Assembly (NCBI GenBank): GCA_963693095.2 | Contig: OY843768.1 | Coordinates: forward strand, 224,001 to 288,000 | Source of the DNA: Cenarchaeum sp. | GTDB lineage: Archaea; Thermoproteota; Nitrososphaeria; Nitrososphaerales; Nitrosopumilaceae | DNA length: 64,000 nucleotides | Direction: 5' to 3' | Notes under the pieces: generated by a model | The model's database searches: none | Told to the model about the DNA's origin: nothing | The model's input: the letters and a program-made list of their open reading frames with translations, nothing else | Translations under genes and position numbers: made by a program | Shown here: positions 1 through 64,000 of the stretch, piece after piece | Numbering within the stretch: position 1 is the first letter of the stretch | Layout: every line of letters starts with the position of its first letter

Positions 1-171
1 CAGGTCGACAGGGCACTCGAGCTGCGCGCGCCCTCTGAGCACGCCCTGGAGACTGCCCCGACTGAGGTTCCCGAGGAGTCCCTCTGCCCGACGTGCAAGA
101 ACACGCTCGTCTTTGCCGAGGGCTGCAACATCTGCATAGAGTGCGGCTTTAGCGGCTGCACGTCTGGCTAG
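1..171 (+). CDS. nrdJ: 3' end of class II (B12-dependent) ribonucleotide reductase, C-terminal zinc ribbon (partial)
   Basis: Frame 1 reads ...LCPTCKNTLVFAEGCNICIECGFSGCTSG*, the typical CPxC...EGCxxCxxCGxS tail of NrdJ. Confidence 0.75.
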   Translation, partial: QVDRALELRAPSEHALETAPTEVPEESLCPTCKNTLVFAEGCNICIECGFSGCTSG

Positions 172-234
172 GCCGCGCGTGGCCCACGCCCAATCGCAGC
201 GTTTTTACAAGTATGCTGATCGCCCCGTGCGCAC

Positions 235-1353
235 ATGAGGACAGCCACGCTCGTCGTCGCCCTTGCAGTCTCGGCGGCCACGCTTGCGGCCGGAATCGCG
301 TTCATCCTGGCTCCGGCCATGACCGCCGATGACGGGCCCATGGCCGGCCAGGGCATGCCGACAGACGTGGCGCTGCCGGACAGCTTTGGCGTCATCGTCA
401 ACACGCCGGGCCGCGAGGCGAGCATCCTGGAGCTCAACTCGCTCTATGCCAAGGTCGCCGGCCTGGGAGCCACGCGCAGCAACGTGTACGTGTTCTGGAA
501 CGCCCTAGAGCCCTCGCCGCGCGAGTACGCCTGGGCCCAGACGGATGCGATCATGACGATGCACGAGAGGCACGACCTTGCGGCGACACTCTTCTTTTCG
601 CTGGTCAACGGGCGCACGCTCGGGCCACTGCCTGACTGGATGGGGCACCCGACGCTTGATGCCATACCGCCTGATGACGTCTCATCGGCGATCGGCGCAA
701 TCCTTGCGAGATACCCGAGAATCGACACCGTCGTCATGGCCGGCGAGGCCGATTCGCACTTTGAGCGGTATCCGGGCATGCTCGATGCGTACAATGACCT
801 CTTTGAGGATGTTCGCGACGACCTTGCCGCCGAGCACCCCGACGTCATGGTGGGAAACGCCATCTCCCTTGACCGCATCATCAACCGCGGCAATGAGCGC
901 ATCGTCTCGGATCTTGCAGCGGGGGACTTTGTCGCCTTTACGTACCGGCCGCTAAACCTGCTCAACGAGGTCTCGCGCACGCCGCAGGATGCCATCGGCG
1001 ACATGGAGACGATGCTTCGCATCACCGGCGGCCAGCGCGTCGCGCTGCTCGAGGCCGGATGGAGCTCGTCTGCGGACATTGGCGGGGATCCCGTAGACCA
1101 GGCCGAGTTTGCCGTCGCGCTCTCCGAGCTCGCGTCCTCAGAGCCCCGCCTCGAGTTCGTCACGTGGTACAGGCTCCATGACAGGCCGGCGGGCTCATGC
1201 GATGTCGGACCGATAGACGATGACACCTCGCTCCTGAGCACCGACGGGGGCTCGTATGCCGCATCGAGCCTTGGGAGCTATATCTGCGGTGCTGGCCTCC
1301 TTGACGTTGATGGTGCGCCAAAGCCGGCGTGGGGCGCACTTGGCGGCCGCTGA
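235..1353 (+). CDS. Membrane-anchored or secreted glycoside hydrolase-like TIM-barrel protein
   Basis: N-terminal hydrophobic anchor; WxxLEPxPxxYxW, GE and LLEAGWSS motifs resemble clan GH-A enzymes. Confidence 0.55.
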   Translation: MRTATLVVALAVSAATLAAGIAFILAPAMTADDGPMAGQGMPTDVALPDSFGVIVNTPGREASILELNSLYAKVAGLGATRSNVYVFWNALEPSPREYAWAQTDAIMTMHERHDLAATLFFSLVNGRTLGPLPDWMGHPTLDAIPPDDVSSAIGAILARYPRIDTVVMAGEADSHFERYPGMLDAYNDLFEDVRDDLAAEHPDVMVGNAISLDRIINRGNERIVSDLAAGDFVAFTYRPLNLLNEVSRTPQDAIGDMETMLRITGGQRVALLEAGWSSSADIGGDPVDQAEFAVALSELASSEPRLEFVTWYRLHDRPAGSCDVGPIDDDTSLLSTDGGSYAASSLGSYICGAGLLDVDGAPKPAWGALGGR

Positions 1354-1485
1354 GGCGCAGGCTGCCATGCTGTCCTGCCGTGACATACTGCGGCCATGAC
1401 CCCGTGGCTGATCCCGCCCTGGCACGTCCGGTATGGCGCATGGGGAAAAAACAGTTAATTGCTGCGCGCCTGCGCCTGCGCCTGC

Positions 1486-1558
1486 GCGGTCATAGTATAG
1501 CCTGGTAGTACGCTGGCCTTCCAAGCCCGTCACCCGGGTTCGAATCCCGGTGACCGCA
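1486..1558 (+). tRNA. tRNA-Gly(TCC)
   Basis: GCGGTCA/TGACCGC acceptor stem, GGTTCGAATCC T-arm, anticodon loop CT-TCC-AA. Confidence 0.95.
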
Positions 1559-1600
1559 CCCACAACACTTAACGCACCCCCAGCGTGCGCACACACCCTG

Positions 1601-1993
1601 ATGCGCCAGAACCGAAAGGCAGTCGCCCTTGAGAGGATGCGCACGCTCGTGGCCAATGCCTCGGCAAACCTGCGCGCCGAGCCTGCCCTGGCCGAGCGCC
1701 AGGCGGCCCTCGCATGGAGGATATGCACGCACACGCGGACGCGCATGCCATACGAGCTTCGCATGGCGTTCTGCCGTAAGTGCAAGAGCTTTGTGGGGTA
1801 TGGCCGGCACGTGCGCATACGCGTCGGCAACGGCGAGGTTCGCCTGACCTGCGGCCTCTGCGGGCACGTGCGCCGCAAGGTGCTGCCTAGAGTCAGCACC
1901 ACTGGTTCTGCCTGCTCAAATGGGCGCGATTCCGCCGATCCATCTGGCACAGGGGCACCAGACGGGACAGCGGGCCTGCCGCGCCCTGGATAG
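1601..1993 (+). CDS. rnp4: RNase P protein subunit Rpp21 (Rnp4) with C-terminal extension
   Basis: ALERM...FCRKC...LTCGLCGHVRR zinc ribbon typical of Rpp21; ATG at 1601. Confidence 0.85.
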   Translation: MRQNRKAVALERMRTLVANASANLRAEPALAERQAALAWRICTHTRTRMPYELRMAFCRKCKSFVGYGRHVRIRVGNGEVRLTCGLCGHVRRKVLPRVSTTGSACSNGRDSADPSGTGAPDGTAGLPRPG

Positions 1994-1995
1994 AG
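1885..1995 (+). mobile_element. Degenerate copy of the IS66-derived MITE overlapping the rnp4 3' end
   Basis: AGTCAGCACC...CAAATGGGCGCGATTCCGCCGATCCAT matches the MITE left part GGTCAGCACC...CAAATAGGCGCGATCCTACCGATCCAT at 13246-13298. Confidence 0.55.
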
Positions 1996-2195
1996 CCGCC
2001 ACGCGCACGTTCCTGGCAGATGGCCGACCATGTGGTCGTGCCGCCACGTCCGGTGCCTGCCATGAAACTGCGTGCAGTCGATCCGTCACGGCGCCAGGGA
2101 CACCCGCTGGCCACTCCGGGCACAGGCCATTGCCAATCCCGGCATCAGGAGGGCACACAACTACAATGGAGACCGGGCGGGTCATTCACGTCCCG

Positions 2196-2432
2196 TCAAA
2201 ACTCCACTCTTACACTTATGCTGCTGACGTCCCTGCCCGCCAGCTCTATGAGCTCGTCCATGCGCGCCACGGCGTCGTCAGCGGAGGCAACCTCGCGCTC
2301 CCCGATATGGTGATATGCCGCATACGGCGAGGCGTCGCTCACCTTGCAGTCGTGCATCAGGGCCATTGTGCGCGCACACGCCTCCTTGTCGTCCTCGTTG
2401 CGGCATAAAACGCGAAACCATGCCTTTGCCAT
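2196..2432 (-). CDS. Small hypothetical protein (78 aa)
   Basis: ATG-started ORF MAKAWFRVLC...SISVRVEF with an AT-rich TATA-like segment about 25 bp upstream. Confidence 0.55.
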   Translation of the reverse strand: MAKAWFRVLCRNEDDKEACARTMALMHDCKVSDASPYAAYHHIGEREVASADDAVARMDELIELAGRDVSSISVRVEF

Positions 2433-2518
2433 GACACACCGGCGAGTATGCGCGAGATATATTACCGATTGGGCGGATCCCGCGCGTGAGACCAGCATCC
2501 CACTGCCCACTTGTTCTA

Positions 2519-3623
2519 TACTCACGAGCTAAAGTTCGTGTGACCTTCCACGACCTTCCTGTTCAGGTATGCGTAGATGTTCAGGTTGAACCGCTTGGTC
2601 CTGAGGTACTCGCCGACCGCGATCCTCAGCTCGTCCAGGGTTCGTGGTTGCCCCGGGACCCTGACGTCCCTCTTGAGTATGCGCCACGTCCCCTCGATGG
2701 CGCTTAGCTGCGGGGATCCCACCGGCAGCTCGATGAGCTTGATCTCGCCGTTGGCGCGCAGCAGGTTCTTGACCGCCCCCGCGCGGTGCTGGGGAGCCCT
2801 GTCGACGATGACGGCGATCTTGCCGAACTTCCCGTGCAGCTCCGCAAGGTACTGCGCGAACGTGTCCGCGTTGAACTTGTCGCGCGTCCGGAACGCCTGC
2901 CGCCCGTCCTCGGCGATCGCCCCGTACACGACGATCCGCTCGTGGCTCCCGGTGTACGGCTCGTAGACGGGCACCGTGCGCGGCGTCCAGTGCGTCGCCA
3001 TGCCCCCGGCGTCGTTCACGATGATCGACTCGTCCTGCACCAGCATCGTGTATCCCGCGCGCGCCAGGCGTGGCGCCGCCCCCGCAAGGCGCCGCTGCCA
3101 GCTGCGGACGGCGGACGCGCTCGCCCTGTTGACGTGGGCCTTTCGCGGCCTCTTGCGCGAGAGGCCGAACTCGCGCATGAGCCTCCTCACGCTGGCTATG
3201 TGGAACAGTGTCCCCGCCGCCCCGGCGATCCTGTCGCGGACCGCGGCCGGGGTCGTGGGGGATCCCGACGCGTCGGCGAGGATCCCGTCGAGCGCCGTTC
3301 GCGGCACGGCCAGCGGCCTCCCGGAGCGCGGGAGGTCGCGGAGGGCGGGAAGCCCGCCCTCCCGGTACCGCGCAACCCACTTGCCGACCCACCCCGGGCA
3401 CCGCATCAGCGTGTCCGCCGTGTCCTCGTGCGTCATGCCCATGTTGACCACGCAGTGCACGGCGAGCATCCTGTCCCTCACGTGCCCGCTCTTCTCGCTG
3501 TGGTGCGCGTCCCTCAGCTCCTCCCGCTTCCGGTCGTCCATGCCCTGGCGCGGGAGGGGGCGATCAATATAGCTGCGGGGTCGGGGAAACTTGATCATCT
3601 ATACGAACTTTAGCTCGTGAGTA
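2519..3623 (-). mobile_element. IS630-family insertion sequence, apparently intact
   Basis: Perfect inverted repeat CTATACTCACGAGCTAAAGTTCGT (2516-2539 / 3603-3626) including a duplicated TA target; encloses the transposase. Confidence 0.93.
2522..3541 (-). CDS. IS630-family transposase
   Basis: HTH with RSGRP, DES...VDRAPQH...LPVGSPQLSAIEGTW DDE signature. Confidence 0.93.
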   Translation of the reverse strand: MDDRKREELRDAHHSEKSGHVRDRMLAVHCVVNMGMTHEDTADTLMRCPGWVGKWVARYREGGLPALRDLPRSGRPLAVPRTALDGILADASGSPTTPAAVRDRIAGAAGTLFHIASVRRLMREFGLSRKRPRKAHVNRASASAVRSWQRRLAGAAPRLARAGYTMLVQDESIIVNDAGGMATHWTPRTVPVYEPYTGSHERIVVYGAIAEDGRQAFRTRDKFNADTFAQYLAELHGKFGKIAVIVDRAPQHRAGAVKNLLRANGEIKLIELPVGSPQLSAIEGTWRILKRDVRVPGQPRTLDELRIAVGEYLRTKRFNLNIYAYLNRKVVEGHTNFSS

Positions 3624-3898
3624 TAGGTGCGATCCTGCCGGTCTGCACCTGCCGAGTCGGCGCCTGTCTGGGCATGAGCGAGCCGTGGTGTTGAGCTCGT
3701 ACAGGGCACTGCCTGGCGTTGTTTCATAACCACGCTTAGGCGCCATCCGGCAGGCTCCGCGGCTCCGCTCCGCGCACGGCGCGCGGCTGCCACTACCGAA
3801 ACACAAATGGATCGGATCGCGCGGCTGCAACGCGTTGGCGAGCGACCGGAACGCAAAATACGTTGACAGGGATCGGGCGCAAGTAGCGGCTGAGCAAC

Positions 3899-4084
3899 CG
3901 TGGCGAGTGGCTGCGGGACAACGGCTACGGCCGGAGGTCGTCGGCAGAGACGGCGTTCTCCACGATCAAGCTGGTGTTCCGCGACCACGTGATGGCGCGG
4001 AACTGGGGCCAGGTGGTTCGCGAGCTGGTCTTCATGGCGTACGCGTACAACCGGCTGATCGACATGGCGGGCGATCCGTGGTGA
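3899..4084 (+). pseudogene. IS5-family transposase C-terminal remnant
   Basis: WLRDNGYGRRSSAETAFSTIK...AYN carries the Y-x2-R-x3-E-x6-K motif; most of the gene is deleted. Confidence 0.8.
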
Positions 4085-4193
4085 GCCGCGGGAAGCGCGG
4101 CCTGTGGCGCCATGCGTGGCGCTCGTGGTCACTGGCTGTGAAACAACGTCCACCGGCGGCGCTCTTTATATGATGCCGAGCTGACAGTCGTGC

Positions 4194-6185
4194 GTGAGAT
4201 CTGCGATTGGGCTGCAGCACATGGCTAGGCTTGTGCCGGCCTTGGCCGCCGTGGCGGCCGCAATCGCCATGGCCGCCGCGCCTGCGGCGCTGGCGCAGCC
4301 CGGCGGCGCGCCGGGACTCGAGGCGCTCGTCGCCTGCGAGCCCAGGGGCACGCTCGTGGCGTTTATGGCGTCTAGCGAGCCCTACAGGATCGCCCTTCGC
4401 TCCGCCGGCGCCGCGGACGGCGAGGTGTCGTTCTCGCTCCGCGTGCTCCGGGTCGCGCACTGGACGGCGCAGGACGGCGACACGGGCGGCTCGCGGGTTG
4501 CCCTGGACGACCACGGGGCCGGCATGGCCACGGTCACCGTGGACAGGTCCGCCGCCGGCGAGCGCCTCGTGGAGATCACCGCGTCCGGCGCGCGCGGCGA
4601 GTCGCGGGCCGTGCACCTGCTGCGCATACTGCCCGCCTCCACGGCGGATCGGGACGCTGGCGCGCACAACTCCGAGCCCGAGCTCGAGGTGCTCCTCGGC
4701 GGCGTGCCGGTGCGGCGCGTGGACCTCGCCGAGTCGCCGGGGATCGCGTGCGTGGAGCTGAGGGCGCCGGACGCCGAGGGCGACGCGGTGGCCTTTTCGC
4801 TCAGGGTTCGGGAGACTGTGCCACTGGATCCCCTGGCAGGGGCGGGCATGCCGCCGGTGCTGGTAGACCACGGCGACGGGACGGCGACGGTCATGGTGGA
4901 CAGGTCTGCCGCCGGCGAGCGCCTCGTGGAGATCGCCGCCTCGGACATGCGCGGCGAGGGGTGGGACGCGTACGCGCTGGGCATGCTGTCCGCCGATGCC
5001 GGCGTCCGCCTCCTCCCGCGCGAGCAGCCCGTGCCCCAGTGGGACGCGTACGAGCTGCGCGTGCTCCCCGCCGATGCGGGCAGCCGGCCGCATGGCCACG
5101 CCGGCGGCCTCCCGCACGCCGTGGAGGGCAGGTCCACCGCCGGCGCCCCGCTGCCGCCGCGCCTCGTGGCCCAGGCGCACCGGCAGATGTGCCCGGACAC
5201 GCCGCACACGGCGGACACGTGGGGCGTGGACAGCCATCACCACAAGGACGTGCACAGGCTTGACTGGTCGGTGCGCCCCGCCATGTCCGGCGTGCCGCCG
5301 ATAGAGGGCACGTCAAAACAGAATGCCGGAATTTTTTACACTGATGGCAGAAACCCCTTTGACATCGGGGAGCGGAATTGGTGGGCGTGTCATACGCGAG
5401 CGTCGTTCGGGACTCAGGTGCCCCAGTGGGTAGTCCTGTGCGACGTGCCGGGCGATGACAGGACGCATTACTATATCCGAAATGACGCACCATCGGATTC
5501 GCCTCGTTCTCCAAAGTTGATAAACCCATACACGGGAAACATTGCGGATTTTGATAATAGCCCGCCCCGCACATATGCCGCAGCCCAGGAGCCACAATGG
5601 GTCAAATATAATAAAGATGATGTGCCCAAAAAGTCTGACATCTACAGGCAAATTCGCCCTGACGCGTACGTTCCTCCCAACCAACTGTTTGTAAAATCAG
5701 GGAATCATGCCATCTCCATTCACGCCTGGGTCGACGGCACATACTCCTCGGTGCCGGAGCTCCTCCCGTTCTCGGACAGGGTGGTGTTCCGGGCGACCGC
5801 ATTCCATGCGGATGACGTGACGTTCCACATAGTGGCGCTCAAGAGCATTCTCGGCGCGCCGGAGGGGAGGTCGCACGCGCTGGTAAACGGCATCCCGGCA
5901 CCGCTGAATACCGAGTCGATATGGCGATCCCCCGACGATGCGGAGATCCACGTTCCTGTCAGGGTGTCTGACATTGCGAAGGGCAACGGCATCTACATCA
6001 GGGGAATCAACGACGACGAGCGCACGGGTGACGGGGTGGTCAGGGATCTCCACGAGATAGAGCTCGTGGCCGAGATACCAGTCGTTGTGCCCGACAAGCA
6101 CAGGTATGAACCCATAGACCCAGCCTTTGCCATCGAGCCGTGGGGCTGCTGGCCGCTCCTCAACGGCACGGCCTGGGTCCCCTAG
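4194..6185 (+). CDS. Secreted protein with two Ig/cadherin-like repeats and a compositionally distinct central segment (probable start ATG 4221)
   Basis: Signal peptide MARLVPALAAVAAAIAMAAAPAALA; duplicated DHGxGxATVxVDRSAAGERLVEIxAS. Confidence 0.75.
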   Translation: MRSAIGLQHMARLVPALAAVAAAIAMAAAPAALAQPGGAPGLEALVACEPRGTLVAFMASSEPYRIALRSAGAADGEVSFSLRVLRVAHWTAQDGDTGGSRVALDDHGAGMATVTVDRSAAGERLVEITASGARGESRAVHLLRILPASTADRDAGAHNSEPELEVLLGGVPVRRVDLAESPGIACVELRAPDAEGDAVAFSLRVRETVPLDPLAGAGMPPVLVDHGDGTATVMVDRSAAGERLVEIAASDMRGEGWDAYALGMLSADAGVRLLPREQPVPQWDAYELRVLPADAGSRPHGHAGGLPHAVEGRSTAGAPLPPRLVAQAHRQMCPDTPHTADTWGVDSHHHKDVHRLDWSVRPAMSGVPPIEGTSKQNAGIFYTDGRNPFDIGERNWWACHTRASFGTQVPQWVVLCDVPGDDRTHYYIRNDAPSDSPRSPKLINPYTGNIADFDNSPPRTYAAAQEPQWVKYNKDDVPKKSDIYRQIRPDAYVPPNQLFVKSGNHAISIHAWVDGTYSSVPELLPFSDRVVFRATAFHADDVTFHIVALKSILGAPEGRSHALVNGIPAPLNTESIWRSPDDAEIHVPVRVSDIAKGNGIYIRGINDDERTGDGVVRDLHEIELVAEIPVVVPDKHRYEPIDPAFAIEPWGCWPLLNGTAWVP

Positions 6186-6308
6186 GCCCCGGGGTGACGG
6201 GCATGCACGCGGCTCCGGTGCGCACCGGTTTGGATCGCACGATCACCGGTTATGAAACAACGCCCACTGCCTCATTGATTTATAACCCGCCGCGCGCGCG
6301 CAGCCCCG

Positions 6309-6767
6309 TTGGCAAAGGCGTATGACGTTCCGGCAGACAGGCTTATCGCACGCCTCGCCTCTGACCTGAGGGCAGAGGGCGTGAGCGCGCCAAAGTGGAC
6401 ACCGTTCGTAAAGACCGGAGTTCACGCCGACAGGCCGCCGCACGAGCGCGACTGGTGGCACACGCGCTGCGCCTCGCTCCTTCGCAAGATATACCTCAAC
6501 GGCCCGATAGGCGTGGGCAGGCTCTGCGCAAAGTATGGCGGCGCGTCTCGCTCCTCGCACGGCTATGGCTCGGCGTACCACCGTGACGCCAGCGGTGCGA
6601 TCATACGCGGCGCGATCCATGCCCTCGAGTCCCTCGGGTACGTCGAGCGCCACTCGACTGGCGGGCGCATAATATCTAGCGCGGGGATGAAAAAGATCGA
6701 CGGCGTCGCCACGGAGATCCTCAAGGAGATGGCAGTCGACGAGCCGACCCTAGGGCTGTACAGATAG
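6309..6767 (+). CDS. rps19e: 30S ribosomal protein S19e
   Basis: AKAYDVPAD...PKWTPFVKTG...DWWHTRCASLLRKIY. Confidence 0.97.
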   Translation: MAKAYDVPADRLIARLASDLRAEGVSAPKWTPFVKTGVHADRPPHERDWWHTRCASLLRKIYLNGPIGVGRLCAKYGGASRSSHGYGSAYHRDASGAIIRGAIHALESLGYVERHSTGGRIISSAGMKKIDGVATEILKEMAVDEPTLGLYR

Positions 6768-6774
6768 GCCGGCA

Positions 6775-7074
6775 ATGAGCCAAAACCCGTATCCTGATGA
6801 CGTCGCAGGCAACCCTGCGGGAGACGCTGCGGGCAACGCCGAGACCATCGCGCAAAAGGACGCCGCACTCCGCATGATACTCGATCCCGACGCGCGCTCG
6901 AGGCTCTCCAACATACGCATGGTCCGCCCCGAGCTCGCCGCCGGAGTCGAGAACTATCTGCTCGGCCTCGCCTCGCAGGGGCGCGCGCCCTCGCAGATAA
7001 CTGACTCGCAGCTAAAGCAGATACTAGTCTCAATCCAGCAGCCGCGCCGCGACTTTAAGTTCAGCCGCGTCTGA
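6775..7074 (+). CDS. PDCD5-like double-stranded DNA-binding protein
   Basis: LRMILDPDARSRLSNIRMVRPELA...ITDSQLKQIL; usual position after rps19e. Confidence 0.92.
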   Translation: MSQNPYPDDVAGNPAGDAAGNAETIAQKDAALRMILDPDARSRLSNIRMVRPELAAGVENYLLGLASQGRAPSQITDSQLKQILVSIQQPRRDFKFSRV

Positions 7075-7842
7075 TCCGCCCGCGCGCAGCCCGCGCGCAT
7101 AGACGCACTCGGCAGCATTCACTGCGGCCTCGCCGGCCTCGCCTCGCGAGGACGTGAGGCGCACGCCCGAGCCGCGCACTATTGCAATGGGGGTCGACTC
7201 GGAGCCCTCGCCCATCTCGTGGTTTGCCATCGTCGCAATGCTGTCTGCCACGGCGCTCTTTGTGACGGCAAGCGGCCTGCCGCGCAGGTCGAGCCTCCCC
7301 CTGCCGTCGCGGACCGCCTCGATTCCGGCAAACGCGACGGCGACGCCGCACGTGCCGGCCCTCATTGGCATGAGCCGGCTGTCAGAAAGTATGACGCCGA
7401 CGCGCACGCCGAGGCCGAGGAACGCCTTTCGGCGAACGTGCTCGGCGAGCTCGTGCGCGGCATCGGGATACAGTATGATCCTCCCCGCTCCGGCATTCGA
7501 GCTGTCGATTCCGGCGTTTGGGGCCAGGATTCCTCCGGTGACTGCCATGGCAAATCCGGCAACCCCGCCCATGACGTCCTCGGACTCGCGGATGACGGCC
7601 TCGGCGAGGCCTGTCCTCATGCCGAGGCGCCGTGCCAGCGCGCGCGCGGGCTCGGATGCGGCCACGGAGGACTCGAGGATCATGCGGCCCTGCGAGACGG
7701 CGGCGTACTTTGAGGAGACGACGAGGACATCGCCGTCGATGAGCGTCGTGCCCGAGGAGCCTAGCGAGTCGGCTATCTCGGCATAGAGGTCAAAGGGTCC
7801 GGTCTGGACGCGCGCGCGCAGCGCCATCGCCGTGGTGGCCAT
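7030..7842 (-). CDS. cofE: Coenzyme F420-0:L-glutamate ligase
   Basis: DGDVLVVSSK, PNAGIDSSN, ILSDSR...RAGTCGVA and MGEGSESTPIAIVRG motifs. Confidence 0.9.
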   Translation of the reverse strand: MATTAMALRARVQTGPFDLYAEIADSLGSSGTTLIDGDVLVVSSKYAAVSQGRMILESSVAASEPARALARRLGMRTGLAEAVIRESEDVMGGVAGFAMAVTGGILAPNAGIDSSNAGAGRIILYPDAAHELAEHVRRKAFLGLGVRVGVILSDSRLMPMRAGTCGVAVAFAGIEAVRDGRGRLDLRGRPLAVTKSAVADSIATMANHEMGEGSESTPIAIVRGSGVRLTSSRGEAGEAAVNAAECVYARGLRAGGSDAAELKVAARLLD

Positions 7843-7931
7843 GGGAGCAGCCCCATGCGCGGCCGGATTTTACCCTTTTGGGCACTCCCACCACAGGAGG
7901 GCCATTTGGCGACGGGCGTGGCAGGTCAGGA

Positions 7932-8010
7932 TGGTGCTCCCGCCGGGATTTGAACCCGGGATCACTGCCTTGAGAGGGCAGTATGCTTGACCGGACTACA
8001 CCACAGGAGC
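7932..8010 (-). tRNA. tRNA-Glu(CTC), CCA encoded
   Basis: Reverse strand reads GCTCCTGTGGTGTAG...CTGCC-CT-CTC-AA-GGCAG...GGTTCAAATCCCGGCGGGAGCACCA. Confidence 0.95.
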
Positions 8011-8061
8011 GTAAGCGTCGGCGCGCTGCGGTCTTAATTTAAATGCCGCGCCGCCTGCGCC

Positions 8062-8994
8062 ATGGCCGCATTGGGAAGCGCACCGGCCGCATGGCTGGCT
8101 GACTGCATCGACTCTGGCGCACCGGCCGCGCTTGGGGGGTGCCGGTGCGGCAAGGAGAGCTTTGGGTGCTGCGAGTACAACGTGACTGTCTTTGACGGGG
8201 GTCATGGGGTCGAGGAGGCAAGCCATGACGGCCAGACGGTGATCATTCGGCACGACTCGGTGACTGACCCGTCATCGGGGACGTTTGCGCACCTGGCCGG
8301 AATGCGCGTCATCGCCGATCCCGAGTGGGAGATAGGGCCGCGCCTCTCGGCAATGGCGGCCAGGCGCGAGTGGGCGTTTCGCCACGCGATGAAGTCGGCC
8401 TTGGTGGATGCGGGAATGATGGCCACCAGGGCACGCGCGTCACTGGGGCGCCATCCCGCAACTGCGCCGTTCTGGCTAAAGTGCGCCGCGTACAGCCTTG
8501 CTGACTCGATATCATATGGCAACATGGTCGAGCCGGGTCCGGCGCACATGATGGCGCGATTTCGCGCAATGCCAAAGTCTGCGACCAACGAGGGCCTCTC
8601 GGCAGTCGGCGAGTGCCTCGGCCTCGAGCGCGCGACGCCCTCGCTTCTTGACAGGATGGCAAAGTCGGCAGCCGGCTTTGCCGGCATGGCAGGCCTCGGC
8701 GAGCTTGCGGTGGCCGCGATGCTCGCAAAGGCGCGCCACCTCGAGTCCGAATCGCTCCTTGCGGACTGTCACTATTACATCGGATATGCGACGTGCTCGG
8801 CCCTGCGCTCGCGCCGCGAGTATGCGCGCGCGCTGCCTGATGCCGAGCTCTATGCGCTAAAGGTCGCCCTGGATCCCGAGGGCAACGCGCAGCGCGTGGA
8901 GAGGCAGATCGGCATGGTCGAGTCGGCCGCCGCAGCGCTCATGGCGCGCGCCCGCGCCGATGCAGCTGAGGATCCAAATCCTGCGCACGCTTAA
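8062..8994 (+). CDS. Hypothetical protein, probably conserved in Nitrososphaerota
   Basis: Long ORF with host-like codon usage and a TTTAAAT box at about 8038. Confidence 0.7.
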   Translation: MAALGSAPAAWLADCIDSGAPAALGGCRCGKESFGCCEYNVTVFDGGHGVEEASHDGQTVIIRHDSVTDPSSGTFAHLAGMRVIADPEWEIGPRLSAMAARREWAFRHAMKSALVDAGMMATRARASLGRHPATAPFWLKCAAYSLADSISYGNMVEPGPAHMMARFRAMPKSATNEGLSAVGECLGLERATPSLLDRMAKSAAGFAGMAGLGELAVAAMLAKARHLESESLLADCHYYIGYATCSALRSRREYARALPDAELYALKVALDPEGNAQRVERQIGMVESAAAALMARARADAAEDPNPAHA

Positions 8995-9069
8995 CAATGT
9001 TTGAGATTTTCTTATTAACTATGGCCATGTTCTAAACCTTTAAAATCCAGCCCATTGCGCGGGGCGCGC

Positions 9070-9213
9070 ATGACGGATCAAGCCTGCGGCTGCGAGGCCG
9101 ATAGCGGAGACCCAGACTACCAGTGCGACTGCGAGATGCAGGGGCACTGCATATGCAGCGCGGACTGTGGCTGCAACACAAAGACCTGCAAGGAAGCAGT
9201 GTCCTCTCTCTAG
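9070..9213 (+). CDS. Metallothionein-like Cys-rich micro-protein (47 aa)
   Basis: MTDQACGCEADSGDPDYQCDCEMQGHCICSADCGCNTKTCKEAVSSL; 9 Cys, four CxC pairs; TTTAAAA box about 28 bp upstream. Confidence 0.7.
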   Translation: MTDQACGCEADSGDPDYQCDCEMQGHCICSADCGCNTKTCKEAVSSL

Positions 9214-9235
9214 GGGGCACGCTTCCACTTTTTGT

Positions 9236-9400
9236 CTATTCGTCAGGCGCATAGCCCCACGACTTTACTAGCTCCTTTTGGAACTGGTCTGCCTGCTTGG
9301 CGCCAAGCGCGCTTCCGCAGTTCTTGTGCGTGGGGACTACCACCATTCCGGCGAGCTTGAACTCGACTTCGTACATGTGGACCTTGGGGCACTCGCACAC
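9236..9400 (-). CDS. Small hypothetical protein (54 aa, GTG start)
   Basis: MCECPKVHMYEVEFKLAGMVVVPTHKNCG...; divergent AT-rich promoter at 9425-9437. Confidence 0.65.
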   Translation of the reverse strand: MCECPKVHMYEVEFKLAGMVVVPTHKNCGSALGAKQADQFQKELVKSWGYAPDE

Positions 9401-9455
9401 GATGCGCGCGCGCAGGGCAGCTCCATTAATATTTAATCGCCCCCACGCCTGCCTC

Positions 9456-10937
9456 ATGGTGGCCATGAATGCAGTCCTCCTCGCCTCACTGGCGGCGATC
9501 GCCTCGCTGGCCGCAGCCGCCTCGATCCCCGATGCGGCCGCACAGGCCCAGATCGGAGGCGTGAGCGTCGAGGGCGAGTGGTACGTCGGCGAGGGCCTCG
9601 GCGTCGGGGACTATTTCTCGTATAGCATGTGCCACACGGGATACAAGGAGTGCAAGGAGTTTCAAATTGACTTTTGGATAGAGGCCGACAGGCGCGTGAA
9701 CAACGAGAGCAAGTGGATAGCGCAGACTGTCGTGTATGACGGGACCAGGGTGTCAAAGGGCACGATGGAGCTCGGCAAGGTGGCGCCCGAGCCGACGGGC
9801 GGCTCGATCGACCTAGAGTACCGCAGCGCGTTCAAGTCATCAATCGTGTGGCTCTCGGCGTTTGCGACATCATATGGCGGCAGCGGCGGCGAGGGCCCAA
9901 AGAGGTTCGACGCGCCGGCGTGGGGCAAGATTGCCAACATTGGCGGCGAGCAGATACTCCCAAAGTCAGTGGAGCGAGTAAAGGTCAAGGGCGGCACGTT
10001 TGAAGAGTCAGTCATCGTGTCATGGCGGACCGGCGGCGCCGAGAGCAGGGTCTGGCTAGTCGACGAGTTTCCGTTCCCCGTAAAGGCGCACACGTGGGTT
10101 CACGTGTCCGAGGGAATACCGCCACAAGAGTACGCCTTTGAGCTCCTGGAATACGGCACAAGAGATTCCAACCCATATGCTGACGTTCTTGCAGTCGACG
10201 ATGCGGCAGCAGCCGAGTGGTGCCCCGAGACGCGTGAGCTTGTGCCAACAAAGCGCGCAACTGCAGGGGGCAAGTATCTCATCAACGTGCTCCACGGGCC
10301 AGAGATGCCCGTGGCCGGATGCGACATGACGCTCCTTGTCAGCTTTCACAGCAAGTATGACGAGACCGAGTTCCTAAACCAGGTCCAGTATGACATACTC
10401 GTGACTGACTCGTCTGACAGTGTAATTCACACGGTCTCTGAGGCCGAGGGTTCGAGAATTCTGTTCTCGGGCTCGGGCCAGACGCGCAACGACGAGACGT
10501 GGGTGCCTAACACGGCCGGCGAGTACACGTACGCCATAGTCATCCATGGCCTCGCCCCGCTCAACACGGTCACGCGCGCCGACGAGCTAGACGTGCTTCG
10601 CGTGCCGGTGACCGTGGTCGCCGCCGATCGCGGGCAGGTGCTGCCAGTCACGCCGCCGGCCGCCGCGGCGACGGTCCCGTCGTGGATAAAGCAGACGGCC
10701 GGATTCTGGGTTGACGGGCACACCGGCGATGCCGAGTTCGTCGCGGCGATCGAGTTCCTCATCTCCCGCGGCGTCATTGACGTCGGCCCGCAGGGCACGC
10801 CGGCGGGCAGCGGCGGGTCGGTCCCGTCGTGGATAAAGCAGACGGCCGGATTCTGGGTTGGCGGGCACACCGGCGATGCCGAGTTCGTCGCGGCGATCGA
10901 GTTCCTCGTGGGCCGTGGGGTCATCTCGGTCAGCTAG
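9456..10937 (+). CDS. Secreted/surface protein with two C-terminal thaumarchaeal PSWIK-x-TAGxW repeats
   Basis: Signal peptide; tandem VPSWIKQTAGFWVxGHTGDAEFVAAIEFL domains. Confidence 0.8.
   Translation: MVAMNAVLLASLAAIASLAAAASIPDAAAQAQIGGVSVEGEWYVGEGLGVGDYFSYSMCHTGYKECKEFQIDFWIEADRRVNNESKWIAQTVVYDGTRVSKGTMELGKVAPEPTGGSIDLEYRSAFKSSIVWLSAFATSYGGSGGEGPKRFDAPAWGKIANIGGEQILPKSVERVKVKGGTFEESVIVSWRTGGAESRVWLVDEFPFPVKAHTWVHVSEGIPPQEYAFELLEYGTRDSNPYADVLAVDDAAAAEWCPETRELVPTKRATAGGKYLINVLHGPEMPVAGCDMTLLVSFHSKYDETEFLNQVQYDILVTDSSDSVIHTVSEAEGSRILFSGSGQTRNDETWVPNTAGEYTYAIVIHGLAPLNTVTRADELDVLRVPVTVVAADRGQVLPVTPPAAAATVPSWIKQTAGFWVDGHTGDAEFVAAIEFLISRGVIDVGPQGTPAGSGGSVPSWIKQTAGFWVGGHTGDAEFVAAIEFLVGRGVISVS
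10672..10908 (+). repeat. Two near-identical ~90-bp direct repeats encoding the PSWIK domains
   Basis: CGGTCCCGTCGTGGATAAAGCAG...GAGTTCCTC at about 10672 and about 10819. Confidence 0.9.
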
Positions 10938-10992
10938 CGCACGCGCGTGCCCGCGCTATCCTTAAAATCAGGAGCCTGCGCGCGAGACGCCG

Positions 10993-11349
10993 ATGGTGAG
11001 CCTCTTTAGATACCCAAAGCGCAAGCTGCGCAAGCTGCTCAACGCCGGCGACTATGCCGAGGCGCTAGAGTACGGCAGGTCACTGGAGCCAAAGCACTCT
11101 GGCGATCCGGACTTCTTGTTCATCATGGGCAGCGCGCACTATGTGCTCGGTGATGCCAAGGAGTCAACGCGCTACTTTGAGCGGGCCATCGAGATAAACC
11201 CGTACGATGCCGACTCTATGCTGCTCCTTGCGCGACTCTGTGCGCACGCCGGCAATGCCGCTGAGGCGCGCCGGCTCTGCAAGCGCGTATTGGACGTGGA
11301 TGACGAGCGCGCCGATGCGCGCGAGCTCCTCGACGGCCTGCCCGAGTAG
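10993..11349 (+). CDS. TPR-repeat protein
   Basis: GSAHYVLGDAKESTRYFERAIEINP TPR pattern. Confidence 0.85.
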   Translation: MVSLFRYPKRKLRKLLNAGDYAEALEYGRSLEPKHSGDPDFLFIMGSAHYVLGDAKESTRYFERAIEINPYDADSMLLLARLCAHAGNAAEARRLCKRVLDVDDERADARELLDGLPE

Positions 11350-11352
11350 GGC

Positions 11353-11823
11353 CTACTCGCGCCCATAGACGTGGCGCATGAGCCACTCACAGTACGACGT
11401 CACAGCCGGCGTGAGCTCACACCAGACGTGGAGCGAGTGCGGTAGTATGTCGATTCGGCCACCGTCATGGAACACCTTGACGCCCTCCTTTCCCTCGTAC
11501 ATGTACGCGTCCTCGGTCCGCGCCCCGTGTATGTGCCGCACGGCCTCCTCCTTTACCTTTGCGCGCGGTATGGGAAAGCGCGTCCTCTCCCTGTCCACAA
11601 TTACGCTCAGGTCGCGCCTTCCGTACATAGAGTACTCGGAGATCTTGTCGCGTCCGGGAAAGTTGACGACTAGCCTCACGCCGTGCCTCTTGCCCACACC
11701 CTCGCCAATCTCGACGATTCGGGCGTATGCCATGGCCGGATTGCGCAAGAGCAGGAGGCGAACCTGCGCCATGTCCGAGGCGAGGGCGCGCTGCAGGTCT
11801 GTGGCCATGCCGGCAAATCCCAT
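11353..11823 (-). CDS. Hypothetical protein
   Basis: ORF ending AYMYEGKEGVKV...GRIDILPHSLHVWC; host-like codon usage. Confidence 0.7.
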   Translation of the reverse strand: MGFAGMATDLQRALASDMAQVRLLLLRNPAMAYARIVEIGEGVGKRHGVRLVVNFPGRDKISEYSMYGRRDLSVIVDRERTRFPIPRAKVKEEAVRHIHGARTEDAYMYEGKEGVKVFHDGGRIDILPHSLHVWCELTPAVTSYCEWLMRHVYGRE

Positions 11824-11901
11824 ACGCGCGCGCGTGCCGCACTGCCGAGTTATATTCATGGCGTAGTGTTTTTTATGTGCCCCGCGCACGCCGCAGCGCA
11901 G

Positions 11902-12543
11902 ATGGCGCTTCCTATGGCCGGTCAGGGCGGATATGGCGACGAGTTCTCCGAGCGCGCAAGCAGCCTAGAGGACTACAAGGTGACGTGCATACGGTTCGTG
12001 CGCGACATATCGACTGACTATCTTGCGTGGGTGGACCGCTATGCGCTAGAGTCCGCCGAGGACGCGCTCCGGCGCGAGGGCATAACGTCAGTTGTGGGCA
12101 GGGCCGATGAGTGGATATCGCGCGTTGCGCGCTCGATAAAGGGCGTCGACGTTGTCATGAACGACGCGATCCAAAAGATGGCCGAGGCCACTGCGGGCAG
12201 GCCGTTTCCCATAGACGTCACAGTCGGAGGACTCTCCGCATACACGCGCGCAAGGCCGGGTCCGGTGGACATACGCCTCAGGGCGAGTGCGCGAGACGGG
12301 CGCACGGCACTCCTGGGCCACCACTCGCGCGATGAGCGGTTTCGGATCGAGTCGACGTTTCCGGCCTCCATTGACGAGGGGGGCATCGAGGGGACGCCAG
12401 ATGCGGCAGACCTTGCGCTTCGCCTCGACGCGTCATCCTCGGCGCATGATGACGTCGTCTCCTTTACCGTCATTGTGCGAGAGACTGACGGCAATGTCGA
12501 GACAGAGAGGCGCGGCGTGAGCACCATAGTCCATATCAGCTAG
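11902..12543 (+). CDS. Hypothetical protein
   Basis: ORF from ATG 11902 downstream of a TTTTTAT box. Confidence 0.65.
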   Translation: MALPMAGQGGYGDEFSERASSLEDYKVTCIRFVRDISTDYLAWVDRYALESAEDALRREGITSVVGRADEWISRVARSIKGVDVVMNDAIQKMAEATAGRPFPIDVTVGGLSAYTRARPGPVDIRLRASARDGRTALLGHHSRDERFRIESTFPASIDEGGIEGTPDAADLALRLDASSSAHDDVVSFTVIVRETDGNVETERRGVSTIVHIS

Positions 12544-12625
12544 TGCGGCCACGCGCCGGTCAAGTAATTTTGCGCACAAGGCTGAAAACAATAACACTCT
12601 TGCTCATAAGCGCACATTCGGATGC

Positions 12626-13084
12626 GTGCGCATGGCAGCAAGGCTGGCAGGCATGCCCAAGAACGTGACGACCACGCGTGACTTTACCGGACGCCGCGTC
12701 GTTGACAGGGAGGGCATCGAGTACGGGCGCGTCAGGCGCGTCCACATCGACGAGGACACGCTCGGCGTGGCCGGCATGACGGTCAGCTATGGATTTCTCA
12801 AAAAATACTATCTCCCGCGCTCTAGCGTGTCGCGGATCACAGACGAGAGCGTCCTTCTCACGACCCCGCCGATCCGCACCGGAGTCAGGGTCGATGATGT
12901 CGACGGCCACAAGATTGGCCGCGTGCGCCGCGTCAACCGCAACACCGAGACTGGTGATGTCGAGTCGATCCTGGTGTCACATGGCATGTTTAGATCAAAG
13001 GTAGTATCGCTTGCCTCGATATGGGGCGTCGGCAAGGCCGTCACGCTAAAGATGACGCGCTCCGAGTTCGCCTCGCGCTCCTAG
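12626..13084 (+). CDS. Tandem PRC-barrel domain protein (start may be 12653)
   Basis: Two GxxVxDxxGxxxGRVxxV PRC-barrel motifs. Confidence 0.8.
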   Translation: MRMAARLAGMPKNVTTTRDFTGRRVVDREGIEYGRVRRVHIDEDTLGVAGMTVSYGFLKKYYLPRSSVSRITDESVLLTTPPIRTGVRVDDVDGHKIGRVRRVNRNTETGDVESILVSHGMFRSKVVSLASIWGVGKAVTLKMTRSEFASRS

Positions 13085-13238
13085 CGCTCCCTTGCCCTTG
13101 CCTCTAGGCACGTGCGGCATATGGTCATCGCGCCATCCATGGTGACCTCGACGTTTGAGGCAAGGCACTTGTCGCACAGGCCCTTCATGGGCGCGCGCGC
13201 GACCCTGCTGCGATAAAACGGTTTGTGGGGGCGCCCCG

Positions 13239-13566
13239 GTATGGGGTCAGCACCCCTCGGCTCATTTGGTCAAATAGGCGCGATCCTACCGATCCATTTG
13301 CCGCGGGGGGCGTGGCCAGGCTCCGCCGCACCGCGCCGCAGATGTTCGCGTTCTGCGAGCACGCCGGCGTCGCGCCCACGAACAACGCCGCCGAGAGGGA
13401 GCTGCGCGACGTGGTTGTGCGCCGCAAGGTGAGCGGCCAGCTCAAGGGGGGCGCGCCGGCTGCCAGGCGCATGTCTATCCTCCTGACGTGCTTCCTGACG
13501 TGGAGGGCCATTGGGAAGAGTGTGGTGGCCGAGGTCATGCGTGCGGTCTAGGTGCTGACCTCATAC
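13239..13566 (+). mobile_element. Internally deleted IS66-family element
   Basis: Ends GTATGGGGTCAGCACC / GGTGCTGACCTCATAC (GTA...TAC termini); encloses a transposase tail with PTNNAAERELR. Confidence 0.85.
13300..13551 (+). pseudogene. IS66 transposase C-terminal fragment
   Basis: MFAFCEHAGVAPTNNAAERELRDVVVRRKVSG. Confidence 0.85.
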
Positions 13567-13615
13567 CGCCATGCCCACGATATATTTATAAAAGCGGCAA
13601 GTCCCCAGGCTACTG

Positions 13616-13711
13616 ATGAGCGAGAGTGAGGCTGATGACAAGGTCAAGCCTACCAAGTCAAAGAAAAAGTACGAGGTTCCAGAATTTGGCGGCCTCATAC
13701 GCGACAATTGA
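13616..13711 (+). CDS. 31-aa charged micro-peptide
   Basis: MSESEADDKVKPTKSKKKYEVPEFGGLIRDN directly downstream of a strong TATATTTATAAAA box at 13581-13593. Confidence 0.45.
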   Translation: MSESEADDKVKPTKSKKKYEVPEFGGLIRDN

Positions 13712-13747
13712 GTCGGGATTTCCGCGGGGCGCTCCGGAGGTGCCCAG

Positions 13748-14317
13748 TTGAACTCCAGGAACGCCTATCATGAGCTAAGGGAGCAGATTCGCGACCACGA
13801 CACGGTTTTGGGTTATCAGAAGGCAAGGGCACGGGCGCTGCTCGGAGCCAGCGCCGTGCTTCTCGGGATTATGGGCATCAGCCTAGGCAACTTTGCCGGA
13901 TTTGTCCTTGGGAATTATGGTGTTGTGGGAGAGGCTGGAATGTTCCCAATTTATGCAATAGTCACCACAATTATGCTCGGCATGGCGGGACTTGCGGGGG
14001 CGATGATATCGATGATCTTTTCTGCGCGTGCGCTAGCTGTATCATACACACACCAGCCCATGGCGTCTGAAAATTTTGGAACAGGCGGCAACGTGGACGA
14101 CAAGATTTTAGATCGCGTGATGGAGGCGCCCGATCATTATGTATACGTGAGCCTAATCAAGTCTTGCATCAGGGCACTGCACAGCCGTGAGCAAAACATA
14201 GCCAGAGTCGGGGCGCGCTCGGCGGTGGCACAACTGAGCCTCCTGTCCGGACTGATGCTTGCCGGCATTGGCGCCATAGTTGCGCTCTCTGTGATTGCTC
14301 TGGCGTTCCTGCTCTAG
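13748..14317 (+). CDS. Three-TM membrane protein (cargo, lower GC)
   Basis: N-terminal helix ending QKARARALL, two TM segments, a soluble loop and a C-terminal TM. Confidence 0.7.
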   Translation: MNSRNAYHELREQIRDHDTVLGYQKARARALLGASAVLLGIMGISLGNFAGFVLGNYGVVGEAGMFPIYAIVTTIMLGMAGLAGAMISMIFSARALAVSYTHQPMASENFGTGGNVDDKILDRVMEAPDHYVYVSLIKSCIRALHSREQNIARVGARSAVAQLSLLSGLMLAGIGAIVALSVIALAFLL

Positions 14318-14537
14318 GGAGCCCCGCGGGATCCGCGACCGCCGACCTTGCCGTCTCGTCACGTCTGTTCACCTGTGACCACCCAGTCCGTGGCAGTCAT
14401 GCCGTGCGAGCGTGCCACGACCGCCTCGGACACAGGATCGCTCCCCGCAGCCATCGCCCAATCGTTCTGCGCGCATTTCAGGCCGACTCTCAGGAAGCCA
14501 TTTTGGTCCCGGCCTCGCGCAGGTGACCAACCACCGG

Positions 14538-14650
14538 CTATGAGGTCAGCACCCTCCTGCTCATTTGGCCAAATAGGCGTGATCCTGTCGATCTACGTGC
14601 CGCTTCGGCACCTGTCTAGGCATGAACGGGCAGAGGTGCTGACCTCATAC
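14538..14650 (+). mobile_element. 113-bp IS66-derived MITE
   Basis: TATGAGGTCAGCACC...GGTGCTGACCTCATA perfect 15-bp inverted termini, same ends as the 13239 element. Confidence 0.88.
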
Positions 14651-14831
14651 GGCGCCCTGCAGTCGCGTGTGGGCTCACCGGCCGGTGGGGTCACGCCATC
14701 AGGCGATTCGAACCACGTGGCCTTGCAGGGCTGTCTCGGGGCACGAGGGGAACCCTTGGGGAGTCTAGGGCACATGTTAGACTGCCGATGAGCACAATCG
14801 GTTTATAATCACGCAATGCGCGCGCACGCCC

Positions 14832-15827
14832 GTGCTGGCAATTCAGACAGAGTCGCTCGTAAAGACGTACGGCAGCTCCAATGCCGTCGACAACATCAGC
14901 ATAGGCGTCGAGGAGGGCGAGATATTTGGCTTTCTGGGCACAAACGGGGCCGGCAAGTCGACTACGATGATGATCCTCACGACGCTCCTAAAGCCCACAT
15001 CGGGCCGCGCAAGCGTCGTGGGCCATGACGTTGTGGACAGCCCAAAGGAGGTCCGGCGCAACATCGGCTATGTGCAGCAGGACACGGCAGTCGACGAGTT
15101 CCTCACGGGCCGCGACAACCTTGTCCTGCAGGCCCGCCTCAACCGCCTGCCGGCTGACGTGCGCAACTCGCGCATAGACGAGATACTAGAGATGATCGAG
15201 CTCGGCGAGCGCGCCGATGACGCGACGGTAAAGTATTCTGGCGGCATGAGAAAGCGCCTCGACATAGCCGGCGGCCTCCTCCACATGCCGCGTGTCCTCT
15301 TTCTTGACGAGCCGACTGTGGGCCTTGACATACAGACGCGGCGCAAGATATGGGAGTACATCAAGCGCGTCCATGACGAGTATGGCATGACGATATTCCT
15401 GACGACGCACTATATGGAGGAGGCCGACAGCCTGTGCGACAGGGTCGGCATAATCGACCGCGGGCGCATAAGGACGGTGGACTCGCCGTCGTCACTAAAG
15501 TCTGCCATGGGCAGCGAGGTCATCACGATGCGCGTCGAGGGCAACGCCGAGGCGCTCGTCTCCTCGATACACGCGCTGCCCGGCATACGCGAGATGTCGC
15601 GCGACGGCGAGGAGATCACCGTCTACACGTATGACGGGACATCGGTAATACCAAAGATATTTCGCGAGTCAGCTGACGTTGGCGCGAGGATTGGATCAAT
15701 ATCGCTAAAGCAGCCGACGCTCGATGACGTGTTCATATCATATACCGGCCACGAGCTGCGCGACGGCGAGGAGGCCGGCTTTGACAGAAAAAAGGCGTAC
15801 AGAAAGACGCGGGAGCTGCGCACATAA
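14832..15827 (+). CDS. ABC-2/DrrA-type exporter ATP-binding protein
   Basis: GTNGAGKST, YSGGM, LFLDEPT and TTH motifs. Confidence 0.93.
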   Translation: MLAIQTESLVKTYGSSNAVDNISIGVEEGEIFGFLGTNGAGKSTTMMILTTLLKPTSGRASVVGHDVVDSPKEVRRNIGYVQQDTAVDEFLTGRDNLVLQARLNRLPADVRNSRIDEILEMIELGERADDATVKYSGGMRKRLDIAGGLLHMPRVLFLDEPTVGLDIQTRRKIWEYIKRVHDEYGMTIFLTTHYMEEADSLCDRVGIIDRGRIRTVDSPSSLKSAMGSEVITMRVEGNAEALVSSIHALPGIREMSRDGEEITVYTYDGTSVIPKIFRESADVGARIGSISLKQPTLDDVFISYTGHELRDGEEAGFDRKKAYRKTRELRT

Positions 15828-16627
15828 TGGGGGGCACTAGTGCGCTCATGCCGCATATCGTCCATGACACGTATACGGTGTTCTGGCGCGAGCTAAAGCG
15901 GTACCGCAAGTCGCGCAGCGGCATACTCATCAGGATGATTCAGCCGGCGATATGGATCATCGTTATCGGCAACACGTTTGCCGGCACGCAGCCGCTCATC
16001 GAGTCAGTCGGCTTTGACGGCAAGTACATCGACTTTATGGCACCGGGCGTCATAATCCTCACTGCCATATTCACGAGCATCTTTGGCGGCGTCAACACGC
16101 TCTGGGACCGACGCTATGGGTTTATGGCCAAGACGATAACGTCGCCGATCTCGCGCTCGGCCATAGCGCTCGGCAAGATGGGCGCCATATCGCTCGTCGC
16201 CGCAATGCAGGCCGGCATCATACTTGCGATCGCCCTCCTCATCGGCGTTGACATGGACCTCTTTGCGGTAATGCCAATCATGGCCATAGTCATCCTCTTT
16301 TCACTGGGCTTTTCGGGCATATCGGTGAGCGTCGCGGCCCTGGCAAAGTCGCAAGAGACGTTCTGGGGACTCATCAACTTTTTGGGAATGCCGCTCTTTA
16401 TGCTCAGCCCAGCGCTCTTTCCGCTCGAGCTCCTCCCCGACTGGCTTGCTGCCGCAGCCAGCGTGAATCCCGTGACGTATGCGATACTCATCGTGCGCGG
16501 CCTCATGTCCGGCACGCTCGATGCGGCCACGGCGATCCTTGCCATGGGCGTCATCTCGGCCTTTGTCGCCATCATGGTCGGCGTGACGACGTACGTCTTT
16601 ATGCGCGAGGTCAGCAGGCCGTTCTAG
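15827..16627 (+). CDS. ABC-2 type permease
   Basis: Six TM segments, FMAPG...DRRYG and NPVTY motifs. Confidence 0.92.
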   Translation: MGGTSALMPHIVHDTYTVFWRELKRYRKSRSGILIRMIQPAIWIIVIGNTFAGTQPLIESVGFDGKYIDFMAPGVIILTAIFTSIFGGVNTLWDRRYGFMAKTITSPISRSAIALGKMGAISLVAAMQAGIILAIALLIGVDMDLFAVMPIMAIVILFSLGFSGISVSVAALAKSQETFWGLINFLGMPLFMLSPALFPLELLPDWLAAAASVNPVTYAILIVRGLMSGTLDAATAILAMGVISAFVAIMVGVTTYVFMREVSRPF

Positions 16628-16731
16628 TGGCCGGCGCGTGCCGGCACCGCCACTCCGAGTTGGTCAATTTGACCCAATCGGCAACAAATAATGACGCACG
16701 TGCCCATTTTTGGCCTCCGAGACCCACGCCT

Positions 16732-19700
16732 ATGGGAGCCCCCACACTCGCAGCAGTGGCACTCGTCGCCCTCGCGGCGCTATACGCGGTGCCTGCGGCA
16801 GCCGAGGGGCCGGCCCACGAGTTCATCACGTCATGGGGCTCCCTTGGGGCCTCCGGCGAGGGCAGGTTTAGCGGCCCGACGGGCATCGCCTCTGACCACG
16901 AGGGCAGCGTCTATGTGACTGACACGGGCAACGGCCGCATCCAAAAGTTCAACAACTCGGGGGGCTTTGTGGCCGAGTGGAGCGCCATGGGCAACTCGAC
17001 AGAGTCACTCTCCTCGCCCATGGGCATTGCGGTTCTCGACAACAGGGTCTATGTCATTGACAGCATTCTCGAGTCAGTCGTCGTGTACGACCTTGATGGC
17101 GCCTATGTCTCGACATGGGGATCGCACGGGGGCGATGCGGGTGAGTTTTTGCAGCCGCGCGGGATAGCCGCCGGAGGCGGAAAGGTCTATGTTGCTGACA
17201 CGGGCAACTCGCGTGTCCAGGCGTTTAGCGCAGCGGGGGATCACATATCCACGTTTGGCACGGACAGGGACGAGGCGGCACACCTCCGGTCACCGGTGGG
17301 CATTGCAGTCGCCAATGACGCAAGCGTGTTTATCGTTGATCCGGGCAAGATGTCACTCTTTCACTATGGCGTTGACGGGGAGCTACTCGATGTCTTTGAC
17401 GGCACGGTGGCCGGCAAGTCATTGCGCGCCAGGGGCATGACAGTCGACTCTGATGGCAAGCTCTATGTGGCCGATGCCCGAAACGACCGCGTTCTGCGCC
17501 TCGAGCCTGGCGGCCTGACGCTCTCGGCATGGGGGGATGCCGGTGCAGGCGCGTACAAGTACCTGATGCCGACTGATGTCACCGTTGACATATACGGGCA
17601 GCTCTTTGTCGTGGACTCGGGCGGGCACTCGATAAAGAAATACTCCACACCGCTTGCGCTAGATGACTCTGAGCGCATCGCCGCGCACGAGGAGGCCGCC
17701 AGGCAGTTTAGGGTATCACAGGGCCTAGAGGAGCCCGAGCAGGCCGCCGAGCCCGCACAAGAGCCGGCGCCACCGGCGGCTCGACCCGCGCCACCGCCGG
17801 CGCAGCCGCCAGCACAGCCCGCACCGACGGCGCCAGTCGCGCGCTCTGCCCCGCCGGCGACGCCACAGGCAGCGCAGCCTGCCCCCGTCGCGACGGCGCA
17901 GCCGCAGGTTCAGCAGCAGCCCATGGCCACGGCCCAGCCCGCGCGCGTCGTGGCAGTGCCCGGCGACCTCACAAAGCCGACGATATACGCCCCGCATGAC
18001 ATCACGGCCGAGGCCTCCGGCCCGCTCACGAGGATAAACGTCGGAATGGCCACTGCGAGCGACGAGAGCGGCATACGCTCGATCACGAGCAACGCGCCCT
18101 CCGAGTTCTCGCTGGGCACGAGCCTGGTGATCTGGACGGCCATAGACGGTGCGGGCAACCTGGCAATCGCAAGGCAGGAGGTCACCGTCTCGGACACGAC
18201 GCCGCCGGTCATGGCAGGCGTGGCTGACATCTCCGTTGAGGCCGTCAGCCCTGACCGCAACTATATCGAGATTCGCGCCCCCGTTGCCACCGACGCAGTC
18301 GGCGTGCTCGACGTCTCCTCTGATGCGCCAGACCACTATCCGGTCGGGCAGACGACGATCACGTGGACGGCCCGCGACATCTCGGGCAACACGGCATCAG
18401 CCGCGCAGGTCGTGAGCGTCCTGGACACGTCGGCCCCGCAGATCGTCGCGCCGCCAGAGATCACCGCCGAGGCGACAAGCCTGGATGCGACAGCGGTCTT
18501 TCTGGGTGACGCAAGCGTGGTCGACAATGGCCGCATAGTCTCAGTCACGAATGACGCGCCACCGTCATTTGCGCTTGGCAACACGACTGTCATGTGGACC
18601 GCGACTGACTCGTCGGGAAACCGCTCGCATGATGCGCAGGCTGTGACCATAGTCGACACGACACCGCCGGAGATCATCGTTCGCGAGGGAACCGTGGTGG
18701 AGGCCGAGTCAGCCGACTCTAACACCGTGGACCTCGAGGAGCCTGAGGTCAGCGATGTCCAGCGCGTGAGGCTCACAAGCGACGCGCCAGACACATTTGC
18801 CCTCGGCGAGACGACAGTCACGTGGACGGCGACGGACCCCTCGGGCAACACGTCGACTTCTGCACAGCTAGTCACGGTGGCTGACACGACACCGCCGACC
18901 ATCGACATCACGCGCACAATCACCGCTGAGGCCAGCAGGTCTGAGGGCAACACCGTCAGCCTCGGCGAGGTTGCAGTCACTGACGTGAGCGAGATTGCGG
19001 GACTTGCCAATGACGCGCCCGAGTCATACGCGCTAGGCGAGACGACAGTCACGTGGAACGCCACGGACATACACGGCAACACGGCCACAGCAGAACAGAC
19101 AGTGATCCTAGTCGACACGGTCTCCCCGTCGATCTTTGCGCCAGCTGACGTGACGGCCGAGTATGCCGGCGAGGCCGGAAACAGCGTAAACGTCGGCAGT
19201 CCGGTCGCCGCAGACCGCGTGGGCGTCGCCTCGGTGTCAAGCGACGCGCCAGACACATTTGCCCTCGGCGAGACGACAGTCACGTGGACCGCGACGGACA
19301 CGTCAGGCAACGAGTCGACTGCATTGCAGACAATCACAATAGTGGACACGCTGGCCCCTGCCATACGCCCGCCGCCAGACGTGAGCGCCGAGGCCACTGC
19401 AGAGTCCGGCACGGCCGTTGAGGTGGGCCGGGCCACTGCCGCAGACGAGTCCGGCGAGGTCACAGTCACAAGCGACGCGCCTGCGCTCTTTGGGCTCGGA
19501 ACCACGACAGTCACGTGGACGGCGACTGACACGTCAGGCAACACGATGAACGCGACGCAGAGGGTGAGCGTGACTGACACGATCGCCCCAGAGATAAGCG
19601 CACCTGCGGACATACGTGCAGAGGCTGACTCGGAGGACGCAAACACCGTGGATCTCGGCACGGCCCGCGCAACTGACGCCGCAGGCGGCGTCACGGTGAC

Positions 19701-21768
19701 AAGCGACGCGCCACCGGCGTTCCCCGTGGGCACCACGACAGTCACGTGGACCGCGACTGACTCGTCAGGAAACGAGTCCATTGGCACGCAAGAGATCACG
19801 TTTGTGGACACGACGAAACCGACAGTTTACGCGCCCGGTGACATTACGGCCGAGGCCGGTCCGGACGTGCGCCTTGACATAGGCGAGGCCACGGCCACTG
19901 ACGCCGTGGGCGTGGATGCGATAACGAGTGACGCGCCAGGCTCGTTTGGGCCCGGCGAGACGACAGTCACGTGGACCGCGACGGATGCGGCGGGAAACTC
20001 GGCGAGCGCAACGCACACTGTGACGATAATTGACACGACGCAGCCGCTCATCGTGCCGCCGCTGGCGCGCACCATTGAGGCGATCTCTGAGGACGGCAGT
20101 GCCGCAGACATTGGGTGGCCAACGCACTCTGATGCGGGCGGCGGCGTCACGATCGAGGGCAACGCGCCTGCAATGTTTCCCATCGGCGTGACTGTGGTGA
20201 CGTGGACTGCAACAGATGCGGCAGGCAACTTGCGCTCGGCCACGCAGAGCGTGACTGTCTCGGACACGATCGCCCCGTCAGTCACCCCGCCTGCTGACAT
20301 TACCGCCGAGGCGAGCTCGCGCAACTCGACTGCAGTCGAGATCGGCGAGGCCACGGCCACTGATGCCGTGGGCGTGGTTGCGATAACGAGCGACGCGCCG
20401 GAGGCCTTTGCGCTCGGCGAGACGACAGTCGCGTGGACCGCGACGGATGCGGCAGGAAACTCTGCTAGCGGCCTTCAGATTGTCACCATAGTCGACACGA
20501 CCCCGCCGAGCCTCTCGGCGCCTGCCGACGTGACTGCCGAGGCCTCCTCCTCGGGCACGACTAGCGTGGATATCGGCGCGCCCGAGTCCACTGACACGGT
20601 CTCTGAGGAGATTGTAATCACCAGTGACGCGCCAGACGGCTATGGCCTCGGCGAGACGACAGTCACGTGGACCGCGACGGATGCGGCAGGCAACTCTGCC
20701 TCGCATGAGCAGCTTGTGACGGTGGAGGACACGACCCCGCCGACAGTTGTGCCGCCGGCTGACATTGTGGCCGAGGCCGAGTCATCAGGCGGCGCAGTCG
20801 TGAACGTTGGGATTGCCGGAACGGAGGACTCTGTTGGCACGATCTCACTCACAAGTGATGAGCCGGCACTCTTTCCAATCGGCGAGACGACAGTCACGTG
20901 GACCGCGACGGATGCGGCAGGCAACGAGGGAACCGCAGAACAGCTCGTGACTGTCACTGACACCGTTGCGCCGCGCATCGTCTCACCGATTGACATTGTT
21001 GCCGAGTCCACATCGACGAACGGCACGCGCATTGCCCTGGGTGACGCATCCACGTCTGATGACGTTGGCGTGACGTCCGTGTCCAATGACGCGCCCGAGC
21101 TCTTTGGGCTGGGCAGGACGATGGTCACGTGGGAGGCAGTGGACGAGGCAGGCAACATTGCCGTCGCGCTCCAGTCCGTGACCCTCCGCGACACTGTCGC
21201 CCCGCAGATTGAGACTCCTTCAGGCATGACACTCAACGCAACGGCGCCGTTCACGTCAGTCACGCTATCCATACCCATCTTGTCTGACGCGGTGGACACC
21301 TCGCCTGTCCTGGTCTCTGATGCGCCTGACTCGTTTGCGCTCGGAACGACCATGGTGACCTGGAACGCAACAGACGCGGCCGGCAACACATCAAGCGTCG
21401 TCCAGCCAGTCACAATCCTTGCGTGCGGCACTGCGCACTCGACGTACAACGTGATACGCGGCACGGCCGGCGATGACTCGCTAGTCGGCACCAGCGCCGC
21501 TGACCTGATCTTTGCGCTAGCGGGCAACGACGTCATTAGCGCCGGCGGTGGCAATGACTGCGTGATCGCCGGCGACGGTGATGACGTTGTCATCGGCGGC
21601 GACGGTGAGGACATCCTTGGCGGCAACGCCGGCGATGACGTTGTGCGCGGCCAGGACGGCGATGACCTGCTTGACGGCGGCGAGGGCTCTGATGTCATCG
21701 ACGGCGGCGACGGCTCTGACTCGTGCGTGGCCTCTGCAGGCGACTCTGTCCTCCGCTGCGAGGCGTAG
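16732..21768 (+). CDS. Giant surface protein: NHL beta-propeller, Pro/Ala linker, about 15 HYR domains and an RTX-like Ca-binding tail
   Basis: Signal peptide; YVxDxxNxRIQKF repeats; DTTxP...GETTVTWTATD repeats; GGxGxD nonapeptides. Confidence 0.9.
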   Translation: MGAPTLAAVALVALAALYAVPAAAEGPAHEFITSWGSLGASGEGRFSGPTGIASDHEGSVYVTDTGNGRIQKFNNSGGFVAEWSAMGNSTESLSSPMGIAVLDNRVYVIDSILESVVVYDLDGAYVSTWGSHGGDAGEFLQPRGIAAGGGKVYVADTGNSRVQAFSAAGDHISTFGTDRDEAAHLRSPVGIAVANDASVFIVDPGKMSLFHYGVDGELLDVFDGTVAGKSLRARGMTVDSDGKLYVADARNDRVLRLEPGGLTLSAWGDAGAGAYKYLMPTDVTVDIYGQLFVVDSGGHSIKKYSTPLALDDSERIAAHEEAARQFRVSQGLEEPEQAAEPAQEPAPPAARPAPPPAQPPAQPAPTAPVARSAPPATPQAAQPAPVATAQPQVQQQPMATAQPARVVAVPGDLTKPTIYAPHDITAEASGPLTRINVGMATASDESGIRSITSNAPSEFSLGTSLVIWTAIDGAGNLAIARQEVTVSDTTPPVMAGVADISVEAVSPDRNYIEIRAPVATDAVGVLDVSSDAPDHYPVGQTTITWTARDISGNTASAAQVVSVLDTSAPQIVAPPEITAEATSLDATAVFLGDASVVDNGRIVSVTNDAPPSFALGNTTVMWTATDSSGNRSHDAQAVTIVDTTPPEIIVREGTVVEAESADSNTVDLEEPEVSDVQRVRLTSDAPDTFALGETTVTWTATDPSGNTSTSAQLVTVADTTPPTIDITRTITAEASRSEGNTVSLGEVAVTDVSEIAGLANDAPESYALGETTVTWNATDIHGNTATAEQTVILVDTVSPSIFAPADVTAEYAGEAGNSVNVGSPVAADRVGVASVSSDAPDTFALGETTVTWTATDTSGNESTALQTITIVDTLAPAIRPPPDVSAEATAESGTAVEVGRATAADESGEVTVTSDAPALFGLGTTTVTWTATDTSGNTMNATQRVSVTDTIAPEISAPADIRAEADSEDANTVDLGTARATDAAGGVTVTSDAPPAFPVGTTTVTWTATDSSGNESIGTQEITFVDTTKPTVYAPGDITAEAGPDVRLDIGEATATDAVGVDAITSDAPGSFGPGETTVTWTATDAAGNSASATHTVTIIDTTQPLIVPPLARTIEAISEDGSAADIGWPTHSDAGGGVTIEGNAPAMFPIGVTVVTWTATDAAGNLRSATQSVTVSDTIAPSVTPPADITAEASSRNSTAVEIGEATATDAVGVVAITSDAPEAFALGETTVAWTATDAAGNSASGLQIVTIVDTTPPSLSAPADVTAEASSSGTTSVDIGAPESTDTVSEEIVITSDAPDGYGLGETTVTWTATDAAGNSASHEQLVTVEDTTPPTVVPPADIVAEAESSGGAVVNVGIAGTEDSVGTISLTSDEPALFPIGETTVTWTATDAAGNEGTAEQLVTVTDTVAPRIVSPIDIVAESTSTNGTRIALGDASTSDDVGVTSVSNDAPELFGLGRTMVTWEAVDEAGNIAVALQSVTLRDTVAPQIETPSGMTLNATAPFTSVTLSIPILSDAVDTSPVLVSDAPDSFALGTTMVTWNATDAAGNTSSVVQPVTILACGTAHSTYNVIRGTAGDDSLVGTSAADLIFALAGNDVISAGGGNDCVIAGDGDDVVIGGDGEDILGGNAGDDVVRGQDGDDLLDGGEGSDVIDGGDGSDSCVASAGDSVLRCEA

Positions 21769-21831
21769 GCGCGTTTAGGGCCAATTTTCTATATAGTTAA
21801 TGGCCAAATACCATATTTTCCTATATTCCAT

Positions 21832-23418
21832 GTGTCAGGTATATATCCAGTGCGATGTGGGAAGAGGCCAGTGCGACCCGCCACTGCCCTCATTATTGCG
21901 ATCACGGCAACGCTTGCGGCCGCTGCGCTAGGCGGGGCGGCCCACGGGCAGCTCGCCGCGCCAAACCCGTCAGTGGACTTTTCGATCAACGCCGCAGGCG
22001 CGACCTTTCCGTTCCCGCTCATCGACAAGTGGCGCGTAGAGTACGCCAAAGAGTACCCGAACGTGAGCCTCAACTACCAGTCGATCGGCAGCGGCGGGGG
22101 CATAAAGCAGCACATCGAGAAGACCGTCAACTTTGCGGCCAGCGACGCTCCGATGAGGTCAAGCGAGGCGGCCCTTGCGCCAGACACGCTGCACATCCCC
22201 GAGTCGCTTGGCGCAGTGACAGTCGCGTACAACGTCCCCGAGATTCCGGATAGCGGACTGCGCCTTGATGGCCAGACTGTTGCGATGATCTACCTTGGCG
22301 AGATTACGCGCTGGAACGACGAGCGCATAGCGGGGCTCAACCCCGGCATTGAGCTTCCCGACGCCGAGATCATCTCAGTGCAGCGCGCTGATGGCTCGGG
22401 GACTACGTTTGTCTTTACTGACTATCTCTCTGCCGTGTCAGCCGAGTTTGAGGAGATGATCGGCAAGGGCAAGAGCGTTCCGTGGCCAGTCGGCGTGTCC
22501 TCACCGGGCAACGAGGGGGTTGCCGGAACCGTGCGCTCGACGCCATACTCTGTGGGGTATGTGGAGCTCGCCTATGCCTTCCAGACGAGCATGTCATACG
22601 CGTATATCCAGAACGGTGACGGCACCGCATACGTAGAGCCGTCGATCATGTCGATAGGCGCAGCATCAGCCGGCGCGTCCACGTCGCTTCCCGAGGCGGC
22701 CGAGTCCTGGGAGGGCGTGAGCATAGTCAACGCGCAGGGCGCTGACTCGTACCCGATATCGAGCCTGACGTACCTCCTCGTGTACAGTGACCTCGGCGAC
22801 GTCACGGACTCGATCGACGAGGCACATGCCGTGGTCCACATCATAGACTGGATGCTCACAAGCGGCCAGGCCCACTCCGAGTCGCTCCTCTACGTCCCGC
22901 TCCCAGAGGACGTCGTGCGCATTGGCACAGACGCGCTGCGGCTCATCACGTACAATGGCCGGTCAGTGTGGGCACTAGAGCCTGCCACGGCTGCCGAGGG
23001 TGCGGCGTCGCCGGCGCCAGGCGAGGGGACCGGCGGGGGCGGATGCCTCATAGCCACGGCCGCATACGGCACGGAGATGGCCCCGCAGGTCCAGGCACTG
23101 CGCGAGATCCGCGACTCGACGCTGCTCGCCACGCCCTCAGGCTCGGCGTTCATGTCGCACTTTAACGGCGTCTACTATGCGCTCTCGCCGGCAGTCGCCG
23201 ACCTTGAGAGGCAGAGCCCCGAGTTTAGGCATCTCGTGCGCGCCCTCATCACTCCGATGATATCGTCGCTTGCGATAATGTCGCTTGCCGACGGTGGCTC
23301 GGATGCTGACGTTCTTGCGCTTGGCCTCTCTGTCATTGCGCTAAACGTGGGCATGTACGTCGCCATGCCGGCTGCCATATCGTCGTGGGCATGGCGCGCA
23401 TCGCGCAGGCGGGCGTGA
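21832..23418 (+). CDS. pstS: Phosphate ABC transporter substrate-binding protein with a CFI-box C-terminal sorting domain
   Basis: AGATFP, YQSIGSGGG, RADGSGTT and YPI motifs; GGGCLIATAAYG tail. Confidence 0.95.
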   Translation: MSGIYPVRCGKRPVRPATALIIAITATLAAAALGGAAHGQLAAPNPSVDFSINAAGATFPFPLIDKWRVEYAKEYPNVSLNYQSIGSGGGIKQHIEKTVNFAASDAPMRSSEAALAPDTLHIPESLGAVTVAYNVPEIPDSGLRLDGQTVAMIYLGEITRWNDERIAGLNPGIELPDAEIISVQRADGSGTTFVFTDYLSAVSAEFEEMIGKGKSVPWPVGVSSPGNEGVAGTVRSTPYSVGYVELAYAFQTSMSYAYIQNGDGTAYVEPSIMSIGAASAGASTSLPEAAESWEGVSIVNAQGADSYPISSLTYLLVYSDLGDVTDSIDEAHAVVHIIDWMLTSGQAHSESLLYVPLPEDVVRIGTDALRLITYNGRSVWALEPATAAEGAASPAPGEGTGGGGCLIATAAYGTEMAPQVQALREIRDSTLLATPSGSAFMSHFNGVYYALSPAVADLERQSPEFRHLVRALITPMISSLAIMSLADGGSDADVLALGLSVIALNVGMYVAMPAAISSWAWRASRRRA

Positions 23419-23424
23419 GCCATA

Positions 23425-24378
23425 ATGCTGCATGCGTCACGGCCACGGCGAGCAATATCTGACAAGATATTCAAGGTTGGCGCCACAATCGCCGGCGCAT
23501 ACGTCCTGGTCGTCATCGTGCTCATGGTCTTTGAGCTCACGACCGAGTCAGCACCCGCACTCACCGAGTATGGCCTAGAGTTTGTGACGGGCACGGACTG
23601 GAATGCAGTCGAGGGCCGCGAGTCCTTTGGCGTCCTGCCGTACCTCTTTGGCACGCTAATCACGTCGGCGATGGCGATGGCAATAGGCGTCCCGCTCAGC
23701 ATAGGGATCGCGATGTTCATATCCGATGCGCCTGCGCGCATAGGGCGGCCGCTGGGGTTCGTAGTCGAGCTCCTCGCCGCGGTCCCGAGCGTCATATACG
23801 GACTCTGGGGTCTCTATGTGTTTCGCGATTACTTTGTCGATTGGGTCGAGAGGCCGCTCCATGCCGTTCTCGGCGACAGCGTGTGGCTCTTTTCGGGCAC
23901 GCCATTTGGCCTCGACGTGCTCACCGCAAGCGTCGTGCTCGCCATCATGATAATACCGACAGTCTCGGCCGTCTCGCGCGAGGTCATGGCCGCAGTCCCG
24001 CAGCAGCAAAAGGAGGCAGCATTCATGCTCGGCGCGACGCGCTGGGAGATGTTTCGCCTCGCGATATTCCCCTACTCGCGCATTGGCCTTGCCGGCGCCG
24101 CAATCCTGGGCCTCGGGCGCGCCGTGGGCGAGACGATGGCAGTGACGATGCTCATAGGCAACGCAAAGGGCGCCTCGGCGTTTCCGGCCTCGCTCTTTTC
24201 GCCGAGCCAGACGATGTCGAGCATCATCGCCAACGAGTTCGTCGAGGCCTCGCCGGCATCGCTCCACCTGCCGGCGCTCATCGGCGTGGGCCTCATCCTA
24301 CTGGCCACGGCGGTCCTGATAAACGTCGTTGCGCACCTGCTAGTCAGCCGCATGCGATCCTCGCGGGGGGGACTCTAG
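23425..24378 (+). CDS. pstC: Phosphate ABC permease
   Basis: ELLAAVPSVIYGLWG, GLGRAVGETMAV. Confidence 0.95.
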   Translation: MLHASRPRRAISDKIFKVGATIAGAYVLVVIVLMVFELTTESAPALTEYGLEFVTGTDWNAVEGRESFGVLPYLFGTLITSAMAMAIGVPLSIGIAMFISDAPARIGRPLGFVVELLAAVPSVIYGLWGLYVFRDYFVDWVERPLHAVLGDSVWLFSGTPFGLDVLTASVVLAIMIIPTVSAVSREVMAAVPQQQKEAAFMLGATRWEMFRLAIFPYSRIGLAGAAILGLGRAVGETMAVTMLIGNAKGASAFPASLFSPSQTMSSIIANEFVEASPASLHLPALIGVGLILLATAVLINVVAHLLVSRMRSSRGGL

Positions 24379-25302
24379 GTGGACGCGTCGCAAAAGCGCC
24401 TAAAGTACAGGGCGCTCTTTAGGCAGAACGTGCGCGGGCGCCTGATAAAGGACAAGGCCGTGCGCTGCGTCGTCATCGCGTGCGTCATAGTGGCCATAGT
24501 CCCGCTTGGCAGCATACTCGCCGAGGTCGTGGCAAACGGCGCAATGGCGCTCAGCGTGGGATTCATCACGGAGGTTCCCGGCTCGGCCGGCTCTGGCGAG
24601 GGCGGAGTCGGGCCGGCGATACAGGGGACGCTCATCATCGTCGGCCTCGCAAGCCTCATGGGCGTGCCCATCGGCATCATGTCGGGCATATTCCTCTCCG
24701 AGTACGGCACGAGCAGGCTTGCCGGCGCCGTGCGATTTTTCACCGACGTCTTTATGCAGTTCCCCTCGATCGTCATGGGGATATTTGCGTTCTTTGTCAT
24801 CGTTCTCGCCCTCGGGCACTTTTCGGCATGGGCCGGCGCCTTTGCGCTCTCGCTCATCATGTTTCCGATAGTGTCGCGCACGACTGAGGAGTCGCTTCGC
24901 CTAGTGCAGGGAACGTACCGCGAGGCCGGAGTCGCCCTCGGCCTCAAAAAGTGGACAGTCACGGTGCGCATAGTCATGGCCGCAGCAAGGGACGGCATGG
25001 TCACGGGCATACTCCTCTCCGTCTCCCGCGTCGCCGGCGAGACGGCCCCGCTAATCATGACGATACTCGGCAGCAGCCAGTTCTTTGGCGGGTTTGGCGG
25101 GCCAATGGATGCGCTCCCGCTGCGCATATGGCGCCTCTCGCTCCTGCCCTATGACAGCGCGCAGCTCCACGGGTGGGGCTCGGCCCTGGTCCTCATTGCG
25201 ATAATACTCGTCGTCAACGTCTGCGTGCGCTATGCCTTTTCTGGCAGAAACCATGGCGCACTCGCCATGGCCATCAGGCGGCGCATGGGGGCGCGGCCTT
25301 GA
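24379..25302 (+). CDS. pstA: Phosphate ABC permease
   Basis: [13 protein letters not shown] and [10 protein letters not shown]. Confidence 0.95.
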
Positions 25303-26165
25303 GCACAGTCGGCCTCGAGCCCGGGACCGCGGCCGCGCAGCGTGGCAGCGCCGTGTCAGCTGGTGGAGGGTCGCCTGAGGCGCACGTCGGCAAGGATTCC
25401 GGCGAGGCCTCGTACAAGATGACTGCCGAGGGCGTCGGCGTCTCGTACTCGGGCAAGCAGGCAGTGCGCGACGTCACGATGGGATTCAGGGAGCGCTCAG
25501 TCACGGCACTCATTGGGCCGTCCGGATGCGGCAAGACGACGTTTCTGCGCTGCCTGAACCGCATGCACGACATGACGCCTGGCGCGACGGTGACGGGCAA
25601 GATAATGATAGACGGCGTTGACATGTACTCTGGTGACGTTGACCCGATATACCACAGGCGCAAGGTCGGCATGGTGTTTCAAAAGCCAAACCCGTTTCCG
25701 ACAATGTCAGTCTATGACAACGTCGTCGCCGGCCTGCGCCTCAACGGCGTGCGTGACAGGAGGGCACTCGACGAGATAGCCGAGGACTCGCTGCGCATGG
25801 CGTTCCTCTGGGACGAGGTGAGCGACTCGCTCTCAAAGCCGGCAATCGAGCTCTCCGGCGGGCAGCAGCAGCGCCTCTGCATAGCGCGCGCGCTGGCAAT
25901 ACAGCCCGAGGTTCTCCTAATGGACGAGCCGGCCTCGGCCCTTGACCCGATAGCGACACAAAAGATAGAGGAGGCCATAGTCGACCTAAAGCGCGAGCTT
26001 GCCATAATCATTGTCACGCACAACATGCAGCAGGCCGTGCGCGTGTCTGACTATACGGGGTTTATGTACATGGGTGATCTCGTCGAGTTTCGTGACACGC
26101 GCAAGCTCTTCACTGACCCGCGCCACGAGCTCACCGAGCAGTATGTAAAGGGGAACTTTGGGTGA
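25299..26165 (+). CDS. pstB: Phosphate ABC ATPase (TTG start inferred)
   Basis: [38 protein letters not shown]. Confidence 0.96.
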
Positions 26166-26168
26166 TGT

Positions 26169-26852
26169 GTGATGACTAGGCTGATAGAACCCCACATGGA
26201 GCGACTCTCACTCCTAATGTCGAGCATGGGCGACATGGTAGTCGAGTCAGTATCGCTTGCGATGGACTCGTACCTCGAGGGCGCCGACACAATGGCCCGC
26301 GTCATTGCGCTCTCGGACTCTATACGATCAAAGTACTATGAGGTTGAGGACCTCACATTTGAGATGCTCCTGCGCTTTCAGCCAGTTGCTGATGACTTTA
26401 GGATGATCCGCTCGTCCACTGAGATATCGTATGCGTTCTCGAGGTTTGGGCGCTATGCGTATGACATTGCGCAGGTCCGTGACACGTTTGGTGACCTCAC
26501 CGAGTGCCGCAATGCCGCGATGTACGAGGCCTCAAAGAAGGTTCGCCATCTCATCCGCGAGGCAATACTCTCGTTCGCCGAGCTCGACGTGCGCCGCGCG
26601 CAAAAGATACGCGAGGACGAGGAGTTTATCGACAAGATATACATCGAGCGCATGGGACACCTGATCGAGTCGCGCGACACGCGCTGCGCACTCGCCGAGG
26701 CCCTCCTCCTGAGATACCTCGAGAGGATTGGGGACCACGCCGTCTTTATGAGCGACGCGGTAAACTATATCGTCACCGGCAAGCACAGGCCAAGCAAGGA
26801 GCGCATCGATGCGCGCACTGCGCGCGGGCTTGCGCGCCACGGCGAGCGCTAG
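26169..26852 (+). CDS. phoU: Phosphate uptake regulator PhoU
   Basis: FQPVADDFR and YLERIGDHA motifs; follows pstB. Confidence 0.92.
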   Translation: MMTRLIEPHMERLSLLMSSMGDMVVESVSLAMDSYLEGADTMARVIALSDSIRSKYYEVEDLTFEMLLRFQPVADDFRMIRSSTEISYAFSRFGRYAYDIAQVRDTFGDLTECRNAAMYEASKKVRHLIREAILSFAELDVRRAQKIREDEEFIDKIYIERMGHLIESRDTRCALAEALLLRYLERIGDHAVFMSDAVNYIVTGKHRPSKERIDARTARGLARHGER

Positions 26853-26916
26853 GCCGGCCGGATCGGCACGGCGCGCTCCAAGGGTTAAATAGAAACGGCA
26901 CGACGCGCCTGATCTG

Positions 26917-27783
26917 ATGACAGCGACTAGGATGGACGGCATCGCCGTGGCCGATGCGGTAAAGTCGCGCGTTGCCGCCGCAGTCGCCGACCTGCGCGAG
27001 CGCGGCACGTCGCCGTGCCTGGCCACGGTTCTCGTCGGCGATGACGCGGCATCTGCGACATACGTGCGCAACAAGCACGCCGCGTGCAAAAAGGCCGGCA
27101 TACTGACGCGCGACCACCGCCTCCAAGGATCAACCACGCAGGCAGAGCTCGCCTCGGTCATCGACGCGCTCAACACCGAGGCCGCAGTCCACGGCATACT
27201 CGTGCAGCTACCACTCCCGCAGCAGATCGACGAGTTCTCATCGACATCGCGCATACTCCCGCCAAAGGACGTCGACGGGCTGACGCCGTTTAGCGCCGGA
27301 ATGCTCGCAGTCAGAAAGGCGGTCCTTGCGCCATGCACGCCCTCGGGAATAATCGAGATGCTCGACCATTATGACATCGGGATCGCCGGCAAGCGCGTGG
27401 CCATCATAAACAGGAGCAACCTCATAGGCAAGCCGCTCTCGCAGATGCTCCTTGCGCGAGACGCGACGGTGACGGTCTGCCATTCCAAAACGCGCGACAT
27501 TGCGCGCCACACGCGCGATGCCGACATTGTCATCAGCGCAGTGGGTGACAGGCAGCGCTTTGAGCTCACACCGGACATGGTCGCCGAGGGCGCCGTGGTC
27601 ATTGACGCCGCAATCCAGAGGCACATGGGCAAGCTTGCCGGCGATGCCGACTATGGCCCGATGGCCGAAAGGGCCTCGCATATCACGCCGGTTCCCGGCG
27701 GCGTCGGGCCGATGACTGTGGCAATGCTCCTGAAAAACACGGTAACTGCGGCCTCGATGATCGCCAATGTCAGTGGAAGCTAA
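26917..27783 (+). CDS. folD: Methylenetetrahydrofolate dehydrogenase/cyclohydrolase
   Basis: GILVQLPLP, KDVDG, PCTP and TPVPGGVGPMT. Confidence 0.96.
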   Translation: MTATRMDGIAVADAVKSRVAAAVADLRERGTSPCLATVLVGDDAASATYVRNKHAACKKAGILTRDHRLQGSTTQAELASVIDALNTEAAVHGILVQLPLPQQIDEFSSTSRILPPKDVDGLTPFSAGMLAVRKAVLAPCTPSGIIEMLDHYDIGIAGKRVAIINRSNLIGKPLSQMLLARDATVTVCHSKTRDIARHTRDADIVISAVGDRQRFELTPDMVAEGAVVIDAAIQRHMGKLAGDADYGPMAERASHITPVPGGVGPMTVAMLLKNTVTAASMIANVSGS

Positions 27784-28372
27784 AAAGGCCGCGCTGCGCG
27801 CGACGCTTGGCGCGCGGCGCGATGCGCTCTCGCATGACATGGTCACGCTCTGCGAGGAGCATGTCCGCCGGCGCCTTGTGCGCATCGGCGCATACAAGGA
27901 GTCGCGCACCATCGCATGCTATTGGTCAGCCGAGGGCGAGCTTCCCACGCGCAGGGTCGTCCTCGGCGCGCTCTCCGAGGGGAGGCGCGTGTGCCTTCCT
28001 CGCGTGCGCGACGGCGAGCTAGAGTTTGCCGCCGTGAGCGGGCCGGATGATCTCGTGCGCGGCGGCCTCGGGATGCGCGAGCCGGCCCCGCACTGTGAGC
28101 CATGCGGGACCGCCGACATTGCGATCGTGCCGGCCGTTGGCCTCACGCGAGACGGCGCGCGCCTCGGGCGCGGAGGCGGCCACTATGACAGGTTTCTGGC
28201 GGGGTTTTCCGGCGCGTCAATAGCGCTGGCATTTTCAATCCAGGTCGTGCGCTCGCTGCCCGAGGATGCGCATGACATGCGCGTTGACTGGGTGGTGACC
28301 GAGGACTCTGCGTTCGGGCCACTAGGCGCGCGCAATGCCGGCGGCCCCAATGTCGCTGCGGCAGAATCTTGA
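27767..28372 (+). CDS. 5-formyltetrahydrofolate cyclo-ligase
   Basis: IVPAVG...GARLGRGGGHYDRFL, HDMRVD. Confidence 0.92.
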   Translation: MSVEAKKAALRATLGARRDALSHDMVTLCEEHVRRRLVRIGAYKESRTIACYWSAEGELPTRRVVLGALSEGRRVCLPRVRDGELEFAAVSGPDDLVRGGLGMREPAPHCEPCGTADIAIVPAVGLTRDGARLGRGGGHYDRFLAGFSGASIALAFSIQVVRSLPEDAHDMRVDWVVTEDSAFGPLGARNAGGPNVAAAES

Positions 28373-29572
28373 TGCCCACGATATGGGCTCCGCTCGCGCG
28401 TACGCGGCACCCACGGCGCCCTCTAGCGTGTCGCCGAGGGCAGTGACCCCGAGAACCCTTCCGCCTGACGTGAGTGTGCGCCCACCCTCACGCCTGGTGC
28501 CGGCGTGAAAGACTACAGAGTCCTCCGAGTCAGCACCGATTCCGGATATCTCCTCGCCGGTTGGGTATTTGCCGGGATAGCCGCGCGAGGCGAGCACGAC
28601 GCATGCGGCGTGGCGCGCACTCCAGCGCATGGGCTCCATCGACGCAAGCCTGCCGCGCGCGGCCGCATCAAGGTACGCATGGAGGTCAAAGTCGGCCCGT
28701 GCCATTATTGCCTGGCACTCTGGATCCCCCATCCTTGCGTTGAACTCGAGAACGCTAATCTCACCACCCTCGCCGATCATGACTCCCGCATACATGAATC
28801 CGCAAAACGGCATCCCCTCCTCGCGCATTCCGGCCATCGCGCGCTCTATGACGCCAGATTGTATAGAGTCGGCAACACTGCCGTCCACAAACGGCGTCGG
28901 CGAGTACGCGCCCATGCCGCCCGTGTTCGGGCCAGTGTCAGCATCGCCTGCGCGCTTGTGGTCCTGGCTTGCGGCCATTGGCATCGCCGTCGTCCCGTCG
29001 CACAGCGCGATGAACGAGGCCTCGACGCCCTCGAGTCGCTCCTCGAGGACGACGCGCCTGACTCCTGCGCCCATCATGCGCACTATCTCGGCCTCGGCCT
29101 CTGCGGCACTCGAGCATACGCTCACGCCCTTGCCGGCTGCAAGGCCGTCGGCCTTTACGACTAGTGGGCCGGCGCACTCCCTTGCATGGGCGACTGCGCC
29201 ATCCACGTCATCAAATGACGCGTGGGATGGCGTGGGTATGCCGTGGCGCAGCATGAACTCCTTTGACCATGACTTGCTTGACTCTAGGCGCGTCGCGGCG
29301 CTAGTGGGTCCGACAATGCGCAGGCCGACTGCGACAAACTCGTCGGTGATGCCGGCTGCCAGCGGGGCCTCCGGACCGACGACTGTCAGGCATTCATTCT
29401 CGCGCGCAAAGTCGGCGAGCGCGCCTGTGTCGCCGGCCTGTATGTCGACGCTGTTCCTCGTGCCGCCGTTGCCCGGCGCAACGTACACGGTTCCTGCGCC
29501 CCTGCTCTTCGAGAGCCTCCACGCCAGCGCGTGCTCGCGACCGCCAGAGCCCACGACAAGGACATTGCCCAA
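28322..29572 (-). CDS. purD: Phosphoribosylamine-glycine ligase (TTG start inferred)
   Basis: VGSGGREHAL, KADGLAAGKGV, QDHKR...GPNTGGMGAYSP, EFNARMGDPE. Confidence 0.96.
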   Translation of the reverse strand: MGNVLVVGSGGREHALAWRLSKSRGAGTVYVAPGNGGTRNSVDIQAGDTGALADFARENECLTVVGPEAPLAAGITDEFVAVGLRIVGPTSAATRLESSKSWSKEFMLRHGIPTPSHASFDDVDGAVAHARECAGPLVVKADGLAAGKGVSVCSSAAEAEAEIVRMMGAGVRRVVLEERLEGVEASFIALCDGTTAMPMAASQDHKRAGDADTGPNTGGMGAYSPTPFVDGSVADSIQSGVIERAMAGMREEGMPFCGFMYAGVMIGEGGEISVLEFNARMGDPECQAIMARADFDLHAYLDAAARGRLASMEPMRWSARHAACVVLASRGYPGKYPTGEEISGIGADSEDSVVFHAGTRREGGRTLTSGGRVLGVTALGDTLEGAVGAAYARAEPISWASRFCRSDIGAAGIARA

Positions 29573-29629
29573 CGGCGCGGTGCTGCCGCACGCGTCAATA
29601 TATTCCAAGTAGGGGCGTGCCGGCGCGCG

Positions 29630-29782
29630 CCCTCGTGATGCCCGCAGTTGCGAGCCTGCGAGGACCAGATGCCCTGCCTCAAAGCGCGCCAGTTCCATGA
29701 AAAGCAGGCGCATCCTGCCGACTCTCGAAAAGGGCGTGTTTGAGGCGAGGTCGTGAGGGTGGTTCGGGTGCTGACTTTGTGC
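29630..29782 (+). mobile_element. Degenerate IS66 3'-end relic
   Basis: AAGGGCGTGTTTGAGGCGAGGTCGTG...GGTGCTGAC resembles 13516-13560. Confidence 0.5.
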
Positions 29783-29789
29783 CTAGAAT

Positions 29790-30332
29790 ATGCGCCAAAC
29801 TTTAAAACAGAAGTTAGAGTCTGTTTGGCCAATGGCCAAGCAGGTTACCTTTCCTGATCCCGTGCTCGCTGACAACCAAAAGACCGTGGAACTTCTCATA
29901 AAGAGTGCAAACGGAGACATGGCAAGGATTAGTGAAATCAACGAATGGGGAGTGGCACGCCAAAACAGGATCGACATGCTGTGCCGCTTTGCCGGACTCT
30001 TGGAGAAACATGGCATCATTGGAGGAGACGGCAAGATGAGCAAGATCATGACAGACTTTGTCACAACCCAATGCTTTGCGATTGCCACGCGGCATGGACT
30101 TGATGGCATGGAATACGAGTTCAACGACAGCGAGTCCGGCCCCCTCTCCTCGGATCTCAACATCGACCTCCAGGCCGTCGAGCCAACGCCGGTGGTGTCG
30201 CCCACAGGGCTGTTTGATGCCCCCGAGAACGAGCTGCGATTTCTCGATGCCGTCAGGGGCAAGAATGTTCACGAGCTTGGCGGGATGGCTAGACTGTGCG
30301 TTATAGATGAGAGATACCGCATATACGCATAG
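29790..30332 (+). CDS. Hypothetical protein with lower GC; possible Panacea/SocA-like domain
   Basis: YEFNDSESGPLSSDL resembles the YxF...GPxSxxL motif. Confidence 0.55.
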   Translation: MRQTLKQKLESVWPMAKQVTFPDPVLADNQKTVELLIKSANGDMARISEINEWGVARQNRIDMLCRFAGLLEKHGIIGGDGKMSKIMTDFVTTQCFAIATRHGLDGMEYEFNDSESGPLSSDLNIDLQAVEPTPVVSPTGLFDAPENELRFLDAVRGKNVHELGGMARLCVIDERYRIYA

Positions 30333-30455
30333 CGTGGACATGTCCTCTGATCATGCCTGTATCTACGCACACCGACGTGCCCACAAGCTAAATTCCATAA
30401 ACGCGCCGTGAAGCTTTTTCTGACCGTGGGTGAAAAATCCACCCCCTGTGACCGC

Positions 30456-30617
30456 ATGGCGATGGATTCGCAAAGGGTCGCCCCTATGGCCTCAAGCCAG
30501 TCGTTCCACTCGGAGTGCATGGAGTACCTTGAGCACCTGCGCCGGACGGGCAGGGAGGACTATGCGTTTGAGGACGAGTACTATTTCACGATGCCAGCAG
30601 TCTCCGGCTCTACCTGA
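30456..30617 (+). CDS. Small hypothetical protein (start approximate)
   Basis: ...FHSECMEYLEHLRRTGREDYAFEDEYYFTMP. Confidence 0.55.
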   Translation: MAMDSQRVAPMASSQSFHSECMEYLEHLRRTGREDYAFEDEYYFTMPAVSGST

Positions 30618-31136
30618 GACGAGCTGCCGATTGGTGCTGTAGTGTGTGTTACGCCCCCGGGAACAGTTCTTAATCCTTTTTTCCGCGTCCTCAAAGGGAT
30701 CATACTTTTTCTTTCTCGTCCAATACATCGGCTCGGTGATATCCCAGTCCTTGATCATCCTAGTGGCCCACTCGGCATCTGTCTCCTTTCCGTCCTTGTA
30801 TGGCACGACCTCCCTTGCGCGACGGCTCATTTGAGCATTATGCGAATTTTGGCTCTGTTTCACAACCCGGTTCCAGACGCGCCGCCCTAGCGCCTTTATC
30901 GGCAATCTGTACTTTCTTGACGTGTCGTTTGTGCTCAGTTGCCTATCCTGTTTTTGGCCACCCTCATGACCAGATCTCAACCTTTCTTCCTCTTCCTCGA
31001 AAGGATCGCGCTTTTTCTTTCTCGTCCAATACATCGGCTCGGTGATATCCCAGTCCTTGATCATCCTGGTGGCCCATTCCTCCTTTGTCTCCTTTCCGTC
31101 CTTGTCTGGCACGACCCCTATTACGCGACGGCTCAT
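30492..31136 (-). CDS. Charged protein(s) built from two tandem copies of a ~55-aa unit
   Basis: MSRR...KDGKET..EWATRMIKDWDITEPMYWTRKKK occurs twice in frame. Confidence 0.45.
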   Translation of the reverse strand: MSRRVIGVVPDKDGKETKEEWATRMIKDWDITEPMYWTRKKKRDPFEEEEERLRSGHEGGQKQDRQLSTNDTSRKYRLPIKALGRRVWNRVVKQSQNSHNAQMSRRAREVVPYKDGKETDAEWATRMIKDWDITEPMYWTRKKKYDPFEDAEKRIKNCSRGRNTHYSTNRQLVSGRAGDCWHREIVLVLKRIVLPARPAQVLKVLHALRVERLA

Positions 31137-31157
31137 TTAGGCATTATGCAAATTTTG
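30694..31157. repeat. ~155-bp direct duplication (about 30694-30850 and 31000-31157)
   Basis: Identical core TTTTTCTTTCTCGTCCAATACATCGGCTCGGTGATATCCCAGTCCTTGATCATCCT in both copies. Confidence 0.9.
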
Positions 31158-31159
31158 AC

Positions 31160-31275
31160 GCACAGGGCAGGCATTCCCGACCCGCCCTTGCTAGTGCGGG
31201 CGTTGTCTAGGTGTGGGTAGTTCGGCAGGATCGCGCCTATTTGACCAAGTGGGCAGAGCGGTGATAACCGCATAC
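31160..31275 (-). mobile_element. IS66-derived MITE with perfect 8-bp TSD
   Basis: Reverse strand GTATGCGGTTATCACC...TTGGTCAAATAGGCGCGATCCTGCCGA; ATTTTGAC at 31152-31159 and 31276-31283. Confidence 0.85.
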
Positions 31276-31484
31276 ATTTTGACGTCCGAGGCCTAGTTGT
31301 GGGCAGGTCGGCGCGCCCTGTCCGTCCATGCCTCCGCTCACCCGGCTTTCGTTCACACGGGATGACCACGCGCGCACAATCCCGGCGCAAGATGGCGCCC
31401 ATCTCTGATGCCCATCGGGTGTCCGGCCGGACGGCTGACCCGTCCGCCATTAAGTTATAACGAGCCAGATTGTGCCGTCCTGCA

Positions 31485-33311
31485 ATGCTCAAGGTTGTAG
31501 CCGACGCAGGCGCCATGGCAAGCGGGGAGCTTGGACGGATGCTCGAGTCCGGCGAGCTGCGAGGCTCGGGAATCATCGTTCCGGCCGCGGTGATCGACGA
31601 GCTTCACGCGATGGCGACCTCGGGGGACTCGCGCGGCACGCGAGGACTAGACGAGATTGCGCAACTCCAGCGCAGCGCAGCCGAGGCCGGAACGTCGATC
31701 AGGGTGGTCGGCGAGGGCGCCCCGTTCACCGACAATGCGCCCTCTGACAGGGCCGCAGTTGCGGCCACGGTGCGAAAGATCGCCCTAGAGTCCGGCGCGA
31801 CCCTGTGCACAGCGAGCCGCGCGCACGAGCTTGCGGCGGCCGCGGCCGGAATTGCAGTCAAGAGGTGCAGGGTTCAGGGCCAGGGCGAGCGCCCGTGGTT
31901 TCTGCGATACTTTGATGAGACGACGATGAGCGTTCACATAAAGGAGGGCCTGCCGCCAATGGCAAAACGCGGAAAGCCGGGCAGCGTGTCACTCGTCGAG
32001 GTGGGCACGGAGACGCTCTCACAGGACGACATGAGGCGCGCGCTCTCGCTAGTCGAGGGCATTGCCGGCTCGACGGGTGCGGACATTTCACTGCCCGGCG
32101 CGCTAGTCGTGCAGCACGAGACGTACCGCATAGCCGCGACGTTTCCGCCATTTTCTGAGGCCGCCGAGATTACGATCGTGCACCCCACAGTCACGCTCTC
32201 GCTGGCCGACTATGAGATGCCTGACGAGTTCAGGGAGCGCCTCGCATCAGGCGCGTCTGGCATACTGATATCAGGCTCGCCGGGCTCGGGCAAGTCGACA
32301 CTCGCCTCGGCCCTCGCAAACCACTATGCGGCCTCGGGCAAGACGGTAAAGACGTTCGAGTCCCCGCGCGACTTGCAGGTGGGAAACGCCATCACGCAAT
32401 ACTCGCGCCTTGATGGCGACTTTGCAAACTCGGCAGACCTCCTGCTCCTAGTGCGGCCAGACTATACGATATTCGACGAGGTCAGGAGGCGCGAGGACTT
32501 TGAGGTGTTTGCCGACCTGCGCCTCGCCGGAGTCGGCATGGTCGGCGTGGTCCACGCAAGCTCGCCCATAGACGCCGTGCAGAGGTTTATCGGCAAGATA
32601 GAGCTCGGCATAATCCCGCACGTCCTTGACACCGTCGCCTTTGTAGAGGCCGGCCGCGTGGGCAGCGTCTACTCGCTGAGCATGCGCGTAAAGGTTCCCT
32701 CGGGCATGTCCGAGCAGGATCTCGCAAGGCCCGTCATCGAGATCCACGACTTTTCGACTGGCGAGCTTGCGTATGAGATCTATGCGTTTGGCGAGGAGAA
32801 CATGATCGTGCCCGTGACCGGCGGCAGCGAGCCGTCCGGAGTCGACCACCTCGCGTGCGAGCGCGTTCGCGATGTCATGCGCAGGTTTGACCACGACCCG
32901 CAAGTCGAGATAGTCTCGCCGGGCAGCGTGCGCGTTGCAGTCTCAAAGGAGAACATTGCGCCGATCATCGGGCGCTCAGGCTCAAACATTGGCGCCCTGG
33001 AGCGCGAGCTCCACGTGCACATTGACGTTGTAGAGTCGACTGGCGCACGCCATGCAAGGGGCGGGCGGGGCGGCAATGGGGCATCTGACGTCGATTTTGA
33101 CATCCACGAGTCCAAGGCGTTTCTCGTCCTGGAAGTCGACCGCAGCCACGCCGGCTCGCACGCTGACATCTATGTGGGCGACGATATTGCCGCGACGTCC
33201 AGGGTGGACCACAGGGGCCGCATCCGCCTGCCGCGACACTCTGGCGGGGGACGCGACGTTGCGCGCGGCTTTTCGGAGGGCCGCGTGCGCGTGGACCTCA
33301 AGAGTCCATAA
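31485..33311 (+). CDS. PINA-type ATPase (degenerate PIN domain, P-loop ATPase, KH domain)
   Basis: YFDETTMSVHIKEG, GSPGSGKST, ESPRDLQV, LLVRPDYTIFDEVR, IIGRSGSNI. Confidence 0.9.
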   Translation: MLKVVADAGAMASGELGRMLESGELRGSGIIVPAAVIDELHAMATSGDSRGTRGLDEIAQLQRSAAEAGTSIRVVGEGAPFTDNAPSDRAAVAATVRKIALESGATLCTASRAHELAAAAAGIAVKRCRVQGQGERPWFLRYFDETTMSVHIKEGLPPMAKRGKPGSVSLVEVGTETLSQDDMRRALSLVEGIAGSTGADISLPGALVVQHETYRIAATFPPFSEAAEITIVHPTVTLSLADYEMPDEFRERLASGASGILISGSPGSGKSTLASALANHYAASGKTVKTFESPRDLQVGNAITQYSRLDGDFANSADLLLLVRPDYTIFDEVRRREDFEVFADLRLAGVGMVGVVHASSPIDAVQRFIGKIELGIIPHVLDTVAFVEAGRVGSVYSLSMRVKVPSGMSEQDLARPVIEIHDFSTGELAYEIYAFGEENMIVPVTGGSEPSGVDHLACERVRDVMRRFDHDPQVEIVSPGSVRVAVSKENIAPIIGRSGSNIGALERELHVHIDVVESTGARHARGGRGGNGASDVDFDIHESKAFLVLEVDRSHAGSHADIYVGDDIAATSRVDHRGRIRLPRHSGGGRDVARGFSEGRVRVDLKSP

Positions 33312-33762
33312 ACTCCTCGATGACCCTGGGGTTGGAGTGTAGATATGTGACGAACTTGCGCAACTGCCTCGTCGTCTTTGGGTTTAGGTGGTGCTCGACG
33401 CCCTCGGCGTCGATGTTTGCCGTGTCACGGTCTATGCCGAGCATCTCAAAGAACTCGACGAGAGTGCCGTGCTTTTGGCGTATGGCCTCGGCGAGCTCGA
33501 GGCCCCGCGGCGTGAGGTCTATGCCGCGGTACTTTTCGTGGCGAAGGAGCCCGTTGTCATCAAGGCGCTGTATCATGCTAGTCACGCTCGGCGCGCTCAC
33601 GTTCATGTAGCGCGAGACGTCGATAGTGGTCGCATACCCCTTGAACTCGACGAGCTCGAGTATGACCTCAAGATAGTCCTCCATTCGCTCCGTCGTGCGC
33701 GGCCGCTTGCCCTTGTGGGCCGACCTTATGGACTCGAGCCTCCTGCTGCGATCCCTGGCCAT
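33298..33762 (-). CDS. DtxR/MntR family metal-dependent transcriptional regulator
   Basis: EDYLEVI...VSAPSVTSMI...YRGIDLT...KH...DAEGVEHH. Confidence 0.93.
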   Translation of the reverse strand: MARDRSRRLESIRSAHKGKRPRTTERMEDYLEVILELVEFKGYATTIDVSRYMNVSAPSVTSMIQRLDDNGLLRHEKYRGIDLTPRGLELAEAIRQKHGTLVEFFEMLGIDRDTANIDAEGVEHHLNPKTTRQLRKFVTYLHSNPRVIEEFMDS

Positions 33763-34043
33763 GGCAGCACCGCCGGTTCGCTGTAATTTAGCGTTTGTGG
33801 GGATGCTGCCATCGCCGCCTTGCGCAAAAGTGTGCGGGGCGGCAATGCCTGCGGGGCGCAGATCGGGGCGTCCTGGGCAGGCCAGGGAATGCCCAAACCG
33901 CGCATGCCGTGGACTGGGCCTGGACTCGTGGGCCCTGTACGGCGCACGCATGTGCCCGCACCGCACATGTCACCAACATTTGACCCATGTGTAATGCCAT
34001 CCGATCATCCCGCCTTAATTACGCGGGGCATGACTGGTATACA

Positions 34044-34391
34044 GTGCACAATGATCCCCTAAAGGCGAGGCTGGAGCGCATCCGCGCGTGCGCCTCGTCT
34101 GCCAGGCGCAGGGCAGGCCTCTATGCCGAGGTCGCAGGCATGGGTGATGGAGGCACGGCCGCGTCCCTCGGGGCGCTCCAGAGGGCGCCGGCTCCGGGCA
34201 AAAAGCTCCAAAAGGCCGGATTTATCATGCTCTGGATACCCGAGCCGACCGGAGTCACGCTGGCCGTGGGCGCGCCCATGATCCTGGCGGGCCGCTACCT
34301 GGACACAAAGTACAACGGTGCGACCATATCGGACATTGGACATGGAGTAAAGTCAGTCTCTGGCACCCTGGGCGAGTTCGGCACGCTCTAG
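34044..34391 (+). CDS. Hypothetical protein (start approximate)
   Basis: ORF with GKKLQKAGFIMLWIPEPTG and one hydrophobic segment. Confidence 0.55.
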   Translation: MHNDPLKARLERIRACASSARRRAGLYAEVAGMGDGGTAASLGALQRAPAPGKKLQKAGFIMLWIPEPTGVTLAVGAPMILAGRYLDTKYNGATISDIGHGVKSVSGTLGEFGTL

Positions 34392-34405
34392 GGCCCCTGT
34401 GGGCT

Positions 34406-35710
34406 CAGTAGTTGGTCATGTACCCAAAACCGCCCAAAACGGCCCCGGAACCGCCCGAAATGCAAACAGATCAATTGGGGGGCGGCCCCAGGCGGCCCGC
34501 TTGATTCGAATAAGGGGCCGCCTGAGGCGCCGCGGGATCGCAAACCCCCGGATATATGGGGCTATCTACGGGGCGTTCTGCGCGATGTGCCGCGTGCCCG
34601 TGTCCGCGCGGCACAACGCGCTGTACGGCGCCGCGGACTTTCACCGCTGCATGCTGGGGGCGTGCCTCCTCGCCCGGTCGGTCTCGTCGGCGGCGGCCGT
34701 GTCGGCGCTGTCGGCGCACGGCAGGATCCCCGGCGCCCTGTGGGTGAGGCGCGCGATCCACCGCATGGACGCCACGGAGATGGAGGAGGACTTTGACAGG
34801 ATGGTTTACGGCCTCCTGTCGGCGACGGTGACGGGGAGCCTCGCCAGGCGCGGCATCGTCGTGGCGATCGACAAGCACAACATCCCGCGCTACGACAGCG
34901 GCGACCGATCGCACCTGTCGCGCGGGCGCTTCAAGAGGGGCACGACGTGGGCCGAGACGTACATGTCCGCGCAGGTCGTCATCAGGGGCGTGCGCTTCCA
35001 GCTCGCCGCGGTCCCCATGCGCCTCGGCGACAGGAACGCCGAGTGCGTGCGCCGCATAATGGAAACCGTGCTCTCGCACGGCGTGCGCGTGCGGCTGGTC
35101 CTGATGGACCGCGAGTTCTTCAGCGCCGACGTCCTCGAGACGCTCGACTCGATGGGTGTGATGTACCTCGTCCCGTGCCCGAACAGGCCCGGCGTCACGG
35201 CCTCGCTGCGCGACTACGCGGCCGGAAGGATCGGCGACGTGTCGGAGACGGTGGTGACGCGCACGGACGGCACGACCGTCCCGTACACGATTGTCATCAA
35301 GCGGAGGCTCAAGAGGGAGAGGGAGCCTGGAATGCGGGACTCAAGATCCCCGGAGGCCAGGTACATAGCGTTCGCCACCAACGTCCCCGGCGGGTGCGAC
35401 CCCGACGAGGAGTACCCGAGGAGGTGGGGGATCGAGAGCGGCTACGCGAGCCTGGAGGGCGTGCGGGTTCGCACGAGCAGCCGCGACCAGAAGTACCGCC
35501 TGTTCTGCTTCATGTACACCATGATGGCCTACAACGCGTGGGTCCTCGCAAAGTGGGAGCTCGCCGCCGGCCAGCGGCTGGGGCGCGGGGCGGGGAGGGG
35601 GCCGACCCTGGTGGAGTTCATGGCCTGGATCGGCGGGGGCGGCTCGTGCGTGCGCCCCCGGAAGCCGCCCCCATGGCTGACCGTGAGGGCCGGTACATGA
35701 TCATGTACTG
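34406..35710 (+). mobile_element. ISH3-family insertion sequence
   Basis: Imperfect TIR CAGTAGTTGGTCATGTACC / GGTACATGATCATGTACTG; 5-bp TSD GGGCT at 34401-34405 and 35711-35715. Confidence 0.9.
34501..35700 (+). CDS. ISH3-family DDE transposase (TTG start inferred)
   Basis: VAIDKH..PRY, LMDREFFS, FATN and YPRRWGIESGY motifs. Confidence 0.9.
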   Translation: MIRIRGRLRRRGIANPRIYGAIYGAFCAMCRVPVSARHNALYGAADFHRCMLGACLLARSVSSAAAVSALSAHGRIPGALWVRRAIHRMDATEMEEDFDRMVYGLLSATVTGSLARRGIVVAIDKHNIPRYDSGDRSHLSRGRFKRGTTWAETYMSAQVVIRGVRFQLAAVPMRLGDRNAECVRRIMETVLSHGVRVRLVLMDREFFSADVLETLDSMGVMYLVPCPNRPGVTASLRDYAAGRIGDVSETVVTRTDGTTVPYTIVIKRRLKREREPGMRDSRSPEARYIAFATNVPGGCDPDEEYPRRWGIESGYASLEGVRVRTSSRDQKYRLFCFMYTMMAYNAWVLAKWELAAGQRLGRGAGRGPTLVEFMAWIGGGGSCVRPRKPPPWLTVRAGT

Positions 35711-35755
35711 GGGCTCGCTAATGGTTTAAAGCAGACGCCTGGGCCTGCCCTGCGC

Positions 35756-36247
35756 ATGGCGAGCAGGGCACAGGTTCTCATCCCGGTGACGATTGCCGCC
35801 GTGATAATAGGCGCGGCCGGAATCCTCACCATACCGGCAGACCACAAGCTAGAGTCAACAGAGTTTCCGCGCGGGACGGTTCGCATCGACGGGGAGCTCT
35901 TTGGCGTCCAGGTTGCTGACACACCCCCGCTGCGCACGCGGGGCCTCATGTTCCAGGATCCGCTGCCGCTCGATGAGGGAATGTTCTTCATATTTGAGAT
36001 GCCGGCCCGCCACTCGCTCTGGATGATGAACATGCAGTTTGGCATTGACATGATGTGGTTTGACGCTGACGGCGTCCTCGTCCACGTCGAGCTCGACGTG
36101 CCCCCGTGCCAGAGCGCCCTAGAGGCCGCAACGTGCGCCTCGCGGGCACCGCCAGTCGACACCGTCTATATCCTCGAGGCCACTGCGGGATTTGCCGAGG
36201 CGCACGGCATAGGCGTCGGCTCTGTCCTCGAGATCGTCTCAGTCTAG
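35756..36247 (+). CDS. DUF192 family protein
   Basis: VADT...RGLMF...GMFFIF...WMMNMQFGIDMMW. Confidence 0.9.
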   Translation: MASRAQVLIPVTIAAVIIGAAGILTIPADHKLESTEFPRGTVRIDGELFGVQVADTPPLRTRGLMFQDPLPLDEGMFFIFEMPARHSLWMMNMQFGIDMMWFDADGVLVHVELDVPPCQSALEAATCASRAPPVDTVYILEATAGFAEAHGIGVGSVLEIVSV

Positions 36248-36299
36248 GGCTTTGGCGTGCCGGACACGCAGGCGCCCTTTGTGGGCGCGGACTGGCCCA

Positions 36300-36482
36300 A
36301 TATCGTTGAAATTATCGCATATTATGCTCTAATTTTCTATATTATTTACGTAAAATTGGCTCAAATACCGCACCCGTCCGTTCACAAACTCTAGATTCTT
36401 GTAAATGGCTATTCGTGAAACGCAACCGTGAACAAAATATATTGATCTATCCTTATATACTTTCAATTCCCTTACATAACTA
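36300..36482 (+). promoter_or_regulatory. AT-rich upstream region with a TATA box (CCTTATATA at about 36451)
   Basis: Strong local AT enrichment; contains the palindrome TTTACGTAAA. Confidence 0.45.
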
Positions 36483-36722
36483 ATGACGTGCAAAGGGATC
36501 TGCGTGAGGTACAAGGCGCAAAAGCCAGTCGGTAGCGGACGCTACGCGACGGGCCAGCGTCGGTGCCAGATATGCGAGATCTTCATAAAGTGGGCCGGAC
36601 TCTGGTGCCCCTGCTGTGGCTATAGGCTTCGCACAAAACCGCGAAACCTAAAGTACAAGGCAAAGCTGCGAGCGCGCGTCCAGGCCGACTCGGGTGCTGA
36701 CGCAGTCGAGGTAAAGGCATAG
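36483..36722 (+). CDS. Small thaumarchaeal zinc-finger protein
   Basis: MTCKGIC...RCQICEIF...CPCCGYRLRTKPR. Confidence 0.85.
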   Translation: MTCKGICVRYKAQKPVGSGRYATGQRRCQICEIFIKWAGLWCPCCGYRLRTKPRNLKYKAKLRARVQADSGADAVEVKA

Positions 36723-36739
36723 GCGCGTGGTGCTGCGCG

Positions 36740-37075
36740 TTGAACGCGGGGCAGCCATATGCAGAGTCCACAGTAGAGGCCGCAGGCCGCAAGTTTTCCA
36801 TCCGCGTGCTCGCCTTTGAGAATGGCGCGTTCGTCTCGGTTCACGAGGGAGGTGCGGCGCGAATGGGTCCAATGACAGTATCGATGCACGTCTCGCAGGT
36901 TCCGGTGACGACGCCGGTGATACCTGCGCAGACAGAGTCGCTCTTTCTAAAGATGGCCGCCGAGATGGTCGCAAGCCGCACGCGCGGCATTGCGGCAGTC
37001 ACCGTCTCGGCCAGCTCGGGCATGTCAGCAGAGGCGACGCGCGCGATAATGAAGGGCATAATGGAGATGGTCTAG
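36740..37075 (+). CDS. Hypothetical protein, possibly proteasome-assembly-chaperone-like
   Basis: ORF abutting ubiD; FENGAFVSV...MGPMTVSM. Confidence 0.6.
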   Translation: MNAGQPYAESTVEAAGRKFSIRVLAFENGAFVSVHEGGAARMGPMTVSMHVSQVPVTTPVIPAQTESLFLKMAAEMVASRTRGIAAVTVSASSGMSAEATRAIMKGIMEMV

Positions 37076-38386
37076 GTGCCAGACCTGCGCACGTACATCG
37101 CCGATGTTCGCCGCGCCGGCTCGCTAAAGAGGTTCACAAGGCCAGTCTCGGCACGCCACGAGATCGCCGCCGAGACTGCGCGCCTCGAGGGCTCGGACGC
37201 TGCGCTATTTGAAAAGGTTCGCGGGAGCCGCCTGCGCGTCGTCTCAAACCTAGTCGGGACGCGCGCTCGCTTTGCCATGGCCATAGGCGCGCGCGAGCCG
37301 GCGATCCACCGCAGGATATTCTCAGTCTCGGGGCGCACGCGCGCCCCGCGCGAGTCGGCGCGGGTCCCGCCGTTTGCCAAAAACTCCACTCGCACGCTAG
37401 CAGCCCTGCCCGTTGTGACGCACTTTGCCAAGGAGCCCGGCGCCTTTATGACGGCATCTGTCGTCCATGCCGAGAACCCCGAGACGCGCGCGCAGAACAT
37501 GTCGTTTCACCGGATCATGCCCTTCTCTGCCCGCCGCGCCTCGATCCGCATGGTCGAGGGCCGCCACCTCCACCGCTGCTTTGTGGACGCAAAGGATCAC
37601 GGCGAGGACCTGCGAGTCTCTGTGAGCATAGGCGTCCATCCGGCGGTCCTCGTCGCCGGCGCATACCAGGCAGAATGGGGCTGGGCCGAGCTTGCGATGG
37701 CCAATGCCATGATGGGCGGGAGCCTCGAGGTGTCACGGTGCGCATACTCGCGCATGATGGTCCCGTCACACTCGGAGATTGTCATTGACGGGCGCATACT
37801 GCAGGACGTCACGCGAGAGGAGTGGATGGTCGAGATGCTGCGCACGTATGACCACAAGAGGCGCCAGCCGGTGCTCGAGGTTGACCGGATATACCACCGC
37901 GACGGCGCGATATTCCACGACATACTGTCCGGATTCGGCGAGCACCGGCTGCTCATGGGAATGCCCGCAGAGTCAAAGGTTGACGGGCATCTGCGCAAGG
38001 CGTTCCCGTCGACGGTTCGCGCAGTGTCGCTGACTGGCGGCGGATGCAACTGGCTTCATGCCGCAGTCGCGATCAAAAAGACGCGCGCAACGCGCGTGCG
38101 CAGGATAATTGACGCGACGTTTGGCGCGCACAGGTCATTAAAGCAGGTGACAGTCGTTGATGATGACATTGATGTCAACTCGGCCGAGTCGATCGAGTAC
38201 GCGATGGCCACAAGGTTCCAGGCCGACAGGGGACTGCACGTGACGCGCAACGTTCGCGGCTCGAGCCTCGATCCGTCAAGCGACCAAAAGAGGCTCCGGA
38301 CATCAAAGCTCGGAATTGACGCCACGCGCCCGCTCTCAAAGAGGCCAGAGGGCTTTGAGATCGCAAAGATTCCCGGCTATGGCTAG
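37076..38386 (+). CDS. UbiD-family decarboxylase, probably anhydromevalonate phosphate decarboxylase
   Basis: NMSFHRI, GRHL, SEIVIDG, EH..LMG, VVDDDIDV and KLGIDAT motifs. Confidence 0.88.
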   Translation: MPDLRTYIADVRRAGSLKRFTRPVSARHEIAAETARLEGSDAALFEKVRGSRLRVVSNLVGTRARFAMAIGAREPAIHRRIFSVSGRTRAPRESARVPPFAKNSTRTLAALPVVTHFAKEPGAFMTASVVHAENPETRAQNMSFHRIMPFSARRASIRMVEGRHLHRCFVDAKDHGEDLRVSVSIGVHPAVLVAGAYQAEWGWAELAMANAMMGGSLEVSRCAYSRMMVPSHSEIVIDGRILQDVTREEWMVEMLRTYDHKRRQPVLEVDRIYHRDGAIFHDILSGFGEHRLLMGMPAESKVDGHLRKAFPSTVRAVSLTGGGCNWLHAAVAIKKTRATRVRRIIDATFGAHRSLKQVTVVDDDIDVNSAESIEYAMATRFQADRGLHVTRNVRGSSLDPSSDQKRLRTSKLGIDATRPLSKRPEGFEIAKIPGYG

Positions 38387-38490
38387 TCGAGTCCGGTCTT
38401 TTTTCTATAGCACTTTGTGCAGAGGCGCCCTGCGCAGATTATCTCGCCTCCGGACAGGTCTGTCCCGCACGCCGAGCACTCTATCTTCAT
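38383..38490 (-). CDS. 35-aa CxxC...CxxC zinc-finger micro-protein
   Basis: MKIECSACGTDLSGGEIICAGRLCTKCYRKKTGLD; its ATG overlaps the stop of the upstream ORF. Confidence 0.55.
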   Translation of the reverse strand: MKIECSACGTDLSGGEIICAGRLCTKCYRKKTGLD

Positions 38491-38792
38491 TTCAGCTCTG
38501 GGAGCATGCTGAGCAGGTCGTACTCTACCTTGTTTTCGTCGGTCCGTATGGACGTGCCCGAGCCGACCCTGTGGAACCTTATCGTGTCGCCTAGCCTCCA
38601 CTTGGAGCTTGCGTCAAAGACTGTGGAATAGCGCACGCCCTTTTTGATGTTGGATGCCAGCGTGCTGCGGTCGATTATAGTGCCCTCGCCGAGCTCCCCG
38701 CCGGTGTCCTCGTGCTGCATGACGCGCTCGATCTTGCGCCCTGCGCCGTACTCTACTGCTGAGACGAGATAGTCGGCCCACTTTTCGCCCAT
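38487..38792 (-). CDS. DUF3892-like protein
   Basis: WADYLVSAVEY...IRTDENKVEYDLLSMLPE. Confidence 0.7.
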   Translation of the reverse strand: MGEKWADYLVSAVEYGAGRKIERVMQHEDTGGELGEGTIIDRSTLASNIKKGVRYSTVFDASSKWRLGDTIRFHRVGSGTSIRTDENKVEYDLLSMLPELK

Positions 38793-38954
38793 CAGGGTCG
38801 CCTCGCCGGAGGGCAGAATATAAACCAAAAAATGGCCCGTGGCGGGCCTGCCCCGCGCGCGCTAGGCGTGGATCCGGGGACAGACGGGCATATGGTAAGC
38901 TGCCTTTTAGCTTGATATGCCACAAGTTTACACACTCTTTATAATTACCAAAAC

Positions 38955-41900
38955 GTGGAATGCGATGCGTTGGCAAGTCCATGGATTGCCCTGATGGCCG
39001 TGCTTGCGGCACTGGCCGCCGTCGCGCTTGTGGCGCCGGCTGAGGCCGCCGTATCCACGCTTGTCGCCGATGAGACCTCGTATGCGGCCGGCACGTCGAT
39101 GACACTGAGCGGCAAGAACAGCGGTGGAACAGGACAGCTAGTGAGCCTGACGATCGAGCCTCCCACCGGGCCTGATGTGCATTGCGCTGGCTTGGTTGAC
39201 TACTGTAAATCTGATGTCACGGACAGGGACGGTAATTATGAATTCGCCGGGATTTCTGTGGATGACGCGTTTGGCGCTGACGGGACGTACAAGCTTTATG
39301 CGTATGCGGGATCGCTAAACAAGGACACCGCGCAGATCCTGCTCGTCAGCAAGTCTGATGGCACGGTTACCGTAATTGGGGGCGAGCTTGAGATAAGGGA
39401 CATCTCGCGCCGATCTGCGCGTGCGCTATCCGAGCTGACGTTTACCGCAAACGTTGAGGGATCTAGCGATGGAGTCACATTCTCGCTAAAGTCTCCGGTT
39501 CCGGATGGTGCGCGTATAGCCAGTGATGGGGAATTTACATGGACACCAATCCCGTCTGATGTTTCCACCCGTTTATACGATGTCACCATAGTCGCAACAG
39601 GCCGTGGACAGACTGCAGAAAAGACCGTCGAGATTATGGTGAGTGCGCGCCAGGCCACATCCGGAACAGGCGTCACGTCTGTGACTACCGACCAGACTAC
39701 ATACTCTAGGACCGAGTCGATCGTATTTTCGGGTACGACTGAAGGAGGATCGACTGGCGATAGGGTAAAGCTTCGCATAGACTACCCCACAGCATCTGAT
39801 GCTGCAGGTGAGATTGCAGATCAGATCACTGCCAATACACTCGCCAACGGAAATTTCGTGATGGACGCGTTGAGCGTGAGCTCCACGTTTGGCTCAATAA
39901 CCGGTGAATACATTGTAAGTGCATACACAGACGAGCAAAGGCTCACAAACGCGCACGTATCGTACATCACATACAGCAACAACAGGGTCGAGTTTACCGG
40001 CTCACGCTTTGCGCTGGAGGACATACCGCGACAGGAGACCATTGTCGGATCGCGCGTTGCCTTTCTCGCAGAGCCCTCTGATGCCTCGTTCCAAAACGTT
40101 GACTATAACCTGCCAACAAAGCCATCAGGCGCCAGAATCGACGACGACGGCGTGTTCACGTGGACTCCGCGCGCATCTGATGCGGGAAGCGGCACCTCTG
40201 CCAAGGAGCACCCCGTAACGATCAGCGCCGAGGTGGGCTCGGGGGACAGCCGACAGACCGCGACAAAGGACGTCATCATAGCCGTCAAGGCCGCTCCGGC
40301 CAACGCGCCTGCGCCAACTGCGCAGGGCGGGGGGAGCCAAGAGCCTGCAACGCCGCCGTCGGGAACGAGCCCGGACACAGAGTCGCGCGTGCTGACCTTC
40401 AAGACTGATGCCGTCTCGTATGACAAGGACGACAGGATCATATTCAGCGGAACCACAGAGGGTGTTGCTGTCAGAGAGCCCGTGTCTATCGTGATAAAAC
40501 CGCCAACTGGAAAAGACAAGATTCGCACTGGGCTAGCCACGGCGGATAACACGTTCACAACCTTAGGAATAGACGTCAGCGACGCATTCAAGCGGACAGG
40601 CGTGTACACCATACAGGCGTTCACACCAGACCAAAGTGCCTCCAACGCCGTCACTCTGCAGATGGAGTACAAGAACGACCGTGTTAGCGTCAAGTTTGAG
40701 AGCCCACTGGTGATCGCCTCCATACCCAACCAGTCCGTAGAGGTCGGCTCAAGGCTCACGTTCACGGCGGCTCCGACAGAATCGTCGTATACCGGCCTCA
40801 CATGGTCCCTTGGGGGCATACCGCTAGACGGCGCGACGATCAGCGACCGTGGGGTCTTTGAGTGGACTCCGCAAACGCTGCGCAACGCGCAGGGTGAGTC
40901 ATTCCAGATCATGGTAAAGGCAACAGACGGGCAACAGTCCACCGGCACGACTGTCATGATTGCCGTGACGCCAAAGGCTGCGGCGCCCGAGCCGACCCCG
41001 CCGACCACTGCGCCAACGCCTGCCCCTACACCGACGCCAACGCCGACTGCTCCAGAGCCTGCACCAACTGCGCCTGCGCCAGCACCGGCACCTGACCCGC
41101 TTGCGGCAAAGCGCACACAGTTCCTCACCACGGTTCAGGGAGCCACGCCACAGTCGCTCATAGACCGCTACGAGAACGATGCGGGATACAAGACATGGTA
41201 TGACGATAACTTTGCAGGCCTTGACATCCGCGAGGCTCTGGGAGTCACGCTGGCCACGCCGCCACCTGCGCCCGCAGGCCCTGATCCCAGATTCGTCTCC
41301 TCCATGACGCAGGGCGACGACCCTCAGGTGTACGTCGACCGGTACAACTCGGAGCCCGCGTACAAGGCGTGGTTTGACTCGGCGTTCCCCGACCTCACGA
41401 TCCAGCAGGCAGCCGGCCTGGCCACGGCGGCGCCTACCCCGGCAGCGCCTGCCGCCCCGGCCCCGCTTCCGGATCCCGATCCCGACCCGCGGTTCGTCTC
41501 CTCCATGACGCAGGGCGACGACCCTCAGGTGTACGTCGACCGGTACAACTCGGAGCCCGCGTACAAGGCGTGGTTTGACTCGGCGTTCCCAGACCTCACG
41601 ATCCAGCAGGCAGCCGGCCTTGCCACGGCCGCGCCGGCACCTGCGGCACCAGCCGCGCCCGCTGCCCCCGCCGCCCCAGCCCCGCTGCCAGACCCTGATC
41701 CGGATCCGCGCTTTGTCTCCTCCATGACGCAGGGCGACGACCCTCAGGTGTACGTCGACCGGTACAACTCGGAGCCCGCGTACAAGGCGTGGTTTGACTC
41801 GGCGTTCCCGGACCTCACGATCCAGCAGGCAGCCGGCCTGGCCACGGCCGCGCCGACACCTGCGGCACCGGCTGAACCCGCTGTGCCTGCGGCCCCCGCC

Positions 41901-42773
41901 GCCCCCGCCCCCCTGCCAGACCCTGATCCGGATCCAAAGTTCGTCTCCTACATGACGCAGGGCGACGACCCGCAGGTCTATGTCGGCAGATACTTTTCAG
42001 ACCCAGCCTACAAGGCGTGGTTTGACACGTCGTTCCCCGACCTCACGATACAGCAGGCAGCCGGACTGGCCGCAGACGTGCCGATTATGCTGGCCGCTGC
42101 CCCGCAGCCCGACCCCGACCCCGAGTTTGTCCCCTACATGACTGCAGGTGACGATCCGGCAACATATGTCGAGCGCTACAACACGGATACGTCATACAGT
42201 GAGTGGTTTGACACGTCGTTCCCGGACCTCACGATAGAGCAGGCGACCGGATACGTAAAGCCTGTTTCCATCTCGTGTGCGCCGGGCACCGAGATGATCA
42301 ACGGCAAGTGCGTGCCAATAAAGTCATCACCGGTTCCGGCTCCGGCAGTGGGCGGATGCCTCATAGCGACTGCCGCGTACGGGACGGAGCTTGCACCACA
42401 TGTCCAGGCACTGCGCGAGGTTCGCGACTCGACGCTCCTGACGACTGCATCAGGCACGTCGTTCATGTCGGCGTTCAACGGCATCTATTACACGTTCTCG
42501 CCGACAGTTGCGGACTGGGAGAGGCAGAGCCCCGAGCTGCGCGCAGCAGTCCGCGCGGCGATCACGCCGATGGTCATGTCACTCTCGATAATGTCGGTGG
42601 CCCCTGACGGCTCGGAGTCTGGCGTCCTGGCCCTCGGCCTGGCCGTCATTGCGCTAAACGTCGGCATGTACGTCGCCGCGCCGGCCGGAGTGGCCCTGGC
42701 GGCCCGATCCGCGATCCTGCGCCGAAAGGGGGTTTTGGTGCGGAAGGTGGGATTCGAACCCACGTACCCCTAA
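38955..42773 (+). CDS. Large surface protein: Ig-like domains, Pro-rich linkers, six YVDRYN repeats and a CFI-box C-terminus
   Basis: Signal peptide; three GAxI...GxFxWTP Ig domains; GGCLIATAAYG tail. Confidence 0.85.
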   Translation: MECDALASPWIALMAVLAALAAVALVAPAEAAVSTLVADETSYAAGTSMTLSGKNSGGTGQLVSLTIEPPTGPDVHCAGLVDYCKSDVTDRDGNYEFAGISVDDAFGADGTYKLYAYAGSLNKDTAQILLVSKSDGTVTVIGGELEIRDISRRSARALSELTFTANVEGSSDGVTFSLKSPVPDGARIASDGEFTWTPIPSDVSTRLYDVTIVATGRGQTAEKTVEIMVSARQATSGTGVTSVTTDQTTYSRTESIVFSGTTEGGSTGDRVKLRIDYPTASDAAGEIADQITANTLANGNFVMDALSVSSTFGSITGEYIVSAYTDEQRLTNAHVSYITYSNNRVEFTGSRFALEDIPRQETIVGSRVAFLAEPSDASFQNVDYNLPTKPSGARIDDDGVFTWTPRASDAGSGTSAKEHPVTISAEVGSGDSRQTATKDVIIAVKAAPANAPAPTAQGGGSQEPATPPSGTSPDTESRVLTFKTDAVSYDKDDRIIFSGTTEGVAVREPVSIVIKPPTGKDKIRTGLATADNTFTTLGIDVSDAFKRTGVYTIQAFTPDQSASNAVTLQMEYKNDRVSVKFESPLVIASIPNQSVEVGSRLTFTAAPTESSYTGLTWSLGGIPLDGATISDRGVFEWTPQTLRNAQGESFQIMVKATDGQQSTGTTVMIAVTPKAAAPEPTPPTTAPTPAPTPTPTPTAPEPAPTAPAPAPAPDPLAAKRTQFLTTVQGATPQSLIDRYENDAGYKTWYDDNFAGLDIREALGVTLATPPPAPAGPDPRFVSSMTQGDDPQVYVDRYNSEPAYKAWFDSAFPDLTIQQAAGLATAAPTPAAPAAPAPLPDPDPDPRFVSSMTQGDDPQVYVDRYNSEPAYKAWFDSAFPDLTIQQAAGLATAAPAPAAPAAPAAPAAPAPLPDPDPDPRFVSSMTQGDDPQVYVDRYNSEPAYKAWFDSAFPDLTIQQAAGLATAAPTPAAPAEPAVPAAPAAPAPLPDPDPDPKFVSYMTQGDDPQVYVGRYFSDPAYKAWFDTSFPDLTIQQAAGLAADVPIMLAAAPQPDPDPEFVPYMTAGDDPATYVERYNTDTSYSEWFDTSFPDLTIEQATGYVKPVSISCAPGTEMINGKCVPIKSSPVPAPAVGGCLIATAAYGTELAPHVQALREVRDSTLLTTASGTSFMSAFNGIYYTFSPTVADWERQSPELRAAVRAAITPMVMSLSIMSVAPDGSESGVLALGLAVIALNVGMYVAAPAGVALAARSAILRRKGVLVRKVGFEPTYP
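41110..42250 (+). repeat. Six tandem ~200-bp domain repeats, three nearly identical at DNA level
   Basis: TCCTCCATGACGCAGGGCGACGACCCTCAGGTGTACGTCGACCGGTACAAC at about 41298, 41499 and 41718. Confidence 0.92.
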
Positions 42774-42823
42774 GAGACAGGGACCTAAACCCTGCGCCGT
42801 TGACCTGGCTTGGCGACTCCCGC
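42736..42823 (-). tRNA. tRNA-Leu(TAG), CCA encoded
   Basis: Reverse strand GCGGGAGTCGCCAAG...CAGGG-TT-TAG-GT-CCCTG, long variable arm, GGTTCGAATCCCACCTTCCGCACCA. Confidence 0.95.
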
Positions 42824-42873
42824 GCCCACGCGTGCGCAAAACACAAATTTATCTATATTGGGCACGCCGCTTC

Positions 42874-44211
42874 ATGGGCCTCTTTGGCACCAACGGCGTG
42901 CGTGGGATTCTCGGCGAGGGCCTGACCCTGGGCGGCATCCACGGCATCGCCATGTCGATGGCGACTCATATCGGGCGTGGTCCGATCCTCGTCGGCCGTG
43001 ACGGGCGCGACACGAGCGGGCCAATATCCTCGATGGTCCTCTCGTCTCTTCGCTATGCGGGCATTGCGTGCGCCGATGCCGGCCTTGTCCCGACGCCATG
43101 CCTGCAGCTTGCAGTCAGGAACCTTGGATATGCCGGCGGGATCATGGCGACTGCGTCACACAACCCGCCCGAGTATGGCGGGCTAAAGCTGGTCTGGCAT
43201 GACGGTATAGAGGCCTCGCGCGATGACGAGGCCGCCGTTGAGCGCATCTATGGCGCGCGCTCATGGCATGCGGCATCCGCATGGGGTGCCGAGTCTGTTG
43301 AAAGCCGTGCGCTTGAGACGTACCGGCGCGGCATTGCGTCAATGGTAGACACTGCGGCGATCGCGCGCTCTGGGCTGCGCATTGCTCTCGACCTTGGAAA
43401 TGGCGCACAGGTAGCAGCCGCCAGGGACGTGCTGTCTGGCATATGTGACAATGTGGTGTGCATCAATGACGAGATTGACCCAAACTTTTCTGGACGCGGT
43501 CCGGAACCGCGGCCTGACAACCTGTCAGCCTTGTCAGATGCGGTCTGCGACTCTGGTGCTGACATTGGAGTGGCGTTTGACGGGGATGGTGACCGGAGCA
43601 TGATGTGCGATGAGCGCGGCAGCATACTAAGCGGTGACACGTCCGCACTATTTCTCGTGGCGCACCTGCTGCGCCACAACGAGTCCTCTGAGATTGTCAC
43701 GCCGATAAACTCTGGCGACGCAATAGAGGAGATTGCCAAAGATTCGCACTCGCGCGTGATCCGAACCGGTGTCGGCAGCGTGACAGTCTCTCGCGAGATG
43801 GCACGCCGCGGCGCACTCGCCGGCTTTGAGGAGAATGGCGGATTCATGTACGGCCCACACCTTCCGGTTCGCGACGGCTGCATGGCCGCAGCACTTGCGC
43901 TCGAGGCCCTCGCCGAGTCAGCACCACTCTCCTCGGCAGTCGCTGCGCTCCCAAAGTCGTTCACCGCCAAGACTAGCGTGCGATGCCCGCCGGATCGCGC
44001 CGGTGCTGCCCTTGCGGCCATAAAGGCTGCGCACCCCGATGCGGACACGCGCGACGGCGTAAAGGTCCGTCTGGGCCGCCGGCGCTGGGTCATGGCTCGT
44101 CGCAGCGGAACCGAGCCCATAGTGCGCATATACGCCGAGTCTGACTCGTCATATGGCCTCGAGGAGCTCCTATCTCGGTACTCGGCAATGGTTGCTGACT
44201 CGCTCGGATAG
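42874..44211 (+). CDS. Phosphomannomutase/phosphoglucosamine mutase family protein
   Basis: LFGTNGVRG, TASHNP, FDGDGDR and RRSGTEP motifs. Confidence 0.92.
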   Translation: MGLFGTNGVRGILGEGLTLGGIHGIAMSMATHIGRGPILVGRDGRDTSGPISSMVLSSLRYAGIACADAGLVPTPCLQLAVRNLGYAGGIMATASHNPPEYGGLKLVWHDGIEASRDDEAAVERIYGARSWHAASAWGAESVESRALETYRRGIASMVDTAAIARSGLRIALDLGNGAQVAAARDVLSGICDNVVCINDEIDPNFSGRGPEPRPDNLSALSDAVCDSGADIGVAFDGDGDRSMMCDERGSILSGDTSALFLVAHLLRHNESSEIVTPINSGDAIEEIAKDSHSRVIRTGVGSVTVSREMARRGALAGFEENGGFMYGPHLPVRDGCMAAALALEALAESAPLSSAVAALPKSFTAKTSVRCPPDRAGAALAAIKAAHPDADTRDGVKVRLGRRRWVMARRSGTEPIVRIYAESDSSYGLEELLSRYSAMVADSLG

Positions 44212-44350
44212 TGGCCGCCACAGTCGACGGGGTCGGCTGGTGGGGATGCGACTTTTGGGGCTCGCACGTGCCCTGTCGCATGGCGTGCTGCGCCTCCGGA
44301 ATGCGCCTGAATGGGAATAAAGGGTTAAATGATCTGCTGATGCCCTCGTG

Positions 44351-44494
44351 CCTAGGCAGGACGTATACAGTTACCCCTGCTTAGGGTTCGGCAGCCCCGC
44401 GTTGGGGGGGCTGTCCTACCTGCTCATATCAGGTGGATTTGTGAGCTCCTCGGGTCTCTCCGGGGCGCATGGCCAACTATGACCCAGCCAACAC
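44351..44494 (+). ncRNA. Candidate structured ncRNA with four consecutive hairpins
   Basis: GGTTAAAT box at about 44323; four stems whose non-Watson-Crick pairs are G-U on the + strand; ends ACA-CTTTT. Confidence 0.5.
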
Positions 44495-44530
44495 TTTTAA
44501 CCCCTCTAGCGCGCCCGTGCGCTCGGAGAA

Positions 44531-44917
44531 ATGGCAAAGTCATACTATGTCAAGTTCGAGACGCCCTCAAACCTCGTGAGCCCAATCCTCGAGGCCGTAA
44601 AGGCGTCGGCCCAGACGGGCAAGGTCAAAAAGGGCACCAACGAGGTCACAAAGGCCATCGAGCGCGGCCAGAGCAAGCTCGTCATAGTCGCCGAGGACGT
44701 CGAGCCCCCAGAGGTCGTCGCGCACCTCCCGATACTCTGCGAGGAGCAGGGCGCGCACTATGCGTTCGTGCCCTCAAAGCAGGACCTTGGCAAGGCCCTC
44801 GGCATAGACATCATCGCCGCGGCTGCGGCAATAATAGATCCAGGCGAGTCAAAGCAGATAGTCGAGCAGGTCATAGAGTCGATCACTGGCCTAAAGGGCG
44901 GCAGTGATTCCAAATGA
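44531..44917 (+). CDS. rpl7ae: Ribosomal protein L7Ae
   Basis: [14 protein letters not shown]...[14 protein letters not shown]. Confidence 0.97.
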
Positions 44918-45135
44918 AGGCCGTCGCCTCCACTGATGACTCGATAACTCCCGCAGAGGTGATCCAGATTGTTGGCCGGACCGGCATCGCCGGCGAGGTC
45001 ATACAGGTTCGCGTAAAGATACTTGGCGGGAGCGACCAGGGTCGCATCCTCACGCGCAACATAAAGGGGTCTGTGCGCATGGGCGACACGCTCATGCTGC
45101 GCGAGACAGAGCGCGAGGCCAAGAAGATAAAGTAG
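44914..45135 (+). CDS. rps28e: Ribosomal protein S28e
   Basis: [12 protein letters not shown]...RNIKG...LRETEREA. Confidence 0.97.
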
Positions 45136-45139
45136 GTGA

Positions 45140-45346
45140 ATGCCGTTGAGCCTTCTAGTAAAGCCATGCAGCTTTTGCAACCGTCCAGTCGCCAAGGGGT
45201 CAGGAACGATGCTAGTGAAGAACGACGGGACTGTCCTGTGGCTCTGCTCCTCAAAGTGCCGCAAGAACATGCTTGTGCTAAAGCGCGATCCCCGCAAGCT
45301 AAAGTGGACAAAAAAGTACGTAAAGGGAGGCATACGCCGTAGTTGA
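45140..45346 (+). CDS. rpl24e: Ribosomal protein L24e
   Basis: CSFC...GSG...CSSKC...RDPRKLKWT. Confidence 0.96.
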   Translation: MPLSLLVKPCSFCNRPVAKGSGTMLVKNDGTVLWLCSSKCRKNMLVLKRDPRKLKWTKKYVKGGIRRS

Positions 45347-45747
45347 GCAGCGGGCGCACGCTCATTGTGATAAAGCCTGATGGCGTAAAGAGGGGACTCG
45401 TCGGCAGCGTGCTGGCGCGCTTTGAGCAAAAGGGCTTTGCGATCGCCGAGCTACGCATGTTCCAGTTTTCAGCAGACCAGGCAAAAGAGTTCTATTCGCC
45501 GCACAGCTCCAAGCACTTTTTTGGCGAGCTCGTGTCGTTTGTGACATCAGGCCGCGTTGTGGCCGCAATACTCGAGGGCAATGACGCCATAGCGGCGACG
45601 CGCCTCATGATCGGCGCGACAAAGTCGTCTGAGGCGGCCCCCGGCTCGGTCAGGGGCGACTTTGGCCTCGGCTTTACTGACAATATCATACACGCCTCGG
45701 ATTCAGAGCCGAGCTTTGACAGAGAGTCCCGTGTGGTGTTCGGGTGA
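45343..45747 (+). CDS. ndk: Nucleoside diphosphate kinase
   Basis: [28 protein letters not shown]. Confidence 0.97.
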
Positions 45748-45753
45748 TCGGCC

Positions 45754-47535
45754 TTGCGCGTTCGGCAGCCAATCGTGGCCGTCCTCGGCCATGTAGACTC
45801 GGGCAAGACGTCCCTGCTTGACACGGTTCGCGGCACGGGCGTGCAGGGCCGCGAGGCCGGCGGCATCACGCAGCACATAGGCGCGAGCTTTTTGCCGGCC
45901 GAGACGCTTCGCGAGTCGTGCGGTTCGCTGTATGGCCGGCTAGAGTCCTCTGACTTTCAGGTGCCCGGCCTGCTCGTCATCGACACGCCGGGCCACGAGG
46001 TCTTTCGCAACCTGCGCACGCGCGGGGGCTCGGCTGCTGACATTGCGATCCTCGTCGTGGACGCCAACAAGGGCTTTCAGATGCAGACCAATGAGAGCCT
46101 CGACATACTGCGCAGGCGCGGCGTGCCCTTTGTGGTCGCGCTAAACAAGGTCGACGCGCTAGGCGGTTGGCGCAGCACGGAGACCGAGTCGATAACCGAG
46201 TCGCTAAAGGCGCAGGGCGAGTCGATGCGCGCGACGCTTGATGAAAAGATATACGCAGTCGTCGGCTCGCTCTCGGTCCTGGGCTACGAGTCTGAGGCGT
46301 TCTGGCGCGTCGGGGACTTTAAGCGGCAGGTCGCCATAGTTCCGGTCTCGGCGCGCACGCGCGTCGGCATACCGGAGCTCCTCACGGTTCTCGTGGGCCT
46401 TGCACAACAGTACCTCCAAAAGCGCCTCGAGCAGTCATCAAAGGAGTCCCATGGGATCGTCCTTGAGGTCAATGACGAGCCCGGCCTCGGCGAGACGGCC
46501 AACGTCATGCTAATTGACGGCTCGCTTGGAATGGGCGACACGGTGATTGCCGCGACGCGCGACTCGGCAATATCGACGCGCCCGCGCGCAATACTCTTGC
46601 CAAAGCCGCTCGACGAGATGCGCGACCCGCGCGACCGCTTTCTTCCTGTCGAGCGAGTCGATGCGGCTGCCGGAGTAAAGATAGCATCACCGGGTCTCGC
46701 CGGCGTCCTGCCGGGCAGCACAATGTATGTTGCGGCCGATGCCGCCGCAATTGAGCGGCACAAGTCGGAGATCATCTCGGAGATAGGCTCGGTCTTTATC
46801 GACACAAAGACGACTGGCGTGATTGTAAAGTGCGACACGATAGGCTCCCTTGAGGCGCTCACAGAGATGATCTCCTCGGGTGCCACGGCAGTCTCAAAGG
46901 CAGACATTGGGGCAGTCACAAAGCGCGATGTCGCCGAGGCCCGCGCGATCAAGGAGCGCGACAGGCACCTGGGCGTCATACTCGCGTTTAATGTAAAGAT
47001 CCTGCCTGATGCGCGCGAGGAGGCCGCAGTCCACCATGTGCGCATATTTGAGAACCGCGTGATATACGAGCTAGTCGACTCGTACACGCGCTGGGTCGGC
47101 GAGGACTCGGCCAACATTGAGGATGCGATATTCTCCGAGATCACGCCAATCTCGCGCTTTACGTTCCTTGACGGGTGCGCGTTTCGCAACAGCGGGCCGG
47201 CCGTCTTTGGCGTGCGCGTCGATGTTGGCCTGCTGCGCCAAAAGGTCCAGTTTATGGATCCCACGGGGAGGCGCGTGGGCACGATACACCAGCTCCAGCG
47301 CGACAAAAAGCCAGTCGACTCGGCGCGCGCCGGCGAGGAGCTCGCATGCTCGGTCAACGGCGTGACTATCGGGAGGCAGCTCATAGAGGGCACGACATAC
47401 TATACGCTGCCGACATCCTCTGAGGCAAAAAAGCTCCTCGCCGCATTCCTGCACCGCCTGTCGAGTGACGAAAAGACCACGCTCAACGAGGTCGTCGAGG
47501 CGCAGCGCGCGCGCGATGCCGCATACGCGTACTAG
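45754..47535 (+). CDS. infB: Translation initiation factor aIF5B/IF-2
   Basis: [35 protein letters not shown]. Confidence 0.97.
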
Positions 47536-47930
47536 GCGAGGCGCGCGGCAAGTCCCCGCAGGCCGGCCGCACCGATGGCGCCTACTGCGCGCGTGACCTC
47601 GCGGCCCTTTGAGAACGCGATGAACGTAGGTATCGACTGGACGCCGAGACGCTGCGCGACGGGCTGGCAAGAGTCGATATTGACGCGCGCGACTCGTACG
47701 CGGCCGGCGAGCTCGGCGGCCACGGCCTCCACTGTCGGATGCATTGACCTGCATGGGCCGCACCACTCTGCCCAAAAGTCCACAATGACTGGAAGCTCGC
47801 CGTTTATTGCCGCATCAAATGAGGCTGCGTCAAGCTCGACGACGCCGGCCGGCTCGGGAGGCCTGGATGCCTCCTCGACCATCCTGCGCATCTTTTGTCG
47901 CATGATCGCCTCTACCTCGGGGTCTTCCAT
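47532..47930 (-). CDS. trxA: Thioredoxin
   Basis: VDFWAEWCGPC. Confidence 0.93.
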   Translation of the reverse strand: MEDPEVEAIMRQKMRRMVEEASRPPEPAGVVELDAASFDAAINGELPVIVDFWAEWCGPCRSMHPTVEAVAAELAGRVRVARVNIDSCQPVAQRLGVQSIPTFIAFSKGREVTRAVGAIGAAGLRGLAARLA

Positions 47931-48029
47931 GCGGCGCGCCGGACGGCGGGCTGTATTTAACGCATGGCCGCCTGCCATGCCGTGTCGCGCCAAAAAGGCT
48001 TATGACGAGTGCCGCGCCGACTGCCCCTA

Positions 48030-48785
48030 ATGATCGAGGACTCGTGGCTTGTCCTGGTAGGCCTTGCAGCCGGCATGGTCGGCTCCACAGTCGGCCTCGG
48101 GGGAGGCCTCATCGTGACGCCGGTCCTCGTCTCGGCCGGATTTGCGCCGGCAGTCGCGGCGGCCAACAGCCTCTTTGTCTCGCTTGGCAACGCGACGGCC
48201 TCGACTGTGTCGTACTGGAGGCAGGGGCGGGTTCGCACCCATGCCCTCTTTCGCATCACAGTTGCCGCCGTGCCGGGCACGGCCGTCGGCGCACTTGCGT
48301 CTGATGCGATACTCCCGTCGTCGTTCAAGGCGCTCTTTGCGGTACTCCTCGTCGCGTGCATCGTCTACATGATGACGCGCCGGCGCGTCACAAGCTCGGA
48401 TGCGCCACCGGCAGCACCATTTGCGCTACTTGGAATGTCTGCGAGCTTTTTTGCAGGCGTCATGTCGAGCTTTTTTGGCATCGGCGGTGGAATCATATTC
48501 GTCCCGCTCCTCCTGGCGATCCTTGGGCTGACGATGCGCGATGCAGTCGCGACCTCGCAGGCGATACTGATTCCAGTCTCGCTTGCCGGCGTCATCTCGC
48601 ACACGCTCCTGGGACATCCGGACTATTACCAGGCAATGCTCCTGATGGCCGGCGCGATGGTTGGCGGGTACATTGGCGCGCGCATGTCAGCGCGCGCACA
48701 GGACCGCCCGCTTCGCATACTCGCGTCTGTCGTCATGGGACTCGCGGCAATAAAGCTCGCACTAGACTCGGTGGCCGAGGCCTAG
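48030..48785 (+). CDS. TauE/SafE family (sulfite exporter-like) membrane protein
   Basis: Two GxGGG-containing TM repeats and an AVATS motif. Confidence 0.88.
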   Translation: MIEDSWLVLVGLAAGMVGSTVGLGGGLIVTPVLVSAGFAPAVAAANSLFVSLGNATASTVSYWRQGRVRTHALFRITVAAVPGTAVGALASDAILPSSFKALFAVLLVACIVYMMTRRRVTSSDAPPAAPFALLGMSASFFAGVMSSFFGIGGGIIFVPLLLAILGLTMRDAVATSQAILIPVSLAGVISHTLLGHPDYYQAMLLMAGAMVGGYIGARMSARAQDRPLRILASVVMGLAAIKLALDSVAEA

Positions 48786-50539
48786 GAGCGCGACTCGTCG
48801 GTGCAAAAGACGACCTCTGATGAGGACGCCGCACCATCAGAGAGCGCATAGTCGAGCACGTCGGCGATCCTCTCGGTGCTCGCCTCGGCCCCGCCGGCCG
48901 AGCCCGGAAGGGCCACGAACGCCCTCATCCCTGCGCCTAGCACGTCGGCGAGCTCTTGGTTTACCGTGGCCGCAAACGGCCTCAGCGCGCCGCGAAAGAC
49001 CTCGGCGCGCGCAGACTCTGCCCTCGGCGCCCTCTTGCCAGACGGCAGTGAGGGCCCTACTAGCAAGAGCGCGCCGCCGGCCCCGCCGTAGAGGCGCGGA
49101 TCCTTGCCGCCGCCGGGAACCATGGCCTCCATGCCTGCGCGCATCGTGCGGGCCGGCCCGCAGAGAAACCTCTCGACTAGCGCGTCCCAGCCGGCCCTGT
49201 CAAGGGAGCAGAGGCGCGAGCCGGCCGGAACGTTGCCCGTGACGTGGACGACTCCGGCGATGCCGCCGGCCATCGACGATGCGGCCTGGAGCCATCGCGA
49301 GACCTCCTCGGCCCTTGTGATGTCAGCCGTATGCGAGTGGAACGCCTCGAGTCCTGCGCGCATGTCCGGCGGCACGCCGGCCCCAATCACAATGACTGCC
49401 TTGCCGCCGTGCGACTCTGCCCTCTTGGCGAGCTCGACTGCGGCATCGCAGCCTGCGGCGTCTGTTGCGCCGACCACGATAACGACTGCCCTGCCGCCAA
49501 GGTCGCCGGCCTCAACTCGCGGTGCCGGCCCGCCAATGTGCGGCCTCACCGGATAGAATACCCTGTCGCCGGGGATCACCTTTCCGTTGATCGTTGCAGC
49601 AAGTCGCGGCTCGCATAGCGCAACAACGGTTAGGGCGACCTGGTCCTGTGAGAGGAACTGCCCGTCGGCTATCATGCCTGCCGTGTTCTTTTGTATCTTT
49701 TCGGCCACCTTTGAGACCTTTTCGAGCAGGGATGTCATGGTGCCGGCGTCACCTGATGGCACCTCGGATGCGGCCTGCTCGGATGCGGCCTTTACGGTCT
49801 TTTCATCCTCGCCTAGTGCTGGCAAGAGTATGGCGCACGCGCGCTCGACGTCTGCCGGCGGCATGTCGCCAAACCCGCCAACGCGCATAAACTCTGCGGC
49901 AGCCTTTGGGTACACTGTCTTGTATATGCGATCAGAGTGGACCGGTCCGGGGTTTGTCGCAATCGAGATGATGCCCTCTTCGACGAGCTCGACAGAGAGT
50001 GCCTCGGCCAGGCGGTTCTTTGCGCCCTGGGCCGCAGTGTATGGCGTCCTGAACCTGTATGGCCTCTGCTCTAGTGGGCGCTCTTCGGCAAAGAACGTCG
50101 TTATCGTCAGAATGATGCCGCCCTTGCCCATGACCCTCATGGCCTGCGCTGATGTCCAGAACGTGCCAGTCAGGTGTATGGCCACTGCGGACTCGAAATC
50201 CTCCTCGGACGCGTTGGCAAAGCATGTGACAGGTCCGGAGACACCGGCGTTGTTGACTAGAATGTCGACCCTTGCGCCGTCTCGCTCCAGCTCGTCGAAC
50301 ATCTTTGTGACTGCGCCCGCATCGGCCACGTCGACTCCGGGGAACATTTTGATCTTGCCGCCGCGCCCCGCCCTTGCCGCAATGGCCTCCAGCTCGCGCA
50401 TTGCGGCCTCGAGTGGCTCGCGGCGCCTGCCGAGTATGATTATGCTGGCCCCGCGCTCGGCCATGGCCTTTGATATGGCAAGGCCGATCCCGGTCCCGCT
50501 GCCGGTTATGAGCGCGGTTCGGCCCCCAAAGTCCTCCAT
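48782..50539 (-). CDS. Two-domain SDR oxidoreductase resembling the C-terminal half of malonyl-CoA reductase
   Basis: TGSGTGIG, NNAG, PYRFRTPY, PGPVHSDRI, a helical insertion, then a degenerate second SDR domain. Confidence 0.8.
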   Translation of the reverse strand: MEDFGGRTALITGSGTGIGLAISKAMAERGASIIILGRRREPLEAAMRELEAIAARAGRGGKIKMFPGVDVADAGAVTKMFDELERDGARVDILVNNAGVSGPVTCFANASEEDFESAVAIHLTGTFWTSAQAMRVMGKGGIILTITTFFAEERPLEQRPYRFRTPYTAAQGAKNRLAEALSVELVEEGIISIATNPGPVHSDRIYKTVYPKAAAEFMRVGGFGDMPPADVERACAILLPALGEDEKTVKAASEQAASEVPSGDAGTMTSLLEKVSKVAEKIQKNTAGMIADGQFLSQDQVALTVVALCEPRLAATINGKVIPGDRVFYPVRPHIGGPAPRVEAGDLGGRAVVIVVGATDAAGCDAAVELAKRAESHGGKAVIVIGAGVPPDMRAGLEAFHSHTADITRAEEVSRWLQAASSMAGGIAGVVHVTGNVPAGSRLCSLDRAGWDALVERFLCGPARTMRAGMEAMVPGGGKDPRLYGGAGGALLLVGPSLPSGKRAPRAESARAEVFRGALRPFAATVNQELADVLGAGMRAFVALPGSAGGAEASTERIADVLDYALSDGAASSSEVVFCTDESRS

Positions 50540-50590
50540 TATGGGGCGCGTGCCTGCCGCGCATTATTTAATTGGATTGTCGCACATGGG

Positions 50591-50650
50591 GTATGGTGCC
50601 CGCATCCCTGCCCGTTTGGTCAAATGGGCTCGATCCTGTCAGTCCATTTA
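50591..50650 (+). mobile_element. Left-end relic of the IS66-derived MITE
   Basis: GTATGG...CTGCCCGTTTGGTCAAATGGGCTCGATCCTGTCAGTCCATTT matches 13239-13300. Confidence 0.6.
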
Positions 50651-50818
50651 CCGTAGTGGCTCCCGCCGGGGCGTGCGGCGAACAGGGGATGGTGTGCGGC
50701 GCCTGGCCATAATTGCCATGGTGCGCAGGCAAATGACTTGCCGTCGCGTGCCCGCAGGCGCACCTGCAATGGCCAAGATCAGAAACCATTTTATCACAAG
50801 CGGGGCAATCTCTGCACC

Positions 50819-52108
50819 ATGAACGCGACGGAGAGAATACTTGCGCGCGCCTCGGGGAGGGACTCGGTCTCGCCCGGCGATGTCGTGTTTGCCAACGTTG
50901 ATAGCGCAATGCTCCATGATGTGTCTGGCCCCGGCGTCATCAAGGTCCTCGAGCGCCTCAAAGGCGAGGGAATAGAGACGGGCAAGGTGTGGGATGCCGA
51001 GCGCATATGGGTCGCCGAGGACCACTTTGTGCCGTCAGCCGAAAAGGCGTCCGCCGAGAACACCGCAAAGCTCTCGGCGTTCACCAAAAAGCACGGCATA
51101 CGGCGCCACTTCAAGTATGGCCTCGGCCAGCACGGCATCTGCCACACAATATCGCACGAGGAGGCCATGGTGATGCCAGGTGACGTCTATGTCGGCGGTG
51201 ACTCGCACACAAACACGACAGGCGCACTCGGCGCGTTTGCGTGCGGCCTGGGACACACGGACATGGCATATGTAATACTCAACGGCCGGATATGGTTTCG
51301 CGTTCCCGAGACGATATACCTAAAGATCAACGGGACACTGCCTGCCCACACCATGGCAAAGGACGTCATACTGCGAATAATCGGCGACATTGGGACAGAC
51401 GGGGCGACATACCGCACGATGCAGTTTGGCGGCACGGCAGTCGCCGCAATGTCCGTCGAGGACCGCCTCACGCTCACAAACATGACGACAGAGGCCGGCG
51501 CCAAGAACGGCATAGTCGAGGCAGACTCCAAGGTCGGCGAGTACCTCACGGCCCACGGCGCGCCGCAGGCGGCTGCTCGCTGCGGCGGCGCGGAGGCGAT
51601 CGAGAGGGCTGATGAGTCATCATTTGCCGAGGTTCGCGAGTATGACGCCTCAGAGATCGAGCCGCTAGTGGCAAGGCCGTTCTCGCCGCAGAACGTCTCG
51701 ACTGTGCGCGAGGCGCCCTCTGTCGAGCTTGACAAGGCGTATCTCGGGTCATGCACGGGCGCAAAGATGGAGGATCTAGAGTCAGCAGCCCGCGTGATCA
51801 AGGGCCACACCGTGCGCATACGAACCGAGGTCGTTCCTGCTGCGATCTCGATATACAAGAGGGCACTCGAGCGCGGGCTCATAAAGATATTCCTTGACGC
51901 CGGTGCTGTCATCGGCCCGCCGACGTGCGGCGCGTGCTGCGGCGCGCACATGGGCGTCCTGGGCAAGGGCGAGGTCTGCGTTAGCGCGACTAACAGGAAC
52001 TTTCCCGGCCGCATGGGCCACGTAGAGTCGCAGACGTACCTGGCCTCCCCGATGGTAGTCGCCGCGTCTGCCGTCACGGGCCGCCTGACTGACCCGAGGG
52101 ACCTATGA
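50819..52108 (+). CDS. Archaeal-type isopropylmalate dehydratase/homoaconitase large subunit
   Basis: HD, DH, GICH, DSHT, GSCT, CGAC and NRNFPGRMG motifs. Confidence 0.92.
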   Translation: MNATERILARASGRDSVSPGDVVFANVDSAMLHDVSGPGVIKVLERLKGEGIETGKVWDAERIWVAEDHFVPSAEKASAENTAKLSAFTKKHGIRRHFKYGLGQHGICHTISHEEAMVMPGDVYVGGDSHTNTTGALGAFACGLGHTDMAYVILNGRIWFRVPETIYLKINGTLPAHTMAKDVILRIIGDIGTDGATYRTMQFGGTAVAAMSVEDRLTLTNMTTEAGAKNGIVEADSKVGEYLTAHGAPQAAARCGGAEAIERADESSFAEVREYDASEIEPLVARPFSPQNVSTVREAPSVELDKAYLGSCTGAKMEDLESAARVIKGHTVRIRTEVVPAAISIYKRALERGLIKIFLDAGAVIGPPTCGACCGAHMGVLGKGEVCVSATNRNFPGRMGHVESQTYLASPMVVAASAVTGRLTDPRDL

Positions 52109-52590
52109 TGCGGGGAATCACGACAAAGTACGAGCGCGACAATATCGACACTGATGTCATAATACCGGGAACGTACCTAAAGGTCCACGACCACGCCGAG
52201 CTTGCCAAGCATGCCATGGAGGGGCTCGATCCCGGCTTTCATGCGCGCATGGAGGGCCGCAGCCTCCTAGTTGCGGGACGCAACTTTGGGTGCGGCTCGA
52301 GCCGTGAGCACGCGCCCATTGCGCTTGCCGGATGCGGGGTAAAGGCGATCCTCGCGCCGTCGTTTGCGAGGATATTCTACCGCAACTGCGTTGACGGCGC
52401 GTACCTCCTGCCCGTCGAGATCGGCCAGGACGCATACGAGTCGATCCTTGATGGCGACGAGCTTGACATTGACATGAAGGCGCGCCGCGTGACCAACGTG
52501 ACGCGCAAGGCAGACTATGAGATGGCGCCAATCCCCGAGATCATATCCGGAATAATCGAGGCCGGTGGCCTCTTTAGGTACAGGGTGTAG
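52105..52590 (+). CDS. Archaeal-type isopropylmalate dehydratase/homoaconitase small subunit
   Basis: [27 protein letters not shown]. Confidence 0.92.
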   Translation: MMRGITTKYERDNIDTDVIIPGTYLKVHDHAELAKHAMEGLDPGFHARMEGRSLLVAGRNFGCGSSREHAPIALAGCGVKAILAPSFARIFYRNCVDGAYLLPVEIGQDAYESILDGDELDIDMKARRVTNVTRKADYEMAPIPEIISGIIEAGGLFRYRV

Positions 52591-52596
52591 CGGCGC

Positions 52597-54036
52597 ATGG
52601 CAGGCACCGGCGCGCCGAGGACGCTCTTTGGCAAGATATGGGACGCGCACACCGTGGCGCGCCGCGATGATGGGGCAGCACTCATCTACATTGACCGGCA
52701 CCTGGTCCACGAGGTGACCTCGCCGCAGGCCTTTGAGGGACTTCGCGAGTCCTCAAGGCGCGTGCGCCGGCCAGACCTGACGACTGCGACGATGGACCAT
52801 ATAGTCCCCACCGGCGACAGGTCGCTCCCGATGGTAGATGACACGGCAGTCGTGCAGATGCGCGCACTAGAGCGCAACTGCTCCGAGTTTGGCATCGAGC
52901 TCCATGGCATGGGCAGCGCAAGCCAGGGCATCGTCCATGTTATCGGTCCGGAGCTTGGCCTCACGCTGCCCGGCTCTACCATTGTGTGCGGCGACAGCCA
53001 CACTGCCACGCACGGCGCATTTGGCGCACTCGCCATGGGAATCGGAACCAGCGAGGTCGAGCACGTCCTGGCCACGCAGACGCTCTGGCTTGAGCGCCCG
53101 CGCGAGATGCTCATCGGCATGGACGGCTCGTTTGGAGACTCGCGCGCGATCACGCCAAAGGACGCTATACTCTCGGTCATACGCGAGATAGGGCCGGCCG
53201 GCGCGCGCCAGACTGCCATCGAGTACGCCGGCGCCGCGATATCCGAGATGTCAATGGAGGGACGCATGACTGTCTGCAACATGTCAATAGAGGCCGGCGC
53301 GCGGGCCGGCATGATAGCTCCGGACGAAAAGACATTTGAGCACGTGCGCGGCAGGCCGCACACTCCGGCGGCGATCGAGTCGCTCATAGAATCATGGCGC
53401 GCAGAGCTGCACACGGACACCGGCGCCGAGTACGCCAGGACCCACTCGATCGACGTGTCGCGAATCGCCCCGCAGGTCAGCTGGGGGACAGACCCCGGCA
53501 TGACGTGCGACATCACCGAGCCGATCCCGACTCCTGCAGAGTTTTCGCGCGGGGATGACTCGCGTCGCGCTGCCGCCGAGCGCGCACTGGAGTATATCGG
53601 CCTGGACGCCGGCACGCCGCTTGAGGACGTGAAACCTGACAGGGTCTTTGTCGGTTCTTGCACCAATGCGCGACTCGGCGACCTGCGAGAGGCTGCTGCC
53701 GCCGTGCGCGGCCGGCGAGTTGCTGACGGCGTTCGCGCCATGGTCGTGCCCGGCTCCCAGGAGGTAAAGAGGCGTGCGGAGGCAGAGGGCCTTGATGCGG
53801 ACTTTGTGCGGGCCGGCTTTGAGTGGCGCGAGTCCGGATGCAGCATGTGCCTTGGCATGAACGATGACATACTCGGGCCCGGCGAGCGCTGCGCGAGCAC
53901 GTCAAACCGCAACTTTGAGGGCCGGCAGGGCGCGCGCGGGCGCACGCACCTGATGAGCCCCGTAATGGCCGCCGCATCGGCAATCGCGGGGCACTTTGTC
54001 GACGTGAGGAAGTGGGAGCTCGTTGAGGCCGTTTGA
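52597..54036 (+). CDS. leuC: 3-isopropylmalate dehydratase large subunit, bacterial type
   Basis: [50 protein letters not shown]. Confidence 0.95.
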
Positions 54037-54613
54037 GCGCCTAGAGAGCGTCATCACGCCGCTCCCGAGAATCAACGTCGACACCGACCAGATAGTCCCA
54101 AAGCAGTTCCTGCGCCTCGTGCAGCGCTCGGGCTTTGGGCAGTACCTGTTTCACGGGTGGCGCCACGAGGGTGACGGCACGACGCCAGACGCGTCGTTTC
54201 CGCTCAACGACCCGCGCTATGCGGGCTCGCGCATACTCGTGACGGGGGAGAACTTTGGGTGTGGCTCTAGCCGCGAGCATGCCGTCTGGGCGCTCCTGGA
54301 CCACGGGTTTGGCGCAGTTATAGCGCCGTCGTTTGCGGACATTTTTGCGAGCAACTGCATAAAGAGCGGCCTTCTGCCCGTCACGCTTGCGCGCGACGCA
54401 GTCGATTCGCTAATGTCAACGACGGGCAAGGTTGCAGTGGATCTCGAGTCGCGCCTCGTTTCGGTTCGCGAAACGGGCGAGTCGTGGACATTTGAGATCG
54501 GCGAGCACGCAAGGAGGATGCTCCTCGAGGGCCTCGACGAGATTGCAATGACGCTCATGCGCGGGGATGACATCACCGCCTATGAGCGCACACACGCCGT
54601 GCCGCCGACCTAG
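54023..54613 (+). CDS. leuD: 3-isopropylmalate dehydratase small subunit
   Basis: [33 protein letters not shown]. Confidence 0.95.
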
Positions 54614-55362
54614 CCGGCAGCGCGCCGTGCGGTGCGCCGGGACATTCGCGCCGCTATGCGTTTTGCTGCTGCGGCGTTGCGCTCTAGAATTACGGGTGAC
54701 TCTACGTCAAGCCACTCGGCCTTGCCAATGTCATATGCGCTAACGCCGCCAGAGGCGGCCATCGGCTGGAGTATGTCATACGAGAGATCAACGCGGGCCG
54801 CATCGCGCGACTTGCGGCGAACATTGCGCAGGACTGTGGCATCAAGGATGTACATGCCGAGGCACTCGGACATTGGCAGGCTGACAGTTGGCTTTTCCCT
54901 AAACTCCTCGACTAGGCCGTCACGAACGACGGCAAAGCCCGTCTCCTCCTTGCGCGTCGAGCGCACGGCAACACACGCGTCGCGTGCGCTGGACTCGTGG
55001 TGGCGAACCATTGCCCGTATGTCAAGGGCGCACAGGTTATCCGAGAACCACAGCAGAAACGCCCCGTCGCCAAGCTCAGGGGCCGCGTGGAGGAGGTCAC
55101 CGGCAGTGCCGGCTGACGTTCCCTGCACGAACGAGACGGGGCATCCGAGCCTGGCGCGCTCTAGGTGGTTTCTGACCTGCGAGCCCTGCGCCTGCAGGTC
55201 GGCAATGACTACGATGCCGTCGACTGCGCGCGAGGAGCCTATATGGCGCGCGATGAGCTCGACTATGGGCCGCCCGCCAAGCGGCGTCATCGCCTTTGGA
55301 AAATAGTCAGTGTATGGCCTCCCGCGCGTCCCTGACCCACCGGCCATTATGACGGCCTTCAT
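54610..55362 (-). CDS. Sugar-phosphate nucleotidyltransferase
   Basis: MKAVIMAGGSGTR...PKAM, GTAG, FREKP. Confidence 0.9.
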   Translation of the reverse strand: MKAVIMAGGSGTRGRPYTDYFPKAMTPLGGRPIVELIARHIGSSRAVDGIVVIADLQAQGSQVRNHLERARLGCPVSFVQGTSAGTAGDLLHAAPELGDGAFLLWFSDNLCALDIRAMVRHHESSARDACVAVRSTRKEETGFAVVRDGLVEEFREKPTVSLPMSECLGMYILDATVLRNVRRKSRDAARVDLSYDILQPMAASGGVSAYDIGKAEWLDVESPVILERNAAAAKRIAARMSRRTARRAAG

Positions 55363-55367
55363 GGCGG

Positions 55368-55817
55368 CTATCGGTAGGACTTTTGCTTGCGGCGCCTGGC
55401 GCCCTTGCCGCCGAACTTTTTGGGCTCCTTGCGCCTGGCGTCGCCGCTTATGAGGTACTTGTCGTGCTCGAGGATGCTCTTGCGCAGCTCTGCCCTCTCG
55501 GTCTTTGTGAGCGGGTGGTCCTTTGGCTCGTTCTTTGACTTTGTCCAGCCAACTAGCGCGCGCGATATCGCCGTCGCCGCAGCGCCGGCCTGGCCCATAA
55601 ACCCGCCGCCGTTGACGCGCACCGAGACGTCGATCTTGTCGCGCTTTTTTCCCGCTAGCCTGAGTGGCAGGAGGATCGTCTCGCGGGCCATCTCGTGTCC
55701 CATGAGCTCCACTGGAACGTTGTTGATTCGCACGCGCCCCTTGCCGCCTATGATGTGGACGTGTGCGCTAGCGGCCTTGCGCGTCGCAAAGTAAATCTCG
55801 GCCTTTGGCGTCGTCAT
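55368..55817 (-). CDS. rps9: Ribosomal protein S9
   Basis: GGGFMGQA...DARRKEPKKFGG..ARRRKQKSYR. Confidence 0.97.
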   Translation of the reverse strand: MTTPKAEIYFATRKAASAHVHIIGGKGRVRINNVPVELMGHEMARETILLPLRLAGKKRDKIDVSVRVNGGGFMGQAGAAATAISRALVGWTKSKNEPKDHPLTKTERAELRKSILEHDKYLISGDARRKEPKKFGGKGARRRKQKSYR

Positions 55818-56314
55818 TTCGTCCAGCCCACCGTAGTGCCGAGGTCTGCCATGCTCGTGTACCTCGAGTGCGCGCCGCGCACCTTTGCCTTTTCAAACTG
55901 TATCTTTTTGTGCGACTTTAGGGGACTCGGAGTCCCAATGTATGCGCGAAGCCTCTTGTGTGCCGTTATTCCCGAGGGCTTTTTCCTCGGGAGCATGCCG
56001 CGAACCATGCGCGTCATTATCGTGTCGGGCCGGCGCGGGTGGAACGGGCCGTGCTTTGGGTGGAGTATGCTGGCAATCTCGAGGAACTTGCGATACTCGC
56101 CGACAATGCTGGCCCTGCTGCCGCTTATCATTATGCGCTCACAGTTTACCATCGAGACCCTGTTGCCCTGGAGGAGGAGCTTTGCGACGTTTGATGCGAG
56201 GCGGCCGGCAATGTGGTCAGTCGCGTCAACGACTATCATGCTGCCGGGATTTGGTGCGCTCACAGTCTCCTGCTTTGCTGCAGCGCCGTCTGCTGCGCCT
56301 GCGGGACTATCCAA
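55814..56314 (-). CDS. rpl13: Ribosomal protein L13
   Basis: VVDAT..IAGRLAS.VAK...GPFHPRRPD...VRGMLP. Confidence 0.97.
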   Translation of the reverse strand: MDSPAGAADGAAAKQETVSAPNPGSMIVVDATDHIAGRLASNVAKLLLQGNRVSMVNCERIMISGSRASIVGEYRKFLEIASILHPKHGPFHPRRPDTIMTRMVRGMLPRKKPSGITAHKRLRAYIGTPSPLKSHKKIQFEKAKVRGAHSRYTSMADLGTTVGWTK

Positions 56315-56654
56315 GGAGCTTCACCCCAGTGCCTGCCGGATGCATCTCGGCGAGGCGCTCGATCGTGACGACGTCCCCGCCGGCTTCTCTGACCTTTGCG
56401 GCCGCCGCGCGCGAGACTGCAAATGCGCCAAGCGTCACGGCATGATCAATCCCGCCGGTCCCGAGAACCTTTCCGGGAACTGCGACGACATCGCTGGCCT
56501 TTGTGAGGCTTGCGATCTTGTTGACGTTCACGGTTCGGCGCGCGACTGTCGGCTTTAGGGCCTGCTCGGCCATGCGGGCCCATATGGGCGCGTCATTGCC
56601 GGCTGCTGCCTTTTTGAGGCGGCGGGCCATGTCGACGGTGTGCTGTGCTGCCAT
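56307..56654 (-). CDS. rpl18e: Ribosomal protein L18e
   Basis: APIW...RRTVNVNKI...VPGKVLGTG. Confidence 0.96.
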   Translation of the reverse strand: MAAQHTVDMARRLKKAAAGNDAPIWARMAEQALKPTVARRTVNVNKIASLTKASDVVAVPGKVLGTGGIDHAVTLGAFAVSRAAAAKVREAGGDVVTIERLAEMHPAGTGVKLLG

Positions 56655-56706
56655 CTGCGAGACCCCTCTCTGGCCCAAATGTAATATACCTTGCTAGGCG
56701 TTGGGC

Positions 56707-56821
56707 ATATGCGGTCCACGCCTATCTGCCCATTTGGTCATATGGGAGCGATCCTGTCGATCTACTTGGCCACTGCGGCGCCTGCCTGGGCATGAACTGG
56801 CATGGGGTGCTGACTCCACAC
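56707..56821 (+). mobile_element. IS66-derived MITE with near-perfect 8-bp TSD
   Basis: ...CTGCCCATTTGGTCATATGGGAGCGATCCTGTCGATCTAC...GGTGCTGACTCCACAC; flanks CGTTGGGC / CGTTGGTC. Confidence 0.8.
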
Positions 56822-57037
56822 CGTTGGTCTTACGCGTGCTCTGGGTGGGGGCCCAGGATGGTCTTTTGCGGCATAATTGCCCAAAACGCTCTTTTTCAGT
56901 TTTTGAAAGGGGTCGTCTGGACGTGTGTGGGGCCGTTTGCCGTCAGTCATCCGTGTCAAGCCTGTGGGGGACTAGTCTCTGCCCATGTGTCATCGTGAGT
57001 CTTGATGGTAACTTCACCAATGTTAGCGTGTGGCACG

Positions 57038-59563
57038 TCATGATTTCCTGACTTGGTCGGTTATTGAAGATTTTGTTCGTAATCTATCGCGTTCTTCCTC
57101 TATCTGATTATCAAACAACATCTTAAATGTGCCTTTTATTAGGCCATCTCTGATTGTTACGTGACCCCAATGATTGAATGCCCCTTCTAAAGCTTCTAGA
57201 ACATTCTTCTTGTATTCTGTATCGGGATTGTCTAAATGCTTGCCTTTGATCTCATATATGTGCAATTCTCTCTTTTTCATGTTTTTTCCAAATACTGCTA
57301 CGAAGTCGGGCCATATACGATCTTTTTTCCATCCGCGCAAATAATACTCTCCTTGCTCTTTGGCGGCGATCCTGTGCCACCATTCTATTGCGTCAGCTTC
57401 TTCTAAATATATCGCAAAGCTTTTTTCAGGTTCGGTATCAAAATGTTCTTTGTATACGGGATCAAACAAACTACGTTGAACCGATTGTGTGTTTACCGCC
57501 AATAGATTGTCTCCGCTACTAGAAACTGAATATTTTTTTTTCATTGTAAAATTATCACTTTCAATTTCTAAGTCAAATCTAATTTCTTTGTTTTTGATTT
57601 TATTTTTAAATATAGATTCAGCTTGCTTGATCACTTCATTAGATACATGTTCGTTGATTCTATTTGTAAATGTGTGGCGCATATTATATATGTCGTCATC
57701 ACTTTTTTTCGATTCACGAGCTTGGCGGATTGCATCTTGCACTATTCTAGAACCATGCCATTTGTTGGGAACAGTTTCTGAGATTATATTTACAATATCG
57801 TACATTCTAAGTGTTTTATCAACATGCACATCTTCTTTAATTCGCTTTTTGCTTAATTCATCATCGTTAATTTTTCCTTTTGTGGTCAAATTTGTAACAT
57901 CTATCCTGTGAGTCCATATAAAATCATCATAGGCTTCGATATCTGAGATATCGGGAGCTTTTATGGCATCCCATTTTATCTCGGATAGTATGTGCCTTTC
58001 ATAGTCAAGCTCGATCCACTGTTTTCCATATTTGTGCAATACTTTTGGCAAATATATTTTTGCTCGTGTGTGATTAGAACGCATATGTAATTCTTCTCGA
58101 CTGTGCCGTACATCATCTTCCAATGTTAGGCTGTTTGTGAGATCCCCTAGCCCTTCATTTTCGAGACCTTCCTTTATGTATTGGACGGATCTTTGCGTGG
58201 TGTCTGTTCTACAATACACATAGCATTGATTAAGATGTTTGTTATTTCGATATTTTTGATAAGGCTGTCGTAAAATTCTGCCTAGCATTTGAGTTATTGC
58301 AGTTTTGCTTTTTAGCTTATCGAGTATCACCAGTATGTACGCAAATGGGCAATCCCATCCTTCTTGTAATGCATTCTTTGTGATTACATATCTTATTGAT
58401 GATGTTTTTTCCATGAGTTCTATATCGCCTATTTCGTCCACTTCACTAGTTTTGACTGCGATGGAAGAGCTAGTTATGCTCATATTTTGTAAAAATTCTC
58501 GAACGTCTTCTGCATGTATGTGCTTTCCATCACGGTGCTCTGATCCTGTCCGTTCTACACGTATGAGCATTATGGGCCGTATGTATTCATCTTGCTCTTC
58601 TGCATTTTTGTCTAACCTGACCAGCTTATCATGCGCCATGACTAACACTTCTTCCCAACTTACACTTTCATCCACTGGCTTTACATTAATGGGCATCTTG
58701 ATCATCTCTTCTTTTTTTAATGCAACTCCACTTATATTTACAAGTATATTGCTTAATTTTGGGAACGGTGTTGCTGTGAGTTCAATAATCAAACTCGGTG
58801 ACATGTTATTGACATATGATATTATGTCATCTAATCTTCTACCATGTGTCTTGTGAGCTTCATCAAGTATTATCGTTGGATGTTGCATTTTAAATATGTT
58901 CATGAGGCTGTGTTTTATGTGCTGCCCATTGTTTTTATCAAGGTGTGGGGAGTGTTCTAAAATTTTGTTATTGGAGGCATCATCATCAATATCTGGGAAA
59001 AAACTTTGATATTGTCCAGAATCCCTATGAATTATCAAAAAATCTTTGCTTCGATTATCTGCACTTTGTTTCATAAGTACCATTATACATAAATATTGTT
59101 TTATATCTAATGGCGTTAAGGAATCATCCTTTTTCAACACTTTTACTCGGTTACCGCTCACTCTATCGAGACATTCTCGGATCATCCCATCTTTGTCATG
59201 CAAACTTTTTAAAGTTTGATGATATATTGACTTGGTAGGAACTATCCATATTATCAAACCTGTCGATCGTCTCACTCTTTCTAACATTGCGGCAGCCATT
59301 AGAGTCTTGCCTCCTCCAGTAGGAACTTTTAAACATATATGCGGTATGTGTTCTTTATCGCTACCGATTCGATCTCTGTACTGCCCTCTACCGATTGTTT
59401 CCCACACAGCCTTGGGATAATTTACAATAAATGAACCTCCGTCTCTGCCCAACTGTATCCGATTCTTGACATATTTGGTTTTTGCTATCATCAGGACATC
59501 ATGCCATTTTTGAAATTCGTCAAGTGCCTCGCTTTGATATTCTTTTAGCGCCAATCTCATCAC
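57038..59563 (-). CDS. res: Type III restriction enzyme Res subunit
   Basis: VPTGGGKT, ILDEAH, LQEGWDCP, QMLGRILR and a C-terminal WPDF...EIKG nuclease motif; AT-rich. Confidence 0.92.
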   Translation of the reverse strand: MMRLALKEYQSEALDEFQKWHDVLMIAKTKYVKNRIQLGRDGGSFIVNYPKAVWETIGRGQYRDRIGSDKEHIPHICLKVPTGGGKTLMAAAMLERVRRSTGLIIWIVPTKSIYHQTLKSLHDKDGMIRECLDRVSGNRVKVLKKDDSLTPLDIKQYLCIMVLMKQSADNRSKDFLIIHRDSGQYQSFFPDIDDDASNNKILEHSPHLDKNNGQHIKHSLMNIFKMQHPTIILDEAHKTHGRRLDDIISYVNNMSPSLIIELTATPFPKLSNILVNISGVALKKEEMIKMPINVKPVDESVSWEEVLVMAHDKLVRLDKNAEEQDEYIRPIMLIRVERTGSEHRDGKHIHAEDVREFLQNMSITSSSIAVKTSEVDEIGDIELMEKTSSIRYVITKNALQEGWDCPFAYILVILDKLKSKTAITQMLGRILRQPYQKYRNNKHLNQCYVYCRTDTTQRSVQYIKEGLENEGLGDLTNSLTLEDDVRHSREELHMRSNHTRAKIYLPKVLHKYGKQWIELDYERHILSEIKWDAIKAPDISDIEAYDDFIWTHRIDVTNLTTKGKINDDELSKKRIKEDVHVDKTLRMYDIVNIISETVPNKWHGSRIVQDAIRQARESKKSDDDIYNMRHTFTNRINEHVSNEVIKQAESIFKNKIKNKEIRFDLEIESDNFTMKKKYSVSSSGDNLLAVNTQSVQRSLFDPVYKEHFDTEPEKSFAIYLEEADAIEWWHRIAAKEQGEYYLRGWKKDRIWPDFVAVFGKNMKKRELHIYEIKGKHLDNPDTEYKKNVLEALEGAFNHWGHVTIRDGLIKGTFKMLFDNQIEEERDRLRTKSSITDQVRKS

Positions 59564-61285
59564 ATTCTCTTATTGATATAGTCAGGTATTCTACAAAATT
59601 GTATATTCATTTTTTTAAGTTCGCTTTGACTCATATTCTTCGATGCGGCGAAGATTATTGCGTCTCTTCCTTTCCTGTGTATTCTTTGACTCATACCTTC
59701 ACTCAACACTGCTGCGTTACTTTGCATATATTTCACATTTGGTTTATATAATAAATAATAATCAATATTTTCATGAGAATAAAATAATCCGTCTTTTCCG
59801 GGTCGTAATTTTGTATTCGTTATAATTACATTGGAAATATAAAGAAGATGAGATGCTAAATCAGAATAATCGGGTAATATTTCTCCAGTGAGCATCTTCT
59901 CCCTGTCTATTGGTTTTCCTAGTGTGTAATATGAAAATGACCCACCAGTACCACTTTTCAATTCTGGCTTTTTAGATTTTGGCATCCCTTTGATCACTCT
60001 GCGCATTCGTTCTGCTGTAATTTTATTGGCATATTTCTCTCGTTCAATTAATATGAATTTTCGATGCCCGTTATCTTCCTTATTTAATGACAACACTGCG
60101 TGTGCTGTTATTCCACTCCCTGCAAAAGAATCCAGTATGATATCATCTGATTCAGTGATCAATCTCAAAAGCGTTTTGATAACTGACACATCTTTTGGGT
60201 TAGGAAAATCGCTCCCTTTTAATATTTCTTGCAATTCCTTTTTTGCTGCCCTCCTATCTTTATATAACACACTTGTTAATACTTGCCCCTCTGTTTCATG
60301 TAAATATCTTTTTAGTGTTGGAACTCTTGTCTCATCATCTCCAAAATATATTTTTTGTTCTGCAATCATTTCTAACATTTTCTTCTTACTTGCAAATCTC
60401 CACCCCCTCGATGGTGTTTTTACTGGTTTTTTTGTTTTAGGGTGTAGAATTTCATAATGTGGTCCTCCTCCGGGTGATGATATGTCGCCTGAAAAAAATA
60501 CTCCTTTTTCGTCGACTTTATTGTAATGTCTGTTTGCCCATTCGGGTTCTGTCCTCTGCACATTTGAATACCATGTTTTCAACTCGGCACTTATTTTTTT
60601 GAAATCGGATTTGTGTTTTTTCTTAAGTTTTTCTACCTGTTTATATACATTATCAATACCCAATTTATTCAATCTCCATTTAGTTTTCAATTCTCTGAGA
60701 TGGTTTTTATTCTTTGCGTAACACAAAATATAATCATGAGACACTGAAAAAAATTTAGAATCGTTTTTTCCTGTTCCTTCCCAAACTAATTCAGCCATAA
60801 AATTATTTTCTCCAAAAATTTCGTCCATTATAATTTTAAGTCGTGCTTGTTCATTATCATCAATTGAAATCAAAATTATCCCAGATTCGGCAAGGAGTTC
60901 TCTGAGTAGTTGAAGTCTGGGCCACATCATACACAGCCATTTATCGTGCCTTTGTATGTCCTCCTCGCCCACAATTTTCCCTAACCAGTCTTTTAGGACT
61001 GGATGATTGACATTATCGTCGTATGACCATCCGCCCCCCCCCCCTGACAAGATCTTTATGGGTATGGCCAGTGTTGTATGGTGGATCAATATAGACACAA
61101 TTAATTTTATTACGGTACTGTGGTAATAGTGCTTTTAATGCGTCAAGATTATCACCGTGAATAATCATGTTGTCGTTGTTGGTGGGATTGCATGATTTTG
61201 CTTTGTCCATAACCAAATTTCTCGGAGGAATTGTTAGATGAAGGCTATGTATGATTTCTTTTCCATAAAACCTAAACTCAGTCAT
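59560..61285 (-). pseudogene. mod: Type III Mod adenine methyltransferase frameshifted at a G11 tract (candidate phase-variable gene)
   Basis: N-part IIHGDNL...YIDPPYNTG and C-part GWSYDDN...HDKWLCMMWPRL...ISIDDNE...LDSFAGSG are in different frames, joined at the C11 run at 61034-61044. Confidence 0.9.
61034..61044 (-). repeat. Poly-G11 simple sequence repeat within mod
   Basis: Eleven consecutive C on the + strand inside an AT-rich gene. Confidence 0.95.
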
Positions 61286-61464
61286 GGTGTGCGTCTCGTT
61301 TTAACGTGGTTGCCTGCCTTCCAGCATGGCATCTTGTATATCCTTGCTTGAACATGTCCGCGAACTGAGGTGGAATCATTTGAGATGCGCTATTTGCTGT
61401 GCTTGGTATTGCTTTTGCTCTAAACACAGGTATGGTGTTGTCTGAGCACATGCCGCCCACGCAA

Positions 61465-62103
61465 TCACGAGGCCGCAGGAGCGGCCTTTATGCCCTCGAC
61501 GACGTCGCGAAAGTCCTCTAGCCTGATCTGCAGCTCGTCGATCGCCGCCGAGAGTATCTGTGAGGGCTCTAGTGCGCCAGTCGACTCTACTGTGAGGAGG
61601 TGCTCGTCATCAGAGTCGCCCTCGGTGAGGACGGCAATGTTTGCCGAGTTCCACTTTGCGTGCTCTGTGCCGCGCCCGAGGCGCGCGTACGCCTCGACCT
61701 TTACCTTTTGGCCAGGCGCGAGCTGGACTATGGGTATCTTGTCAGATGACGGCTTTACGTACGCGTCTTGTGAGGTCATGTCGCCAGAGAGTATCGTGCG
61801 CGTCTCGTCGGCCACCTCGTCGATGACTAGCATGACCCTGTTTGCGGACTCGTTGACGTCGATCTCGCGGATGTTCTTGAACTCTGTGAGGTCTGTCTTT
61901 AGCGGAATTAGGCCCAGGCGGTGCGCGAGCGCCTCGTCTGGCAGCGATGACGTGTTCTCAACGACGTCGACTGCGTCCACGGCAAACACCATGATCCCGT
62001 TGAGGCATATTCTGCGCAGCGCGTTTGCGTACTGGAGGGGGATGCCCTTGAGGCGTGCAGTTGCGCGACCGCCCTCCTCCTCTGCTATCTCTATAGATGC
62101 CAT
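61465..62103 (-). CDS. rpoD: DNA-directed RNA polymerase subunit D (Rpo3)
   Basis: ANALRRI, NTSSLPDE.LAHRLGLIPL, ARLGRGTEHAKW, VESTG. Confidence 0.96.
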   Translation of the reverse strand: MASIEIAEEEGGRATARLKGIPLQYANALRRICLNGIMVFAVDAVDVVENTSSLPDEALAHRLGLIPLKTDLTEFKNIREIDVNESANRVMLVIDEVADETRTILSGDMTSQDAYVKPSSDKIPIVQLAPGQKVKVEAYARLGRGTEHAKWNSANIAVLTEGDSDDEHLLTVESTGALEPSQILSAAIDELQIRLEDFRDVVEGIKAAPAAS

Positions 62104-62413
62104 CTTGCATCCCAAAATGCCCTGATCTCCCCATAAATACCTACTAGGGGCACGCGCGATCCCTGGCGGCATCTGAGGCCCGTGGGGGATCGGGACGGCC
62201 GGCGCGCAGGCCCGGCCACCGCGGCACGCCGCGACGGCACGCGCCGACGAACACCGTGCGGCACCGCGTGGACCGCGGGCCGTGCTGGTGCGATGGGCGC
62301 ATGGGGGTGGAGGCCGTGGCCGAGGCGGTCATGCGCGCGGTCTAGGCGCCGACCTCATGCTGGCAGGTTTGTCCACTGGTTAAATAGACAATTCCGGCGC
62401 CCCCGCCTGTAGA

Positions 62414-64000
62414 ATGTCCGGACAAGCAGGCAAGACAACAAGCGTGTTCCTAATGGCGATCATGGTCGCCGGGGGGCTCACCTTTGCGATTCCCGGCGCG
62501 CCGCCGGCGATTGCCCAGTCGACAAACCCCAACCTCTACGTCTCGGCCGAGAGCGCGGCATTTGGAAACCACTTTTCTGGCCCCCAGGTCGTCGAGGTCG
62601 TCATCATAGACCCGGACCTCGACGAGACCAACGAGTCAAAGGGAGAGCCCGACGTCACGATAAACGGCAGCAGTCTGCGCATGGTCCAGGCGACTGACGG
62701 CAAGTGGTACGCCTACTTTGCCAACAGTGCGCAGGCACTACTGGCCGACGCGACTGCCGACGGCAACGCGGGCCGGGGCCTAGACTTTGGGACCATATGC
62801 GAGGACACCGACGACGCGGATCGCGTCCTTGAGACTGCGCTTGAGGTCAACGCGGGATACTATAACGTCAACACGGGGTACCATGATGCCAACGCGGGAT
62901 ACTTCTCTGACGCCATCGCCGTGGCGTTCCCGTTCGCGCATATGCGGTACACGGTCGCCAGCGGCGGCGCGGCAGGGCCGGCGCTGTCCTCGATATGGGG
63001 GTGCGGCGCAGATGACGTCACCGCCGCTTTCACGGCCGTCCCCCCAGCGCCGCCAACTGCCGCCGGCACGCACAACTATGCCGGCGTGTCGATGAACGTC
63101 GTGCGCGAGCCCAGCGCCATAAACATTGCCACTTACACTTACAATCCCAATTACCCCCACAACAGCTTTGGCCAGAGCATACAGATGGGCGATGTGGAGC
63201 CAAACGCCGAGGCGACAGCCGGGGTCTGGCCGTTCATACAGCTCTTCGACTTCAGCCAGGGCGGCAACGTCGAGGTCCAGTACCGCCGCGGCGGCGGCAT
63301 CCAGTCAGTCACGCTCAACTACGACACGATCGATGACTATGCGTCGCTCTCGCTCCTGGACCGCACGACGTACCCCGGCGGCGGCGCGCAGGTCCGCCTT
63401 GGCATGGCCAACACGTGGCTCAACGTTGACCCCACGGACAAGGACTCGTGGACGTGGGACGTCGAGGGCGGCGGCGTGGGTGGGGTGCTCTACGGTGCTT
63501 TTGACAGGAACGGCGCGCGCCAGGGGGGCGGTGCCGACCTGTCAGGCGAGCTGGCCGGCCTAATGTGCGCCGGCAACTGCGTGCCGGCGTTGGGCAGGGA
63601 CGCCGGCGGCTCCCACGTCCTGTCCCTTGCGGGCGGCACCTCCCTGGTCCTGTCCGGCACGGACGATGCTGCGGCAGCAGACCAGCTGGTCACGGTCACC
63701 GAGACGCAGGATGCCTCGGGCATCTTTGAGGGCACCGTCATATTCCCGCCCGCCGACCAGTCACCCGGCCACCGCCCAGGGGTCGCCAAGGGCGACACGG
63801 TGACGGCGCGCCATGGCGAGCACGCGCTGCCGGGCACTCACGCGCGCAACGACGGGCTCAAGCTCGAGGGCACGACGATATCCGGCACGCTCGTGCCCCT
63901 GCTAGAGAGGGCCGTCGTGAGCAACGTTCGCCTGACTGACAACTCGGGCAACCCGCTTGACACCGTCACCGTCGGCCAGCAGATCCAGGTGGTCGGCCAG
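62414..64000 (+). CDS. S-layer protein paralog, Nitrosopumilus SLP type (runs off the window; not in the ORF track)
   Basis: MSGQAGKTTSVFLMAIMVAGGLTFAIPG...NLYVSAE...GPQVVEVV..DPD...KGEPDVTING..LRMVQATDGKWYAYFA; frame reads open to the window end. Confidence 0.85.
   Translation, partial: MSGQAGKTTSVFLMAIMVAGGLTFAIPGAPPAIAQSTNPNLYVSAESAAFGNHFSGPQVVEVVIIDPDLDETNESKGEPDVTINGSSLRMVQATDGKWYAYFANSAQALLADATADGNAGRGLDFGTICEDTDDADRVLETALEVNAGYYNVNTGYHDANAGYFSDAIAVAFPFAHMRYTVASGGAAGPALSSIWGCGADDVTAAFTAVPPAPPTAAGTHNYAGVSMNVVREPSAINIATYTYNPNYPHNSFGQSIQMGDVEPNAEATAGVWPFIQLFDFSQGGNVEVQYRRGGGIQSVTLNYDTIDDYASLSLLDRTTYPGGGAQVRLGMANTWLNVDPTDKDSWTWDVEGGGVGGVLYGAFDRNGARQGGGADLSGELAGLMCAGNCVPALGRDAGGSHVLSLAGGTSLVLSGTDDAAAADQLVTVTETQDASGIFEGTVIFPPADQSPGHRPGVAKGDTVTARHGEHALPGTHARNDGLKLEGTTISGTLVPLLERAVVSNVRLTDNSGNPLDTVTVGQQIQVVGQ

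Follow-up and report, generated by a model that had tools for sequence, protein, structure and literature searches.

A type III methyltransferase gene of an ammonia-oxidising archaeon, broken only at an 11-G run, as a candidate ON/OFF switch

The analysis of a 64,000-nucleotide stretch of Cenarchaeum sp. contig OY843768.1 (hereafter the window) revealed a type III mod-res locus whose methyltransferase gene, mod, was interrupted at a single point, a run of 11 G residues. The tract is interpreted as a slippage-driven ON/OFF switch caught in its OFF state, a reading to which a probability of about 0.5 is assigned and in which we infer both the switching itself and the use of the switch.

The mod locus was located on the minus strand at 61285..59560, a span of 1726 bp. 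Inspection of the sequence showed 11 consecutive C residues on the plus strand at 61034-61044, that is, G11 on the coding strand. Starting from the ATG at 61285, the first frame read ...IDPPYNTGHTHKDLVRGGGRMVIRR* and stopped at 61013, 7 codons past the tract, which leaves a 5′ fragment of 90 aa (61013..61285) containing catalytic motif IV (DPPY). The remainder of the gene (59560..61033, from WSYDDN to the stop at 59560) was found in a second frame, which opens before the tract, carries the PF01555 domain (6.9e-32) and the PADLOC MTase_III match, and keeps the FAGSG motif. When one base was skipped at the tract, mod read ...DLVRGGGGWSYDDNVNH... and gave a read-through product of 574 residues. 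The re-reading of the frames thus bore out the first-pass annotation in all its structural claims: a gene split only at the 11-G run soon after DPPY, an intact 574-aa protein at G10, G13 also in frame, a stop shortly past the tract at G11, and a locus of 1726 bp.

The assignment of the read-through product to the Mod type was based on PADLOC MTase_III (1.2e-114), on the similarity of its residues 1-332, the part used for comparison with solved Mods, to the EcoP15I Mod (4ZCF; 6.7e-51), and on the presence of both DPPY and FAGSG (FxGxG). No second lesion was detected across the 1726 bp, and of 156 columns with a conservation of at least 90% in an alignment of 103 homologs, 145 were retained. Hence, mod showed the property by which contingency loci are defined, namely that the gain or loss of repeat units shifts the frame of an otherwise intact gene.

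The idea that the two frames yield two polypeptides which together form a working Mod was considered and discarded: the second frame has no start codon past the tract, the GTG at 61098 would add 24 junk residues and leave out DPPY, and motif IV is missing from the annotated 455-aa product.

The tract lies within an insertion of nine residues, HKDLVRGGG (residues 76-84; 61034..61060, minus strand), of about 27 nt and with limits ambiguous by a few bases. These residues were missing in 17/17 homologs of a first alignment and in 103/103 homologs of a wider one, in accordance with the earlier suggestion, based on the usual motif DPPYNTG-x2-GW, that the tract-bearing segment was an insertion; the alignment proposed at that time as a check therefore showed it to be lineage-specific. 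Length differences in this region are likewise seen in two Mods of known structure, EcoP15I and 6K0W. With G10 the insertion keeps the reading frame, so the gene appears to have been built to work with the tract.

Directly downstream of mod, the res gene (57038..59563, minus strand) encodes 841 aa without interruption or any lesion across its 2526 bp. It matched PF04851 (4e-16) and PADLOC REase_III (1.1e-145, spanning profile positions 76-844 of 883), and its sequence and position fit a type III Res, with a superfamily-2 ResIII helicase and a putative nuclease. Its GTG start overlaps the TGA of mod by 4 bp, so the intact res and the 4-bp overlap initially described were both recovered; with the ATG of the next codon as the start, the overlap would shrink to 1 bp. 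An A9 run is also present inside res (T9 on the plus strand, 57533-57541).

Both genes belong to an island at 56-62 kb with 37-48% G+C, compared with about 63% around it. In three of four public runs a contig joint bypassed the stretch 56702..61459, whose low-G+C part is the mod-res island, and the island is missing from a co-occurring relative. The gene of the archaeal RNA polymerase subunit D (61465..62172, minus strand) flanks the island and marks the native, high-G+C side. No convincing direct repeats or integration scars were found at the island ends. No mod ortholog was found in four other genomes of the genus, and the best DNA match in 100 genomes of the family was 65% identical. That the host is archaeal was well established by this flanking gene, by the SSU (1457.6 bits with the archaeal model vs 1098.5 with the bacterial one) and by an amoA of 389 bits.

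Under the proposed mechanism, a type III mod-res pair would have been acquired horizontally by this archaeon, with the two genes probably coupled in translation, and the 11-G run would lie in a surface-loop insertion right after the catalytic DPPY of Mod. Strand slippage during replication would add or remove one G at the run. With G10 or G13 the full 574-aa Mod would be made and the system would be ON, whereas G11 or G12 would leave a 90-aa stub, no methylation and the system OFF, the state presumed for the sequenced population. As is established for type III systems, Res cannot find its targets without Mod, which would make the OFF state harmless.

A plain recent pseudogene is the strongest, if less likely, competitor of the switch; here the frameshift would have occurred at the G run, or arisen with it, after the acquisition of the island and would be effectively fixed, res surviving only because the time has been short. 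The search for other alleles is consistent with it. The contigs of all four public runs read G11 across the tract, with no differences, no gaps and no indel listed over ~4.7-4.8 kb (the tract-crossing contig of run X3 covers ~4.2 kb); these runs, read as contigs, come from one study that possibly includes the source sample. Contigs drop minor variants, so G11 in 4/4 does not exclude heterogeneity, yet it shows none. Likewise, no ON-length Mod was found among 5.8 billion clustered proteins, where the only near-identical match was the window's own 455-aa fragment and the next best was 58% identical, and scans of metagenome contigs with exact-flank patterns gave 0 matches each for this tract and for that of a second mod gene, in records that may omit the window's own genome. 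The absence of the island from the co-occurring relative and from the four genus genomes indicates that it is young and dispensable, and a res that is harmless without mod exerts no selection for repair. Nevertheless, a fixed G11 accompanied by further decay had been named at the outset as the mark of a simple pseudogene, and neither mod nor res carried a second lesion. Nor does an 11-G run in a gene of 37% G+C, placed in an insertion that G10 leaves in frame, resemble a random inactivating mutation. Finally, a similar run is present in the other type III-like mod of the genome, which is under purifying selection.

This second gene is part of a genome-wide pattern. The G/C runs on contig C1 numbered 428 at 6 nt, 43 at 7, 4 at 8, none at 9 and 15 at 10-21 nt, while a log-linear fit to lengths 4-8 on the same contig predicted 0.15 runs of at least 10 nt. 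The A/T runs, in contrast, fell off smoothly with length. The mod tract is therefore far above chance, and the initial impression that it was anomalous in an AT-rich gene was justified. Both type III-like mod genes carry long G/C runs and the three other PF01555 genes carry none. A DUF4344 secreted peptidase-like gene has a run between its signal peptide and its mature part; at a GmrSD_N gene the run separates a TATA-like box from the ATG; and six genes for signal-peptide proteins of 816-899 aa carry one upstream of their TATA-like box, at a distance of 35-50 nt. Nine of the 15 runs are not intragenic, and all five intragenic tracts examined were out of frame. Neither MutS_V nor NucS_C domains were found in the genome, which is 99.55% complete. 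The G11 run of mod is thus one of 15 long runs at defence and surface or secreted-protein genes, which together look like a contingency-locus repertoire.

Additionally, a sister species (G012) with 92-96% nucleotide identity to the host genome was compared. Five of the six tracts common to both differed in length (16/19, 18/17, 18/19, 13/16 and ~7/19, although the lengths called for the longest runs, 16-21, may include sequencing error). The only equal pair (11/11) was the tract of the second mod, the sole intragenic tract comparable between the two species. In both of them the only ATG upstream of this gene lies in a different frame; the dN/dS of the gene was 0.12 (host vs G012; 852 codons, 114 substitutions, no stop), and the purifying selection implies that a tract-interrupted mod has been kept functional in the lineage. 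The first 300 nt of the gene differ at 5 positions between the two species, too few to place the translation start. In relatives, a 5′ poly-C was present in 4 of 7 genes of the second-mod family (C11, C11, C26 and C22/C31). G runs of at least 11 nt were also seen in genomes of six genera (g1, g2, g7, g14, g16 and g18). The ON/OFF proposal of the first-pass annotation is therefore favored by the set of 15 tracts, the length differences between sister species, the selection on the second mod and the lack of a MutS or NucS domain, while the finding of G11 alone at mod speaks against it.

Alternatively, the genotype of the first mod could be fixed at G11 and a fraction of full-length Mod be produced anyway by RNA polymerase slippage or ribosomal frameshifting, the tract setting a low constitutive level instead of an ON/OFF state. 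The second mod, out of frame at 11 in two species and under purifying selection, agrees with this explanation, and fits switching just as well; transcriptional slippage on long homopolymers is, moreover, established in bacteria and endosymbionts. However, none of the runs on record as RNA contains the stretch, and expression despite the frame would leave both the tracts upstream of promoters and the length differences between species without explanation, so we consider it improbable. A miscount in sequencing or assembly, with a true tract of G10 or G13 and a simply intact mod, is very improbable. Consensus errors are commonest at homopolymers, and G11 is known solely from the assembly and the contigs of a single study, which may include the same data. 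Independent contig builds of four runs nevertheless reproduced all of the 4.7-4.8-kb island, the tract among it, at 0 differences, and the genome lacks the spread of 8-9 nt runs that a platform prone to homopolymer errors would give.

Slippage-driven ON/OFF switching being the preferred reading of the mod tract, a switch of defence is a more economical function for it than a methylation-controlled regulon (phasevarion). Tentatively, the proposal may be extended to the clade: in these ammonia-oxidising archaea, poly-G/C tracts at many loci may form a contingency system, which would be the first of the domain Archaea. It would gate by frame the genes for a secreted peptidase and a type IV-like nuclease as well as both type III systems and, via promoter-upstream tracts, a panel of large secreted surface proteins, as a form of bet-hedging like that of host-adapted bacteria. 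Phase variation by slippage is regarded as a strategy of bacteria, mainly of pathogens and commensals. In agreement with the earlier remark that no described archaeal phasevarion was known, a full-text literature search found no repeat-switched methyltransferase in archaea, and a passage of a 2025 review places the archaeal distribution of phase variation under future work (PMC11868660). If the mod locus and its 14 sister tracts do switch, archaea would share the logic of bet-hedging for virus defence and for the cell surface, the promoter-upstream tracts would provide a new point of access to transcription control in archaea, and genes split by homopolymers in archaeal assemblies should not be dismissed as pseudogenes or errors.

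With regard to known systems, Campylobacter jejuni and Helicobacter pylori have poly-G/C contingency loci with a bimodal homopolymer spectrum, concentrated in surface-structure and restriction-modification genes, and lack MutS/MutL. The archaeal genome resembles them in its bimodal G/C runs concentrated at surface and restriction-modification genes and in its apparent lack of MutS, but most of its tracts (9/15) are not intragenic, six precede an archaeal TATA-like box, and they are longer (up to 21). Host-adapted bacteria have phase-variable type III mod genes, among them modA (Haemophilus/Neisseria) and modH (Helicobacter pylori) (Atack et al., 2018, PMC5909438); archaea have 0 mentions in the main text of that paper, and a supplement to it contains none of six archaeal genus prefixes. 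The archaeal gene shares with them a PF01555/EcoP15I-type Mod, a simple repeat within the frame, where length changes would switch translation, and a dependent downstream res, and its host, like theirs, has repeats at further surface and defence genes and seems to be devoid of mismatch repair. Unlike the bacterial genes, with their 5′ repeat, it carries the tract in mid-gene, right after motif IV and in a private 9-residue insertion; moreover, the archaeal mod is known here from its sequence, whereas switching and regulon belong to the bacterial systems. The closest named homolog, the 'adenine specific DNA methylase [Cenarchaeum symbiosum A]' (P0005) of another archaeon, aligns to 95% of the query at 58% identity and has neither insertion nor tract at the homologous site. 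The likeness to EcoP15I Mod/Res (PDB 4ZCF) extends over the homologous N-terminal 332 residues, DPPY and the mod-res order; EcoP15I, in contrast, lacks a homopolymer and shows constitutive expression, and its segment past DPPYNTG differs from that of the archaeal mod in length and sequence.

The methyltransferase gene mod (minus strand, 61285..59560, ATG at 61285) was found to contain 11 consecutive C on the forward strand (61034-61044), corresponding to a G11 run on the coding strand. With G11, translation of mod runs as ...IDPPYNTGHTHKDLVRGGGRMVIRR and ends at 61013 after 90 aa; a second frame, open from before the tract down to the stop at 59560, contains the PF01555 DNA methylase domain (6.9e-32). 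When one base was skipped at the tract, the two frames fused as ...DLVRGGGGWSYDDNVNH... into a protein of 574 residues, whose N-terminal 332 residues matched the EcoP15I Mod structure 4ZCF (6.7e-51). Directly after mod, on the same strand, lies the partner restriction gene res (59563..57038), which encodes an uninterrupted ResIII protein of 841 aa; the two genes overlap by 4 bp, between the GTG start of res and the mod stop. PADLOC identified the pair as MTase_III (1.2e-114, mod) and REase_III (1.1e-145, res, over nearly the full profile length). The coordinates and counts of the first-pass annotation all held when re-derived (G11, 574 aa, 4-bp overlap). We consider, with a probability of about one half, that the mod tract is a slippage ON/OFF switch caught in the OFF state.

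Apart from the tract, the gene was well preserved. The read-through Mod (X at the break) was aligned with 103 homologs of 540-600 aa, length-filtered from the 119 best matches (16 outside this range were left out), and, of the 156 columns with a conservation of 90% or more among them, it retained 145. The tract-bearing segment after DPPYNTG had previously been proposed to be an insertion, and this was confirmed: none of the 103 homologs has any residue in the columns of the nine residues HKDLVRGGG, and the same result was obtained with a hand-picked set of 17 homologs. At G10 the insertion measures 27 nt and is therefore in frame. Since solved Mods vary in length in exactly this stretch, an extra loop after DPPYNTG is structurally plausible.

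The host genome (2.0 Mb, 60% G+C, two contigs, 99.55% complete) carries an SSU locus scoring 1457.6 bits with the archaeal model versus 1098.5 with the bacterial one, and an archaeal amoA (389 bits); mcrA was searched for in this genome and not found. As the gene flanking the mod-res island encodes an archaeal RNA polymerase subunit D, these markers together identify the host as an ammonia-oxidising archaeon. The closest named Mod homolog was that of Cenarchaeum symbiosum A (58% identity). The pair sits in an island of 37-48% G+C within surroundings of about 63%; by DNA comparison the pair was not found in the four other genomes of the genus, and the best DNA match among 100 family genomes was 65% identical. 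In four public sequencing runs (X1-X4, one study), the depth of the island was 1/5 to 1/10 of that of its flanks, and in three of them a contig joint from 56701 to 61460 bypassed it. These samples therefore contain a close relative, more abundant than the host, that lacks the island; in the runs it is represented by variant contigs with approximately 3-6% differences and several-fold higher depth at 56500-56800 and 61460-62500.

The G/C runs of contig C1 numbered 428 (6 nt), 43 (7 nt), 4 (8 nt) and 0 (9 nt), followed by 15 of 10-21 nt; the decay over lengths 4-8 predicted 0.85 runs of 9 nt and 0.15 of at least 10 nt. A/T runs on C1 fell off smoothly (637, 161, 25, 2, 1). The 15 long tracts are not randomly scattered, and 10 of them could be assigned to genes. 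Two 11-nt tracts lie one in each of the two type III-like mod genes, and the three other PF01555 genes have none. In a gene for a DUF4344 peptidase-like protein, a G10 tract (C1:329750) stands between the frame of the signal peptide and the mature portion. A GmrSD_N-domain gene has a C11 tract (C1:1812968) in front of it, after a TATA-like AAATATA and before the ATG. Six tracts of 14-21 nt (C1 337054, 493170, 515985, 766200, 776010 and 1324331) are located upstream of secreted-protein genes, at a distance of 35-50 nt from the TTATATA-like box and ATG; the products of these genes are mutually divergent, of 816-899 aa, with signal peptides and Ig-like domains. Bacterial contingency repertoires classically comprise restriction systems together with surface proteins.

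Furthermore, five of the six tracts shared with the sister species G012 were of unequal length with conserved flanks, at 92-96% DNA identity across the tract loci. Lengths in the host and in G012 were 16 and 19 (C1:766200), 18 and 17 (C1:776010), 18 and 19 (C1:1324331), 13 and 16 (C1:1328123), and about 7, with 12 alignment gaps, and 19 (C1 about 1326040); called lengths above approximately 15 nt may include sequencing error, which does not explain the difference between 7 and 19. The sixth, in the second mod (C1:148289), measured 11 in both. Two more tract loci of the host had no counterpart in G012.

The second type III-like system (loci L004 and L068) consists of a mod gene (MTase_III, 844-852 aa, 9.3e-137; C1:145790-148321) and a 902-aa ResIII protein (C1:143051-145759), in another low-G+C island (30-39%), and is common to G012 (95.6% identity). 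Its C11 lies 12 codons past its sole upstream ATG, with which the gene is out of frame in both species; the long frame offers no other start until 81 codons further on, beyond a conserved N-terminal motif. Over 852 codons the orthologs differed by 114 substitutions without any stop (dN/dS 0.12, dS 0.16). The gene is thus under purifying selection, and expression, be it part-time or through slippage, must occur.

In all four public runs, the tract-crossing contig (56717 or 56806 to about 61525 in X1, X2 and X4; 57368 to 61525 in X3) showed 0 differences and 0 gaps against the window. No indel at the tract and no sign of length heterogeneity was listed in these contigs of one study, which suppress minor variants. 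The uniform G11 and the youth of the island would also match a plain recent pseudogene, which we regard as unlikely because mod carries no second lesion, its insertion was built in frame and its sister gene is under selection. Expression of mod through transcriptional or ribosomal slippage at a fixed G11 would agree with the conserved length of 11 in the sister tract and is a doubtful explanation at best. A miscount of the tract is very improbable, being argued against by four concordant contig builds, which may include the source data. The ON/OFF switch proposed in the first-pass annotation was, on balance, partly supported: the genome-wide tract set strengthened it and made it more interesting, and switching at this locus is a hypothesis.

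Neither MutS_V (PF00488) nor NucS_C (PF01939) was found in the 99.55% complete genome, in searches whose controls responded. Long G runs are unstable in bacteria without MutS/MutL, and by analogy instability is expected of those in this archaeon. In vitro, archaeal PolB and PolD are described as slipping on structured templates (PMC4134008). Slippage in replication would alter the mod tract by one G; an in-frame tract would yield Mod and methylation, and Mod with Res restriction, and an out-of-frame tract the 90-aa stub. The methylation may or may not control genes in addition, as in a phasevarion. Res by itself would then be inert, because type III Res depends on Mod for target recognition. 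Across the population, the price of being ON (a risk of self-restriction and hindered gene uptake) would be weighed against the benefit of virus defence.

The literature outside subscription journals yielded no report of an archaeal methyltransferase switched by a repeat. In the accessible text of two archaeal RM surveys, phase-variable systems come up solely among the references or as work on bacteria (PMC10609329, PMC11033074); the main text of a type III survey does not mention archaea, and six archaeal genus prefixes are absent from its supplement (PMC5909438). A 2025 review places the distribution in archaea in future work (PMC11868660), and a 2025 preprint (10.1101/2025.10.21.683753) says that work on contingency loci exists for archaea, citing its references 13-15, of which 13 and 14 are reviews, one bacterial and the other on repetitive elements.

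Runs of at least G11 were present in 39 of the 101 family genomes sampled (one of the 39 being the unpublished genome G077), in every genome of 6 of the 27 genera and in no genome of 12. Several hundred positions matching G11 were observed in G033, G052, G071 and G089 (2.1-3.9 Mb), which implies roughly a hundred long tracts per genome, far above the host. In the family of the second mod (four genomes inspected), a 5' poly-C was found in four of the seven genes (11, 11, 26 and 22/31), and one gene carries an upstream (TTACTCACTC)n array in its place. At this last locus (L064, G028:C1:615500-619800), at least seven tandem TTACTCACTC lie approximately 50 nt upstream of an 863-aa MTase gene, so that a gene of this type is here accompanied by another sort of simple repeat. 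Two more MTase genes are paralogous or homologous: the C26 at L061 (G012:C1:277121-281104) comes right after the ATG of an MTase gene that is out of frame and needs 24 or 27, and the MTase gene at L067 (G033:C22, contig end) carries C31-T-C22 at the contig break.

Within res, a T9 run (57533-57541; A9 on the coding strand), in frame as assembled, is one of just three A/T runs of at least 9 nt on C1. An A10 run (C1:777598-777607) and an A9 run (777660-777668) are 60 nt apart with near-identical flanks (gcgttttg...tcacac) and lie a short way past one of the two paralogous secreted-protein genes. Two of the six secreted proteins are 77% identical paralogs, approximately 9.8 kb apart. Additionally, the tracts at C1:1324331 and 1328123 (L010; L069 in G012) abut a perfect palindrome, GATCAGG(G/C)CCTGATC, kept in both species and at both paralogous sites, which may serve as a transcription-factor site beside the tract.
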